Source: a virus (lineage: Duplodnaviria > Caudoviricetes). From it: DNA of 64,000 bases. This document shows positions 1 through 64,000 of the stretch, piece by piece. The position numbers and the translations under genes are program-made. The stretch covers positions 20,997 through 84,996 of IMG/VR virus record IMGVR_UViG_3300033072_000249. One strand, given 5' to 3'. The notes below the pieces were generated by a model that saw nothing but the letters and a program-made list of their open reading frames with translations, was not told the origin of the DNA and made no database searches. Numbering within the stretch: the first letter of the stretch is position 1; every line of letters begins with the position of its first letter.

Positions 1-1
1 T

Positions 2-877
2 GCCGCCAGCCTCTACTACACCCGCACCATCAACTGGACCGGCGCAGCTCTCACGAGCATCCTGGCTGTGTCCGATGTGGGTGTGGTCTATGGTGAGGGC
101 TCGTCCGTCATGCTGCCCTTGGCGGCACTCGACGGTACTCGAGCAAAGGTCGGCTTCAGCGACGCGATTGCGCTCACCCTGGGTGAGTTCCAGGCATCGG
201 CCATTCGCCGCCCGCTGACCAGCGACAACGGCGCCATTTCGCAGCTGGCTGCAGCTCTAGACTCTGCGCACATCAGCGGCGGCATCCGCTACGTCGACGG
301 CTTCGCTGATGCGTATGCCTATCTCGATGTGGTCGACGCCGGCATGAAGCGCCAGGTGATCATCGGCTCGGCCGAGCTGCTGTTTGGCTCGAGCGCCTCT
401 GGCCGCGCCGTGCGAAATGCAACTGGCGTGGGCACCATGGTCACGCTGACGTCGGGCGACTTCGGTGCAATCAGGCGGGCTGAGGGTTCCGGCGTCATCG
501 CTCTTGGCGGCGACATGCAGGGCCTTGTGCTTGTGCCGGGCGACATGCCGGCGATCATCCACCTAAATGCCTCGATGACGGGATACGTGTACCGGCGCAC
601 CGCGCTGATGCAGGCAATCACCGAGGCTGCAGTGGATCTAACGCTGGTCCGCACGAAGCTGGGTGCAGGCGATGCGCCGCTGGTTGCCCTCATCTCGCTT
701 GATGGTCGCCGCACGGCGATGGGTGCCGGTGAAGCGGTGGCAATCCTCAATGCCGAATCGACCGCCACCGACTACAATTTCACAGGCGAAGATGACGAGG
801 CCGAAGTCTTCTTCCGCCCAGCCTCGACGCGAGAGTTCTCTCGCCCCGCAGCCATTCGAGAATGGAGGCGAGCATGA
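2..877 (+). CDS. virion structural protein, 5'-truncated by the window edge
   Basis: Frame is open from base 2 (AASLYYTRTINW...) into ORF 68..877; Gly/Ala/Ser-rich; ATGA overlap with the next gene. Confidence 0.7.
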   Translation, partial: AASLYYTRTINWTGAALTSILAVSDVGVVYGEGSSVMLPLAALDGTRAKVGFSDAIALTLGEFQASAIRRPLTSDNGAISQLAAALDSAHISGGIRYVDGFADAYAYLDVVDAGMKRQVIIGSAELLFGSSASGRAVRNATGVGTMVTLTSGDFGAIRRAEGSGVIALGGDMQGLVLVPGDMPAIIHLNASMTGYVYRRTALMQAITEAAVDLTLVRTKLGAGDAPLVALISLDGRRTAMGAGEAVAILNAESTATDYNFTGEDDEAEVFFRPASTREFSRPAAIREWRRA

Positions 878-1155
878 AGCTCGGCCAGTTCACAAAACAG
901 CCAGGTGAGCGAATCAGCAACTCGATCACCTACATCGACGCACTCGACGTCGCCGACTACATCGAGACCATCGTCTCCTGCACGTCCACGCCGGCAGGCC
1001 TTGCTGCAACAGCTGGCCTGGCTGACAACGAGCGCGTCCGCATCTGGTACGAGGGTGGCACGTCTGGCGTTGACTACAAGGTCACCGTCGTGGTCACCAC
1101 TCACAATGGTGAGCGCTTCGAGGATGAGATCGTTTGCAAGGTTCGCGAGGTGTAA
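874..1155 (+). CDS. small virion/tail-associated beta-sandwich protein
   Basis: GGAGG RBS at 864-868, ATG 874; K-Q-P-G-E...WYEGG..G.DYKVTV..TT..G.RFEDE pattern typical of phage tail-fibre N-terminal adaptor-like proteins. Confidence 0.7.
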   Translation: MKLGQFTKQPGERISNSITYIDALDVADYIETIVSCTSTPAGLAATAGLADNERVRIWYEGGTSGVDYKVTVVVTTHNGERFEDEIVCKVREV

Positions 1156-1158
1156 AGC

Positions 1159-2394
1159 ATGAAGTGGAAGAACAACGCCTACTCGGTCCTTGCGAGCGGC
1201 ATCACCAACGTGGCAACGACCATCACGGTCTCGGCTGGCACCGGCTCCCGCTTTCCCTCCGATGACTTCCTGGTCACCCTGATCGGCTACGACGTCAACG
1301 GCAATGAGAACGCCTGGGAGATCTGCTACTGCTCGAGCCGGTCCAGCGACACGCTGACCGTTGTGCGCGCCCAGGAGGGCACCACTGCTGTGGCATGGGC
1401 TGGCGCCACGCGCATTGAAGGCCGCGTGACTGCCGGCGCCGTGGGTGCGCTGGAGCCTTCGATCGCCGCTGGCACGACATCGCAATACTGGCGCGGTGAC
1501 AAGAGCTGGCGCGACTTCTTCACGGACGTCCGGGCTACCGCGCTGACTGGGTTGAGCACAGCAACCAATGCTGTCATAACGGCGGCCGACACGGTCCTTG
1601 GCGCGCTTGGCAAGCTGCAGAAGCAGGTCTCGGACAACCTCAGCACCCTGACATCGCACACCGGGAACACGTCCAATCCACACGGCACAACAGCCGCGCA
1701 GGTAGGCGCCTTTCCTAGCGCTGGCGGGTCTCTGGCTGGAGATGTCACATTCACCGGCAATGGTCGCCGAATCAAGGGCCTCCTCAGTACCGCGACCGCC
1801 CTTGCTGACCGACTCTTCTTCCAGAGCGACACGGCCAACGGTAGTACCGATGTCGCCGCGGTCCCGAATGGGACATCGAACCGAGCTGGCTTTGGGGCAC
1901 TGAACTCCAGCGACACCACCAACCATAGCTTCTTCTCCTTCCTGGCCCTCGTTTCTGACATGCGGCTTTGGTCTGGAAAGGCCGGCACCGGCACGGTGTT
2001 GCCGATGACCTTCTACACGGACAACTCGGAGCGCATGCGGATTGGTGCCAACGGCCACATCCAGGCGGCGCAGTCCATCGGCTTCACCTCCCAGTTCAAC
2101 GCCGGCAACAGCGGCACGTCCATCACGATCGATTTCATCAATGGCCAGAAGCAGCTGTTGACCCTAACGGGCAACGCCACGGTGACGCTCGCATTCCCCG
2201 GGGTCGGCAATTACCAGCTCATCCTGACGCAGGACGCCACCGGCAGCCGAACGGTATCCTGGTCTGGCGTCACGCGCTACGTGGGCAGCGCCACGGCGCC
2301 AGCCATCAACACGGCAGCAAGCACAAGCACTGTGGTGTCCATCTACTACGACGGCACCAATGTCTGGCTCGGCGCATCGAAGGTGAATGCCTGA
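1159..2394 (+). CDS. tail fibre-like protein
   Basis: 411 aa; N-terminal NNA.S.LA..I.....TITV..GTG.RFP...RAQEGT.A.AW motif and T/G/S-rich beta segments. Confidence 0.75.
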   Translation: MKWKNNAYSVLASGITNVATTITVSAGTGSRFPSDDFLVTLIGYDVNGNENAWEICYCSSRSSDTLTVVRAQEGTTAVAWAGATRIEGRVTAGAVGALEPSIAAGTTSQYWRGDKSWRDFFTDVRATALTGLSTATNAVITAADTVLGALGKLQKQVSDNLSTLTSHTGNTSNPHGTTAAQVGAFPSAGGSLAGDVTFTGNGRRIKGLLSTATALADRLFFQSDTANGSTDVAAVPNGTSNRAGFGALNSSDTTNHSFFSFLALVSDMRLWSGKAGTGTVLPMTFYTDNSERMRIGANGHIQAAQSIGFTSQFNAGNSGTSITIDFINGQKQLLTLTGNATVTLAFPGVGNYQLILTQDATGSRTVSWSGVTRYVGSATAPAINTAASTSTVVSIYYDGTNVWLGASKVNA

Positions 2395-2905
2395 TATGCC
2401 ATCAGTCGATCTTGTCTGCACCTACGACTCGGCGAACAGCGATGCGTGGACCAGCGGCGCCAGCATCAGCGTAAACGACGGTACTTCCGCGTCCTTTACA
2501 CAGTCGTCCGGTGTTTATGCAAAACTTGGTTTCACCACGGATGTTGCAACAGCACTCCCTGCGGGCGCCATTATTACCGCCGCTCAGCTAATAATAAAAA
2601 TACGCACAACCGTGGCTGGAGCAGCACTGGTCTATATAAAAGATCCCGGAGGATTTGTTGACGGCGGTGCGTCGGTTGGCACGATTAACTTCAACTCAGC
2701 CACCTTAACCCTTTACACGGGGGCTGATGTTGGCGCAGAGCGTCCGGCAACTCTCGTGGCTGCAAACTGGTCATCGGGTGCATTCGTGCGGATGATTCAA
2801 ACATCCGGTTCTGCGCGCACATTCAACGTCGACTACCTATCCATTCGACTGACATACACGATGCCGGCGGCTGGCAACGCCATGTTTTTTGGGGAGAACT
2901 TCTGA
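2387..2905 (+). CDS. hypothetical tail-associated protein (AT-richer module)
   Basis: 172 aa ORF overlapping both neighbours; visibly more A/T third positions. Confidence 0.65.
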   Translation: MPDMPSVDLVCTYDSANSDAWTSGASISVNDGTSASFTQSSGVYAKLGFTTDVATALPAGAIITAAQLIIKIRTTVAGAALVYIKDPGGFVDGGASVGTINFNSATLTLYTGADVGAERPATLVAANWSSGAFVRMIQTSGSARTFNVDYLSIRLTYTMPAAGNAMFFGENF

Positions 2906-3510
2906 TGTTTTACGAACCATCAACGCATACTGAATTTGAATCTATTGATGCGTTCAAGCTCGCCTACAAGGACACATCGTTCGGCGACCTCTACACCGAG
3001 GCTGGACGCAATGAGGCTGGCCTCTTCATGATCATCGACTCGCCACCGGATCACGATCCGCTTGCCAACAGCCTTGTGCGCGGCGGCGTCGAGCTTGTCA
3101 ATGGAAGCTACCGCCGACAGTACACGCTTGCCACAAGCGCCATGAGCATTGCCGAGGTGCGCGCAGCCATGGCCGCCAAGATCAAGGCCGTGCGTGATCG
3201 CAAGACGCAGCTCGGCGGGTATCGGACCATGGGCAAGTGGTTCCACTCCGACACCTTCAGCCGGAGCCAGCAGCTTGGCCTGGTGATGATGGGTGCGAGC
3301 ATCCCGGCTGGCCTAATGTGGAAGACGATGGATGGCAGCTACGTCGAAATGACGCAGGCCCTGGCCGCCTCCGTCTTCCAGGCTGCGGTCACGCAGGACG
3401 CGGCGCTGTTTGCGCACGCAGACCAGTTGATCGAGATCGTCAACACATCGCCATCTCCGGCGAGTGTCAACATCGAGGCCGGCTGGGCTGCAACCTACAA
3501 CAACATCTGA
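2905..3510 (+). CDS. tail fibre assembly-type protein (DUF4376-like)
   Basis: C-terminal KWFHSD..SR.QQLGL...WKTMDG.YV.MT pattern; position after the fibre genes. Confidence 0.65.
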   Translation: MFYEPSTHTEFESIDAFKLAYKDTSFGDLYTEAGRNEAGLFMIIDSPPDHDPLANSLVRGGVELVNGSYRRQYTLATSAMSIAEVRAAMAAKIKAVRDRKTQLGGYRTMGKWFHSDTFSRSQQLGLVMMGASIPAGLMWKTMDGSYVEMTQALAASVFQAAVTQDAALFAHADQLIEIVNTSPSPASVNIEAGWAATYNNI

Positions 3511-3512
3511 CC

Positions 3513-3980
3513 ATGACCATCCAGCTCGCGCTCTACAAAGGCCCGCCGCGCGACGACTGGGCCCACACGCTGAGCCACTACGGCATCCGGGTGTGGACCT
3601 GGAGCAAGTGGTCCCATGCTGAGCTCGTCATCGATGGGGTGTGCTGGTCGTCCTCAGCTCGAGACGGCGGCGTGCGCCACAAGAAGATCGACCTGGCCAG
3701 CGGCCGCTGGGACGTCTTCGAGCTGGATCTTTCTGACGACGAGATCGCTCGAGCTCTGGCCTGGTTCGTAAAGAACAACGGCAAGGGCTACGACTACCTC
3801 AACATCGGTCGCTTCGTGCTACCGATACTTGGCCAGGACCGCGATCGGTATGTGTGCTTCGAGTCCATCGGAGCGGCACTGTGCTTTGCTGGCGCGCACC
3901 GACTCACGGCCAACGACTTGTATGAGTGGGCCTTGCGGCGGCAGCCTCAAGCAGCACCTGAGGAGCAGCTGTGTCTGTAA
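3513..3980 (+). CDS. permuted papain-like (NlpC/P60, YaeF/YiiX-type) protein
   Basis: ATG 3513; His motif WSHAELV precedes GKGYDY and Cys motif YVCFES (permuted order). Confidence 0.65.
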   Translation: MTIQLALYKGPPRDDWAHTLSHYGIRVWTWSKWSHAELVIDGVCWSSSARDGGVRHKKIDLASGRWDVFELDLSDDEIARALAWFVKNNGKGYDYLNIGRFVLPILGQDRDRYVCFESIGAALCFAGAHRLTANDLYEWALRRQPQAAPEEQLCL

Positions 3981-5926
3981 TCGGCAACCGAGTTTTCAGC
4001 GGGGAGATCCCGCGCACCGAGGAGCATCTGCTACCTCAAGGCAATGCCCAGCGCGCAGTTGACTGCGACTTTGCCAATGGCTCCATCAAGCCATTGCGGG
4101 GCGGCTTCCTCCTGCGCTCCATGGCCAACAACCCGGTGCGCGGCATCTTCACCGAGGACGGCATCAGCTTCTACACCTGGAGCTCTGAGGCGCAGGCTTA
4201 CAGCAGCCCGGTGATCGATGACACCTTCAACCGCATGTACTTCCTTCTGCCGAGCCAGGGGACGTTCATGGCGGCAACGAAGTTGGGCATGGCCTTCAAT
4301 GGCCCATCTCCATCAGCCGGCAACCAGTGGAAGGTTGGCGTGCCGCGCCCCACTGTTGCGCCGGCACTGGCCATTGGAACTCGCACCACAATCCCTGGCT
4401 ACGACGGCTCCACCGGCAAGGCCATCACGATGAAGGCGGACGTCTGGTGGGAAGATGCCACCGGCGTGGAGTTCTCTCGCGTCACGAACGTGCCGCTGGC
4501 TGAGACGCTGGCGCTGCAGCAGTTCAAGTTCAGCCGTCCTGCCGAGCCCACCGGCGGTGAAGAGGGCGCGACGTACAAGCTGTGCGTGAGGTTTGCGGCA
4601 GTCGAGACAACGTCTGGCACTGAGGTCTTCTCGGTCACCCTCAGGGGCGAGACGTCGACGCGCATCAGCGCATTCCCGGGCGGCATCGAGGTCTACCTGA
4701 ACCAGCTCACCGAAACACCCGAGGCGACCGTCACATTGAAGTGGGGTGTCGTCGAGACGCGGGCCTACGTCTACACCTACACCAACACTTGGAAAGAGGA
4801 GGGCGCGCCGTCGCCGGCCGAGACCATCTCGGTTACCTACATCCAGGACGTGATCCTTCAAGCCACACCGCCAGACTTCTCCGGCTACCGGCCAATGGAG
4901 GAGATGAAGGTCTACCGGACCTTCGGCTCGAACTCGACTTACATCGAGATCGACTACGCGTCCACCGGCGCCAACATGGCCAAGGACTCCTCGTGGACGC
5001 CAAAGACCGGCGGCCAGGCACTGGAGAGCACAAACTGGACGCCGCCGCCTACCGGACTGCAGGGCTCTGAGCTGATGCCCAACGGATGGTTTGCCGCATT
5101 CAAAGGCAACACGCTGTACATGAGCGAGCCGTACCGACCGCACGCCTGGCCGTACAACATGACGTTCGCAAAATCGATCCGCGGCATCCGCGCCGGCCAA
5201 CAGTCCTTGGTTGTGATCACGGCCGATGGCGTCTACATCGTTGCCGGCAATCACCCGTCGGCCGCCCAGCAGGTCAAGCTGTCCACGCCGCAACCAGGCA
5301 TCGTGCAGCGCGGCATGGCCAATATCGATGGCGCAGTCGCCTACACCTCCAACGACGGCTTCGTCTTGGTGGATGGCACCAGCGCAAGCCCAGAGCTCAG
5401 CCAGGCCTTCTTCGATCGCCAGACCTGGCGTGACCGGTATGGGCAACACCTGTCGTCGATGGCCTTGGCCTACCACGATGGTGCAATGGTTGCAGCCTCG
5501 AGCGTCAATGAGGACAGCTTCATCATCCGGATGGACGACGGCACCAAGTCATTCACACGCATGAGTGAGCGCTTCGATGCGATGTTTCTGTTGCCGGTGA
5601 ACGATGCGCTCTACTACTCCCAGGGCAACGTCGTCTACCAGTTCCAGGGTGGCTCTCGGGGCTCGTTCGAGTGGTGGAGCCCGGACTACATCTTCCCTCG
5701 ACACGATGCCATGGGCGCCGGCTACATCCGCTGCGACGGCACGGTGAACCTCGAGGTGTTTGGTGATGGCCAGCTCCTCGCCACCAAGACCAACCTGACC
5801 ACTGGCCACTTCCGGCTGTCAGGCCAGATCCCGCGCTGCCTGCGTTGGTCGTTCAAGCTGTACGGCACCGGCACGGTCTACGAGTGCTTCCTTGGTCGCT
5901 CGATGATGGAGCTCCAGAATGTCTAA
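3971..5926 (+). CDS. tail tubular/stabilisation protein
   Basis: 651 aa; F.GEIPR....LLP...AQ.A.DC start and G..AAFKGNTLY.SEPY.PHAWP motif typical of podoviral tail nozzle-type proteins. Confidence 0.7.
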   Translation: MSVIGNRVFSGEIPRTEEHLLPQGNAQRAVDCDFANGSIKPLRGGFLLRSMANNPVRGIFTEDGISFYTWSSEAQAYSSPVIDDTFNRMYFLLPSQGTFMAATKLGMAFNGPSPSAGNQWKVGVPRPTVAPALAIGTRTTIPGYDGSTGKAITMKADVWWEDATGVEFSRVTNVPLAETLALQQFKFSRPAEPTGGEEGATYKLCVRFAAVETTSGTEVFSVTLRGETSTRISAFPGGIEVYLNQLTETPEATVTLKWGVVETRAYVYTYTNTWKEEGAPSPAETISVTYIQDVILQATPPDFSGYRPMEEMKVYRTFGSNSTYIEIDYASTGANMAKDSSWTPKTGGQALESTNWTPPPTGLQGSELMPNGWFAAFKGNTLYMSEPYRPHAWPYNMTFAKSIRGIRAGQQSLVVITADGVYIVAGNHPSAAQQVKLSTPQPGIVQRGMANIDGAVAYTSNDGFVLVDGTSASPELSQAFFDRQTWRDRYGQHLSSMALAYHDGAMVAASSVNEDSFIIRMDDGTKSFTRMSERFDAMFLLPVNDALYYSQGNVVYQFQGGSRGSFEWWSPDYIFPRHDAMGAGYIRCDGTVNLEVFGDGQLLATKTNLTTGHFRLSGQIPRCLRWSFKLYGTGTVYECFLGRSMMELQNV

Positions 5927-7313
5927 GCGCGTCACCACGCTGCCGCCAACCATTGGGATCAAAGACCCTGAGGTGCGCCAGTTCCTGGATGCGCTGGTCA
6001 ACGCCTGGGACCACCGCAGCGGCAACACCGACGCCGGGAGCCCCGACCGCTTCATCACGGCCGAGGAGTTTGAGAAGCTGGCCAGCAACTCGATCGCTGG
6101 CGTATTTGCCGATGCCATGAGTGGCGCAGGCATTGGCACCGGCACCGGCAGCGGTGGCCAGGCCACGACGGTGGCGGACATGATTCGGTCACTCTCCGAC
6201 GAGATCAAGCGCAGCCTCCTCTACCAGCTGCTGGGCACCGAGTACGGATCGATCGACGTGTCTTCTCTGCAGGCCCGTGTCAATGCCGCATTCAACAATG
6301 CGAACACGCTGTTCCTCCAGGAGAAGACCGAGCGCGAGAGCCAGTACGAGTCGATGACGGAGCAGATCAACATTCAGGCGTCTCGAATTCAGGCGTCTGA
6401 GGCCGCCATCGTCTCCGAGGCCACCACCAGGACGAACAAGGACAACGCCCTGGCAAGCGCCATCAACACGATGTGGGCGAAGATCGGCGGCAGCGCCGCG
6501 GTCATCCAGGATGGTCAGCTCGCATCCGTCACGCCGAGCGCTGTCCAGGCCACCAAGTGGGACCAGGTGCAGGTTGCATTGCGCGACCCAAACACCGGCA
6601 CAGTCTCATCGACGTCGATCAAGCAGGAGCTCAACAGCTACATCAACAGCGCGGATGGCAAGTTCAACTCGATCTACAGCGTCCGAGCAGAGATCACCCA
6701 GGACGGGCGCACGATCGTTGGCGGCTTCGGCTTGGCGGCTGTCGGCGGCGCCAACGGAGGTCAGGGTCCGAGCATCGACTTCGGTGTGCGCGCAGACAAG
6801 TTCTGGGTCGGGAGCCCGTCTGGCGTAGGGGACATCCCGTTCATCATCCAGGGCGGCAACACCTACATCAAGACCGCGTTCATTGCTGATGCGACCATTG
6901 ACACGCTGAAGCTCACCGGCGGCTCGGTCACCTCGATGTCCTATGGCAACACGAGCAACCGCAACGTGGGCGCCGGCTCCGAGATTGTCGCGTGCCAGGC
7001 CACCGTCAACATGGCGGCGAATGCGTCCGGCGTCGTGGTCACGGCGACTGCAACCTGCGGCCCCGTTGGCAGTGACTCCGCCACCGGTTGGCTCACGCTT
7101 CGTCGCACCAACGGGACGATGATCGGGTTCACGGCGTTCTCGATGATCGGCGGCTCTCAGTTCTCGGCATGCGTCACCGGTTTCGATCCGACGCCGCAGC
7201 CAGGCCTGAATACCTACCTCCTGATCGTCGGCAACCCCACCGGCGGCCCCGGTGCAAACACGGCCATGTACGTCCAGGTGGCGTCCATCACAGCAACTGG
7301 CGGCAAGCGATGA
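5919..7313 (+). CDS. tail protein with DUF1983-like domain
   Basis: Coiled-coil middle, then GGFGL...F.VRADKFWV...PFIIQGG.TYIK.AFIADATI. Confidence 0.7.
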   Translation: MSKRVTTLPPTIGIKDPEVRQFLDALVNAWDHRSGNTDAGSPDRFITAEEFEKLASNSIAGVFADAMSGAGIGTGTGSGGQATTVADMIRSLSDEIKRSLLYQLLGTEYGSIDVSSLQARVNAAFNNANTLFLQEKTERESQYESMTEQINIQASRIQASEAAIVSEATTRTNKDNALASAINTMWAKIGGSAAVIQDGQLASVTPSAVQATKWDQVQVALRDPNTGTVSSTSIKQELNSYINSADGKFNSIYSVRAEITQDGRTIVGGFGLAAVGGANGGQGPSIDFGVRADKFWVGSPSGVGDIPFIIQGGNTYIKTAFIADATIDTLKLTGGSVTSMSYGNTSNRNVGAGSEIVACQATVNMAANASGVVVTATATCGPVGSDSATGWLTLRRTNGTMIGFTAFSMIGGSQFSACVTGFDPTPQPGLNTYLLIVGNPTGGPGANTAMYVQVASITATGGKR

Positions 7314-7726
7314 AGCACTTTGTTTTCTGCGACAACACGGGCGAGGTCTTCAGCACGATCTCGTGCCAGGTCGGCGTTGTGCCGCCGCCGCCGCCAGGCA
7401 TGCGCGCGGTTGAGGTTGACCGCCAGGTCATGGCGTCCGACGTCTACGTCAAGGGTGACGTGGTCAAGTTCAAGTCGCCAATGCCATCGACCAATCACAA
7501 GTTCGATGTCACCAAGGAGAAGTGGCTCCTCGACGAGGTTGCTGCGTGGCAGGCTGTTCGGCGCACGCGGGACCAGGCCATCGCCAAGACCGATTGGGTC
7601 GTCCTCCCTGATGTGAGCATGTCGACGGAGAAGAAGCAGGCCTGGCTGGACTACCGTCAGGCCTTGCGCGATGTGACCTCGCAGCCTGACCCTGTCAACA
7701 TCTCTTGGCCAAAAGCCCCGTCCTGA
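7310..7726 (+). CDS. tail fibre assembly chaperone
   Basis: ATGA overlap; W..VR..RD..+..TDW..LPD......W..YRQALRD+..QP..+.WP motif. Confidence 0.8.
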   Translation: MKHFVFCDNTGEVFSTISCQVGVVPPPPPGMRAVEVDRQVMASDVYVKGDVVKFKSPMPSTNHKFDVTKEKWLLDEVAAWQAVRRTRDQAIAKTDWVVLPDVSMSTEKKQAWLDYRQALRDVTSQPDPVNISWPKAPS

Positions 7727-7729
7727 CCC

Positions 7730-7757
7730 CAACAAAATGTTGTTTCGGGGCTACAAT
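7730..7757 (+). promoter_or_regulatory. CAAC-N5-GTTG operator-like box and TACAAT -10
   Basis: CAACAAAATGTTG 7730-7742, TACAAT 7752-7757; no good -35. Confidence 0.45.
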
Positions 7758-7786
7758 CTCGCGCGCGTGAGAGCGCTGGAGGCCCC

Positions 7787-8224
7787 ATGGAACAACCCGT
7801 CACGAAGAGAAACCTGCGGCTGCTGACGCCAGCGCAGTTTCGTGACGCCTGGCCGACGCTGCGCAACATGCTCCTCCCAGTCGAGGATCACTGCAATGGT
7901 GAGCTGCTGGTCGAAGACGTGCCTCGCCTCGTGGATGAGCGCAAGGCATTCGTGCTCGTGATGTTCGAGGGCTCGTCGCTGATCCTGGTTGGCGTGATGG
8001 AGATCATCACCTATCCGCGCAAGACCGTCATGAACACGATCATGATGGCTGGGCGCGGATCTCGATACCTCTTCACAGACTGCCGCGACGCTGTGGCCGC
8101 CATTGCAACCACCCTCGGCGCGAGCTGCATTCGCGGCTACGTCCGACCCTCTGTTTCCCGCCTGCTTCGGCAGTCCACGCCGCGCGCTCGCGAGGTGTAT
8201 TCCATCGTGGAGATCGACCTGTGA
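7787..8224 (+). CDS. virion assembly protein (GNAT-like / P22 gp14-like position)
   Basis: GGAGG RBS; 145 aa; lies just before the ejection proteins. Confidence 0.55.
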   Translation: MEQPVTKRNLRLLTPAQFRDAWPTLRNMLLPVEDHCNGELLVEDVPRLVDERKAFVLVMFEGSSLILVGVMEIITYPRKTVMNTIMMAGRGSRYLFTDCRDAVAAIATTLGASCIRGYVRPSVSRLLRQSTPRAREVYSIVEIDL

Positions 8225-9657
8225 TCATCAGGACCAAATTCAACGGCTATGCGGCCGACGGCACCCGGCGCTACTTCAAGGGTGGCGGCGGTGTGAAGTA
8301 CGACAACCTGGAGCAGCTGTACGCGATTCAGGCGGAGCAGGCGAAATCCTTGATGGATCAAGCCAACGCCAACGTCTACCCGGCTTACAACTCGCTGCTC
8401 GAGGAGGCCAAGAACACCGGCTCTCAGGCCAACCAAGAGATCGCCGCCGGTCGTGCTGGCGCTGATGTGGTAGCCGCGCAGGGTGGCGCCAAGAAGCAGC
8501 TCGAGCAGCAGCTCTCGTCGATGGGCGTCAACCCCAACGACCAGAAGTTCGCCAACACCATGGCGGCCATGGATCTGGACGCGGCCGCACAGAAGGCTTC
8601 GGCAATGACGGGCGCTCGCGACAAGACCCGCGACCTCGGCTTTGCCAAGCTGACCGACACGGTCAACGCCGGCATGGGCATCGGCTCCAACGCGGTGGCC
8701 GCCCTGAACTCCGCTGGCGGCATGGCCAGCAACATCGCCGGCCTGCAGCAGCAAGGCCAGGCCAACCGCGACGCCAACCTCGGCAACATCGCCGCCCTGG
8801 GCACGCGCCTGCTGATGAACAAGGGCGGCCTGGTGCCGAAGAGCTGCAGCAAGCAAGTCAAGGGCTACAACCGTGGCGGCATCATCGGCGCCATGCAGGG
8901 CGTGAAGGCTGCACCTCCACCCTCTGGCGCCACCGCCCCATCGCCTCTGTCGCGTGCCGCATCGCAGGTTGCGACCGGTGGCACCCCTGGCGCTGGCAAG
9001 GCAATCGAGACCGTGGGCAACCTGGTCGGCAAGGTAGCCCCAGAGGCCGGCAACAGCATCAGCTCGTTCGGCACTGGCCTGCGCTTGGGTGACAAGGCTC
9101 AGCCGGCGATCGATGCCTACAAGGCCGCATCCGCTGGCACCGAGGCCGCCACTGCTGCCACCGCGGGTGCTGAGGCTGGGACGGCCGCTGCCGCCGGCGC
9201 AGAAGCTGCAGGAACCGCTGCAGCAGGTGCAGAGGCTGCCGGCGCCGCCGCAGCTGGCGCCGAGGCCGCTGGTGCCGCTGCCGCTGGCGCCGAGGCTGCT
9301 GGCGCAACGGCAACCGCCATGGGTGCCGGCTCCGCCATCGGCAGCGCACTGTCCGTGGCCATGCCGTGGATTGGTGGGGCGATGCTCATCGGCAGCGCGC
9401 TCGACCTGTTTGCTGATGGCGGCGAAGTCAAGGCTCACAAGATCGGCGGCCAGCAGGGCGGTGACGGTGTGGCTGAGAGTGACACCGGCGGCAAGGTCGA
9501 TGGGCCTGGCGGCCCGAAGGAGGACAAGGTGCTGGCCCGCCTGTCGCCCGGCGAGTTCGTCATGCCGGTGGCCACCGTCAAGATGTACGGCCTGGAGCGC
9601 CTCGAGAAGATGCGCAAGCTCGGCCTGCGTCACGAAAAACAACTCGGAATTCGTTGA
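8221..9657 (+). CDS. internal virion / ejection protein with Ala-rich repeats
   Basis: A/G/Q-rich; xxGGxV motifs; C-terminal GPG...D.V.ARLS.GEFV motif. Confidence 0.7.
   Translation: MIIRTKFNGYAADGTRRYFKGGGGVKYDNLEQLYAIQAEQAKSLMDQANANVYPAYNSLLEEAKNTGSQANQEIAAGRAGADVVAAQGGAKKQLEQQLSSMGVNPNDQKFANTMAAMDLDAAAQKASAMTGARDKTRDLGFAKLTDTVNAGMGIGSNAVAALNSAGGMASNIAGLQQQGQANRDANLGNIAALGTRLLMNKGGLVPKSCSKQVKGYNRGGIIGAMQGVKAAPPPSGATAPSPLSRAASQVATGGTPGAGKAIETVGNLVGKVAPEAGNSISSFGTGLRLGDKAQPAIDAYKAASAGTEAATAATAGAEAGTAAAAGAEAAGTAAAGAEAAGAAAAGAEAAGAAAAGAEAAGATATAMGAGSAIGSALSVAMPWIGGAMLIGSALDLFADGGEVKAHKIGGQQGGDGVAESDTGGKVDGPGGPKEDKVLARLSPGEFVMPVATVKMYGLERLEKMRKLGLRHEKQLGIR
9133..9312 (+). repeat. degenerate 30-nt (AGAEAAGAAA) tandem repeat, about 6 units
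   Basis: Read directly from the translation; synonymous positions are diverged. Confidence 0.85.
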
Positions 9658-9665
9658 GGTAACAC

Positions 9666-11435
9666 ATGGGACTCGGAGCACTCGGAGCAATCGCTGGCGG
9701 CATCAACCGCGGCATGGACTGGGCCCAGCGGGACCAGGAGATCGAAGACCAACGCAAATTCCGCGAGGAGGACCGCGAGTACCAGCGGGGCATTCGCGGC
9801 TTCCAGCAGAAGCAGCAACAGCGGCAGACCGACCAGTGGGCCAAGGATGACCAGTTCCAGCAGGACCAGGCTGCCATCCCGAATGTGGGCGCCGTTAAGG
9901 CAATCAAAGACACGGACCTCGGCCCCGAGCAGGTCAAGCAAACCGAGTCTGGATACGCTCGAGATCTCGGCAATGCGCTGAAGAAAAAAGGCGACACCGA
10001 GGGCGCGCTGAAGAGTTGGAAGTGGGCCGATGAGGCTGCATCCAAGGCTGCCGCCAACGCCGTCATCGGCCGCCTGTCTGGCCTTCCTCGCAGTGGTGCA
10101 GACCTGCAGCGTCTTGTCCAAGAGATTGGCGCTGGCGTGGATGCCGACGAGAGCCCGGTGGGCATCGACTACAAGAACGTCCGCAAGAACCCGGACGGCA
10201 GCGTCACCGTGCGTGCGTTCAACAAGAACAGTGGCTTTGGCGACGACATCACCGTTAACTCCATCGACGACCTCAAGGAGAAGATGACCTGGCACTACGC
10301 GCCGGACTATGCGCGCGCCCAGGCGGCAGAGCGCGCCAAGCAGCAGGCCGAGATCGCCAAGGAGAACATCAAGCCCATCAACACCCCAGCCGGCGGCGTG
10401 ACCACGCTGCGCAATCCGGATGGCTCGGTGCGCGAAACGATTCGCAACACCAATGGCTTGATCAACATGGGCACCGACGAGAACCCGCAGTGGGTGCGGC
10501 CCGGCGCGTCTGGCACTGGCGCCAGCTCCAGCACAGGCAAGGGTGCCAAGGTTGACGACCCCGTCAAGAATGCGGCCGACATCGTTCGTGAGCAGGCAAC
10601 CAAGGGCAGTGCTCCGCTGAACTCGACGCAGATCTCTGACGCTGAGCTTCGTGCCGCTCAGATTGCCGCCCGCGGCGTCCCAGCGTATGTGGCGGCCAAC
10701 GTGGCCATCAAGGTTGCACAAGACCCGACGCTGCTCAAGCCGCGCCTCGACCCAAGGACCGGCCTCATCGAGAACGTCTACGAAGACGGTGCCGTCGGCC
10801 AGGTGGTGGTTGATCGCGACGTCGCGACCGCCCGCAACCCGAAAGGCATGACGAAGGATCAGTTGCAGGGCTTCGCCAAGCAGGTGGTCACCAGCGTCAG
10901 CAACCCTGAGGCCCAGAAGAACCTGGTCGCCGCAGCGTTCGATCCTGAAGCTCGCCGCAAGGTTGAAGACCAGCTGACCGCTGAGATCGGTAAGCAGTTC
11001 GACCAGATGCTGCAGGCCAACCCGAACGCCAAGGCATCCATTGATGCTCAGCGCAACGCGACCGTGAAGAGCTCGCTCGAGGCCCTGGGCCGAAAGCTGG
11101 ACCTGATCAACGGCCACTACCCCAAGCCGCAGGTCAGCAACCCGACGCCAAAGGTCGACACCACGCGCGGCAGCGTTGGTGGCATCAACCCCAGCCGCTT
11201 CGCCGGCAAGTCGCCTCGCGAGATCGATCAGATGGTGGCGCAGGAGTCTCGAGATTTCCGTGCGCAGAACAAGCGGATGGTGCTCGATTCGGCCGCCGCC
11301 GCGCGCGACCCGGACATCATTCGACTCAACGCCGAGAAGGAAGCTGCACTGCGCGCTGGCAAGCCAGTCATCGCCAACGCGAAGATCGAAGAGATCAAGA
11401 AGATCCAGGCCGAGCGCCACATGGTTCAGCGATAA
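9666..11435 (+). CDS. internal virion / ejection protein
   Basis: 589 aa; MGLGALGAIAGG N-terminus followed by a charged helical region; position in the operon. Confidence 0.7.
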   Translation: MGLGALGAIAGGINRGMDWAQRDQEIEDQRKFREEDREYQRGIRGFQQKQQQRQTDQWAKDDQFQQDQAAIPNVGAVKAIKDTDLGPEQVKQTESGYARDLGNALKKKGDTEGALKSWKWADEAASKAAANAVIGRLSGLPRSGADLQRLVQEIGAGVDADESPVGIDYKNVRKNPDGSVTVRAFNKNSGFGDDITVNSIDDLKEKMTWHYAPDYARAQAAERAKQQAEIAKENIKPINTPAGGVTTLRNPDGSVRETIRNTNGLINMGTDENPQWVRPGASGTGASSSTGKGAKVDDPVKNAADIVREQATKGSAPLNSTQISDAELRAAQIAARGVPAYVAANVAIKVAQDPTLLKPRLDPRTGLIENVYEDGAVGQVVVDRDVATARNPKGMTKDQLQGFAKQVVTSVSNPEAQKNLVAAAFDPEARRKVEDQLTAEIGKQFDQMLQANPNAKASIDAQRNATVKSSLEALGRKLDLINGHYPKPQVSNPTPKVDTTRGSVGGINPSRFAGKSPREIDQMVAQESRDFRAQNKRMVLDSAAAARDPDIIRLNAEKEAALRAGKPVIANAKIEEIKKIQAERHMVQR

Positions 11436-11444
11436 TCACCGCAT

Positions 11445-14400
11445 ATGTACGAAGACCTGATCGTCCCCGCCGGCGGATCGTTGCCGGCCACCACCAGTCC
11501 ATCGGCAAACCCTGCACCGGCCGGCGGCAACGTCGAGTCTTTCGTGCAGACCTATTTGCCTTTGGCTCAGAAGGTTTCCGAGAAGACTGGTGTGGCCCCC
11601 GAGTCGCTGCTGGGGCAGTGGGGTCTCGAGACCGGATGGGGTAAGAGCGTCATCCCTGGCACCAACAACCTGGGCAACATCAAGGATGTGACCCGCAAGG
11701 GGCCGGTGGCGGTTGACAACATGACGAAGTCGTCTGACTCGTACATGGCATTCGAGACCCCCGATCAGTTCGGCGACCACTACGTCGGTCTGCTGGGTCG
11801 CCGCTACAAGACCGCAATGGGTGCTGGCGATGACTCGCAGAAGTTCTTCACCGAGCTCAAGCGCAGCGGCTACGCCGAAGACCCGGGCTACATCCAGAAG
11901 GGTGTGAACGCCGCCAACATGGTGGCAAAGGTGCTGGGCGGCGAGGGCCGCCAGATGACCACTGTTCGCGATCCGCAGGCTGCCGCACCAGCGCCTGGTG
12001 GCGAATACTTCATGCCCCAGCGCGGCGTGTATGCCGACCTGATCGTGCCACCCGAGCCTCGCTCGTTTGGCGAGGCCGCTGCTGATACAGCCCTCGGCGC
12101 CGCATCCGGCGTGGTGCAGGGCGTGGGCCTGCTGGCCAATGTGGCAGGCGCAGATAACCCTGTGTCCCGTGGTGCCAGCGAGATCTCACAGAGCCTGATG
12201 GGCATGCAGTCTCCGCAGCGCCAGGCCGAGCGCGCCGCTCGCGCCGACACCATCCGCGCAGCCGAGGAAACGGGCAGCACCTGGGAGGAGATCAAGGCCA
12301 ACGTGGGCGGCTTCCTTGAGGCCCCCGTCGAGACCACACTCAATGCCCTGGGCACCAGCGCCCCGACCATCCTGACCGCATTCATTCCCGGCCTGGGCCA
12401 AGCTGGCGCTGCACGCCTGATTCTGCAGGGTGCGCTGGGTGCCGCCCAGGGCGCTGGCGCGGTGAAGGGATCGATCTACGAGTCGGTGGAGCGCAAGCTG
12501 GTCGAGAGTGGCCTGTCGAAAGATGAGGCAGCCAAGATCGCTGCCGGCGCGCAAGCCTACGACAGCGAGAACGGTGGCAACATCGCGGCCGGCGCCATCC
12601 TCGGAGCTGCCGCGGGCACGACCGGTATCGAGGCGATGCTCAGCAAAGCGATGGGTGGCAACGCTGCAGCTCGTGGCTTGTTGGCTCGCGCCGGCATTGG
12701 CGTCGCAACGGAGGCCCCCGTCGAAGGCGCTCAAGGCGGGCAGGAGCGCTACGCCTCCAACGTCGCCCTACAGAACGAGGGGTTCGATGTCCCCACCTTC
12801 CAGGGCGTTGCAGGCCAGGCCGCCGGTGAGGCCGTCGCCAGCGCACCTGGTGGCGCCGCATTCGGCGCGCTCACACCGCCGGGCCCTGTGCCTGCGCCGA
12901 TCCCGCCCGAGCTGCAGCCGGTTGCAGACAAGGCCGCCGAACCCAACAGCCCACTGTCCAAGGCCGCCATGGCCGGCGTGCAGACCGGCGCCGCTCAGGC
13001 TGCATTGCAGCCTGCAGCGCCCCAGGTGGACCCGATGCAGCGCCTGGCCGAGCTCGAGGCCATCGGCAAAGACAAGCCGGCGCAACAGGTCACCGACGAA
13101 GCAGGCAACCCGCTGACCGCCCCTGGCGAGCGCGGCCGCTTCTTCACCGCCGAAGAGAAGGCTGAATACGACCAGCTCAAGGCCCTGCGTGACTCAACCC
13201 CCGGCATGACGCCGGAGGATCGCGACCAAGTCCAGCAGGCTGAAGTCTCGCAGCGCGACGAGATCCTGGAGCGCGTGACCGAGATCCGTGAGCTGCTGCG
13301 CGTGCCTGGCGCGCTGGATAGCCTGCGCGCCGAGGGCGCACCCACCACGGTGCAGAAATTCCTGGGCGACCTGGCTACCGCCGCCAGCAAGTCCGCATCG
13401 CCCGCTGTGCGTGAGCAGGCCCTGAACCGCGCCGAGATGGCGGCCGAGGTCGCCGGCCTGCAGCTGCAGCGCCGCGACGACATGCCGCGCTCGCAGACCA
13501 ATGAGCGGACTGGCCCGCCCACCCGGGCAGACCAGGCTGCCGGCATGGTGACATCCACGGCAGGCATCTCGGCCGATGAGCGCGTCGAGGCGCTGCAGGC
13601 CATCGCAGCCTACCGCAATCCCAACCTGCCCGCCGGCACGCGCCAGGCCGCGCTGAATCGCGCGCTGGAGATCGTTGGCCGCGCCCAGGCTCCCCGGGGT
13701 ACGCCGTCCGATCGTCAGACGCCGGCAGTCCTGGACGAGATCCCGCCGCAGCCCAACACGCCCGAGTGGTTCGAGGCTGAGGCCAAGCGTCGCGAGGAGG
13801 GCGCATGGCAGTTCCGCCAGCTTGGCTACGACGACGAGGCCGACGCGCTGCTGGCAGAGATTGACCCGCTGCTCGAGGCCGCCGCGTCCGCGCGCGCTGG
13901 AGAGCTCGGCATGGAGGACTCGGCGGCCGAGGGTGATGGCATTGCTTCGCCCGTTGCGCAACAAACAGTTGACCAGGCAACCGCCGGTTTGCCGCGCGCA
14001 CCAATTGCCCCTGAGGATGTCAGTCGCCCAGCAGAAGAGCGCACCGCCGCGCGCCGCAAGCGCCGTGGCCAGTTCCGCCAGCTCGCCGACCTGGGCTTCG
14101 AGACCGTGGAGCGTGATGGCGACGGCTTCGTGCTGCGCAACGCTAAGACGGGTCAGGCGGTGACCCTGGAGTCTGCGGCTGATGCGCAGCTGGCACGCAT
14201 GGCCATCAAGGACGCCGTCGATGCCAAGGCCCACACCGCGGCAGCGAGCCCGCTGAACGATCGCAAGGAGCCCACCGAGGGTCAGATCCGCGCCGGCAAC
14301 TACAAGAAGTCGGACGTGATCGAGATGAACGGCGTCAAGGTCGTCATCGAGAACCCGCGCGGCAGCGTGCGCCGTGGCGTGGGCGCTGATGGCAAGCCTT

Positions 14401-17400
14401 GGGAAACCGAGATGAAGCACCACTACGGCGAGATCGTCGGCACCGAGGGTGCTGATGGCGACCGCGTGGATGTTTTCATCGGTAGCCGCCCGGACAGCAA
14501 CCGCATCTTCATCGTCGACCAGGTCAACGAGGATGGCTCGTTCGATGAGCACAAGGTGGTGTTCGGCGCCACCAGCGAGGCTGACGCGCGAAAGACCTAC
14601 CTCGACAACTACGAGAAGGGCTGGACTGGCCTGGGTTCCATCAAGGAGATGGCTCAGCCCGACTTTGTCCAGTGGGTCAAGTCTCGTGCCGCGAAGAAGC
14701 CCGCATCCGAGAGTGAGATCGGCACCTTCACGGTCACCAGCGACGGCAAGACCTACACACTGCGTTCCGTCGCCGTGGATGGCATGCCAGCTGCCGCCGA
14801 CTCGGCTGCGCGCGGCGAGCGCGGCCAGCGCATCACCAAGAACCAGGCACTCCTGCTCAAGGGTCTGGCCGGCTTCTTCGGCAAGGACGTGGTCTTCTTC
14901 TCCGACCCGGAGAACAAGGTCAACGCCGACGGCTTCATCAAGCCCGGCGACAACGTCACGCTCTACATCAACGAGCGTTCCGGCATTTCGCCGCTGGCAG
15001 TGTTCGGCCACGAGCTGATGCACCTGCTGAAGCTCGATAACCCTGTGGCCTATGCCGCCATCGAGAAGGTGGTGCGCGATCGCGTGGCAGACCCCAAGGG
15101 TTTCCGCGCCGACTACGAAGGCAAGAAGCGCGACGACGCCAAGGATGGCGACCTCAGCTCTGCCGAGCTCGAGGAGCTGATCAGCGACCTCAACGGCAAC
15201 CTGATGGGCGACGCTGCATTCTGGAAGTCGGTGTTCGATGAGATCCAGGGCGCCGCCGGCAAGGAAGCCAAGGGCATCATCGCCCAGCTGCAGGCATTCC
15301 TGCAGCGCATGCTGGACGGCGCGGTTGCCGCGTTCAAGGGTCAGCCCACCTTCAAGGCTGACGGCTTCATCAAGGACGCCGACGCTGTGCGCGCCGCGTT
15401 CCGCACAGGCCTGGCGCAGTGGGCTCAGTCCCAGGGCATCACCAAGGCGGCCATGCAGGGTGAGCTCCTGCGCGCCGAGAAGAAGCTGGGCGACGTCAAG
15501 AAGTCGACGCCTCGGCCGACCGATGGCCTCACGGTCACCGGCTACCACTTCAGCAAGCAGCCGCGCACGCTGCTGACCACGGGCTTCTTCGGCACCGGCC
15601 TGCAGGGCAGCGACCGCGAGCAGATCATGGCTCACCCGGATCGCCGCCTGCGTGAGCGCCTGTCGTTCTATGCGAACAAGGGCACCGGCGTGCGCCCCGA
15701 GTCTGGTGTTGGCGGCATCGCCCACAAGGCCGAGCTCACCAACATCTACGACTCCGACGCCGACATGAAGCGCCTGAAGGAAGGGCGCGATCGCCGCGGC
15801 TTCGAGTCGGCTGTGATCAACGTCGGCTACTCGGGCTACCTGTCCCGCCTCGAGGGCAGCCAGCCAGCCCAGGTGATCCTGCTGGGCCGCCAGACCGTCA
15901 CCCCTGAGGTGCTGGGCCCTCGCAACCAGATCGACGACGCACCGCTGGTGCCGGCGAAGCAGCAGCGCCCGATGAACCTGGGCGACAAGATCCTGGCCAA
16001 CAAAGCCCTGCCGGCCGGCAAGATGCCGCCGCAGACCTGGGCCAAGATCCTGATGGCCACCATGCCCGAGGAGGCAGCCCAGCTGCTGGACGTCGGCGCC
16101 CTGGGCACCAAGGACGTCTACAAGGACGAGCTGGTCCGCATGATCCGCGAGGCCAGTGGCGACATCAAGAAGTCCGCCGCCCGCGCCAAGAGCGAATTCG
16201 CCGAGGTCGAGGCCAAGTACAAGGACACCGACCAGTGGCTCAAGGCTCCGAACGGCGCCAAGACCAACCTGAACCAGCGCCAGTGGGTGCAGGTCCGCAC
16301 ACCGGCGTTCAAGAAGTGGTTCGGCGACTGGGAGGCCGCGGCCGCCAAGGGCGGCGTGTGGGCCAGCAACGACGTCTCCAAGGCGGTCGACGAGAACGGC
16401 GAGCCGCTGGTGGTCTACCACGGCACCGACAAGGGTGGCTTCTCGGAGTTCAAGGAGCCCGGTGGCACGAAGCGCGGCGACCTCGGCATCTTCACCACGC
16501 CGAATCGGTGGATGGCATCCAGCTACGTCCGCAAAGGTCGAGCGGGAGCTATCACAGAAGACAAGCTGCAGCCACAGGATGCCGAGATCAAGGATCTCGG
16601 GTTCTCGTTGCCAAATGGAAACCGCTGGGTTCTGAGTCTCGATGGAGGCAAGCGTCAGTCCTACTACGAGACCGAGGAGGCTGCACAAGACGCGCTCGAG
16701 TCGATGGGTGGCGAAAAGACGTCTGGCGTCTACGCCCTGTTCCTCAACATCCGCGACCCGAACGAGTCTGACTTCGAGGGCGCACTGTGGAGTGGTGAGC
16801 GGCCGGACCAATACCAGGTCCGCAACGAGGATGGCGAGAACATCGAGTGGGATGGTCGAATCTACTTCGACCTCGAGACTGCGCAGCGCCTGGCCGACGA
16901 GAACGAGGGCGCCGAGGTGGAGCCGGCCGACGACCGCTTCGAGACCACCGACGATGTGGTCAAGGACGCCCGCCGCTATGATAACGACGGCGCCATTATT
17001 CGCAACGTCATCGACGATGGCGGTGGCGGTGGCGGCTACGACCTTGAGCCCAGCGACGTCTTCGTTGCCCTTGATCCAAGCCAGCTGAAGAGCGCCGACT
17101 TCAACGGCGGCGAGTTCAGCGCAGACAGCGACGACATCCGCAAGAGCGAGAAGCGCGAGTACAAGCTGGACATTGAGCGCGAGAGCCGCGTCAAAAGCAA
17201 GGCTGTCCGCATGCTCCCGGAAGAGCTGGCAGCGATCGACGCCGACGCCAAGAAGCTGGGCCTGTCAACTGTTCAGGTCAAGTCCATCATCGACAGCGCC
17301 AAGGCAACCAAGCGTCAGTACCCCGCCTCCGAGGGTTGGGCTCCGATCTCTGTTGTCGGTGTCAACGTCAAGAAAGACGACGACGGAAACCAGATTGCTG

Positions 17401-20303
17401 GCACCGAGGAGCCGAAGTTCAAGGAGATCTCCTACGGCTTCAACGTCACCCCTGGCAAGACTCGCGCATCGCCGAAGATGGACACCGAGCTCGCAGGCAA
17501 GGTGGCCAAGAAGTTCGAGCAGCTGATCCTCGAGATCTACGACCGGGCACAGTCTGGCGATAAGAACGCGCAGATCATCGTCGGCCATCAGACCTGGTAT
17601 CGCAACGTGGCCGAGGTGCTGCGCCGTGAGTACGGCGCCACGGGCGACATGCTGGCTGACCTGCTGGGCGCCACGTCGCCCAACACTCCGGTCGACACGA
17701 ACTGGAAGTTCTCCATCGACATCATGCGCCGCTTTGTGCGCGGCGACTTCGATGAGCAGCTGGAGAAGTTCTCGCAGTTCGTTGAGCGCGGTGGCGACCC
17801 GTCGAAGTACCCGGCTGCCGACAAGATCCGCCAGATCAGCGGCAAGCTGTACGGCATGAACTCGACCAACGCCATGAAGGCACTGGTCGACATGTGGCGC
17901 GTGATCGAGCCCGGCCAGGCGCCCAAGGCGCGCAACTTCGCATTGAACCTGATCGGCCAGTCCAATATGGCCACCATCGACGTGTGGGCTGCCCGCATGC
18001 TGCGCCGCGCCGCCAACATGGTGCGTGGCGTCAAGCTGCCTCGCATCCCGCCTGCTGCAGAGACCGGCGTCACCGGCAACTGGAATGCCGATGGCACCAA
18101 GGTCACCGGCGAGTTCGGCTTCGGTGCCGAGGTCATGCAGATGGTCTCAGATTCGCTGGACAAGCGTGGCATCAAGGTGTCGCCGCCTGACCTCCAGGCC
18201 ATCGCCTGGTTTGCTGAGAAGGAGCTCTGGGGTCAGAAGGGCTGGACCACCAAGACCGGCGAGGGTGGCTCCTTCGAGGAAAACATCGAGGCCACACCGG
18301 TGGAGCGCTACCTGGCCGGCTGGAGCATCCAGCAAGGCGAGAAGCGCCCCGATGAAGGCGAGTCCAGCATGGCCCAGGCGCGGGTGATGTCGATGCTGGT
18401 TGGCGACGACACCGTCCTAGCCGCCCGGGTGCTGCCGACCTATGGCCTGTATGGCGGCACCATTGAGGCCTCATTCGATACTGAATGGACTGCCCAGAAG
18501 GGCAAGCACGATCCGACCATGGTGATGGCCGAGATCGCGAAGCTGGCCCAAGAAAACAACCAGTGGGACATCTTCGTGTCTCGTGTGGTACAGCCTGGCG
18601 AGGACAACCCGAACGCCCGCCCAGGCGTCGAGATCTACTTCCGCGACAGGAAGTCGCTCGACCAGGCCATGCCAGTTTTGGAGCGCTTCACCTCGCGCGG
18701 CCAGGATGGCTTTACAATGGCGGTGGACCCGCGAGCCAAGCGAAAAGGCTTGGACGACCAAGAGTTTATTGGCGTCCGCCTGCAGTACGTGCCCGAGATC
18801 TCGATGCGCTGGGATGACACTCTCCGCGATGAGATCCTGAAGCCCGGAGCTGCCGACAAGATCCTCGGCGAGAAGCGTCAGCTCCTCCACGAGATCGCGC
18901 GCGAAGTTCGCTCCATGGATGGCGTGGCCTTTGCGGCCATGCAGCAGTACGACACGGTTGTCGTCGGAAAGGAAAGCTACGATGAGTACATTGATCGAGC
19001 AACTGAGGAAGGACGTCAGGGAGCTCGAGCGCAAGCATGGTTCGGACGACCCGTACGTCAAGGACTTGAAGGAGCAGCTGCGCGCCTCCGAGGCGAACGC
19101 CGGCAAGTCGACCGAGGAGGTTTACAAGATGCAGGCGACGCAGTTCAAGCCGACCCTGCCGGACGAGCCGATGCGCGAGCAATTCTCGACGCAGGAGGAG
19201 TTCGACGAAGCCCGAGCCGGGTGGATGCATCGGGTCGGAAAGATCAAGGCTCTGGGCGCGAAGAAGACGGGAGCCTGAAGGGTTTGCCGCGCGACTTCAA
19301 GGTCGCCGGCATCGACATCCGCGCCAGCCACTGGGCACCCGCCGAGGCTGTAGCGCGCAAGTACATGGAGGGCGCCGGCCTCGAATACCGGCCGCCAACC
19401 CAGTACGCCAAGGTCGACAAGGAGCGTGCCGCGCGCATCGCTGCCGAGTACGACCGGATGAAGCACGACCCGCAGAACCCCATGGTCAAGGCCGCCTACA
19501 AGGCCCTGGCCAAGGAGACGATCGCCCAATACAAGGCTGTGATCGACAGTGGCCTCGAGGTCGAGTTCATCGACTTTGCCGTCCAGGGAGACCCCTACGC
19601 CGCCAGCCCACGCCTGGCCACCGAGGACGTGCGCAACAACAACCACATGTGGGTGTTCAGCACACGCGATGGCTTTGGCTCCAACGCAGACTTCGACCCT
19701 GAGGACAATCCGCTCCTGGCAGAGACGGAGTTCATGATCAGTGGCCAGCGCGCCCTGGTGAATGACCTGTTCCGCGTGGTCCACGACTACTTCGGCCACG
19801 TCAAGGAAGGCGTCGGCTTCCGGGCCGACGGCGAGGAAAACACCTGGCGCGCGCACAGCTCGATGTTCAGCCCGCTGGCCCAGCGCGCACTGACCACCGA
19901 GACCCGCGGCCAGAACAGCTGGGTGAACTACGGCCCCCACGGCGAGAAGAACCGCACCGCCTCCGCTGGCGACACGATCTTCGCCGACCAGAAGACCGGG
20001 TTGCTGCCGCTGTGGGTGAGCGAAGAGGGGCGCTACGACGACATCACAAAGTCGCCCGCTCGAGTGGATGACGACGAGATCACCGTTACGATCGGTGACG
20101 ATGCGCCGGCCGCGCCGCAAGCCCCCACATCCAAGGACGAGGTGACCGCTCAGGAAGCCAAGGGCAAGAGTGTCACCTACGACGTCGAGGTCGAGGACAC
20201 CGGCGAGACCGCCAAGATGACGGTCGACGCTGGCCAAGCCCTGGCCGACTACGACGAGCGGATCGACACCATGAAGAAACTGTTGGAGTGCCTGAAGAAA
20301 TGA
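11445..20303 (+). CDS. giant polyvalent ejection protein 1 (2952 aa): FlgJ-like glucosaminidase, InPase-like, HExxH metallopeptidase, ART-like domains, HhH-like and unknown domains
   Basis: GQWGLETGWG/NNLGNIK/YAEDPGY (~11535-11925); GNYKK..IENPRG..HYG.I.GT.GADGD.VDVF (14230-14685); HELMH (15009-15023); YHGT..GIFTT..A..Y..FLNIRDP..DG..QLKS (16185-17130); TWY..SPNT..KARNF..N..TIDVW (17560-18290); HDYFGH (~19780). Confidence 0.85.
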   Translation: MYEDLIVPAGGSLPATTSPSANPAPAGGNVESFVQTYLPLAQKVSEKTGVAPESLLGQWGLETGWGKSVIPGTNNLGNIKDVTRKGPVAVDNMTKSSDSYMAFETPDQFGDHYVGLLGRRYKTAMGAGDDSQKFFTELKRSGYAEDPGYIQKGVNAANMVAKVLGGEGRQMTTVRDPQAAAPAPGGEYFMPQRGVYADLIVPPEPRSFGEAAADTALGAASGVVQGVGLLANVAGADNPVSRGASEISQSLMGMQSPQRQAERAARADTIRAAEETGSTWEEIKANVGGFLEAPVETTLNALGTSAPTILTAFIPGLGQAGAARLILQGALGAAQGAGAVKGSIYESVERKLVESGLSKDEAAKIAAGAQAYDSENGGNIAAGAILGAAAGTTGIEAMLSKAMGGNAAARGLLARAGIGVATEAPVEGAQGGQERYASNVALQNEGFDVPTFQGVAGQAAGEAVASAPGGAAFGALTPPGPVPAPIPPELQPVADKAAEPNSPLSKAAMAGVQTGAAQAALQPAAPQVDPMQRLAELEAIGKDKPAQQVTDEAGNPLTAPGERGRFFTAEEKAEYDQLKALRDSTPGMTPEDRDQVQQAEVSQRDEILERVTEIRELLRVPGALDSLRAEGAPTTVQKFLGDLATAASKSASPAVREQALNRAEMAAEVAGLQLQRRDDMPRSQTNERTGPPTRADQAAGMVTSTAGISADERVEALQAIAAYRNPNLPAGTRQAALNRALEIVGRAQAPRGTPSDRQTPAVLDEIPPQPNTPEWFEAEAKRREEGAWQFRQLGYDDEADALLAEIDPLLEAAASARAGELGMEDSAAEGDGIASPVAQQTVDQATAGLPRAPIAPEDVSRPAEERTAARRKRRGQFRQLADLGFETVERDGDGFVLRNAKTGQAVTLESAADAQLARMAIKDAVDAKAHTAAASPLNDRKEPTEGQIRAGNYKKSDVIEMNGVKVVIENPRGSVRRGVGADGKPWETEMKHHYGEIVGTEGADGDRVDVFIGSRPDSNRIFIVDQVNEDGSFDEHKVVFGATSEADARKTYLDNYEKGWTGLGSIKEMAQPDFVQWVKSRAAKKPASESEIGTFTVTSDGKTYTLRSVAVDGMPAAADSAARGERGQRITKNQALLLKGLAGFFGKDVVFFSDPENKVNADGFIKPGDNVTLYINERSGISPLAVFGHELMHLLKLDNPVAYAAIEKVVRDRVADPKGFRADYEGKKRDDAKDGDLSSAELEELISDLNGNLMGDAAFWKSVFDEIQGAAGKEAKGIIAQLQAFLQRMLDGAVAAFKGQPTFKADGFIKDADAVRAAFRTGLAQWAQSQGITKAAMQGELLRAEKKLGDVKKSTPRPTDGLTVTGYHFSKQPRTLLTTGFFGTGLQGSDREQIMAHPDRRLRERLSFYANKGTGVRPESGVGGIAHKAELTNIYDSDADMKRLKEGRDRRGFESAVINVGYSGYLSRLEGSQPAQVILLGRQTVTPEVLGPRNQIDDAPLVPAKQQRPMNLGDKILANKALPAGKMPPQTWAKILMATMPEEAAQLLDVGALGTKDVYKDELVRMIREASGDIKKSAARAKSEFAEVEAKYKDTDQWLKAPNGAKTNLNQRQWVQVRTPAFKKWFGDWEAAAAKGGVWASNDVSKAVDENGEPLVVYHGTDKGGFSEFKEPGGTKRGDLGIFTTPNRWMASSYVRKGRAGAITEDKLQPQDAEIKDLGFSLPNGNRWVLSLDGGKRQSYYETEEAAQDALESMGGEKTSGVYALFLNIRDPNESDFEGALWSGERPDQYQVRNEDGENIEWDGRIYFDLETAQRLADENEGAEVEPADDRFETTDDVVKDARRYDNDGAIIRNVIDDGGGGGGYDLEPSDVFVALDPSQLKSADFNGGEFSADSDDIRKSEKREYKLDIERESRVKSKAVRMLPEELAAIDADAKKLGLSTVQVKSIIDSAKATKRQYPASEGWAPISVVGVNVKKDDDGNQIAGTEEPKFKEISYGFNVTPGKTRASPKMDTELAGKVAKKFEQLILEIYDRAQSGDKNAQIIVGHQTWYRNVAEVLRREYGATGDMLADLLGATSPNTPVDTNWKFSIDIMRRFVRGDFDEQLEKFSQFVERGGDPSKYPAADKIRQISGKLYGMNSTNAMKALVDMWRVIEPGQAPKARNFALNLIGQSNMATIDVWAARMLRRAANMVRGVKLPRIPPAAETGVTGNWNADGTKVTGEFGFGAEVMQMVSDSLDKRGIKVSPPDLQAIAWFAEKELWGQKGWTTKTGEGGSFEENIEATPVERYLAGWSIQQGEKRPDEGESSMAQARVMSMLVGDDTVLAARVLPTYGLYGGTIEASFDTEWTAQKGKHDPTMVMAEIAKLAQENNQWDIFVSRVVQPGEDNPNARPGVEIYFRDRKSLDQAMPVLERFTSRGQDGFTMAVDPRAKRKGLDDQEFIGVRLQYVPEISMRWDDTLRDEILKPGAADKILGEKRQLLHEIAREVRSMDGVAFAAMQQYDTVVVGKESYDEYIDRATEEGRQGARAQAWFGRPVRQGLEGAAARLRGERRQVDRGGLQDAGDAVQADPAGRADARAILDAGGVRRSPSRVDASGRKDQGSGREEDGSLKGLPRDFKVAGIDIRASHWAPAEAVARKYMEGAGLEYRPPTQYAKVDKERAARIAAEYDRMKHDPQNPMVKAAYKALAKETIAQYKAVIDSGLEVEFIDFAVQGDPYAASPRLATEDVRNNNHMWVFSTRDGFGSNADFDPEDNPLLAETEFMISGQRALVNDLFRVVHDYFGHVKEGVGFRADGEENTWRAHSSMFSPLAQRALTTETRGQNSWVNYGPHGEKNRTASAGDTIFADQKTGLLPLWVSEEGRYDDITKSPARVDDDEITVTIGDDAPAAPQAPTSKDEVTAQEAKGKSVTYDVEVEDTGETAKMTVDAGQALADYDERIDTMKKLLECLKK
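18982..19278 (+). CDS. nested overprinted ORF (98 aa, +1 frame) inside giant protein 1
   Basis: AAAGGAAAG RBS upstream of ATG 18982; GC3-rich codons in this frame while the host frame becomes R/G/A-rich with A/T third positions. Confidence 0.65.
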   Translation: MSTLIEQLRKDVRELERKHGSDDPYVKDLKEQLRASEANAGKSTEEVYKMQATQFKPTLPDEPMREQFSTQEEFDEARAGWMHRVGKIKALGAKKTGA

Positions 20304-20710
20304 AGCGCAAAGTCAAGTCAGCATCCGACCTGAAGCGCCTGGCACTTCAGACCGGCGCGTCCGTCGAGATGGGTGGCGGCCGCTTCAACACCAGCATGGA
20401 GCGCGCGCGGCCTGAGCCCACAACTCCACCGCCGCCTCCCGTTGTGGTCGTCGCGCCCGTTGAGGCTCCGCAGCCTGCGCCGGCCCCGCAGCCGATCAGT
20501 CACACCGAGCAGATCCAGGTCAACCTGGACATGGGCCCCGTGGCCGATGCCGTCAACAAGGGGAACGAGCGCATCACCGAGGTGATCACCGAATCCCTGA
20601 AGCAGTTGCATGTTCCAGCCCAGGGCCAGAAGCCGTGCAGCTGGATCTTCACCATCAAGCGCGACACCAGGGGCTTCATTGAGTCCGTGGAAGCCGCTCC
20701 AAAACAGTGA
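20300..20710 (+). CDS. hypothetical protein with Pro-rich linker
   Basis: ATGA overlap with the stop of giant protein 1. Confidence 0.7.
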   Translation: MKRKVKSASDLKRLALQTGASVEMGGGRFNTSMERARPEPTTPPPPPVVVVAPVEAPQPAPAPQPISHTEQIQVNLDMGPVADAVNKGNERITEVITESLKQLHVPAQGQKPCSWIFTIKRDTRGFIESVEAAPKQ

Positions 20711-20713
20711 CTT

Positions 20714-20729
20714 GGCGGTAGAATCCGCC
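20714..20729 (+). promoter_or_regulatory. TAGAAT -10 flanked by GGCGG/CCGCC
   Basis: GGCGG-TAGAAT-CCGCC in the 38-bp gap before 20749. Confidence 0.35.
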
Positions 20730-20748
20730 CGAAATTTTTGAGAGGTCA

Positions 20749-20958
20749 ATGATGCTGCAGGCAATCACTGGGACGCTGGCGCTGATCGATGTGAACACGG
20801 AGTCTCCCAAGGTCTTCTGGCGCGGCAGTCAGCTCGCCGTCCAGGCGGTCTCCGTCGTCGAGCGGAAGGTTTTTCTGCGTGTGAAGCGCGGCACCTTCCC
20901 GGTTGACTTGATCGCAGACCTGCGGTCCAACGAGGTTGAAGTTCGGGAGGTTGCATGA
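20749..20958 (+). CDS. hypothetical protein
   Basis: GAGG RBS, 69 aa. Confidence 0.65.
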   Translation: MMLQAITGTLALIDVNTESPKVFWRGSQLAVQAVSVVERKVFLRVKRGTFPVDLIADLRSNEVEVREVA

Positions 20959-21188
20959 GCACATTTCTTTTGATCGTCCCAGATGGCTGGAGCGAGATGG
21001 CCGACGCGCAAGCGTTTGTTGATCTGCACACCGAAGCCCAGTTGCTCGACTTGCTCAGCTACGGCAACCTCGCAGCAATCGAGGCCATGCTGCAGGACGG
21101 CGGCGTGATCGCACCGGACGCAGCCATGGCCGACTTCCGCATGTTCCGCGATGGCGATGTCTACCGCGTCTGGTATCGGGTGGGATAA
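20955..21188 (+). CDS. hypothetical acidic protein
   Basis: GGAGG RBS, ATGA overlap, 77 aa. Confidence 0.65.
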   Translation: MSTFLLIVPDGWSEMADAQAFVDLHTEAQLLDLLSYGNLAAIEAMLQDGGVIAPDAAMADFRMFRDGDVYRVWYRVG

Positions 21189-23468
21189 GTGCCGGCAATT
21201 CGTGATGCCACTTTTGCCTATGAGTCGGTGACGACAGATGGGGGTCTGACGATCCCCATGTGCGCCTACGAGGCGGGCGACCTGCTGTTTGCATTTCTTG
21301 TTGGCGACACCGGCACGCCAACCGTTGGGACCACCGGAAGTCCTGCTGCCTGGAATCAGTTATTCCAGCGCGTCAACACTTGTTCGCTGACTGTTTTGTG
21401 GCGCTACGCCACGGCGAGCGAGCCAGATCTCGTTATGACAGCCTCCGTCAACGAGACATACTCCGGCTGCCTCGTTGCTGTGCGAGATGTCTTCCAGGGC
21501 TACACCAGTGGCTCGCCGCCAGTATTTTCGCAGACAACGTCAACCGGCACAAAGATCGCACTCCCAACGATCACCACCACCACCAACGACTCGCTGGTGC
21601 TTGCGGTAATTTCGAGTGCAGCAGCTTCGTCATTCTCGTTTGTCGAGGACGCCCTGCAAGACCTGATTAAGGTCGACGGCGCGGCCGAGGGTCTTGGCGT
21701 TGGCTGGTTCTTCAAGAAGGTGGCTGGGCTTACGACGGCCTACAACGCAGCCTCTATGTCAAGCCAGGCCGGCGGCAAGGCTGTGATTGAGGTTCGAGCA
21801 CCTGCTGGTGGAGCGGCTGTCATCCCCGCCTACCCGGTTTCCGACAGCTCCATCTTCTTGAGTCCATCCCCGGGCATTGCTTACGACGGCAACACGGCCA
21901 TCGCGGCGACGGCGGATACAAACTTTGGCACCAGCATTGGCGGCAAGACATGCAATGATGCAACTGTGACCGCCGCGGTCGCAGACATTGGCATCGACAG
22001 GGATGCCTTTCAGTCTTTCGCTGGCGTAACCAATGCCGCCTCAACGACCGCCATCTCTGGCGCAGAGGCTGTTGTTGCTGCCTCCAGGTACAACGTCGGG
22101 AGTCGCAACATCCTGTGCCACTTCCGGCACGCGGCTCCATCATCGAATCAGCGCCTTTCGCCAATCTCATCAGGCCGAGGCATCTGGTTTGGCATGCGCT
22201 CCGGCGCAACTGCTGGCACGAACTGGAAGGTGTGGCAGGTGCATGGCGCTGATGCTCCAATGCCGCCAGGCAACACGCGCCCCATCATCATCAATGCCGC
22301 AAGCACGGACACGATCGCAACCTCTGGGGCTCTCTCGAGCTCAGATGTCCAGGCTTATGGATTCTGGGTTTCCGGTCTTGGCGCCCTCACAAACCAAGCC
22401 GCCTTCGGACCCATGTGGGCCATGGATACCACGGTGCTTTCTGGCGGCGTCGCAGATGAGCCGGTTGATGTTCCATCGATTGTGCAGGCCGCAGCACTCA
22501 ACAAGGTGCGCTACTCCTCGCAACTGCAGGGTGCAAACCAAATGCTGTGTCTTCAGGCCATCCAGTTTGGCGACGGCGGAACCAACCCAATCTATCTCAA
22601 GGTCAATGGCGCGGCCGTCGAGTTCCCGAGCAAGAAGAACACGGCAAAGAAGCTGGTCAACTACAACGGAACAGATGACTCGATTGGCTGGACCTTCTAC
22701 CCAGGAGCATCGGATACCATTGACTTGGCGGGAACGGCCTTTGCATCGGCGTCAAAGTACCACTGGCGCGTTCACCCCAGCGCCTCAGCCAGCGCGACCT
22801 ACAACTTCAGCGGCGTAGCACTCAACGGCGCAGGCGATGTTCAGTTGCGCGCCGTGACCACGTTCTCCGGCATGAGCTTCAACGGATGCCCGACGATCAC
22901 GACAAACGGCGCCGCCATCAGTGGCTGCTCCTTCAGTGATTCGACGGCACTGTGCGCCAGCCCAGCCGCAGCGGCGGCAATCAGCGACAGCGATTTCACC
23001 AGTGGCGGGGCCGGTCACGCCATCCAGATCGGCGGCACGGCAGCCAACATCACACTCAGTGGCTTGACGTTCTCCGGCTACGCAAGCGCCAACGGATCGA
23101 CCGGCAACGAGGCCATCTACGTCAATATCGCCAGTGGCACGGTGAACATCACAATCAGCGGCGGTGACACGCCGAGCATCCGCACTGCCGGCGCGACGGT
23201 GAATGTGATCTCCGGTGCAACGGTGACCTTCACCGGCCTGCCGGTCGGGACCGACATCGTCATCCTGACTGCGGGCACGTCGACCATCCTGCAGCAGGTG
23301 GATCAGCACCCGAGCTCCAGCTACCCATGGGGCTACTCGGGTACGCCGACCGTTGATGTTGGCTTCCTGAAGCCAGGCTTCAAGCCGCGCTACCTTCGCA
23401 ACCTGGCGCTTGGCGCCTCTGATTCCTCAATCCCCGTCGAGCTTCAGGCCGACCTTGCCTATCAGTAA
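21189..23468 (+). CDS. beta-rich virion surface/adhesin-like protein with probable beta-helix
   Basis: 759 aa, S/T/G/A-rich; ..F.GC..ISGC.F..S.F repeats; C-terminal Ig-like segment ending QADLAYQ. Confidence 0.7.
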   Translation: MPAIRDATFAYESVTTDGGLTIPMCAYEAGDLLFAFLVGDTGTPTVGTTGSPAAWNQLFQRVNTCSLTVLWRYATASEPDLVMTASVNETYSGCLVAVRDVFQGYTSGSPPVFSQTTSTGTKIALPTITTTTNDSLVLAVISSAAASSFSFVEDALQDLIKVDGAAEGLGVGWFFKKVAGLTTAYNAASMSSQAGGKAVIEVRAPAGGAAVIPAYPVSDSSIFLSPSPGIAYDGNTAIAATADTNFGTSIGGKTCNDATVTAAVADIGIDRDAFQSFAGVTNAASTTAISGAEAVVAASRYNVGSRNILCHFRHAAPSSNQRLSPISSGRGIWFGMRSGATAGTNWKVWQVHGADAPMPPGNTRPIIINAASTDTIATSGALSSSDVQAYGFWVSGLGALTNQAAFGPMWAMDTTVLSGGVADEPVDVPSIVQAAALNKVRYSSQLQGANQMLCLQAIQFGDGGTNPIYLKVNGAAVEFPSKKNTAKKLVNYNGTDDSIGWTFYPGASDTIDLAGTAFASASKYHWRVHPSASASATYNFSGVALNGAGDVQLRAVTTFSGMSFNGCPTITTNGAAISGCSFSDSTALCASPAAAAAISDSDFTSGGAGHAIQIGGTAANITLSGLTFSGYASANGSTGNEAIYVNIASGTVNITISGGDTPSIRTAGATVNVISGATVTFTGLPVGTDIVILTAGTSTILQQVDQHPSSSYPWGYSGTPTVDVGFLKPGFKPRYLRNLALGASDSSIPVELQADLAYQ

Positions 23469-23480
23469 AGGACCAGCACC

Positions 23481-24857
23481 ATGGCCAAACTTACCAGCAA
23501 AGCCTCACTCAACGTAGGCACCGAAATCGTCATCGACGAGAGCGCCAAGACGATCCAGCTGGTCGCCGCCGGCAACCTCGTCGCCAAGGATGGCGTCACC
23601 CTCCAGGCCGTCTACTCGAAGCTGGTGGACCTGTGGGCCACTGCGAGCTACCAGGACAGCCCGTTCCCGATGTACGCCATCGACGCGCTGTCGGGCCAGT
23701 TCCAGATCGGCACGGACGGCGCGACATTCTCCGGCTGGACCTGGCTGAACGACACGACGCGCAACATGCTGCGCGATGGCGGCTGGTCGGAATACTCCGC
23801 CGCCGGCGTTCTGCTGCGCCAGTACGCAGGCTTCGTCGGCCTGGGCTCTGTGAGCTCCGGAGCGCAGCCCTACTACCACCTGGCCACCACCGACGCGCCT
23901 ACCAACTTCCCCTTCACCGACCAGTTCAACGCTGGCGTGCAGGTGTACGGCGACGCGACCAATGGCAACTTCGACAAGCGCACCTACGCCAAGACGTTCG
24001 TGCGCGAGTATGGCAAGAAATTCAAGTCGTCCGTCCTGGCTGACACCGGCGCTACCGGCACCGGCGCCAACAAGGTCAACTTCCTGATCTCGAACGAAGA
24101 CGACCTGAAGATCACCAACCTACTGGGCACCGACCAGGGCGCAGCCGATGCGGCCATGTCAACCGGCGTCTACGCCGGCATCACCATCGCCTACTACAGC
24201 GCGAACCAGACCCGCACCATTGCCGGCGTCTCGCGCAACTTCAAGATCATCATCGAGGGCAACGGCGGCACCCTGGAGCAGATCTACGCGAAGGTGCAGT
24301 ACCTGCTTCGCCAGAACAGCAACATCAACACCGGCGGCACGGCCGGTTCGGTGACCGGGAAAACCGCCGATGACCTGCTGACCTTCGTGGGTGACACGCT
24401 GGAGACGGCCACCTCCGTCTACATCGACGACGTCTTGTCGGCCGACTCCAACCGCGTCAAGTTCAAAGACGACGGCGGCACCTTCCGTGAGAACCTATTC
24501 GAGGCCGCCGGCACGATCACCTTCAACGCGCCGCTGGTTGGCGCTGGCTCCAGCTACCGCCTGATGTTCAGCGCCCCTCCGGGCGCCGGAAACGACTACG
24601 GCGAGGCGGGCGCCATCACCGTCAACAACGCGGCCGGCACGCCGATCGCCGGCACCATCAGCTCGTCGAGCATCGCATTCACCTACGACTACGACGGCAA
24701 TACCCAGGGCGGGTTCTCCGCCGGCACGGAGCGCCCTGTGACGCTTATCGGCATCCGTCCTGGGTCTGGCAAGTTTGTGGTTGCCACCGGCACGCTGACC
24801 CGCAGTAAGAGCATCTCCCTGTCCTTGGTGGCAGAGCAGGACCGCGTTTACGCATAA
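23481..24857 (+). CDS. virion structural protein
   Basis: AAGGA RBS; 458 aa, T/G-rich; ends EQDRVYA. Confidence 0.7.
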   Translation: MAKLTSKASLNVGTEIVIDESAKTIQLVAAGNLVAKDGVTLQAVYSKLVDLWATASYQDSPFPMYAIDALSGQFQIGTDGATFSGWTWLNDTTRNMLRDGGWSEYSAAGVLLRQYAGFVGLGSVSSGAQPYYHLATTDAPTNFPFTDQFNAGVQVYGDATNGNFDKRTYAKTFVREYGKKFKSSVLADTGATGTGANKVNFLISNEDDLKITNLLGTDQGAADAAMSTGVYAGITIAYYSANQTRTIAGVSRNFKIIIEGNGGTLEQIYAKVQYLLRQNSNINTGGTAGSVTGKTADDLLTFVGDTLETATSVYIDDVLSADSNRVKFKDDGGTFRENLFEAAGTITFNAPLVGAGSSYRLMFSAPPGAGNDYGEAGAITVNNAAGTPIAGTISSSSIAFTYDYDGNTQGGFSAGTERPVTLIGIRPGSGKFVVATGTLTRSKSISLSLVAEQDRVYA

Positions 24858-24860
24858 CCG

Positions 24861-25376
24861 ATGGCCATCTCGATCGACCCGGCGGCCAAGAGGATCGTGC
24901 TGGACAGCACGTCCGTGTCCGCGACCGCAATTTACGCTGCATGGGTGGACTGGGTCGCGACATCGGACAATGCGAAATACCTGCCGGCGTTTCGCTCTGT
25001 GGGTGGCGATGATCTCGGTGATGGCATCTCGATCCCGCCCTACTACTTCCTACTGAACGGCTGGCGCGTCAGGCCCATGGAGGCCGATCAGACCCTGGTC
25101 ATCACGGGCAACCTATTCGTTGATGGCGGCGGAGATCCCATTGTTCCAACGCTGGGGTCGTTCAATGTCCTCGTGAAGTCCGTTGTTCCGGTGCAGGCTC
25201 AGGGCATCAGCACGAGCGGGTCCACTGGGCCGAGCGCTGAGAGCATTGCTGCCGCCGTTCTGGCATCGCTGCAGGCCACACGCCTGCCGGTCAACACCGT
25301 CGAGATGAACGGCGCCGACGTCATCGGCAATGGATCTGAGGCTGATCCGTGGCGGGGCGCAGGTGTTCTCCCATAA
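24861..25376 (+). CDS. structural protein, N-terminus paralogous to 23481
   Basis: ISIDPAAKRIVL...IYAAWVDW...GW aligns by eye with IVIDESAKTIQL...VYSKLVDLW...GW. Confidence 0.7.
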   Translation: MAISIDPAAKRIVLDSTSVSATAIYAAWVDWVATSDNAKYLPAFRSVGGDDLGDGISIPPYYFLLNGWRVRPMEADQTLVITGNLFVDGGGDPIVPTLGSFNVLVKSVVPVQAQGISTSGSTGPSAESIAAAVLASLQATRLPVNTVEMNGADVIGNGSEADPWRGAGVLP

Positions 25377-25623
25377 GTCGTTCAGTCGGAAGTCGTTCGC
25401 GCCTGAATCCTGGGCGCCGTTCACCATCGTCCTGCCGCCGGCTCCACCCCCGGAGATTGTTGGCACCGGTGGCGGCGCCGCAGCTGGCGTGGCCGGCTAC
25501 AAACTTCCATCTGCACTCGAGTACGAAAGCGACATTCGAGCTGAGATAATCCGAGAAGACGAAGAAATCCTGACGGTCATCATGAGTGCCGTCACAAGTG
25601 GAGCATTGAAATGGGTGCATTGA
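25363..25623 (+). CDS. hypothetical protein
   Basis: Probable GTG start at 25363; overlaps both neighbours. Confidence 0.55.
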   Translation: MFSHKSFSRKSFAPESWAPFTIVLPPAPPPEIVGTGGGAAAGVAGYKLPSALEYESDIRAEIIREDEEILTVIMSAVTSGALKWVH

Positions 25624-28600
25624 AACTGACGGCGTGCATGAAGGTCGTCTCGAAGATGGGCGAGATGGACCAGGAGTCCTTGCTCGAGCGGCTAGACCGC
25701 TACACCGCCGACGGCGTTCCGAAGGACCGCGCGCAGGTGATGGCCGCCGCGGACACTCTGGCCGAGCTCCAGGATGAGCGCCGCGAGTTCATGCGCCTGC
25801 TGCGCGAGCAGCACCCGCAGCTGTTCGTGGTGACCAACGTCATCCCCGAGGACCAGGACGTCGACCCGGATGCGCCGGACATCCAGCGCAGCCCCGGCCG
25901 CAGCGAGGAAGAGATCGCGGTCGCCAGGGCTGATGGCTGGACCATTGCCGACAACGACCTGCCGTCACGAGAGGCAGCGGAGCGCATCGTCAAGCTGCGC
26001 ACCAAGGGCAACAGTGTCGTCAAGCCGATGCCCGCCTGGCAAGAGGCCGAGGTGCGTGTTGTCGAGAGCGACAACCCAGGCCTCTGGTCAATTGAGGTCC
26101 GCAATCCTGGCATCCAGCGCAGCCCCGCACGCGACATCACAGACACCCCTGAGTTCAAACGCTGGTTCGGTGACTCCAAGGTGGTTGACGAGAAGGGCGC
26201 ACCGCTCGAGGTCTATCACGCAACTGGCGCCAAGTTCAATGCGTTCGACCCGGGCAAGACGGGGTCTAACTACCCATCCTACGCAAAGCGTGGGTTCTTC
26301 TTCTACCGCTCCCAGCAAAGCGCGACCGAGCGCGCATACGAGTTCGGCAGCAACGCCAGGCTGAAGCGCGTCTATTTGAGCCTGCAGAACCCACTCGTCG
26401 TCACGGCTCGATCGAAGGGATCTGCCGAGGAGTGGTTTGACCGAAACAATCAGACCCTCTACTCGCGCGCCGAGAAGGCTGGCTCTGACGGCATCATCGT
26501 CAAGGTCAATCCTGACTCTAACGATTATGCGGCGGAGGAGATCTTCATCGCATTCGAGCCGACGCAGATCAAAAGCTCTCGCGGCAACAATGGTCAGTTC
26601 GACTCCAGCAACGCAGACATTACGCGCAGTCCGGCGCGCCAGACGGAGACGCCTGAGTTCAAAGAGTGGTTTGGCGACTCGGTGATGACCGAGGATGGTC
26701 GACCCGGCGGCGAGCCAATGACCCTCTACCACGGCGGCTTCAATTTCGCCGATGCTCCGACCGGCAAGGCCGTTCCCAAGACCGGCAATCGTGGCTCGCT
26801 CGGCGTCGGCTTTTACATGACGCCAGACCAATCAAGGGCCCAGGAGTATGCCGACGAAAACGATGGCGTTGTGACACAGGTCTACGTCCGCATGAATCGT
26901 CCGCTGGAGATTCGCATTGGTCGCGGGCAAGATCCCATGATTGAGGCCCTGGTTGAGCTTGGCATGCCGCGCGGCAAGGCCGAAACCAAAGTCGAGAGCG
27001 CCTACGAAAAATACGGCTACATCGGTAGCGAGGTGAAGAAGCTGGCCCTCGATGCTGGCTATGACGGCCTGATCGAGTACATCGATGGCCGCATGTCGGA
27101 GGTCGTTGCCTGGACTCCCACCCAGGTGAAGTCTGCCACCGACAACGATGGCCAGTTCAGTTGGAATCCTGACATCCGTCGAAGCTCGGCGCGCAGCCCA
27201 TCCGCGATCTTCGGCCGCGACATCGCGCCAGTCGCCATCAAGGCCTACAAGTCACTGTCTCCTCGCGCAAAAGGAATCATTGACGGCTGGAATGTGAACT
27301 GGTCCATGGGTCAAGGCAAGCTGCGCGACAGCGATGCGTTCGCCGAGGTCATGGCCGCCTACGAACCCGTGCGCGAGAAGCTGCGCCAGGTCTACGGCGA
27401 CACCATTCCGGCGTACCGCGGAGAGCAGCGCGATGGCAATGAGAGCGAAGGCGACCGCTTCCTGTTCTCCTGGACGCCAATGCGCGAGATCGCCACCAGC
27501 TTCGCTGTGAACCGGCGTGGCGGCATGCCTCCCGAGATCCCGCAGTCCAAGGTTGACGAGCAGATCGAGGCCTACCGCAAGACCGGCATCGCGCGCCTGA
27601 ATGGCTACAAGTTCGTGCGCCAAGACCCGAAGGACTGGGAGCCTGACGGCCCGGACTACTACCATATCTACTGGCGCGGCGAGATGCAGACCGACGGCGA
27701 CGACATCGCCCAGGCCCTGCAGTCCGAGAAGGCTGAGCGCGATGAGTACATTGCCACGTTGCGCGAGAAGGGTAAGCTGTACACCGCCAACATCCCGGTC
27801 GACTCGGTGGCCTTCATTCCGGTCGGCGTCAACCTGACCGAGCCTGAGTTCGTGGCCGAGTACAACCCGCGCAAGGATGAGGCTCAGGAGGTCAAGTTCA
27901 GCCCGGCGCGCAACGACATGGGCTTCTACAGCGCCCTGGCCAAGGGCGTTGAAGACATGCAGACCAAGGCGGCTCCGGCCGGCGCCTGGAAGACCCAGAT
28001 CAAGGGCCTGGTGAACAAGGGCCAGGTCAAGCAGGACGAGATCGAGTGGTCGGGCCTCGAGGACTTCCTCGACCTGCAACAGGGCAAGGTCACCAAGGAC
28101 CAGATCCTCAAATACCTGCGCGGCAACGGCGTCCAGGTGGAGGAGGTGACCCTTGGAGCAACAGGCCTCGACGACGTCGGCGAGATGTATGTCGACGAAG
28201 CCAACGACTATGGCGATGAATGGGCCGTCTTCACCGAGGAGGGCGGCATCATCGGCGGCACCTACTCGACACAGGAGGAGGCTGAGGACGCCATGGCGTC
28301 GATGTCACAGGATCTGCCATCGAAGTACAGTAAGTACACCCTGCCCGGCGGCGAGAACTACCGCGAGGTGTTGCTGACGCTGCCGGAGCTGCCTGTCAGT
28401 ACGGCCGGGTGGACTGCCAAGGAGAAAGAGGGCGACCTTGCAAGCGGCCCAATCTGGGAGGTGCGAGACGAAAACGGTAGGCGGGTTCTCGGGGTTCCGA
28501 AGGAGAATGTCCCGACTGCAGAGCAGGCCATCAAGCGCGCCGCATCGATGGAGCGCAGCAACCCCAAGAACTACAAGTCCAGTCACTGGGACCAGAAGAA

Positions 28601-31600
28601 CATCGTCGCCCACATCCGCGTCAAAGACCGCGCCGATGCCGATGGCAAGCGCGTGCTGTTCGTCGAAGAGATCCAGTCGGACTGGGGGCAGGAGGGGAAG
28701 AAGAATGGCGTCGTCAAGAGCTACAAGCCAGATGAGGTCCAGCCCATCAGTGCCGTCGAGGCTGGCAAGATGACCGCGGCGGACGAGGAGCTGTTCTGGC
28801 ACTTCAAGACTCCAGACAACGTCTTCTCGATCCCCAAGTCTAAGTACGCAGACCGCGAAGCGGCTCGCGACTACATCATCCGCGAGAAGAAGATCAACTC
28901 CGGCGGCGTGCCGGATGCTCCATTCATTGGCAAAACCGACGGCTGGCTCAACCTCGCCCTCAAGCGCGTCATCGCCATGGCGGTGGACGGCGGCTACGAC
29001 GCGGTGGCGTTCGTCAATGGCGACCAGTCTGCTGACCACTACGACCTGAGCAAGCGGGTTGCAAAAGTCACCTACAACATCAACAAGAACTCCATCTCGG
29101 CATACGCAGATGACAGGCCCGGAGCGCAGTCAATCTTCACCCGCGCCGCGTCGGAAGATGAGCTTCCTGACATCATCGGCAAAGAAGTGGCCGACCGCTT
29201 GATCAGTGCTGAGCCAAACCCGAATGGCTTGAAGATTCTTCGCGGACTCGACCTCAAAGTCGGCGGCGAAGGCATGAGGGCCTTCTACGACAAGATCGTC
29301 CCCAACGCCGTGAAGGCTCTGCTTAAGAAGACGGGTGGCGGGCAGTTGGAAATGGTGAGCATCCCGAACCCTGAAGGCACGGGCCGCACGATGGAGGTCA
29401 GCCGCAGCCCCATGTTTGGCGGCGGCCGAGAGACCATCGCCATTGCTGATGAGCCCCCACTGCAGCAGCCAGGCTTCACTATCACCGACGCCATGCGCGA
29501 GAAGGTCTCGACCGAAGGTCTGCCGCTGTTCAGCCGCAAGCGCGACGTCACCGAGACGCCTGAGTTCAAGGCCTGGTTTGGCGACAGCAAAGTGGTCGAT
29601 GATGAGGGTCGGCCCATGGTCGTCTACCACGGCACCGTGGTTCGCCAAGACACCGACCGCGTGAAGAGCATGGGCGACATCCGGGCTTTCGATAGGATGT
29701 TCACGACCCAGTTCCGCAAGCCATCTCTGGACACTGTTGGCAGCTGGTTCAGCACCAACCCTGGCGACGGCGGAGCTGAGATGTACTCCGGCCGAGGTCA
29801 AGGCAGCGTCATCTACCCAGCCTACCTTTCCATCCAGAACCCACAGGTCACAACTTTCCAGCTCATGCAGCGCCGCGCGCGCCTGCTGGCCAACGGAAAA
29901 GATGATGGCCGCCAGATCGGCGCCGAAGAGGTGGCCGCCTACCGAAAGTGGCTGCAGGACACTGGCAAGGATGGCGTCAAGATCGAGGGTAGCGGCAACG
30001 ACGACTCGACCGAGTTCGACAACCAGGTGGCCTGGATCGCACTCGAGCCGGAGCAGATCAAGAGCGCCACAGGCAACCGTGGCACCTTTGAACCCAACGA
30101 CGTGGACATCACCCGCTCGCCTGGCCGAACCGCCACCGGTGCAGCATGGGACTCGCCCAGCGTCGAGAAATTCGATGACCTGGTCTACAAGCTGCAGGAC
30201 AAGCTGGTCGACACGAAGCGGGTGGTCGAGGCCATCAAGACCGCCAGCGGCTCCATCGCAGACGACCTGAACGTCTACCTCCAGGAGGAGCTCTACCACG
30301 GCCGCGCCGCGAAGCGCACCGAGGACTTCGTGAACATGGAGCTCAACCCACTCATCGAGCAGATGGCCAGGGACGGCCTGAAGCTCGAGGATGTCGAGGA
30401 GTTCATGCACGCTCGCCACGCGCCAGAGGCTAACGCCGTCATCGCCCAGCGCAACCCGGGCGTGGCTGAGCTCCAGGACGGCGGCTCCGGTATGAAGACG
30501 GCGGACGCCCTGCAGTACATGGCAACCCTGCCGGCCGACCTGAAGCAGAAGCTCGAGGCCGCCACCATCAAGGTCGACGCCATCATCGCCAAGACCCGCG
30601 AGCTGTACGTTGACTACGAGCTCGAGTCGCGCGACACCGTGGATGCCTGGGGCCGCGTGTTCCAGCACTACATCCCCCTGATGCGCGAGGACAAGGACGG
30701 CAACGGAAGTCCCGGCCTGGGCCAGGGCTTCAGCGTCAAGGGCAAGGAAACCAAGGGCCGCACCGGCTCGACCCGCAAGGTCGTCGACATCATGGCGAAC
30801 ATCGCCATGCAGCGCGAGAGGGCCATCGTGCGCGGCGAGAAGAACCGCGTCAGCCAGGCGCTGGTGGGCCTGGCCACGGCCAACCCCAACGAGGGCTTCT
30901 GGCAGGTCGATGAGGTGCCCACCGAGCGCGTCTTCAACGAGAAGACTGGCTTGGTCGAGGACCGCGTGGACCCCCTGTACAAGAGTCGCGAGAACGCCGT
31001 CATCGCCAAGATCAAGGGTGCCGACGGCAAAGTGAAGGAGCACGCGGTCCTGTTCAACGAGGAAGACCCGCGCGCTCTGCGCATGGCCCAGGCCCTGAAG
31101 AATCTGGATGCCAACCAGATCGAGGGCCTGCTCGGTGTCAGCGCCAAGATCACACGCTACTTCGCCGCCATCAACACGCAGTACAACCCCGTGTTTGGCG
31201 CTGTCAACTTGGTGCGCGACGTGCAGGGTGCGCTGCTCAACCTGAGCTCCACCCCACTGGCTGGCGACCAGGCCAAGATCGGCCGCTACACCATGTCCGC
31301 CCTGCGCGGCATCTACGCCGATGCGCGCGCCGCACGCAAGGGCAACAACCCGACTTCGCAGTGGGCAGCGCTGTGGGATGAGTTCCAGGAGGCGGGCGGC
31401 CAGACTGGCTACCGCGACCTGTTCGCCACCAGCGCAGACCGTGCAGAGGCCATCAAGAGCACGCTGAACCCAGACGCCTGGGCTGACAGCCGCCTGGGTA
31501 AGATCTTCACCGCCAACGGCGCGCTGAAGGTGCCCATGGCCCAGGCCAAGCGCGGCGCCGGCTGGATCTTCCAGTGGCTGAGCGACTACAACTTGGCGAT

Positions 31601-32834
31601 GGAAAACGGTGTGCGCCTGGCGGCCTACAAGGCGGGCCTCGAGAAGGGCCTGTCGAAGGAGCAGGCAGCCAGCGCAGCCAAGAACATCACGGTCAACTTC
31701 AACCGCAAGGGCCAGGTCAGCCAGCAGGCTGGCGCGATGTACGCCTTCTTCAACGCCTCGCTGCAGGGCACGGCCCGCCTGGGCCAGACTCTGTTCGATA
31801 TGGAGCCTGGCAAACCCAAGACCATCCGCTTGAGCTCGACCGGAAAGAAGATCGTCTACGGCGGCATCATGCTGGGATCGATCCAGGCTCTGGCCCTGGC
31901 GGCTGCAGGCTTCAATGACGATGACCCGCCCGAGTTCGCCCGCGAGCGCGGCCTGATCATCCCGATTGGTGGCAAGAAGTACCTCACGATCCCGATGCCC
32001 CTGGGATTCCATGTGATCCCCAACATCGGCCGCATCGCCACCGAGTTCGCACTGAGCGGCTTCAAAGATCCGCACGAGCGCGCACTGTCGCTGGCCAGCC
32101 TGTTCGCCGACACGTTCAACCCGATCGGCAACTCGGGCCTGTCCATGCAGACCCTGGCGCCCACCGCGCTGGACCCGCTGGTGGCGCTGACCGAGAACCG
32201 TGACTGGACTGGAAAGCCGATCGCTCGCGAGTCAAGAAACCCGGCAATCCCCGGCCACGCCCTGGGCCGTGACACCGCTAGCTCCATCGCCAAGCTCCTG
32301 TCTGAAGGCATCAACACCCTGTCCGGCGGCAACAAGTACGTGGCCGGCGTGTTCAGCCCAACCCCGGACCAGATCGACTACCTGCTGGGCCAGGTCACCG
32401 GCGGCGTCGGCCGTGAACTGTCCAAGGTGGAACAGACCGTGCTGGCCACGGCGCGCGGCGAAGACCTGCCGACCTACAAGGTGCCGCTGGTTGGCCGCTT
32501 CGTTGGCGACGCGAAGAGTCAGGCCAGCGAGGGCGCCGCCTTCTATGCCAACACCGAGCGCCTGAACAAGCTCGAGACCGAGATCAAGGGCCTGGAGAAG
32601 GATGGCAAGCGCGCCGAAGCTGCCGAGCTGCGCCGCAACAGCAGCGAGGCCTACCTGATCACAGTGGCCAACCAGGCCGAGCGCCAGATCCAGCGCCTGC
32701 GCAGCGAGAAGCGTGAGCTGGTGAAGGCCGGCGCGCCGCGCGAGCAGGTGAAGGCTGTCGAGGAGCGCATCACCGCGGTGATGGCCCGCCTCAACCGCGC
32801 AGCCGAGGCGCTACGCGAGAAGCAGGAAGGCTGA
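25611..32834 (+). CDS. giant polyvalent protein 2 (2407 aa): three ART-PolyVal-like domains, one R-S-E ART-like domain, EEIQSDW domain, C-terminal LPD38-like region
   Basis: TPEFKxWFGDS..YH..G.Y/F..NP..DG..QIKS at 26133-26615, 26640-27170 and 29539-30104; YRGE/FSWT..A..FA/EPE at 27195-27887; FYSAL..EEIQSDW..FYD at 27912-29520; NFNRKG..FFNASLQG..ENRDWTG C-terminus. Confidence 0.85.
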   Translation: MGALKLTACMKVVSKMGEMDQESLLERLDRYTADGVPKDRAQVMAAADTLAELQDERREFMRLLREQHPQLFVVTNVIPEDQDVDPDAPDIQRSPGRSEEEIAVARADGWTIADNDLPSREAAERIVKLRTKGNSVVKPMPAWQEAEVRVVESDNPGLWSIEVRNPGIQRSPARDITDTPEFKRWFGDSKVVDEKGAPLEVYHATGAKFNAFDPGKTGSNYPSYAKRGFFFYRSQQSATERAYEFGSNARLKRVYLSLQNPLVVTARSKGSAEEWFDRNNQTLYSRAEKAGSDGIIVKVNPDSNDYAAEEIFIAFEPTQIKSSRGNNGQFDSSNADITRSPARQTETPEFKEWFGDSVMTEDGRPGGEPMTLYHGGFNFADAPTGKAVPKTGNRGSLGVGFYMTPDQSRAQEYADENDGVVTQVYVRMNRPLEIRIGRGQDPMIEALVELGMPRGKAETKVESAYEKYGYIGSEVKKLALDAGYDGLIEYIDGRMSEVVAWTPTQVKSATDNDGQFSWNPDIRRSSARSPSAIFGRDIAPVAIKAYKSLSPRAKGIIDGWNVNWSMGQGKLRDSDAFAEVMAAYEPVREKLRQVYGDTIPAYRGEQRDGNESEGDRFLFSWTPMREIATSFAVNRRGGMPPEIPQSKVDEQIEAYRKTGIARLNGYKFVRQDPKDWEPDGPDYYHIYWRGEMQTDGDDIAQALQSEKAERDEYIATLREKGKLYTANIPVDSVAFIPVGVNLTEPEFVAEYNPRKDEAQEVKFSPARNDMGFYSALAKGVEDMQTKAAPAGAWKTQIKGLVNKGQVKQDEIEWSGLEDFLDLQQGKVTKDQILKYLRGNGVQVEEVTLGATGLDDVGEMYVDEANDYGDEWAVFTEEGGIIGGTYSTQEEAEDAMASMSQDLPSKYSKYTLPGGENYREVLLTLPELPVSTAGWTAKEKEGDLASGPIWEVRDENGRRVLGVPKENVPTAEQAIKRAASMERSNPKNYKSSHWDQKNIVAHIRVKDRADADGKRVLFVEEIQSDWGQEGKKNGVVKSYKPDEVQPISAVEAGKMTAADEELFWHFKTPDNVFSIPKSKYADREAARDYIIREKKINSGGVPDAPFIGKTDGWLNLALKRVIAMAVDGGYDAVAFVNGDQSADHYDLSKRVAKVTYNINKNSISAYADDRPGAQSIFTRAASEDELPDIIGKEVADRLISAEPNPNGLKILRGLDLKVGGEGMRAFYDKIVPNAVKALLKKTGGGQLEMVSIPNPEGTGRTMEVSRSPMFGGGRETIAIADEPPLQQPGFTITDAMREKVSTEGLPLFSRKRDVTETPEFKAWFGDSKVVDDEGRPMVVYHGTVVRQDTDRVKSMGDIRAFDRMFTTQFRKPSLDTVGSWFSTNPGDGGAEMYSGRGQGSVIYPAYLSIQNPQVTTFQLMQRRARLLANGKDDGRQIGAEEVAAYRKWLQDTGKDGVKIEGSGNDDSTEFDNQVAWIALEPEQIKSATGNRGTFEPNDVDITRSPGRTATGAAWDSPSVEKFDDLVYKLQDKLVDTKRVVEAIKTASGSIADDLNVYLQEELYHGRAAKRTEDFVNMELNPLIEQMARDGLKLEDVEEFMHARHAPEANAVIAQRNPGVAELQDGGSGMKTADALQYMATLPADLKQKLEAATIKVDAIIAKTRELYVDYELESRDTVDAWGRVFQHYIPLMREDKDGNGSPGLGQGFSVKGKETKGRTGSTRKVVDIMANIAMQRERAIVRGEKNRVSQALVGLATANPNEGFWQVDEVPTERVFNEKTGLVEDRVDPLYKSRENAVIAKIKGADGKVKEHAVLFNEEDPRALRMAQALKNLDANQIEGLLGVSAKITRYFAAINTQYNPVFGAVNLVRDVQGALLNLSSTPLAGDQAKIGRYTMSALRGIYADARAARKGNNPTSQWAALWDEFQEAGGQTGYRDLFATSADRAEAIKSTLNPDAWADSRLGKIFTANGALKVPMAQAKRGAGWIFQWLSDYNLAMENGVRLAAYKAGLEKGLSKEQAASAAKNITVNFNRKGQVSQQAGAMYAFFNASLQGTARLGQTLFDMEPGKPKTIRLSSTGKKIVYGGIMLGSIQALALAAAGFNDDDPPEFARERGLIIPIGGKKYLTIPMPLGFHVIPNIGRIATEFALSGFKDPHERALSLASLFADTFNPIGNSGLSMQTLAPTALDPLVALTENRDWTGKPIARESRNPAIPGHALGRDTASSIAKLLSEGINTLSGGNKYVAGVFSPTPDQIDYLLGQVTGGVGRELSKVEQTVLATARGEDLPTYKVPLVGRFVGDAKSQASEGAAFYANTERLNKLETEIKGLEKDGKRAEAAELRRNSSEAYLITVANQAERQIQRLRSEKRELVKAGAPREQVKAVEERITAVMARLNRAAEALREKQEG

Positions 32835-32966
32835 GTAGAGCGTGGCCCCGATGGCCATCAGCGCCATCCCGGCCCACGCTCCTACCAGCAGTAGCTTCCA
32901 GAGGTCTTCGTGCATGTGGCCAATGGCCAGGCAGAAGGCGATAAAAAGAATGGCGACAAATAGCAT
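32811..32966 (-). CDS. small two-helix membrane protein
   Basis: ATG 32966; two hydrophobic stretches; overlaps the 3' end of giant gene 2 convergently. Confidence 0.45.
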   Translation of the reverse strand: MLFVAILFIAFCLAIGHMHEDLWKLLLVGAWAGMALMAIGATLYSAFLLLA

Positions 32967-32997
32967 CGCCGATTCTACAGACCTGCCAACGATTACG

Positions 32998-33018
32998 TGT
33001 GGCTGTTTGTGTGGCTGA
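32998..33018. repeat. tandem GTGTGGCTG 9-mers (att arm-like)
   Basis: GTGTGGCTG-TTT-GTGTGGCTG seen directly. Confidence 0.6.
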
Positions 33019-33035
33019 TTCGTCTCGCGACCACG

Positions 33036-33146
33036 GCCGCGCACCTGGCCCGAATTGGCTATGGCCTGCAGCGTGACGGGATGAACCCCGAGGAAGGCGG
33101 CCGCCTCCTCGAGGGACAGGGATGCAGCTGCAGGCGTGGCGATCAC
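33036..33146 (-). pseudogene. truncated excisionase (MerR-like/HTH_17) remnant
   Basis: LSLEEAAAFLGVHPVTLQAIANSGQVRG then abrupt loss of similarity; the expected K.G..W.F wing is absent. Confidence 0.6.
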
Positions 33147-33147
33147 G

Positions 33148-33384
33148 TCAGTTGCCGGCTTCTCGAATAGCGCTTGCCGGCAGCCACCGCCCATCCGACT
33201 TCTGCACCATGCAGCCGGCGCCCCACCGGTACTCAGCCTTCATGCCTGAGTCCTTCCACTTGTCCTCGCAGGCGTGTTCATCCACGGCTCTCACCATTGT
33301 TGTAGTGATGAAAACCACGCCGATTATTACGCCCAGGATGGTTGCGACCTCGATCCCGAGTCCGCCGCGCTGCCGCGTCATCAC
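33148..33384 (-). CDS. small membrane protein
   Basis: N-terminal TM; C..KW..SG....Y.W..GCMV. Confidence 0.65.
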   Translation of the reverse strand: MMTRQRGGLGIEVATILGVIIGVVFITTTMVRAVDEHACEDKWKDSGMKAEYRWGAGCMVQKSDGRWLPASAIREAGN

Positions 33385-34151
33385 AGCTTCGCCTTATGGA
33401 GTGGCGCGCCATGCATCCTGACGCACGCTCTGACGGCCTCGAACAGCGAGGCTGGGCCCGGGTTGGAGGTGTTGAAGATGATGGTCCCGTATGGCTCACC
33501 ATCGAGCTCGCCATGGCAGGCAGACATCTCGGCGCCAATCTTCTTGCAGCCTGCTGCGGCCACCATGGCCCCGACATCAATCTCGTTGACGCCACCGTCA
33601 TCGATGCCAGCCTCTTCTCGAGCCTTGAGGTGCTGCGTTGTGAATGCAAGGGAGGCATTCGCGGTGATGTCTCGCACGCGGAAGACGGAGACCATGAACT
33701 TCTCGCCATCGACCTCCACAATGTTCGACAGATAGTCTTCGTTCGTATCGGCCAGCTGCTCAGCCAGAGCAATCTCGTGCTCATCCGACTCATCATCCTT
33801 GGAGACACCCATCATCTCATCGAGTAGTTTCTGGATGCTGGTCTGAGCCTCATCGATCGCGTCGACCGCGGCTTGCTTGCGCTCATGGCTGTCCGGCCAC
33901 TTGCAGTAGCTACCCATCAGGTGGACATCACTGGGCTGCACCAGGGGAACACTGTTGATGGCAAATCGATTGCCAACGTGGTCGGTGACATCGAGGTTGA
34001 CCATCCGGTCGTTCCAGACGTAGACCACAGTCGCATCCATGGCCTGCGATGCTTTGATGACCTTGGGCTGCTCGCCTTGCAGGAACGTGGCATTTTCGTC
34101 GTGGAAATACCACACCTTGTTGCCGACCTCGGGGTTGATGATGTTGCTCAT
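33381..34151 (-). CDS. hypothetical two-domain protein
   Basis: ATG 34151 (MSNIINPEVG); acidic linker between two globular halves. Confidence 0.65.
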   Translation of the reverse strand: MSNIINPEVGNKVWYFHDENATFLQGEQPKVIKASQAMDATVVYVWNDRMVNLDVTDHVGNRFAINSVPLVQPSDVHLMGSYCKWPDSHERKQAAVDAIDEAQTSIQKLLDEMMGVSKDDESDEHEIALAEQLADTNEDYLSNIVEVDGEKFMVSVFRVRDITANASLAFTTQHLKAREEAGIDDGGVNEIDVGAMVAAAGCKKIGAEMSACHGELDGEPYGTIIFNTSNPGPASLFEAVRACVRMHGAPLHKAKL

Positions 34152-34167
34152 TGCTTGCTTTCGTGAA

Positions 34168-34395
34168 TCACCGGCTACCGGCCGGCGCGGGTTCTGTTGG
34201 CTTGCGAAACCAGGCCGCATCAATTTTTCCGCCGTTGATCTGCGTGGACATGTGAACCGGCGGATCAACGACGTAGACCACCTTGCTCTGAGAATACTTC
34301 GTTCGGAACCTGGCTGTGATGCGGTGCCTGGTCCACTGGCCGGCGTAAGGCGTTTCCACCTCATCGCCGACCTTGAAGTCCAGGCATTCGGGCAC
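34168..34395 (-). CDS. hypothetical protein
   Basis: FKVGDEVE SH3-like start; start codon uncertain. Confidence 0.5.
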   Translation of the reverse strand: MPECLDFKVGDEVETPYAGQWTRHRITARFRTKYSQSKVVYVVDPPVHMSTQINGGKIDAAWFRKPTEPAPAGSR

Positions 34396-34420
34396 CGTCT
34401 TGCGGTGCCAACCGCAACAG

Positions 34421-35323
34421 TCAGCTGCCCTCACCGCCCAGCTCCTTGAGCTCGCCGCCCAAGACCTCGATCAGGTTGGGCACCAACCGGCGCAACTCAC
34501 CGGTGGCGATGGTCACATCAGCATCGAAGCTAGACTTGTCTTCCTTGCTCACGCCATCGAACACGGTCTCGAGGTAGTCGACCTTCTTCAGCACCATGGA
34601 CTCGGTCAGCGTGAACACCACGCGGCCCTGCCAGTTCAGGGCCAGCTTCGTCGGCAGCTTGCCCTGCTTGATGTGGTCCTTGATCTCATCGATGTCCAGG
34701 CTGTGGCGGTTGTACTTCACCACCGCCCGGTCTTCACCGGTCGACTTGAGTTCGCACTCCTGCTCGATCTGGAACTCGTCCTGGGACTCTCCATCCAGCA
34801 GCCACGACGCCATGGCGCTCTGCGGCGTGGTGTTGGTGTTGAGCATGCGCGGCGCGAAGTTTGCGTCGGCCGCCACCAGGGCGGTGATCACCTCGTCTGC
34901 ACGGCCCTGGTTCGATGCATCCAGGTACAGCATTCCGCCATCGATGTCGATCCACACCTTGACAGATGCAAACTTCGAGAAGGCGTTCGGCAGCAGCTGC
35001 AGCTTTGCGTCCTCGCGGATGTCGCGCATCTCCTTCTTCCCGGGCTTGCGGCCGGTCTGCTGCTCGATGTTGGTAGCCATCTCGTCAGCCTTGCGGCGGA
35101 CCTCGTCAGTCGGCACGGCGCGCGTCTCGATGCGGTACTCCAGGATCGCCTGGCCACCCACGCTCTCGATGAGAAGTCCATGGCCCTCATGGCGCGGCGA
35201 CACGAAGCCGGACGACTTTTCCTGCGACTTGCCGGCCGGCACGAATGCGATCAGGCCTTGCTCGAGCGCCTCGATGTTGATGCCGTTGGCACCCAGGGAG
35301 TAGATGCGCAGATTTTTGAACAT
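34421..35323 (-). CDS. rdgC: recombination-associated protein RdgC
   Basis: MFKNLRIY...SGFVSP...LLPNAF...GKLPTKLALNW...SFDAD. Confidence 0.92.
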   Translation of the reverse strand: MFKNLRIYSLGANGINIEALEQGLIAFVPAGKSQEKSSGFVSPRHEGHGLLIESVGGQAILEYRIETRAVPTDEVRRKADEMATNIEQQTGRKPGKKEMRDIREDAKLQLLPNAFSKFASVKVWIDIDGGMLYLDASNQGRADEVITALVAADANFAPRMLNTNTTPQSAMASWLLDGESQDEFQIEQECELKSTGEDRAVVKYNRHSLDIDEIKDHIKQGKLPTKLALNWQGRVVFTLTESMVLKKVDYLETVFDGVSKEDKSSFDADVTIATGELRRLVPNLIEVLGGELKELGGEGS

Positions 35324-35325
35324 GT

Positions 35326-43312: not shown

Positions 43313-43602
43313 TCAGGAGTTGGGGCTTTCGCCCCTGGCACACGCCACACCAGAACAGGACACAGGCTGAAGTATAAACAGCTTTTTCTTATGCCAACAA
43401 TTTTTTCGCGAGCTGTTGCGTGGCAGCAACACCGAGCATCGGGTAGCCGCAGAGAGAGCCGGAACATGGCGCTTCCCGGGAAGCGATCGACCGGATACCC
43501 AGTGCCGAACTGCCTGACCAGAGACGCCAACGCGCCTGGCCAACTCATTCACCGACACCCCAACTGCTCCATCCTCACCTGGATCTGTTGTCCAACTTTC
43601 AT
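43313..43602 (-). pseudogene. frameshifted XRE/CI-type repressor
   Basis: GGAGG RBS and ATG 43602 give MKVGQQIQVRMEQLG then a stop; the other frame continues VSVNELARRVGVSGQAVRHWVSGRSLP; one extra base in the G4 run (43558-43561) joins them. Confidence 0.75.
43371..43400 (-). promoter_or_regulatory. leftward promoter driving the non-coding unit
   Basis: TTGTTG-18-TATACT on the minus strand. Confidence 0.55.
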
Positions 43603-43661
43603 CACCGCCTCCGCTGTATTGAGCGTCGTTAGCTTGGCGCACGGAGAAACGGTTGGCAACG

Positions 43662-43683
43662 CAACAGAAAGTTGCTGTAGAAT
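43662..43683 (+). promoter_or_regulatory. rightward promoter with operator box
   Basis: CAACAGAAAGTTG 43662-43674, TAGAAT 43678-43683. Confidence 0.6.
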
Positions 43684-43777
43684 CCAGAGCCTGGAGCAAC
43701 TCCAGGACGGCGCCCGCCTCAAGGAGCCGCATCGCCGTCGCTCCAAAAAAATCTCAAGCATAGACGCGGAAGGACGC

Positions 43778-44365
43778 ATGAGCAACACAATGGAATTGAA
43801 AATCGGCAAAGACCTTCAGGTCGTTGCATACCTGCACCCAACCAGCAATGACTGCGTCACCGTCGATCCGACGGCCTACCAAGAGCCCAGGAAGTTGGTT
43901 CTGCTAAATGACGTGATCGACAAGATCGAGTACCTCGAGGCGGGCCTTGGTGAGTGGCGGACCTACGCCGTCGACGCCGGGCGCCAGCTCGCGGCCGCGC
44001 GCAAAGAGATTGAGCGCCTGAAGGCCAACACCCCCAAGAAGGAGAAGGTTGAAACCCCCGGCTTCGATGCCTTCTGGGCAGCATACCCAACTGGCCCGCG
44101 CAAGGTCAACAAGAAGGCCTGCCTGACGCGCTGGAATGCGGCGAAGCTGGAGCCGCTGGCTGAGCAGATCATCAACCACGTCCAGGTCAGCAAGATCGGC
44201 CGCGACTGGTCCAAGGATGGCGGGGCCTTCATCCCTGCGCCGCTGGTCTACCTGAACCAGGAGCGCTACCTCGCGCCGCCGTCGGCGCCAGTCAACCAGG
44301 TAGGCAGCCTGGCTCGCATGAACTACAAACCCACCGGCATCGACGAGCATGGCCACTTCAATTGA
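43778..44365 (+). CDS. replication initiator-like protein (C-terminal FDAFWAAYP domain)
   Basis: AAGGA RBS; FDAFWAAYP..KV.K..C...W...W.KDGG.FIP.P..YLNQ.RY. Confidence 0.75.
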   Translation: MSNTMELKIGKDLQVVAYLHPTSNDCVTVDPTAYQEPRKLVLLNDVIDKIEYLEAGLGEWRTYAVDAGRQLAAARKEIERLKANTPKKEKVETPGFDAFWAAYPTGPRKVNKKACLTRWNAAKLEPLAEQIINHVQVSKIGRDWSKDGGAFIPAPLVYLNQERYLAPPSAPVNQVGSLARMNYKPTGIDEHGHFN

Positions 44366-45161
44366 TCGGCTTCTGGCCAGCATGGTCGAGCCCCTCGGCG
44401 AGAAGACCATCACCTGCGACAAACACGGCAACTACGTGTCAACCGGGCGCCGCTTCACCACGGGTCGGCGCATGAAGATCTGGACGTCGTGCCCCGGGTG
44501 CAAGGAGGACGAGCGCGCTGAAGGCGATCGCAAAGATGCCGAGGCCAAGGCCGCCCGGCAGCGCGAGTACCTCGAGCGCCTACTGAATCAGACCGCCATT
44601 CCGCAGCTGTTCCTTGATCGGGACTTTGACAACTGGCGCGTCACCAACGACGGCCAGCTGCACGCCGTCAAGGTGGCCATGGAGTACGTGAAGAGCTTCG
44701 ACAGCCACCACGCCACCGGCTCGAGCCTGGTCTTCTCTGGCGCCAAAGGCACTGGCAAGAGCCATCTGGCGGCCGCCATTCTCAAGGGCATCCTGCCGCG
44801 CCACGTCGGCGTCTACATGACGTTCATGGGCATGATCCGGTTGATCCGCGAGACCTGGCGCGCGGACTCGAAGCGCACCGAGTCGCAGGTGATTGCTGAG
44901 CTGGGCACGCTGCCGCTACTGGTGCTCGACGAGATCGGCGTGCAGTACGGCACCGAGTCTGAGCACACCCTGTTATTCGAGGTGATGGACCGGCGCTACC
45001 GCGACCAGAAGCCAAGCATTCTGTTGACCAACCAAGACAAGGATGGTTTCAAGCGCTTTGTCGGCGACCGCGTCTACGACCGCATGACCGAGACCGCCCG
45101 ATGGGTCACCTTCGACTGGGACAGCTACCGCACCCAGGCCAGAAAGGATCACGGGAAATGA
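44349..45161 (+). CDS. DnaC/IstB-like ATPase (helicase loader)
   Basis: CPGC, Walker A GAKGTGKS, Walker B LLVLDEIG, DRRY, GDRVYDRM. Confidence 0.92.
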   Translation: MATSIDRLLASMVEPLGEKTITCDKHGNYVSTGRRFTTGRRMKIWTSCPGCKEDERAEGDRKDAEAKAARQREYLERLLNQTAIPQLFLDRDFDNWRVTNDGQLHAVKVAMEYVKSFDSHHATGSSLVFSGAKGTGKSHLAAAILKGILPRHVGVYMTFMGMIRLIRETWRADSKRTESQVIAELGTLPLLVLDEIGVQYGTESEHTLLFEVMDRRYRDQKPSILLTNQDKDGFKRFVGDRVYDRMTETARWVTFDWDSYRTQARKDHGK

Positions 45162-45517
45162 TCGACGGCATCTCGAGCCACGAGGCTCACGACATTCTCG
45201 ACGGCGTGCGCGCCGGCATCAATGTGAGAGAAGAGATAATCAACGCGGCACTCCTGGCGACAGGAGACTTGGCCACTCAGAAATCAAAGTTCCCAGACGT
45301 CCAACCAATGAAGACACTGCTCCACATCCAAGAGCCGCGCTGCGCCGGCCGAGAGGCCAAGACCATCCCCATCATCTGCCCGCGGCGAGACAGCTGCGCG
45401 CGCCATCGCCAGATGGACACCGACCGCAAGCTGGGCATCGAATCGCTGCAGCAGATCAAGGTCTACACGCTGCCCTATGTGCGCGGCCAGGACTGCCACT
45501 TCTTCATGCAGGCATGA
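45158..45517 (+). CDS. hypothetical protein
   Basis: ATGA overlap; C-terminal Cys cluster. Confidence 0.6.
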   Translation: MIDGISSHEAHDILDGVRAGINVREEIINAALLATGDLATQKSKFPDVQPMKTLLHIQEPRCAGREAKTIPIICPRRDSCARHRQMDTDRKLGIESLQQIKVYTLPYVRGQDCHFFMQA

Positions 45518-45831
45518 CGGCCATCGACTGGGCCCAACTCGGCAATGGCGCGCCGGCCGCATACCAGGCCCTCCACGAGAGCCTGGTCTCGCACTACGCG
45601 CGCATGGCTCAGACTGACCCTGACCAGGCCCGACACGCCATTCGCCAGCACCTGAGTGGCGAGTCGTCGCCAGGCATGGTGAAGGGCTTCGTCCTGTTTC
45701 CGACCTTGGGAAAGGACGTCAAGGCGCGACTGGATGAGCTTGGCATCACGCCAGAGCCACCCGGCCAGCAGCCGTGGTTCATGGGCCAGCCAGACCGAGA
45801 GGGCTGGCGCTTCAAGCCGGCGGAGCAATGA
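45514..45831 (+). CDS. hypothetical protein
   Basis: Coupled ORF, 105 aa. Confidence 0.6.
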   Translation: MTAIDWAQLGNGAPAAYQALHESLVSHYARMAQTDPDQARHAIRQHLSGESSPGMVKGFVLFPTLGKDVKARLDELGITPEPPGQQPWFMGQPDREGWRFKPAEQ

Positions 45832-46301
45832 GCACGATCACCTGCATCAAGTCGCCCACCGGCGGCCTCATCCCGTTTGCTGACGAGGATCGAGACAAGC
45901 TGGCCAAGATCAAGACCGGCTCGCCGGTGAAGGTCGAGATCACGCAGATGCGCAACCCGCTCTTCCATAAAAAATTCTTTTCTCTGGTCAAGTTTTTGTT
46001 CGACATCTGGTCGGAGAGTGTGCCACGTAAACGATACAAGGGCGAAGAGGTGCAGCCAAGCATCGAGCGCTTCCGCAAGGATCTGACAATCCTGGCTGGC
46101 TACTACACGGCGCACTACAACATCCGAGGCGAGGTTCGCTTGGAGGCTGAGTCGATTAGCTTCGCAAAGATGTCGGAGGAGGATTTTCAGAAGCTATACT
46201 CAAACGTCATCGACGTTGCGCTACAAAAAGTTTTGAATCGACCGGACCTCACAAGCGACCGCGTCAAGCACCTCGTCGATCAACTTCTTCGCTACGACTA
46301 A
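45828..46301 (+). CDS. DUF1367 family (nin-region) protein
   Basis: RNP.FH.KFF.L...F..FRKDLTILAG.Y......G.VR.EA.SISFA.M.E..F..LY. Confidence 0.8.
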   Translation: MSTITCIKSPTGGLIPFADEDRDKLAKIKTGSPVKVEITQMRNPLFHKKFFSLVKFLFDIWSESVPRKRYKGEEVQPSIERFRKDLTILAGYYTAHYNIRGEVRLEAESISFAKMSEEDFQKLYSNVIDVALQKVLNRPDLTSDRVKHLVDQLLRYD

Positions 46302-46922
46302 ATGAACGCACCACGCAGGCTCGCGACTGGCGAGAAATTTGGAAGGCTCACAGTTGTGATTGATGAGTCAAGCCCTACTCACGCCACATGCGCGTGCGAC
46401 TGTGGATCTGTTCGCGAATACAAGCGCACATCGCTTCGCCACGGAGCATCAACATCATGCGGATGCTCCAGGTCAAGGCCGCTGTCGCACGGCCTCTCTG
46501 GCACTCCAGAGTGGCACGCCTGGTGCTCCATGAAGGCGAGATGCGAGAACCCAGATCACCCGAACTACCATCGATACGGCGGCCGCGGCATCAAGGTCTG
46601 CGACAGGTGGAGCTCGTTTGAAAATTTTCTCATGGACATGGGACCGAGGCCTGATGGAGGAACCATTGATCGGGAGGACAACGACAAGGGTTATGACCCG
46701 CTGAACTGCCGGTGGGTATCGAAAAAAGTCAACAGCAGAAACACATCCAGGTCCATCAGGTGGACGGTAAAAGGCGTCGACTTTGAAACCCTCGAAGACG
46801 CCGCTGAGTTCTTTGGCGTTGGCGGCGTGACGATACTGAACTGGTGCAAGGGCTATAAGGCCTCCTCTGGGAAGGACTACCCACCAAAACCGAACTGTAG
46901 CTGGGTCAAGCTGTACGACTGA
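46302..46922 (+). CDS. HNH homing endonuclease
   Basis: C.CDCG; W..MK.RC......Y..YGGRGI.VC.RW..FE.F..DMG.RP...IDR.DN..GY...NCRW; AT-richer. Confidence 0.9.
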   Translation: MNAPRRLATGEKFGRLTVVIDESSPTHATCACDCGSVREYKRTSLRHGASTSCGCSRSRPLSHGLSGTPEWHAWCSMKARCENPDHPNYHRYGGRGIKVCDRWSSFENFLMDMGPRPDGGTIDREDNDKGYDPLNCRWVSKKVNSRNTSRSIRWTVKGVDFETLEDAAEFFGVGGVTILNWCKGYKASSGKDYPPKPNCSWVKLYD

Positions 46923-47007
46923 TCCTTGGGCAAACTTTTCGTGCTTTGCGCAACACTTTGTGTTGTGAGATGGGTAGAATGCCGCACCAAAACCACGAGG
47001 CATTCAC

Positions 47008-47286
47008 ATGCTGAAACACGAGCTCATCAAAGAGGTCTCCACCGACACCGGCGTCCCCCAGCAGACCGTCCGGCACGTCCTTGAATCCGTCCTCTCCACA
47101 GTCACCTCAGCGCTGCGCAATGGTCGGCCGGTCCACCTGTTCGGCCTGGGAAAGCTGTTTGTTTCCCAGCGCGGGGCCAAAAAGGCGCGCAACCTGCACA
47201 CTGGCGAGAATGTCGTTGTCCCACCGCGCAATGTCGCGGTGTTCCGCCCCAGCGTTGCGGTCGACCAGGCCGTCAAGGGCGAATGA
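47008..47286 (+). CDS. HU/IHF-like DNA-binding protein
   Basis: KHELI..VS...V.LFG.GK.....R..K.ARN..TGE.V.VP.R....FRP. Confidence 0.9.
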   Translation: MLKHELIKEVSTDTGVPQQTVRHVLESVLSTVTSALRNGRPVHLFGLGKLFVSQRGAKKARNLHTGENVVVPPRNVAVFRPSVAVDQAVKGE

Positions 47287-47639
47287 CGGTGCGCCGCGTG
47301 GCCTCGAAGTACGGGGCCAAGAAGACCCAGATCGACGGCATCACCTTTGCCAGTCTGGCCGAAGCCCGCAGGTACAGCGAGCTCAAGCTGCTGGAGCGCG
47401 CCGGCCACATCACCAGCCTGGAGCTGCAGCCGAAGTTTGAGCTGGCGCCATCGGTGAAGTACACCGGCGCCGCGCGCGCCAAGCCGGCGCTCCGCTACAT
47501 CGCGGACTTTCGGTATGTCGATCATCTTGGCAACACGATCGTCGAGGACGCCAAGGGATTCAAGACCGAGGCATACCAGATCAAGCGTCACTTGATGCTG
47601 GCCATCCACGGCATTGAGGTCGCCGAGGTTCGCCGGTGA
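47283..47639 (+). CDS. DUF1064 family endonuclease
   Basis: SKYGAKKT.IDGI.F.S..EA.RY.EL...LE.QP.FEL...YIADF.Y...VED.KG. Confidence 0.88.
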   Translation: MTVRRVASKYGAKKTQIDGITFASLAEARRYSELKLLERAGHITSLELQPKFELAPSVKYTGAARAKPALRYIADFRYVDHLGNTIVEDAKGFKTEAYQIKRHLMLAIHGIEVAEVRR

Positions 47640-48145
47640 ACGACGATCGCCCATCCAGGCTCGAGCGCCTGGCCACCGCGGTGGCCACGTCAAACCTCAC
47701 CTTTGACCTCGAGCGTCGCACGCCGGTGGATCACGTCATCGCCCTGGGCATGGCGTCGCGCAACTCCTCGGTGACGAGTGACATGCTGCACCTCTACCTT
47801 GTTGGCAGCCCGGAGGCCTGGCATGCAGCCAAGGCATCTGTGCTATCCGTGGTGCGAGAGCTCGACGCGAAGAGGCGCTGGGCCCTGGATGAGCGATCCA
47901 TCGACAAGGTGGCCACCGACTCGCTGCTGATGCACCTCAATCCGACGTGCTCGCACTGCAAGGGTCGCGGCTACCTCGTCCAGCCAGGCACTCCATCGCT
48001 GTCGCACAAGGCCTGTCCGCACTGCAGGGGTGATGGCCGTCGACCGCTCAACAAGAAGCTGCGCACGCAGATCGCAGCAACCCTGTCCCTCCTCGAGCAG
48101 ATCGACTCGATGACGGAGGCGACCGTCTCAAGGATTCTTCGATGA
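47636..48145 (+). CDS. Q-like antiterminator / Zn-finger protein
   Basis: CSHCKGRG and CPHCRGDG motifs; position at the end of the nin-like region. Confidence 0.55.
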   Translation: MNDDRPSRLERLATAVATSNLTFDLERRTPVDHVIALGMASRNSSVTSDMLHLYLVGSPEAWHAAKASVLSVVRELDAKRRWALDERSIDKVATDSLLMHLNPTCSHCKGRGYLVQPGTPSLSHKACPHCRGDGRRPLNKKLRTQIAATLSLLEQIDSMTEATVSRILR

Positions 48146-48606
48146 CAACCATCGCATGGCGGCCGGGTATGCTGGCCACCGACACGCTCAGCGTGGACAC
48201 CGTCGGGCTCAAGATGCCGGCGAAGAAGCTGTTCAGAGCCAGCGGCTTCATCCTTGGTGGCGCCGGATCTCTCCACCAGGTGGTCGAGTATTACCGGCGC
48301 ATCAAGGACATGGAGATTGCCCAGATCCTGGAGCTCGGATACCCCGATTACCAGGAGGACAAGAACTGCCCGGCAATGATCCTGTGTAACCCGCACGCAC
48401 CTCACATGGCCTTCGAGCTGTGCGGCACGCAGTGGCTGCAGATCCTGACGAATTTCTACGCTGTCGGCTCCGGCAGGGACTTCGCCCTGGCAGCGATGCA
48501 CCTGGGCAAGACGCCGGAGGAGGCGGTCAAGGTGGCGATGGAGTTCGACTTAAAGACGGGCCTTGATGTCGACGTGGCGCGCATGGGTGACGGGTGGTCT
48601 CAGTGA
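48142..48606 (+). CDS. Ntn-hydrolase (proteasome beta/HslV-like) peptidase
   Basis: MTTIAW...LATDT, K+F...GGAG, AVGSG.DFA.AAM..G.T.EEAV..A. Confidence 0.75.
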   Translation: MTTIAWRPGMLATDTLSVDTVGLKMPAKKLFRASGFILGGAGSLHQVVEYYRRIKDMEIAQILELGYPDYQEDKNCPAMILCNPHAPHMAFELCGTQWLQILTNFYAVGSGRDFALAAMHLGKTPEEAVKVAMEFDLKTGLDVDVARMGDGWSQ

Positions 48607-48992
48607 TCCCGAAGAATCCATCCTCCAGGAACCAGAACTTCCGCGACCTGGCCAGCGGCGAGGACTGCACCGTCATGATCCCGGGCATCTGCAGGCATGA
48701 CAGCGAGACCACGGTGCTGGCGCACATGAACTCTCTGGCCGGCGGCAAAGGCATGGGCTACAAGGCCGACGACCACACCGGCGTCTTCGCCTGCTACCAC
48801 TGCCACACCTGGCTCGACCAGGGTAAGAACGATGCCGAGAAGAAGGAGGCCTACTTCTCGCAGGCCCAGGTGCGGATGATCCACCGCCTGGGCGACATCG
48901 CCTCCAGCCCGACGATGCGCCCATGGAAGATCGGGGCCGCCAAGTGGGCCCTCGACCTCATCGCGCAGGACTTGGCAAAAGCAGACGCTTGA
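48603..48992 (+). CDS. DUF1364 family protein
   Basis: LR/FRDLA.G..C.V.IPG.C....ETTVLAH...G.G.K.DD....AC..CH..LD. Confidence 0.85.
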   Translation: MIPKNPSSRNQNFRDLASGEDCTVMIPGICRHDSETTVLAHMNSLAGGKGMGYKADDHTGVFACYHCHTWLDQGKNDAEKKEAYFSQAQVRMIHRLGDIASSPTMRPWKIGAAKWALDLIAQDLAKADA

Positions 48993-49203
48993 GCCAGCCT
49001 GGCACATCAGGGCAGGGCGCCCAGGCCAGGAAGTCCTTCATGTTGCCGGCAGACAGCTGGCCATACACCGCCACGCCATGGCGCGTCAGTAGCTGCAGCT
49101 TGGCGCCTCGCGGCGTCGCGTCGGTGATGGGGAGCCAGTCATAGTCACGGGCCACCGCCACGCCATACTGGTCATTGACCTTGCTTTTTTGCTGCTCGCT
49201 CAA
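48958..49203 (-). CDS. hypothetical protein
   Basis: W.PI...P.G.K.QLL...G.A.YG...AWAP.P. Confidence 0.6.
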   Translation of the reverse strand: MSEQQKSKVNDQYGVAVARDYDWLPITDATPRGAKLQLLTRHGVAVYGQLSAGNMKDFLAWAPCPDVPGWLKRLLLPSPAR

Positions 49204-49561
49204 TCTTTACCCTTTGGCCGTGTGACCTTGCGTTGAACTCTGGATCGACCCTCTTGACGATCCAGCTCACGGTGTTTGATGCCAGGCCGAACTCGGCGGC
49301 CACCTCGGACAGCAGCCTGCCGCCCTTGATCGACTTCATGATTCGCCGGTCTCGTTTCCACTGACTGCCGCGCTTCTGGATCGCGGCGGCGGATGTGGCC
49401 GAGTGCTTCGCCAAGGTCTTGGCCAGCCTGTCGCTCACCTCGTAGGTAGTGTACCGGTGGCCATTGAAGCACTCGCGTCGGCGCTGAAGCATGGTGTCGG
49501 ATTGCCAGCCCCTGGTGGAGATCACACTGGAGCCGGACGTCCCGCAGATCGGGCACTTCAA
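49172..49561 (-). CDS. NrdR-like Zn-ribbon plus HTH protein
   Basis: MKCP.CG....V.STR......RRREC..GHRYTTYE; C-terminal LSEVA.EFGL...TV. Confidence 0.7.
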   Translation of the reverse strand: MKCPICGTSGSSVISTRGWQSDTMLQRRRECFNGHRYTTYEVSDRLAKTLAKHSATSAAAIQKRGSQWKRDRRIMKSIKGGRLLSEVAAEFGLASNTVSWIVKRVDPEFNARSHGQRVKIERAAKKQGQ

Positions 49562-49565
49562 TGCC

Positions 49566-49907
49566 TCACCCCTTGGTGCTCAGCAGCCAGACGCGGGCCA
49601 GGCCATCGCCGTAGTCCTTCGTGGACTTCACGCGGCCGTCGACATTGTGGCGCCTGAGGTAGCCGCGCAGCGCCTGGTCGACCTTGGCCACTTCGCTGGT
49701 CTTGCACTTGATCGCCTGGCCGACCTTCATCTTTTTGAAGACCTCGTCGTACTTGAACTTGGGTGCGCGCTTGCGATCCGGCAGCGGGTCATCAACGATG
49801 ACCAGGGACTTGATGTCGATCTCGTCGGCCTTCTCGCCGGTGAAGGGGTTGCGGCCTTTGGCGAATTTTGTTTTCGCGTCAGATGCGATTGCTCCAATAC
49901 TGCTCAT
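49566..49907 (-). CDS. hypothetical protein
   Basis: 113 aa, operonic. Confidence 0.6.
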   Translation of the reverse strand: MSSIGAIASDAKTKFAKGRNPFTGEKADEIDIKSLVIVDDPLPDRKRAPKFKYDEVFKKMKVGQAIKCKTSEVAKVDQALRGYLRRHNVDGRVKSTKDYGDGLARVWLLSTKG

Positions 49908-49918
49908 GTCTTCTTTCT

Positions 49919-50527
49919 TCAGTCTGTTGTTCCGCCCTCGGTGTCGTCCGGCTTTTTGCGGTCGACTTCGTAGGGCACGGTGTGGGTGTGTTTGGTGGCG
50001 GCCTTGTCGTCGGCGATCCAGTAGCAGACCTTGGCGCGAGCTCGGACGAACTCGACCACCAGGCGCTTCAGGTCGGTGGCATCCTCCTCCGAGAAGCTGA
50101 GCACCTCATCATCTGCACCCGTGTCCTCGCCGGCCCACATATCCAGCTGCTCGATCAGGTTGCTGCCGAGCCGCTTTGACGTCGCCAGGTTTTCGACAGG
50201 GCTTTTGCCAAGGCAGACCAGGTACTCACGGGACTCGCCTGGCGCGCACTCGCCTTCGATGTCGAAGATGGCTGCGGCGTGAGCCTTGCCCTCGCTGCTG
50301 GCGGACTGACACCGATCGTCGCCGTCATACCACCACAGCCACACCTCGCGCGGCGCCGGGCGACCGCCGGCACGGAAGGTGGCTAGGCTGTCGCGCACGG
50401 TGATGTCGTGCTCGACGTGGCCCATGGCCAGCGGGCGCAGTGGCTTCGCCTCGATGGTCAAAGTCAGGCCATTCTCATTGGCCTCCCTGACGAGTGCGCG
50501 TGCGCGCTCCTCGAAGAACTCGATCAT
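49919..50527 (-). CDS. hypothetical protein
   Basis: AGGAG RBS, 202 aa. Confidence 0.65.
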   Translation of the reverse strand: MIEFFEERARALVREANENGLTLTIEAKPLRPLAMGHVEHDITVRDSLATFRAGGRPAPREVWLWWYDGDDRCQSASSEGKAHAAAIFDIEGECAPGESREYLVCLGKSPVENLATSKRLGSNLIEQLDMWAGEDTGADDEVLSFSEEDATDLKRLVVEFVRARAKVCYWIADDKAATKHTHTVPYEVDRKKPDDTEGGTTD

Positions 50528-50571
50528 GTTGAACTCCTGATGGGGGGCCGGCCGGAGCCGGCGGTCTTCGC

Positions 50572-50835
50572 TTAGGCCAGGGCGGCCTCGGTTTGCTTCT
50601 CGGCGCAGCCAGAGCCCTCACCCTGGGGCGAGTAGATCTTGGTGGTGACGCCCAGCTGCTTGTTCAGGTCGGCGGCGAAGGTCTCGGCCTCGGCGCGGGT
50701 GTCGAAAGCCTTGTGGCCAAAGAAGGCCAGACCCTCGTAGTGCGCGACGACGTGCTTGCCCTTGGCGACCTCTTGTGGGATGGCGCGCTCGGTGGCTTCG
50801 GCGTTGAGGCGGGCGTAGATGGCGATGTCTTGCAT
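50572..50835 (-). CDS. hypothetical protein
   Basis: ATG 50835 MQDIAIYARL; good codon usage. Confidence 0.6.
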   Translation of the reverse strand: MQDIAIYARLNAEATERAIPQEVAKGKHVVAHYEGLAFFGHKAFDTRAEAETFAADLNKQLGVTTKIYSPQGEGSGCAEKQTEAALA

Positions 50836-50914
50836 GATGGCGCTTTCAAAAAAAAGGTTGTAGATGTGTGATTCACATCGAGCTGCCCGGCGCGCCAGGC
50901 AGACCGCTGCGTCA

Positions 50915-51190
50915 TCAGTGGGCGGCGCGGCTGGCCTGGTAGGCCTGCCACTGGTTGCTCGCCTGTTGGATCTGGTTGGGCCGGCGGCCAAGCAAGAACT
51001 CAGCGTGGGCCACAGCCTCGACGTCGGTCGGGCACTCAAAGTAGACGCACTTCGGTCCGGTCACAAAGTGCGTCCGCAAAAACGAGCCATCATCCCGGAG
51101 CCGCTCACGGATGCCGATGACGTAGGGGTACAACCCACCGGCACTGTGCTTCTGAACTCCTGACCCGTCGCTGTGATGACCTTCGTACAT
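50915..51190 (-). CDS. hypothetical protein
   Basis: AGGAG RBS, directly downstream of a promoter. Confidence 0.65.
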   Translation of the reverse strand: MYEGHHSDGSGVQKHSAGGLYPYVIGIRERLRDDGSFLRTHFVTGPKCVYFECPTDVEAVAHAEFLLGRRPNQIQQASNQWQAYQASRAAH

Positions 51191-51215
51191 GTCAATCTCC
51201 TGTTGCTGTGAAGTA

Positions 51216-51244
51216 ATTATTGCAGCAACAACAGAAACTTCAAA
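51216..51244 (-). promoter_or_regulatory. sigma70-like promoter
   Basis: TTTGAA-17-AATAAT with a near-match operator in the spacer. Confidence 0.55.
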
Positions 51245-51279
51245 GCGAGATCGACATTACCCGACAAAGTTGTGCGGGA

Positions 51280-51636
51280 TTAGATGTACGGCCCGTGCTT
51301 CTCGTTGGGAACCAGGCTTCCTGCATTTGCGTATCTGATGCACGACTCAACGTGGGAGCCGGTGACGATGTGCCCCTTCGCCTCGAGTGCGTCAACGATA
51401 GTTGCCACCTTCGCCCCCTCAAACTCACGCATCCGCCTGATCTCCAGGATCACCTCGTCTGGGTGCTTGCGGTTCGGCGCGCCTCGGGTCACCCCCGCCC
51501 CGCTGGATGGGGGCCTTGGAGGCTTGCGCTTGAGCGGCTGAGGCGGGCCCAGCACCGCGTCGATGAGCGACCTCTTCACTGGCAGGATTGTCCTGACCGA
51601 GTGAGTGCCTTCTTGTGGGTTCTTCTTTGGTGTCAT
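51280..51636 (-). CDS. HTH-like hypothetical protein
   Basis: [13 protein letters not shown]....G helical C-terminus. Confidence 0.55.
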
Positions 51637-52496
51637 ACGGCCACCGGCGCCTTGATCGAGGCGTGCGGCTCGTAGCCAACCAGCTCGAAGTCCTCAATGC
51701 GGTAGTCGAAGATGGAGCGGGGCTTGTGCTTGATCTTCAGTTGCGGCAGATCGCGCGGCTCGCGGCTGCACTGCTCCTTCACCTGGTCGAAGTGGTTTTT
51801 GTAGACGTGCGAGTCCCCGCCGGCCCAAATGAAGTCGCCCACCTCGAGGTCGCACTGCTGCGCCACCATGTGCGTGAGCAGCGCGTAGCTGGCGATGTTG
51901 AAGGGTACACCCAGGAACATGTCGCAGCTGCGCTGGTACAGCTGACAGCTCAGCCGCCCATCGGTCACATCGAACTGGAAGAGGGCGTGGCACGGGGCCA
52001 GGGCCATCTTGTCCAGGTCACCCACGTTCCATGCGCTGACGATGTGCCGGCGGCCGTTGGGGTCGCGGCGGATGCTGTCGATCACCGAGGTGATCTGGTC
52101 GACGTGGACGAAGTCCATCTCCACAAAGGCGCCACCGCCCTGGGCGATTTCTGACCGCACCTTGGTGACCTGTGACGTGGTCCAGGCGCGCCACTGCTTG
52201 CCGTAGATCGGGCCCAGGTCGCCATCCTCTCGGGCCCACTCGTCCCAGATCGTGCAGCCCAGGGCCTGCAGTTCTTTTGCGTTGGTGGAGCCAGATAGGA
52301 ACCACAACAACTCGGCCAGTACGCTGCGGAAGTGGACCTTCTTGGTGGTCAGCAGCGGGAAGCCTTTGCTCAGATCTTGGCGCAGCTGGGCGCCGAAGAT
52401 CTGTCGCGTGCCGGTGCCAGTGCGGTCGCCTTTTTCCCGGCCATGGGCGGCGATGTAGGAGATCAGGTGGAGGTAGTCGTGTTCGATGTTTTGCAT
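51633..52496 (-). CDS. thyA: thymidylate synthase
   Basis: [58 protein letters not shown]. Confidence 0.97.
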
Positions 52497-52498
52497 GT

Positions 52499-52933
52499 TC
52501 AGCTCTTGATGATGGGCAGCTTGGCCGCCTCCAGTCTCACGTTGTAAGCGGCCTCGCGGCCGTAGCCCCACAGATCGCTCTTGCCGTCGATCATGGTTGG
52601 CGCGATGAAGTCGATGTGGATCTGCTCACCCTTCATCACGTAGTCGCGCATCTTCTCGACCAGGCAGCGCAGCGTGCCTCCGTGCGAGAAGCCGCGCCAC
52701 CTATTCCCGAATGGGGTCCAGTGAGTGTAGATGGTCTTGCCGGTGTACTCATCGAAGTGGTACACCCGACCGTTGCGCAAAACCAACATGGCCACGCGAC
52801 CGGCCGGCGACTCCCAGACCCCGCTGAAGCGCTCCGAGTGGAACCGGGTCGTGAAAAAGAACCGCCGGCCGTGCCTGGCGATGATGCAGATCAGCTCGTT
52901 GGCGTGGGCCAGGCGCTCTTCTTTGGTGCTCAC
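52499..52933 (-). CDS. hypothetical protein
   Basis: GRRFF...[18 protein letters not shown]. Confidence 0.7.
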
Positions 52934-53256
52934 TTCAACTCCTTGATGGCCCAGCGGGCCCGCGTTTTCTCAACCTCTTCCTGGATGGTCCGGTCGGAAT
53001 TCTCCGACACATGGACACTGCGCAGGCGCTTTTCGACCCATGCCTCGGCCTGCTCCTTGGTCTCGAACTCGCACCATGGCTTGCTGCCGAAAAAGACGGC
53101 CGCCAGCGGGTCGTTGCCAACCTTCTGGCGGAAGACGCCCCAGCGCATCACAGGCCGCGGCCTGCGCTTCTTGCTGGGTACGTTGGCCATCTTGTCTGGT
53201 GCCGGCTCGCGGCGCGCGGCCTTGGCCTTCTCGGACTCTTCGCGGTAGGTACTCAT
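52930..53256 (-). CDS. hypothetical protein
   Basis: Coupled ORF, 108 aa. Confidence 0.6.
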   Translation of the reverse strand: MSTYREESEKAKAARREPAPDKMANVPSKKRRPRPVMRWGVFRQKVGNDPLAAVFFGSKPWCEFETKEQAEAWVEKRLRSVHVSENSDRTIQEEVEKTRARWAIKELK

Positions 53257-53543
53257 GGCCAGGCGATCTTCAGCTCGAGCATGCCCTCGACGCCGGTCAT
53301 TTGAACGGTGTCGCCGCCGGGCACGTTGGCATCGATCCTGGTCGATCCGATGACGACACCCTTGCGAAGAAACTCCACCAGCAAGAAGGTCGGCCCAAAG
53401 AACCGCTCGCTTGATGAGCTGACCCGGAAACTGTCGAACTCGACGCCCAGCCCGCCGCTCTTGGTCTTGCCAAAGCCGTCAGCCTTGGCTGCGCCGGCCA
53501 TGACCGCGGCCTTGACATCTGAAGTGATTGTGATGGTGCTCAT
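53253..53543 (-). CDS. hypothetical protein
   Basis: GGAG RBS, ATG 53543 MSTITITSDV. Confidence 0.6.
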   Translation of the reverse strand: MSTITITSDVKAAVMAGAAKADGFGKTKSGGLGVEFDSFRVSSSSERFFGPTFLLVEFLRKGVVIGSTRIDANVPGGDTVQMTGVEGMLELKIAWP

Positions 53544-53926
53544 TTGAAGCTCCTGCTCATGATTCCCTTGACAACCCCCAGCCTCCTGCGCGCGTCGCGC
53601 CTCATCTGGACGGCCGTGTTTGCCTTGTAACAGTGGATGCACACCGCCGCCTTGCTGGCGTCGATGCGCTCGTAAATCGCCTCACCGTCCTCGTGTTGGT
53701 CGGCTGGTTCGTTGTACCAAGACCACAGGTGCGTGGACTTGTCGCGGCCTTTTCTGTCGACCTCTCGCGTGTACTTGTGGCAACCCCACTCATCCACCTC
53801 AAGGCGCTTTCCGTCGACACCGTGGCAGGCCTCCAGGCTCTCACCGATCAGCTCAGTGAGGCTCTTGATCTTCCGGGTCAGGCGGCCGTAATCGCCGACC
53901 AGCTCGAGTGCTTTTTGTGGTGTCAT
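53540..53926 (-). CDS. hypothetical protein
   Basis: 128 aa; C.HC near the C-terminus. Confidence 0.6.
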   Translation of the reverse strand: MTPQKALELVGDYGRLTRKIKSLTELIGESLEACHGVDGKRLEVDEWGCHKYTREVDRKGRDKSTHLWSWYNEPADQHEDGEAIYERIDASKAAVCIHCYKANTAVQMRRDARRRLGVVKGIMSRSFK

Positions 53927-54489
53927 GCTGCCAGCGTCAGGATCTGGGCGTGGAACTTGGTTGCCTCGAGTGCGCGCTCGCGCTGGGCGTTACGCTTGCG
54001 GATCTCGGCCAACTCCGGCGCCTGCAGCTTTCGGATGATGTCGAGGCATTCCTGCACCGACTGCGGCTCGATGATGATCTCCTCGGTCTTCACCAGAGGC
54101 GCGCCGAACAGGGCGAAGTCCTCGATGCGGCGAGGCTTGATCTCTTCCCAGCGCGGCTCGGCGTCGATCGGCCTGAACGGCGCAAAGTCGAGATGCACGC
54201 GCGCGCACTCGAGGGCTCGCGCCACCTGCCTCACAATAAAAACCGGCAGAGCCTCGCGCACTCCGATTCGGCCGCGCATCGAGTATTCGTGGAAGACACC
54301 GTCTGCCACCAGGTACAGCTGGGCGTCTTCGTGGCGAGCGAGAAGCTGCACCCTGCCGCGCACGAAGTCCTCATTCGCAGCCAGGCGCCACCCAGATCTT
54401 TGCAGCTCCCAGGTGGTGCTCTTGAAGCCGGCGAAGTGGACCTCCATCGGCTCGCTGCGCACGATGTGGTCAGAGAGTTCCATCGGCAA
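53923..54489 (-). CDS. hypothetical protein
   Basis: 188 aa, coupled. Confidence 0.65.
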   Translation of the reverse strand: MPMELSDHIVRSEPMEVHFAGFKSTTWELQRSGWRLAANEDFVRGRVQLLARHEDAQLYLVADGVFHEYSMRGRIGVREALPVFIVRQVARALECARVHLDFAPFRPIDAEPRWEEIKPRRIEDFALFGAPLVKTEEIIIEPQSVQECLDIIRKLQAPELAEIRKRNAQRERALEATKFHAQILTLAA

Positions 54490-54676
54490 TCTGCTGCTCG
54501 AGGTCTGCGATCTGCAGGTCGATACCCTTCAGGGCGGCCTCGGTCGCCGCGCGCTGGCGCAGCAGCCCCTTCATCAAGCCCTTGGCCTTGTCGGCCTGCT
54601 CTTTCTTGACTTCGAGCTCCGCCTGTTCGCGGACGGAAAGCTGGCGCTCTGGCATGGGGGTGATGTTGTTGCTCAT
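54470..54676 (-). CDS. coiled-coil hypothetical protein
   Basis: GAGG RBS, ATG 54676. Confidence 0.6.
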   Translation of the reverse strand: MSNNITPMPERQLSVREQAELEVKKEQADKAKGLMKGLLRQRAATEAALKGIDLQIADLEQQIADGTL

Positions 54677-54849
54677 GATTTCCTCTTGATGATGATGGTG
54701 AATGGCAGCAGGTCGAGCACCTTCTGCCACAGGGTTCGGTGCGTTTTCAGGCGCACCTTTTCTGCTTCAACGGCGGCGCGGAAGGCCTCGTCCTGCAGCT
54801 CCTTGAGTGCGCGCTGGCGCACGATGTCGGGGTCGAGATTGCTTCTCAC
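54673..54849 (-). CDS. hypothetical protein
   Basis: GTGA overlap start. Confidence 0.55.
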   Translation of the reverse strand: MRSNLDPDIVRQRALKELQDEAFRAAVEAEKVRLKTHRTLWQKVLDLLPFTIIIKRKS

Positions 54850-55094
54850 TGGGCCGCCCTGTGGTCTGCGGCCAGGCCGCGCCAACGCCTGGGTGGGTTG
54901 CTCGCGTCGAAGCTCTTCCTGCTGCTGGCGTGATCGACGCCGCGGTGACTGCCGAAGTGCCAGATGCCGCGCGCGTACTTGGCGTGGACGGGGCGACCGT
55001 CAGTCCACTCGACTTCATAGACGCCGGGGCGGGCCGGCGCGATGGCTGTCGGGAACCAGGGCGTCCGGTCGGGCGCCGATTGTTTGGTGACCAT
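54846..55094 (-). CDS. hypothetical protein
   Basis: AAGGAG RBS; T.WFP....P.RPGVYE...WRGLA. Confidence 0.7.
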   Translation of the reverse strand: MVTKQSAPDRTPWFPTAIAPARPGVYEVEWTDGRPVHAKYARGIWHFGSHRGVDHASSRKSFDASNPPRRWRGLAADHRAAQ

Positions 55095-55118
55095 GAGAAC
55101 TCCTTAAATGGCCACCGT

Positions 55119-55156
55119 AGTGTACAACTTTCTATTGACCTGTGAATAGAAAGTTG
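55119..55156 (-). promoter_or_regulatory. leftward promoter overlapped by a 12-bp inverted repeat
   Basis: TACACT -10 at 55119-55124; CAACTTTCTATT-8-AATAGAAAGTTG 55125-55156. Confidence 0.65.
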
Positions 55157-55532
55157 AGTGCTCTATGTGGTTTTTGTATCAAGGAGGACTAAGTGAACCC
55201 ATTTGTTTTTCTCTTCACCCAAGGGAGCGTTGGAGCCCCTGAACGCAGGGAGGCCCAAGCCCACGCATCAAAACGTAGGTTCGGGCCGCCCCGCGAAGTG
55301 TGACACCCATTGGTCGGTCGTCACCCCTTCGGTTGGCCACGGCGCGGGTACGCGCAGCAGCTGTGCCAATCAACCCCATGTACCTGGGTCAAGCTCGCGC
55401 ATTGGCATTCGGCGCGCTGGTGGTGTGAGCTGCATCCTTCCACCTCTCACATGGCCCGGATCGAGAATGCACCCTGTTCGGTGCGTCGACGCATGAGGCT
55501 CATGCCAGTCGAGGTGGAGGCGGAAAAGCAAA

Positions 55533-55640
55533 AGCCCCTTGGTTCCTTCCTCTCCGGTGGAAACCTCCGCACCTTGCGGTGCTTTGGCAGAGAGGAGGAG
55601 CCAAGGGGCTCGTTGAAATCCGGGTTTCCACGCCCGACAA
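55533..55640 (-). ncRNA. C4/CI-like antisense hairpin element
   Basis: AGCCCCTTGG...CCAAGGGGCT stem; GTGGAAACC in the leader is complementary to GGTTTCCAC in the hairpin head. Confidence 0.45.
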
Positions 55641-55799
55641 CTGAAATGTAGCACAGTTTCTGTTGTCGGGTGCAGTTTTTTGTTGCTCACTTCATGGCCG
55701 TCTCCTGATCGCGGGTTGATGCGGGATTGCGTCTATGAACCTCCATGATAGTGCAAGGACGTCCAGCCGCATATTCCCGACAAAACCGTAGGGGATTCA

Positions 55800-55828
55800 T
55801 TGCAACTTTCTGTTGGCGCGTCAATAAT
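55800..55828 (+). promoter_or_regulatory. sigma70 promoter with operator
   Basis: TTGCAA-17-AATAAT; CAACTTTCTGTTG 55803-55815. Confidence 0.75.
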
Positions 55829-55853
55829 TTCCTCACAGCAACAGGAGATCGCA

Positions 55854-56366
55854 ATGAGAGCCGACAAACTTCTCACCCCCGCCCAAATGATCGATGCCGC
55901 CAAGCCGATCATCCAGCCGGCCTACCTCTGCCCCGTCTGCGGCAAGGCTCACGACACACGCTCCGAGGCGCTGTCCTGCGCACTGACCAGTGAGCGCCCC
56001 GTGGCTGAGCCAGGCGACCTGGTCGTCATCGCCAACGGCTACGGCTGGCGCGACGGCCTGGACGACTGGCTCTACGACGAGGAAGGCTACGAGTTCCACG
56101 GCAAGAAGACGCTGCGCTTCTGGTTCGTGGTGACCGACGTCACGCAAAAGGTGCCAGCCCTGCCGCACACCGGCGATGACCAGGCCCACCGTCTCGCCTA
56201 CCACGTCCAGACCCTCGGCCTGCACAACGGCATGAAGGATGGGCTTTACGGCTGGACTGCAGTGCGGACCCACATCAGCTTCACCAAACCCAAGCGCAAG
56301 CCGCCGGCCAGCGTCGTCGAGGCCGCCAAAAAGATGGTCGGCCGCCGTTTTGATCGCCTTCTCTGA
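55854..56366 (+). CDS. hypothetical protein with Zn-finger motif
   Basis: AGGAG RBS; YLCPVCGKAH...A..C. Confidence 0.7.
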   Translation: MRADKLLTPAQMIDAAKPIIQPAYLCPVCGKAHDTRSEALSCALTSERPVAEPGDLVVIANGYGWRDGLDDWLYDEEGYEFHGKKTLRFWFVVTDVTQKVPALPHTGDDQAHRLAYHVQTLGLHNGMKDGLYGWTAVRTHISFTKPKRKPPASVVEAAKKMVGRRFDRLL

Positions 56367-56375
56367 GGATCTCAC

Positions 56376-56681
56376 ATGCATCGAATTGAAATGAATGACA
56401 TCGACCAGCGCATCGCCAAGGTGTGCGACCCGGCTACGGCCAACCGCACGGCCGTGATCTACCACAACCACAACACCCGCGAGCAGTGGCTCGTGACCCT
56501 TGTCCTGCCCAGCGACATCGACCGCTTCCGTGAGGCCCTCGTGACCCAGGGTTGCGAGATCGTCATCTCCAACCGGGAGCGCGGCGAGTGGAACTCGATC
56601 GATTGGCTGCGCCACTACCGCAAGGACGCGCCCATCGAGTTGATTTCTGGTCGCCTGGCCGCACTGCGAGGTGTCGCATGA
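56376..56681 (+). CDS. hypothetical protein
   Basis: GAGG RBS, 101 aa. Confidence 0.6.
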   Translation: MHRIEMNDIDQRIAKVCDPATANRTAVIYHNHNTREQWLVTLVLPSDIDRFREALVTQGCEIVISNRERGEWNSIDWLRHYRKDAPIELISGRLAALRGVA

Positions 56682-56998
56682 ACAAGAATCAGGAGGACAA
56701 CATCGCCAACCTGGTCGCGCATATCAAGCAGAGCGACGCCGCTATTGCTGCCGCCGAGCACACGCTGCAGAAGCTCGAGTGCCGAAGCGGCCAGGACACC
56801 ATCGCCGTCGCGATCGGTGGCGTGACTTTTAGGCTCTCCGATCACTCGCCTGCGCACAGCTTCCAGGCCATGCCGGTGAAGGAGCACAACGAGCTGCGCC
56901 AGGCCTGCATCAACGCGCAGAAGACCCACCTGTTCCGACTGCGCAGCAAGGCCGAGGGCTTGCGGTGGCAACTGCGCGAGGAGGTAAAGAAGGTATGA
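56678..56998 (+). CDS. hypothetical protein
   Basis: GAGG RBS, ATGA overlap. Confidence 0.6.
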   Translation: MNKNQEDNIANLVAHIKQSDAAIAAAEHTLQKLECRSGQDTIAVAIGGVTFRLSDHSPAHSFQAMPVKEHNELRQACINAQKTHLFRLRSKAEGLRWQLREEVKKV

Positions 56999-57510
56999 GA
57001 GACGCAGCTTTCCAGGCGATGCAGTTCGCCCACAAGGCCCACGCCGGCCAGCGCCGCAAGTACACCGGCAACCCATACACCGATCACCTGGCTGAGGTCG
57101 TTGGCATCTGCATGAGTGTGGGCTGGCATGACGCCACAGTTCACCCCGACACAATGATGGCCACGGCCTGGTTGCACGACACGATTGAGGGCTGCAACGT
57201 CTCGAGGTTTCAGATCAAGGACGCGTTCGGCCCCCAGATCATGGAGGGTGTCCTGCTGCTGAGCGACCTGGAGACCGGCGGCAACCGGGCCCAGCGCAAG
57301 GCGGCGTCGCGCGAGCGCCTGGCCGGCGCGCCATGCTGGGTGCAGACCATCAAGGTGGCCGACATCATCAGCAACACCTCGAGCATCGTTGAGCACGACC
57401 CGAAGTTTGCCGTCGTCTACCTGGAGGAGAAGCGCCTCCTGCTCGATGTGCTGACCAAGGCCGACAAGCGCCTGGTGGCCATGGCTCGCAGCCAGACGGG
57501 GGTTGCATGA
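56995..57510 (+). CDS. HD-domain Mesh1/SpoT-like small alarmone hydrolase homolog
   Basis: A..AH.GQ.RK....PY..H..EV, AWLHDTIEG, IK+ADI..N. Confidence 0.85.
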   Translation: MRDAAFQAMQFAHKAHAGQRRKYTGNPYTDHLAEVVGICMSVGWHDATVHPDTMMATAWLHDTIEGCNVSRFQIKDAFGPQIMEGVLLLSDLETGGNRAQRKAASRERLAGAPCWVQTIKVADIISNTSSIVEHDPKFAVVYLEEKRLLLDVLTKADKRLVAMARSQTGVA

Positions 57511-57791
57511 GGCTCGACCCTAGCGACTGGAACAAGCGCCGTGAGCGTGCGCAGAAGGGTGTCAAGCTCCCGCCGTTGCGCACGCTGAGTGAGATGGCCG
57601 ACGAGTTCGGCGTCACGCCTCGGTCACTCACCGTGACGATGGGCCACTACCCCGGGGCGCCGGAGCCCATGCAGCAACTCAAGAGCACGGCCACGCGCAC
57701 GGGCAAGACCTGGTACGACCCTTCGGCCATGCGTAAGTGGTGGAAATCCGTCCAGGAGACGCGGTCGCGGAAAAACAACACGTCGTCATAA
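57507..57791 (+). CDS. HTH-like hypothetical protein
   Basis: TLSEMADEFGVTP.SL. Confidence 0.6.
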   Translation: MRLDPSDWNKRRERAQKGVKLPPLRTLSEMADEFGVTPRSLTVTMGHYPGAPEPMQQLKSTATRTGKTWYDPSAMRKWWKSVQETRSRKNNTSS

Positions 57792-57796
57792 TTTTA

Positions 57797-57825
57797 TGGC
57801 AACTTTTTGTTCTAAGATCAATAAT
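57797..57825 (+). promoter_or_regulatory. sigma70 promoter with near-match operator
   Basis: TGGCAA-17-AATAAT; CAACTTTTTGTTC. Confidence 0.65.
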
Positions 57826-57833
57826 CTATCACC

Positions 57834-58208
57834 ATGAAAACGCATCAAATTCTCCTCACTATCACGACGTCCAAAGACATTCCCGGTTTGACGGACTTCG
57901 TCGCTGGCCGAGCCTACACCATCGACGGCGTGACCGATGTCGCCGCCTCTGCGCCGCCCGCCATACTGGATGTGGAAGAGGTGCGGCAGCGGCTGATCGA
58001 AGCGGGCTGGCGTCCGCCGTCCGACTTCGAGCTCCACGCAGAGCTCCCCGCAGAGCTCCCCGCAGAGCTCCCCGCAGAGCTCCCCGCGCCCAAGTTTTAC
58101 TGCGTCGCCAAGGTGGTCTCATCGAAGACGATGTGGGGCTCGAAAAAGAAGGCCGTCGTCTATATCGACGAGATCCCCGAGAACACCTACTTGTTCGCGA
58201 AGTCCTGA
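57834..58208 (+). CDS. hypothetical protein with ELPA repeats
   Basis: 124 aa. Confidence 0.6.
   Translation: MKTHQILLTITTSKDIPGLTDFVAGRAYTIDGVTDVAASAPPAILDVEEVRQRLIEAGWRPPSDFELHAELPAELPAELPAELPAPKFYCVAKVVSSKTMWGSKKKAVVYIDEIPENTYLFAKS
58029..58088 (+). repeat. 12-bp tandem repeat GAGCTCCCCGCA x5
   Basis: Seen directly; units 2-4 are identical. Confidence 0.95.
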
Positions 58209-58209
58209 C

Positions 58210-58452
58210 ATGGCCACCTACCGCGACAAGACTGGCCAGCGCCAGTACGGCACCCTCGACGGAGAGAAGGCCTTCCTGCTCGATGGCGAGGTGTTCCTGG
58301 TCGTCGGTCGCGACAACGGGTGGGTTCGGGTGAAAGGTCGGGTCGACGAGTTCAAGCCGCTGACACTCGAGCAGGCCAATGACCCCAAGTTCCAGGTCGG
58401 CCTTGGCGCTGTCGGCTACGGCCGATTGGACCGCTACTGGGGTGCTCGATGA
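58210..58452 (+). CDS. hypothetical protein
   Basis: 80 aa, operonic. Confidence 0.6.
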   Translation: MATYRDKTGQRQYGTLDGEKAFLLDGEVFLVVGRDNGWVRVKGRVDEFKPLTLEQANDPKFQVGLGAVGYGRLDRYWGAR

Positions 58453-58724
58453 AGGTCGAGATCATCAGCTACTACGTTGGCATCGGCTCCACGAAGGATG
58501 TCGCCACGAGGCAGATCTGCGCCTCGTATGAGGATGCCATCCGGCAGGCAGGCGGGGCAAAGTTTCGCGGCGAGATCTGGGCCGCGCCGGTCACCAACTA
58601 TGGGGCCGGTCGCTGGAAGCAGATCGGCTGGTACGACGGTCGAGGAGGTGTGTTTGCCGGGCCTGATGGCGATGAGCTGGCGAGTCGAGAGGTGTTCGAG
58701 CTACTGACATCAAACTTCAATTAA
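58449..58724 (+). CDS. hypothetical protein
   Basis: ATGA overlap. Confidence 0.6.
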   Translation: MKVEIISYYVGIGSTKDVATRQICASYEDAIRQAGGAKFRGEIWAAPVTNYGAGRWKQIGWYDGRGGVFAGPDGDELASREVFELLTSNFN

Positions 58725-58729
58725 GCATC

Positions 58730-59158
58730 ATGAATCAAGCAATACACGAGATCCTCAACCGAGCCGAGGATTACGCAGATCGCAAGGGTGACCCATCGCT
58801 GCGTGACGAGCTGAAGATCCTGGAAAAGGCCGTCTCCACCCACATCGAGAGCCTGGAGCTCGAGCTCGCCGGCTGCAAGTCGCTGATCTCCGAGATGGCG
58901 CGGGCCAGCCAGGCTGACAGCGACCTAATCCTCCAACTGCGGCGCCAGCTGAGTGACGAGCAGCACGTCATCCAGCGCCACAGCCACAACGTGCGTCGTG
59001 TTCGGCGCGGCCTGGACATCGTCGTCCAGTTTCGCCTTGGCACTGACTGGGGCGACCGGGCCTCGTACAACGAGATGTCGGACGATTACGCTGAGTCCAA
59101 CAGCAAAAAGTTTGCAGAGTACCTGATGCACCAGGTCACAACAGGAGTCCTGAAGTGA
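58730..59158 (+). CDS. coiled-coil hypothetical protein
   Basis: 142 aa. Confidence 0.6.
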   Translation: MNQAIHEILNRAEDYADRKGDPSLRDELKILEKAVSTHIESLELELAGCKSLISEMARASQADSDLILQLRRQLSDEQHVIQRHSHNVRRVRRGLDIVVQFRLGTDWGDRASYNEMSDDYAESNSKKFAEYLMHQVTTGVLK

Positions 59159-59484
59159 AGAAGGCTTTCATCGTCCTGGCCCTGGTGGCCACCACCTCGC
59201 ACGCTGAGTTCGTCAGCGGCAATGACCTGGCCCGCTGGCTTGGCGACGAGAAGCTCGCCGGCCTCGGCCAAGGCTACATCATCGGCGCGGCCGACACCCT
59301 GCACGGAATTGTTCACTGCAGGCCCGGGAACGTCACCGCCACCCAGGTGGTCGAGATCGTGAAGAAGAACATCCAGGTCTACCCGGAGCGGCTGCACTTC
59401 AGTGGCGACTCCATCGTGACCGAGTCGCTGAAGCAGCTGTGGCCATGCCCTGAGCGGCGCCCGCGCGGGGAGCGACAGCTGTGA
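59155..59484 (+). CDS. secreted Rap1a/Tai-like immunity protein
   Basis: Signal peptide; SGNDL....GYI.G..D...C.P...T..Q...+V...+...P...H......+...L...WPC. Confidence 0.7.
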   Translation: MKKAFIVLALVATTSHAEFVSGNDLARWLGDEKLAGLGQGYIIGAADTLHGIVHCRPGNVTATQVVEIVKKNIQVYPERLHFSGDSIVTESLKQLWPCPERRPRGERQL

Positions 59485-59642
59485 TGGCGCGCATCCACAT
59501 CATTGCCATGTTCATCGTTGGCCTGGTGATCGCATCGTGTGATCCGGTTCCTGCGCAGACCAAGGTCCAGGTCATGAAGACCAAGTCCGGCCAGCTCTGT
59601 GGGCGCACCGATTCGAGCCAGTGGTACTGCACCAAGGGGTGA
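59484..59642 (+). CDS. small lipoprotein-like protein
   Basis: Hydrophobic N-terminus with LVIAS-C lipobox-like motif; 52 aa. Confidence 0.5.
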   Translation: MARIHIIAMFIVGLVIASCDPVPAQTKVQVMKTKSGQLCGRTDSSQWYCTKG

Positions 59643-59644
59643 TC

Positions 59645-59965
59645 ATGGAGAAGTTGAAAGAGATCGACCTGATCGCCGCCGTTGAGCAGGTGTGCCGCGA
59701 GGAATCGTTCGGCTTCGACGGCCTGCTTTGGCAGCACGTCGATGGGGATGCGTCCGCGGTCATTCACCACGGCGGCCTGACGCCTCGCATCGCATACATC
59801 CTCAACCGCCCGGTCAGCACTGTGCGCCGCCGCCTGGTGGCTCTGCACAAGGCCGGGAAGATGGCTCGCCATGGCCGCGCCACAACCACCTATCGCTGGT
59901 GGCCCGTTGGCCTATACGACCGCTGTGTAGCGGAAAAGCAACAAGTTTCTCAACCCGCCAACTGA
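59645..59965 (+). CDS. winged-helix hypothetical protein
   Basis: IA..LNRP.STVRRRL..L...G. Confidence 0.6.
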   Translation: MEKLKEIDLIAAVEQVCREESFGFDGLLWQHVDGDASAVIHHGGLTPRIAYILNRPVSTVRRRLVALHKAGKMARHGRATTTYRWWPVGLYDRCVAEKQQVSQPAN

Positions 59966-59977
59966 CAGGAGGTCACC

Positions 59978-60382
59978 ATGGCAACACACGAAGAGCTGCG
60001 CGCTCAACTCCAAGCCCGTCACGACAAGGATGTCATCGCCAAGGCGGTGGCCGTCCTTGAAGCGCGCGGCTGCAAGTACAGCATCACAGAACCCGATGGC
60101 GATCATCACACCAACATCGTGGCCGATGAAAAGCCGCCCCGTGTGATGGTCAATGACTTCGTTGCCGACACGAACTACATCGAGATCTTGTCGAAAATTG
60201 AGAAGGGCCAATCCGACATCGTCATCGTTCCTGAGGCAAAGGTGTCGGATCACAAGTACGTCGAGAACCTTCGCGCCTCGGTCGTTGGCCGCTGCCGGCG
60301 CGACTGGGGTGAGAAGACCTTCAAGGTTGAGATCGGAGAGGGGCGCAACTGCATCAATGTTATGCGCAACCCCGACCTGTAA
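59978..60382 (+). CDS. hypothetical protein
   Basis: AGGAGG RBS. Confidence 0.7.
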   Translation: MATHEELRAQLQARHDKDVIAKAVAVLEARGCKYSITEPDGDHHTNIVADEKPPRVMVNDFVADTNYIEILSKIEKGQSDIVIVPEAKVSDHKYVENLRASVVGRCRRDWGEKTFKVEIGEGRNCINVMRNPDL

Positions 60383-60407
60383 TCCCGACTGAGTTGCATG
60401 GACTTTG

Positions 60408-60436
60408 TTGCAAGTATTTGTTCTTGCATCAATAAT
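60408..60436 (+). promoter_or_regulatory. sigma70 promoter
   Basis: TTGCAA-17-AATAAT; degenerate box CAAGTATTTGTTC. Confidence 0.65.
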
Positions 60437-60467
60437 AAGTTCATCGCAACTCAATCAGGAGATCAAC

Positions 60468-60866
60468 ATGAAAGTCGAATTCAACATTGGCCTGGACATC
60501 GCAGGCGCACGCAACAGCCTTCACGACTGCACGCTGCGCGCGCGCCAAGCCATTGAGATCATCAGGGCCACGGGCATCCGTTACCGGGTCGAGCGCATCT
60601 CGTCCCAGTACGAAGGCCCGGACGGCACCATCCACCTCGAGCAGACTCTGGTCGTCGAGCTGTCGGTCTACGAGGCTGCTCGCATCGCATCCATCCGATC
60701 GCTGGCATACGAGATCGCCGTGGCCCTGAGCCAGGACTGCGTGGCTGTGTTCTGGCCGGCTACCGAGCGGGGTGAGCTCATCGGGCCGAATGCCGTCAAG
60801 TGGGGTGACTTCAACATCAATTTCTTTAAGACCTTCGCCGAGGTCTCTCTGCCACGGGTTGCCTGA
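60468..60866 (+). CDS. hypothetical protein
   Basis: AGGAG RBS; L.QDC+AV...GELIGP.A..WG.FN..FF. Confidence 0.7.
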   Translation: MKVEFNIGLDIAGARNSLHDCTLRARQAIEIIRATGIRYRVERISSQYEGPDGTIHLEQTLVVELSVYEAARIASIRSLAYEIAVALSQDCVAVFWPATERGELIGPNAVKWGDFNINFFKTFAEVSLPRVA

Positions 60867-61159
60867 TGAACCTGCAGTACACCCTCACCCCGACGGACAT
60901 CCAGGGAGCCGTCGGTTACCAGCTCACAGGCCCCGGCGTGGATGATCTGATTCAAGTGCTTGGCACCCGCATTGCCCACCTCGGCGACCAGATTGTGCGT
61001 GCGCAGCTGATCGCCGCCGGGTGGACGCCTCCTGGTGAGCTGGCAGCAGTTAAGCGCAAAGACGCGCTGCTTCGGCAGGCGTTGAAGGCAATGAAGGACT
61101 TTGACTACGACAAGCGGTTGGCCGCAATCGACGCCATCACCAAGGAGCTTTCGCAATGA
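60866..61159 (+). CDS. hypothetical protein
   Basis: Coupled ORF. Confidence 0.6.
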   Translation: MNLQYTLTPTDIQGAVGYQLTGPGVDDLIQVLGTRIAHLGDQIVRAQLIAAGWTPPGELAAVKRKDALLRQALKAMKDFDYDKRLAAIDAITKELSQ

Positions 61160-61455
61160 CCGCCTCGCCGCTGACGCCAGCAATTGAGCCAGTCGCATGG
61201 CTTGAGTACGCACGCAAAAAGCCGACGCTCAAGAGGCTTGTATTTGACCGCACATCGCGCAGCCAACTGCGTGTTGCCGGATGGGTGAGTGAGCCTCTCA
61301 TCAAAGAGTCGGACGCCCAGCAAGCCCGCGCCGATCTGGAGGCCGAAGTGCAGCGGCTGCGGGATGCGCTGGACGACATTGCATACCGATGCGATGTCGA
61401 CAGTCTCCGTGCTGCCATTGAACGCGCCCGCGCCGCACTGGAGAGCAAGCCATGA
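61156..61455 (+). CDS. hypothetical protein (EPVAW motif)
   Basis: AAGGAG RBS. Confidence 0.65.
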   Translation: MTASPLTPAIEPVAWLEYARKKPTLKRLVFDRTSRSQLRVAGWVSEPLIKESDAQQARADLEAEVQRLRDALDDIAYRCDVDSLRAAIERARAALESKP

Positions 61456-61622
61456 AGCCCTACACCATGATCTACGTGCTGAGTTGCGTTGTTGTGGCTT
61501 GGTTCACGATGGCCCTTTTGTTCTTCGCTCAATGGCAAGACGACGACTGCAAACAACGTGGCGGCACACAGGTCAGAACGAGCAATGGCTACGTGTGCGC
61601 TGTACTGAAGGAAATACCGTGA
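61452..61622 (+). CDS. small membrane protein
   Basis: TM then C...GG..V...GYVC. Confidence 0.55.
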   Translation: MKPYTMIYVLSCVVVAWFTMALLFFAQWQDDDCKQRGGTQVRTSNGYVCAVLKEIP

Positions 61623-62455
61623 CCCCACCATTTGACACTATCCGAGAGGCGCTGAAGCCCCTCGCGAACAACAGCGGCGTGCGCAAAGCCCTCGCCACCC
61701 TCGCACAACTTGAGGCGATGGTGGGGGAGCAGGAGCCTGTGCATTGGCGCGCAGTGCTTGACCCTGAGCAAGCGCCGCAACAGTTGAAAACCACCATGCA
61801 TGTGGTCGGATTTCGTGAGAAGAAAGCTGCAGAAGGCTTTGTGGCCGAACAGATCGACTTCTACGGCTGGCGCTACACCATCGAACCCCTTTACGCCGCC
61901 CCGGTAGCCCAACAATACGAAGCCGGTGACGTAGCAAGCGCAGCAGCGCAAGGGTTCAGGGATGGCGTGGCGAGTGTGACGCAGCAGCCGCAGAAGCTGG
62001 AAGACGTTGAGCAATACCGGATGCAAATGGCAGGCATCAGCACCGCAGCGATGGGCTACTGGAAAGAGGGTGACTCGATCCACCCAGACTACGACACGCC
62101 AGCACTGCGCGATGTGGCGAAGCTGTACGCCAAGTACGACGCGCTCTACAAGGCCCAGCAGCCGCAGGCCAAGCCACACAAGCCACTCTTTGCCGACCTC
62201 ATCGCCCAACACCCAGGGCTGCGCGAGGAACTGCTGGAGATGGACAAGCAGCCGCAGGCCAAGCAGCCGCAGGCCGACACCCCGCAAGCCACCACCATTG
62301 CAGAAGCTGCCCGCGATGTGGGCAAGTGGCTCAACGAGTGCCCGAACCGCCCAATTGATCTTCGTCACGTGGCGATGCTGGTGGCACATGCAATGCAGCC
62401 GCAGGCCGAGCATGACCTGGATGTTGTTTGGAAACTTCATGGCCCAGATAACTGA
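61619..62455 (+). CDS. mosaic QQPQA-linked protein (Ea22-like organisation)
   Basis: GTG 61619; EPV.W, PLYAAP and QQPQA linkers. Confidence 0.65.
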   Translation: MTPPFDTIREALKPLANNSGVRKALATLAQLEAMVGEQEPVHWRAVLDPEQAPQQLKTTMHVVGFREKKAAEGFVAEQIDFYGWRYTIEPLYAAPVAQQYEAGDVASAAAQGFRDGVASVTQQPQKLEDVEQYRMQMAGISTAAMGYWKEGDSIHPDYDTPALRDVAKLYAKYDALYKAQQPQAKPHKPLFADLIAQHPGLREELLEMDKQPQAKQPQADTPQATTIAEAARDVGKWLNECPNRPIDLRHVAMLVAHAMQPQAEHDLDVVWKLHGPDN

Positions 62456-62467
62456 ACGAGTGTTCCT

Positions 62468-62635
62468 ATGACCTTTAAAGACCTTTTTGCCTCTCTTGGC
62501 CTGATCACCTGTCTGCTTGCATTGGCGGGCGAGTTAGGAATCGGCCACTTCACCTTTCACTACGGTGCAAAGCCGATGTGCCCCAAACATGAAATTGAAA
62601 TCCCCCAAACTAACGACACGAAAAGGTTGGGCTGA
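62468..62635 (+). CDS. small membrane protein
   Basis: 55 aa, hydrophobic N-terminus. Confidence 0.4.
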   Translation: MTFKDLFASLGLITCLLALAGELGIGHFTFHYGAKPMCPKHEIEIPQTNDTKRLG

Positions 62636-62966
62636 GTTTTACGCCATGCAGTTCAACAAGACACAAAGCAAGGATGCCGCCGTCCTGGTAGCCCAGCCGC
62701 AGCCCGGTACGCCCGATGCATACTGCATCACAACTTCTGATGGGGGCTGCATCAGCACCGATCCCAGGTGTATGCACCAGCCACAGGCCGAGGCGGTGCC
62801 GCCCGGTTATGTGCTGGTGCCGGTGGAGCCAGATGAAATGTGGGCTCATCGCGTCATTCGACACCATCAACCTAACCTTGCTGTTGGAACGAGGGATTGG
62901 TGTGAGTGCCTAGAAGAAATGCTCCACTGGCACGCAGCCATCGCGCAGCAGAAAGGCGGTGTGTGA
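62589..62966 (+). CDS. mosaic hypothetical protein
   Basis: QPQAEAVPPGYVLVPVEP...AIAQQKG. Confidence 0.6.
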   Translation: MKLKSPKLTTRKGWAEFYAMQFNKTQSKDAAVLVAQPQPGTPDAYCITTSDGGCISTDPRCMHQPQAEAVPPGYVLVPVEPDEMWAHRVIRHHQPNLAVGTRDWCECLEEMLHWHAAIAQQKGGV

Positions 62967-63100
62967 TGGACACCGTTGTTGTCTCTGGTCTGATCCTGTT
63001 GGCGAATCTTGGTGTTCTGGGGCTCACCGTGAAGCTCTACACGGAGATTCTCAAGGACGCCAGCATGAACCGTAGGGCCAAAGAAAGGAGCCAGCCATGA
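62966..63100 (+). CDS. small membrane protein
   Basis: MDTVVVSGLILLANLGVLGL. Confidence 0.5.
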   Translation: MDTVVVSGLILLANLGVLGLTVKLYTEILKDASMNRRAKERSQP

Positions 63101-63399
63101 CAGAACGTGAACAGTTTGAGGTCGAGTTTGTAAAGCTCAACTACCAGTGGAGTGACGCGAACAAAGACAAGGCGTTTCTTGGCTGGCAGATGGCCCGCGC
63201 ACAACCAGCGCAGGCCGAGGCAGTGCCGCCCGATGTGGTGCGGGATGCGGATGTTGAAGCCGCCGCAAAAAAGATGGCGGAAATCTTTGACTACCCGTGG
63301 GACTTCATGCCCGAGAAAGGCCGCAACACCATGCGTGAAAACGTGCGGGCGGTGCTTGACGCAGCCATCGCGCAGCAGAAAGGAGCCAGCCATGAGTGA
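63097..63399 (+). CDS. mosaic hypothetical protein
   Basis: AAGGAG RBS; EREQFE...WQ.ARA, QAEAVPP, AAIAQQKG. Confidence 0.65.
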   Translation: MTEREQFEVEFVKLNYQWSDANKDKAFLGWQMARAQPAQAEAVPPDVVRDADVEAAAKKMAEIFDYPWDFMPEKGRNTMRENVRAVLDAAIAQQKGASHE

Positions 63400-64000
63400 G
63401 CGCAACCTGTACGAAGTGACCGGCGACATCAAGGACATCAACATACTGCTGGTGCCGCGTGCCCAGCTTGAAGCAATGGCGGGGGAGCCAGTGGCCGACA
63501 TCAACGTGCGCCCATCCGAGTCAGGCGGGACCATCGCATCGGTGTTCTCACACAAGCTGCCGGTCGGTTCGTGGCTGCTGTACCGCGCCGCCCCGGTAGC
63601 CCAGCAGCCGCAGGCCCGCCCGGACTTTGCCGACGAATGGGCCGGCTACCTGAAGGACGGCGAAACACCCTTTGAGCGGTTCCTGCGTGAGCGCAAGGAC
63701 GTGCAATCCGCGCTGAAGCTGTACCAGCGGGCGCTTGAAGAAAACGAGCGCCTGAAGGCCCAGCAGCCGCAGGCCGAGGCGGCGCCTGTTGTAGATCGTG
63801 TATACGAGGCTGCAAAACGTCTCGTGGACCACGCAGACTTCCAGCTTGGCGGGGTCTTGAGCGCCAAAAGCAAGGCGCGAGACATACCCAGTAATGCCGC
63901 GTCAAAAGTCAAGGCGCGTCACCTGGCATCGCTGCGTGACGCACTTGCGAAAACACCCCAGCAGGCCGAGGCGGTGCCGCCCGATGTGGTGCAGGATGCG
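63392..64000 (+). CDS. mosaic hypothetical protein, 3'-truncated by the window edge
   Basis: AAGGAG RBS, ATG 63392, open to the end; EPVA, LYRAAP and QQPQA linkers. Confidence 0.65.
   Translation, partial: MSERNLYEVTGDIKDINILLVPRAQLEAMAGEPVADINVRPSESGGTIASVFSHKLPVGSWLLYRAAPVAQQPQARPDFADEWAGYLKDGETPFERFLRERKDVQSALKLYQRALEENERLKAQQPQAEAAPVVDRVYEAAKRLVDHADFQLGGVLSAKSKARDIPSNAASKVKARHLASLRDALAKTPQQAEAVPPDVVQDA

Follow-up and report, generated by a model that had tools for sequence, protein, structure and literature searches.

Comparison with related loci confirms that positions 18982–19278 of the window, the 64 000-nucleotide stretch of tailed-phage DNA analysed here, are a protein-coding gene and not the outcome of chance, assembly error or a frameshift. 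Judged from its sequence, this gene, which is nested in a far longer one, is very likely real, selected and translated. The probable best explanation of the locus as a whole is a gene that overprints the late mRNA of a polyvalent protein in the +1 frame and is translated independently. No earlier description of this nested gene was found. The features to which we refer are the following.

11445–20303, + strand: host gene for a 2952-aa phage polyvalent (multi-effector, virion-associated) protein, assigned from Pfam and gene context
[quoted passage not shown]
19038–19046 (WFG) and about 19053–19088 (helix), + strand: tail of UP, host frame
18966–18976, + strand: Shine-Dalgarno-like purine run, 8 nt before the nested start; also host codons G-K-E
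18982–19278, + strand: nested gene, 98 aa, +1 frame of the host gene; stop at 19276–19278
18982–19137, + strand: N-module, residues 1–52, the family-defining helical hairpin, always after the UP domain
19114–19131, + strand: internal GAGGAGG and ATG (Met50), seen in the sequence; the same site is picked in relative L039
19150–19254, + strand: type-A module, residues about 57–91, a C-terminal amphipathic helix linked to DOWN
19100–19256, + strand: R/G/A-rich true linker, host frame, without constraint of its own; includes GVRRSPSR
19257–20084, + strand: DOWN domain (HDYFGH family), host frame, beginning with a conserved REEDGSL-x-GLPR motif

The host gene and its domains

The 2952-aa protein carries Pfam domains Glucosaminidase, InPase, ART-PolyVal and DUF7178, and the neighbours of its gene encode tail-fibre and internal virion proteins. 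It thus has the make-up of a phage polyvalent protein, in which many unrelated effector domains are joined in one chain beside virion genes. Neither UP nor DOWN matched a Pfam family; for DOWN, there was likewise no PHROG function and no named or annotated relative, only hypothetical ones, and tblastn searches with UP against cultured and deposited phages found nothing. The AF2 model of UP has a pLDDT of 84 and a pTM of 0.83 (pLDDT about 86 for the tail helix). Its fold matches generic ferredoxin-like structures only, the best being a phage SAM lyase (Z 9.3, rmsd 2.8, 110 residues aligned), a similarity too weak to assign a function to UP. The W, F and G of the UP tail are at least 90% conserved, and one Ala and one Arg are invariant (alignment A3, 16 loci).

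The nested reading frame

The original prediction of a 98-aa +1-frame ORF agrees with the translation and with the stop, and the ribosome-binding site that it proposed is found as the purine-rich GGAAAGGAAAG 5′ of the ATG. The switch in codon usage is equally clear: GC3 over the interval is 0.87 in the +1 frame versus 0.39 in the host frame, which in the flanks has a GC3 of 0.81–0.87. Among 529 sliding 40-codon windows covering both giant ORFs, 18945–19275 is the only place where frame 0 is outscored by any other frame, here +1. The 98-aa product has helices at residues 4–19, 24–38, 44–51 and 71–96. No significant match to it was found in Pfam, PHROGs, NCBIfam, PADLOC, PDB sequence profiles, the ESM Atlas or Foldseek-PDB, nor did tblastn find it in plasmids; a promoter scan of 17500–20800 found none. 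A longer, 119-aa form starting at the ATG at 18919 was rejected, because the extension is not conserved and the family begins at 18982.

The openness of the window's own ORF was discarded as evidence: given the host protein sequence, the probability that it is open is 0.97 in this 65% GC gene, and the argument is built instead on what related loci show. The small protein has 30 close homologs and about 117 clusters of homologs, nearly all of 43–200 aa and aligned from residue 1, and these alignments place the predicted 98-aa product in a family of helical proteins about 100 aa long that start at the Met of 18982. None of the 117 clusters holds a genuine long relative carrying the module in-frame; the three long matches among them align in 8–11 short stretches each and are read as coiled-coil noise.

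An unbiased search with the UP domain gave 11 loci, and in every one of them the N-module follows UP in the +1 frame, with a start codon and an SD-like motif. The loci with the N-module after UP number 23 distinct ones in all, and a nested +1 ORF follows UP in the window, L003-6, L011, L018/19, L022-25, L029-31, L033-36, L037 and L038. None of the 18 aligned nested loci has lost the ORF, the start codon or the SD-like motif, with UP identities as low as 39% and GC contents as low as 42%. Nested loci of 42–51% GC keep the ORF, although +1-frame windows of such length are mostly closed there; +1-frame windows elsewhere are open at 0.002–0.41. The naive product of the probabilities of openness over the 18 nested loci is about 5e-7, a figure to be read with the caveat that the loci are phylogenetically related and the probabilities therefore not independent. 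Chance would thus leave the ORF open in fewer of the diverged homologs than is observed.

The start region has signals of its own. An SD-like AAGGA(G/A) stands at the same spacing in nearly all nested loci, as well as in stand-alone L020; folding of the region is on average below that of 86% of host-ORF windows, and there is a local dip in GC. The nested start codon is retained through T-ending host codons whose usage elsewhere is 0.06–0.6, the T that preserves it being a synonymous site of the host frame. The SD-like motif and part of the nested start also encode the conserved host residues G-K-E-N-Y, which confounds their own conservation.

Selection in two frames

The nested gene had been described as hidden in a linker. 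This holds for host stretch 19100–19256, but the first ~35 nested codons overlap the conserved, structured UP tail, and dual coding is therefore true there; the last ~7 overlap the N-terminal motif of DOWN, whose REEDGSL-x-GLPR shares its DNA with the end of the nested gene, stop codon included. Comparison of loci shows both frames to be under selection over the first ~35 nested codons. Leu33 of the +1 product is invariant, being encoded by any of six Leu codons (CTG, TTG, CTT, CTC, CTA and TTA), and Lys30 is encoded by AAG or AAA. In the host frame, xxT GGT T(C/T)G is retained in 17 of 18 loci, fixing W-F-G, while the +1 residue that precedes these codons varies (H, Y, F or R). The GVRRSPSR that had been taken for a host-frame junction motif does read so at ~19197–19220, but it is kept only in the closest relative. 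The position reads otherwise in L011 and L002; we therefore regard it as the shadow of the +1-frame QEEFDEA and reject it as a junction feature.

For stand-alone copies of the gene, a pN/pS of 0.35, together with Fitch change counts of 35:29:84 for the first, second and third codon positions, shows purifying selection on the predicted protein. Nested copies have a weak codon-position bias (82:67:90; window versus L003, 11:11:15), and the bulk dN/dS of nested N-modules is only 0.65. For the nested +1 protein, purifying selection is accordingly deduced from single columns and the start codon rather than from a clear-cut dN/dS value. For type A, pN/pS is 0.64 when the +1 frame is read, as against 1.11 for the host frame and 0.99 for +2. 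Frame-specific selection, proposed as a check on the original prediction, is hence seen at Leu33, at the synonymous T of the start, in the stand-alone copies and in type A. The locus thus combines a start-to-stop ORF in the alternative frame of a longer gene with purifying selection specific to that frame.

Two modules, each following its domain

Of 80 phage loci with DOWN, 44 have a type-A HMM match directly upstream of that domain, without exception in the +1 frame and never in the others, the 80 being the best of at least 580 viral contigs that carry the DOWN domain. The matches end 2–59 nt 5′ of DOWN residue 1. A recognisable type-A ORF is absent from the remaining 36 of the best 80 loci, some of which have degenerate look-alikes. 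As a rule, other phages encode type A separately, in a +1-frame microgene of 43–65 aa that has an SD and an ATG to itself; among the unique type-A loci, 34 of 34 have a start codon (32 ATG) and 30 of 34 an SD-like motif. In the window, Met50 is possibly a second start giving a 49-aa product that contains type A only.

The surmise that the peptide consists of two fused helical modules, an N-module tied to UP and type A tied to DOWN, is borne out. Their distribution shows the predicted nested protein to be a fusion of an N-module inherited with UP and a type-A module inherited with DOWN. That the modules travel with the adjacent domain on shuffling, as had been supposed, is supported by both counts (11/11 in the unbiased search for N-module and UP, 44/80 best loci for type A and DOWN). 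Such linkage of a small gene to one particular domain through shuffling is a property of toxin–immunity and effector–chaperone pairs.

Stand-alone copies

Stand-alone copies occur in mobile elements, where some of them have hsdM-hsdS, McrBC, Mob relaxase or integrase as neighbours; the flanks examined contain no UP or DOWN domain. These genes share start and end with the nested gene. In a nucleotide tree of 165 columns, they branch from among the nested lineages at three supported places, a fourth group being weakly placed, and the order is one of basal nested copies and derived stand-alone ones. Capture as orphan antidotes and an autonomous function account for them equally.

Possible roles and alternative explanations

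During synthesis of the giant protein, ribosomes would initiate internally at the SD and ATG, and the small product would remain cytoplasmic as the cognate partner of both flanking domains, either an inhibitor keeping them harmless in the producer or a holder keeping them fit for packaging. Were the small product such a partner, the stand-alone copies in mobile elements or beside restriction genes would be captured orphan antidotes. The small protein is a candidate domain-specific partner of UP and DOWN, a role that we put forward tentatively. That each half follows one neighbouring domain suggests that small partner proteins, linked to individual domains, form a hidden layer. Two observations count against a partner role: UP and DOWN are not recognised toxins, and the stand-alone copies work with neither of them close by. 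A complex prediction for UP plus tail with the small protein scored 0.00, which weighs neither for nor against binding.

Alternatively, the product may be an autonomous microprotein that is translated but does not act on the flanking domains, serving as a separate effector or regulator in mobile-element conflicts, for example in anti-restriction, and sharing DNA with the polyvalent gene merely because linkers tolerate overprinting. The stand-alone copies speak for it, being under purifying selection with no UP or DOWN in their flanks and next to hsdM/hsdS, McrBC, relaxase and integrase genes. We consider it possible though rather unlikely, as it leaves the fidelity between module, domain and frame over deep divergence unexplained, for the N-module (11/11) as for type A (44/80 best loci).

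It is tempting to extend the partner reading to polyvalent proteins at large, which could have a second coding layer. Their effector domains would carry +1-frame microgenes at their edges for a cognate inhibitor or holder; these would be shuffled and fused with the domains and repeatedly captured by mobile elements as antidotes, with three or more kinds of module, namely the N-module, type A and the one at L023 1308–1589. This joint reading is speculative, and we would not expect all of it to hold.

The nested copies might also be relics, in which +1 similarity is inherited but no longer translated and only the stand-alone genes function. The weak codon-position bias of the nested copies and the high probability of openness in GC-rich hosts would agree with this. 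It is nevertheless improbable in view of the ORF, start and SD-like motif that all 18 aligned nested loci keep, even where UP identity falls to 39% and GC to 42%, of Leu33 conserved through six codons, of the start-preserving T at a host-frame synonymous site and of a tree in which nested copies are basal and stand-alone ones derived.

A nucleotide-level element, that is, a recombination linker or RNA structure at domain junctions rather than a protein, would account for the constraint on nested copies at all three codon positions and for the region being a breakpoint of domain shuffling. We regard it as very unlikely: stand-alone copies have the classic third-position excess, conservation tracks amphipathic heptad positions and survives synonymous changes, and the family always runs from Met1 to a stop.

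Programmed frameshifting, either from the host to the +1 frame (yielding a truncated giant) or from the +1 to the host frame (yielding an extended DOWN), would dispense with a separate gene and is in keeping with the shift of conservation from one frame to the other at both borders. It is highly improbable, given that 18900–19278 contains no slippery heptamer or homopolymer, that the module is present in-frame in no long homolog, that start codon and SD-like motif are conserved and that stand-alone genes begin and end alike; a programmed frameshift site was rejected on the first two grounds. Finally, two compensating indels, for which nothing speaks beyond the odd host-frame composition, are ruled out by contigs from four studies that span 18700–19600 with no indel and by the same arrangement in more than 20 independent loci, so that the assembly error named at the outset as a possible refutation did not materialize.

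Comparison with known systems

Polyvalent proteins of phages and conjugative elements were described by Iyer et al. 2017 (PMC5512222), and the host gene encodes a typical one, with ART-PolyVal, InPase and lysin domains by virion genes; a term search of that paper gave no 'overlapping', 'immunity protein', 'frameshift' or 'linker'. Few phage weapons are as large or as poorly understood as these proteins, and it is puzzling how a producer tolerates a dozen fused enzymes. Small proteins encoded within the same gene, missed by gene callers and linked to one domain each, would be a concrete candidate. The phage genomes in which standard annotation overlooks such genes number in the hundreds: DOWN is present in at least 580 viral contigs, and the type-A microgene in about half of the best 80.

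In CdiA-CT/CdiI and Rhs systems, effector domains are swapped by recombination, each with a small cognate gene, and orphan immunity genes occur elsewhere; the immunity genes of polymorphic toxin systems are separate downstream ORFs. The present locus resembles these cassettes in its modular domains that shuffle with a small gene and in its orphan copies. Unlike the CdiI and Rhs immunity genes, each small gene here overprints one edge of a domain, 5′ or 3′, and is read in the +1 frame.

Overprinting of the phiX174 type belongs to tiny genomes under size pressure. The classical overprinted genes of small phages, B in A and E in D of phiX174 (PMC8227390), have in common with the nested gene dual coding and frame-specific constraint in both frames. 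Unlike them, the latter lies at a domain junction in an 85-kb tailed phage and has repeatedly escaped to become a stand-alone gene. As a natural example of dual coding it is exceptionally clear: nested, partly overlapped and free-standing versions of one gene all exist, and the origin and escape of an overprinted gene can thus be studied directly.

The Rz and Rz1 products of phage lambda act together, and such spanin pairs reportedly come in embedded, partly overlapped and separated arrangements, to which the nested loci, L013/14/17 and L007-21, respectively, would correspond here. Rz1, embedded in Rz in the two-component spanin of lambda (PMC6139136, PMC5295617), resembles the nested gene in having a start of its own and in lying whole, in the +1 frame, within a second phage gene. 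Unlike the Rz1 lipoprotein, however, the product here is a predicted soluble helical protein; its host gene, unlike Rz, encodes a giant, virion-delivered multi-domain protein; and the nested gene, unlike Rz1, spans a domain junction and fuses two units tied to different domains.

An overprinted gene in a giant phage ORF

The window derives from an 85 kb phage record in IMG/VR, and its polyvalent-protein gene lies beside genes for tail fibres and internal virion proteins. The phage turns up repeatedly in activated sludge (13 studies). The features concerned are as follows.

11445-20303, + strand: host gene, encoding a 2952-aa polyvalent protein (Pfam Glucosaminidase, InPase, ART-PolyVal and DUF7178)
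18288-19100: UP, the host-frame domain preceding the nested gene (host residues about 2281-2550)
18982-19278, + strand: nested ORF of 98 codons with an ATG start, in the +1 frame of 11445-20303

The original prediction of an overprinted ORF with an upstream purine motif and genome-typical codons proved correct. The ORF is present as described, with GGAAAGGAAAG 5′ of it. Log-odds of codon usage were scanned along both of the window's giant ORFs, in 529 steps of 40 codons each, and 18945-19275 was the only site where the host frame was outscored by another frame. Over this interval GC3 is 0.87 in the +1 frame, the usual value for genes of this genome, as against 0.39 in the host frame. An assembly error, the caveat attached to the prediction, is contradicted by independent contigs from four studies, across which the nested stretch carries no indels; nor does it contain a slippery heptamer or homopolymer. 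A GGGTTTG (X XXY YYZ in the host frame) at 19280-19286, directly 3′ of the nested stop and within conserved G-L-P codons, is probably a coincidence.

The start codon is found in all 18 aligned nested loci (17 ATG, one GTG), no more than one codon from the same position. In 16 of the 18 it is built from a host codon with T in third position (GAT, AAT or CGT) and the following G; elsewhere in the same ORFs the usage of these host codons is only 0.06-0.6. The motif AAGGA(G/A), about 7-8 nt 5′ of the nested start, is confounded with the host residues G-K-E and is also present at a stand-alone locus, L020. On average, 86% of host-ORF windows are more structured than the 60 nt around the nested start. 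Since no promoter-like site was found near the nested gene, the small protein would be translated from the late giant mRNA.

Constraint in both frames

Ordinary purifying selection acts on stand-alone copies of the small gene: pN/pS is 0.35 in their own frame versus 1.44 in the -1 frame, with 35:29:84 Fitch changes at codon positions 1:2:3. The -1 frame of these genes shows host-frame-like conservation that is equally strong, yet is interrupted by stops. Much of the apparent host-frame conservation is thus a shadow, that is, produced by coding in another frame.

In nested copies, all three codon positions are constrained. Fitch changes are nearly even (82:67:90), and the window and the related locus L003 differ at 11, 11 and 15 sites by codon position in the nested interval; in the flanking domains of the same pair, third positions differ at 141/332 and 69/254 sites. 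Column-by-column evidence for both frames explains this pattern. In the host frame, W-F-G is kept by codons xxT GGT T(C/T)G in 17/18 loci, with a varying +1 residue (H, Y, F or R) preceding these codons; P, R and E are kept at 0.83-0.89, and a further A and R are fully invariant. In the +1 frame, Leu33 is kept via six different Leu codons and Lys30 via AAG or AAA, and Q32 and the heptad-like L4, L8, I12 and L15 are also retained. A fold model of UP with its tail is confident (pTM 0.83), the tail forming a helix (pLDDT about 86). Together, the per-column constraint and the modelled fold argue for true dual coding of the first ~35 codons, which would specify both a structured UP tail and a hairpin of the small protein.

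Accordingly, the proposal that the gene is hidden in a linker holds only in part: the host frame at about 19100-19256 is indeed a linker without constraint of its own, but the first ~35 codons overlap the structured UP tail. The final seven codons of the nested gene, along with its stop, are a shadow of a conserved motif, starting at 19257, of the downstream HDYFGH domain (DOWN, 19257-20084). GVRRSPSR, previously taken for a host-frame junction motif, is absent in two related loci (L011 and L002) and is a shadow of the +1-frame QEEFDEA; this claim was abandoned.

Nested, overlapped and stand-alone loci

Loci were collected in two ways, by the small protein and, independently of it, by the UP domain. 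In the latter, unbiased set the small ORF was nested in 11/11 loci, even where UP identity fell to 39% and GC to 42%.

Arrangement of the small gene at the window and related loci (L-numbers)
Nested within a long ORF, in its +1 frame, immediately after UP: window, L003-6, L011, L018/19, L022-25, L029-31, L033-36, L037, L038
Partly overlapped, end of the UP-domain ORF inside or at the small gene: L013, L014, L017
Stand-alone, neither UP nor DOWN in the fetched flanks: L007-10, L012, L015, L016, L020, L021

Genes beside the stand-alone copies include Mob relaxase, integrase, McrBC and, immediately downstream, hsdM-hsdS. The L020 copy (L020:1045-1260), whose leader is still AAGGAGAACTACG as in the nested form, stops 2 nt before hsdM, which is followed by hsdS; that of L021 (L021:493-717) overlaps the next ORF start by 4 nt. 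In a nucleotide tree of the N-module (residues 1-52; 165 alignment columns), with the root assumed to lie among the most divergent UP lineages, three stand-alone groups are sisters of nested copies (supports 0.88-0.97), which suggests that stand-alone genes escaped repeatedly from the nested state; the placement of the fourth group (L007-9) is weak (0.66).

The sole isolate genome found with the element is Desulfobulbus alkaliphilus DSM 24258 (L038; NZ_JAFFQC010000004.1, about 166.7-175.0 kb). There, the small ORF sits within an ORF of 303 aa that retains only the tail of UP and is probably what remains of a prophage.

A fusion of two modules

Close homologs of the 98-aa peptide number 30 and are called as proteins of 60-160 aa. 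The peptide's profile matched 117 clusters among 1.8 billion representatives, nearly all of 43-200 aa and with residue 1 of the query aligned to residue 1 of the match. Three long matches, considered as in-frame long relatives, aligned in only 8-11 short stretches each and were read as coiled-coil noise. The N-module (~52 residues) is strongly conserved and the C-terminal modules are variable. The AlphaFold model (pLDDT 84) consists of a helical hairpin followed by one short helix and, at the C terminus, a long one; searches of family and fold libraries gave no recognised match.

The first clue to a second module came from phage MW202675, where a 46-codon +1-frame ORF (AAGGAGG and ATG), just before the HDYYGH domain of an 848-aa protein, aligns with residues 56-88 of the window peptide. 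This C-terminal module, type A (residues about 57-91), also occurs at the end of unrelated small proteins; it caps the database proteins P0074, P0112 and P0139, and P0099 (174 aa) carries two type-A-like modules in tandem. A DOWN scan yielded at least 580 viral loci. Among the best 80, the type-A profile matched 44 (34 unique sequences), all of them +1 with respect to the DOWN frame and ending 2-59 nt before the first DOWN residue, with no match in the other two frames. At E<0.01, 41/43 first-pass matches were nested in a long host ORF. The unique loci have a start codon in 34/34 (32 ATG), an SD-like motif of at least 4 bases in 30/34 and a median length of 57 aa; within the core, the +1 frame has a pN/pS of 0.64 versus 1.11 and 0.99 in the others. 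The 98-aa protein of the window is thus a fusion of two units, one UP-linked and the other DOWN-linked, joined because UP and DOWN lie side by side here; this bears out the predicted two-module architecture. GAGGAGG and an ATG at Met50 (position 19129) lie inside the nested gene, and initiation there could yield the type-A unit alone.

At L040 (IMGVR_UViG_3300020176_000010), a +1 ORF located 5′ of a DOWN domain with 87% identity combines type A with a helical segment other than the N-module, which it resembles only distantly; this implies that other upstream domains have N-type modules linked to them. The same type of coding-potential scan also flagged L023:1308-1589 and L023:435-704, open in the +1 frame of a related giant ORF and situated at further junctions. 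The former has a segment in common with the N-terminal extension of the small protein P0048 (33 residues, 52% identical; E 3e-8 in a single comparison), which points to a third type of overprinted module, located 5′ of a GVHFG...FYGTG domain. Another flagged +1 interval in a giant ORF, L006:3898-4131, is of low complexity in both frames and may be a compositional artefact.

Possible function and known systems

UP adopts a tandem ferredoxin-like fold; its best structural match, 6zm9_A, is a phage SAM lyase (110 aligned residues, Z 9.3, rmsd 2.8). This likeness to an anti-restriction enzyme class is marginal, the fold being generic, and offers a lead only. The relatives of DOWN, hundreds in number, are hypothetical proteins, and it matches no family. 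The linkage, strict for each domain, and the orphan copies found beside restriction genes in mobile elements are best fitted, albeit tentatively, by a small protein that would serve each domain as its cognate inhibitor or holder. The main rival, an autonomous conflict microprotein, is only somewhat less likely.

In the polyvalent-protein reference paper, the terms 'overlapping', 'immunity protein', 'frameshift' and 'linker' are all absent, and no description of nested genes in polyvalent proteins was found in the literature searched. Embedded +1-frame phage genes as such are already known: Rz1 lies within Rz, and embedded, overlapped and separated arrangements of the pair have been described (PMC6139136). 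The small gene displays the same spectrum of arrangements as Rz1/Rz.
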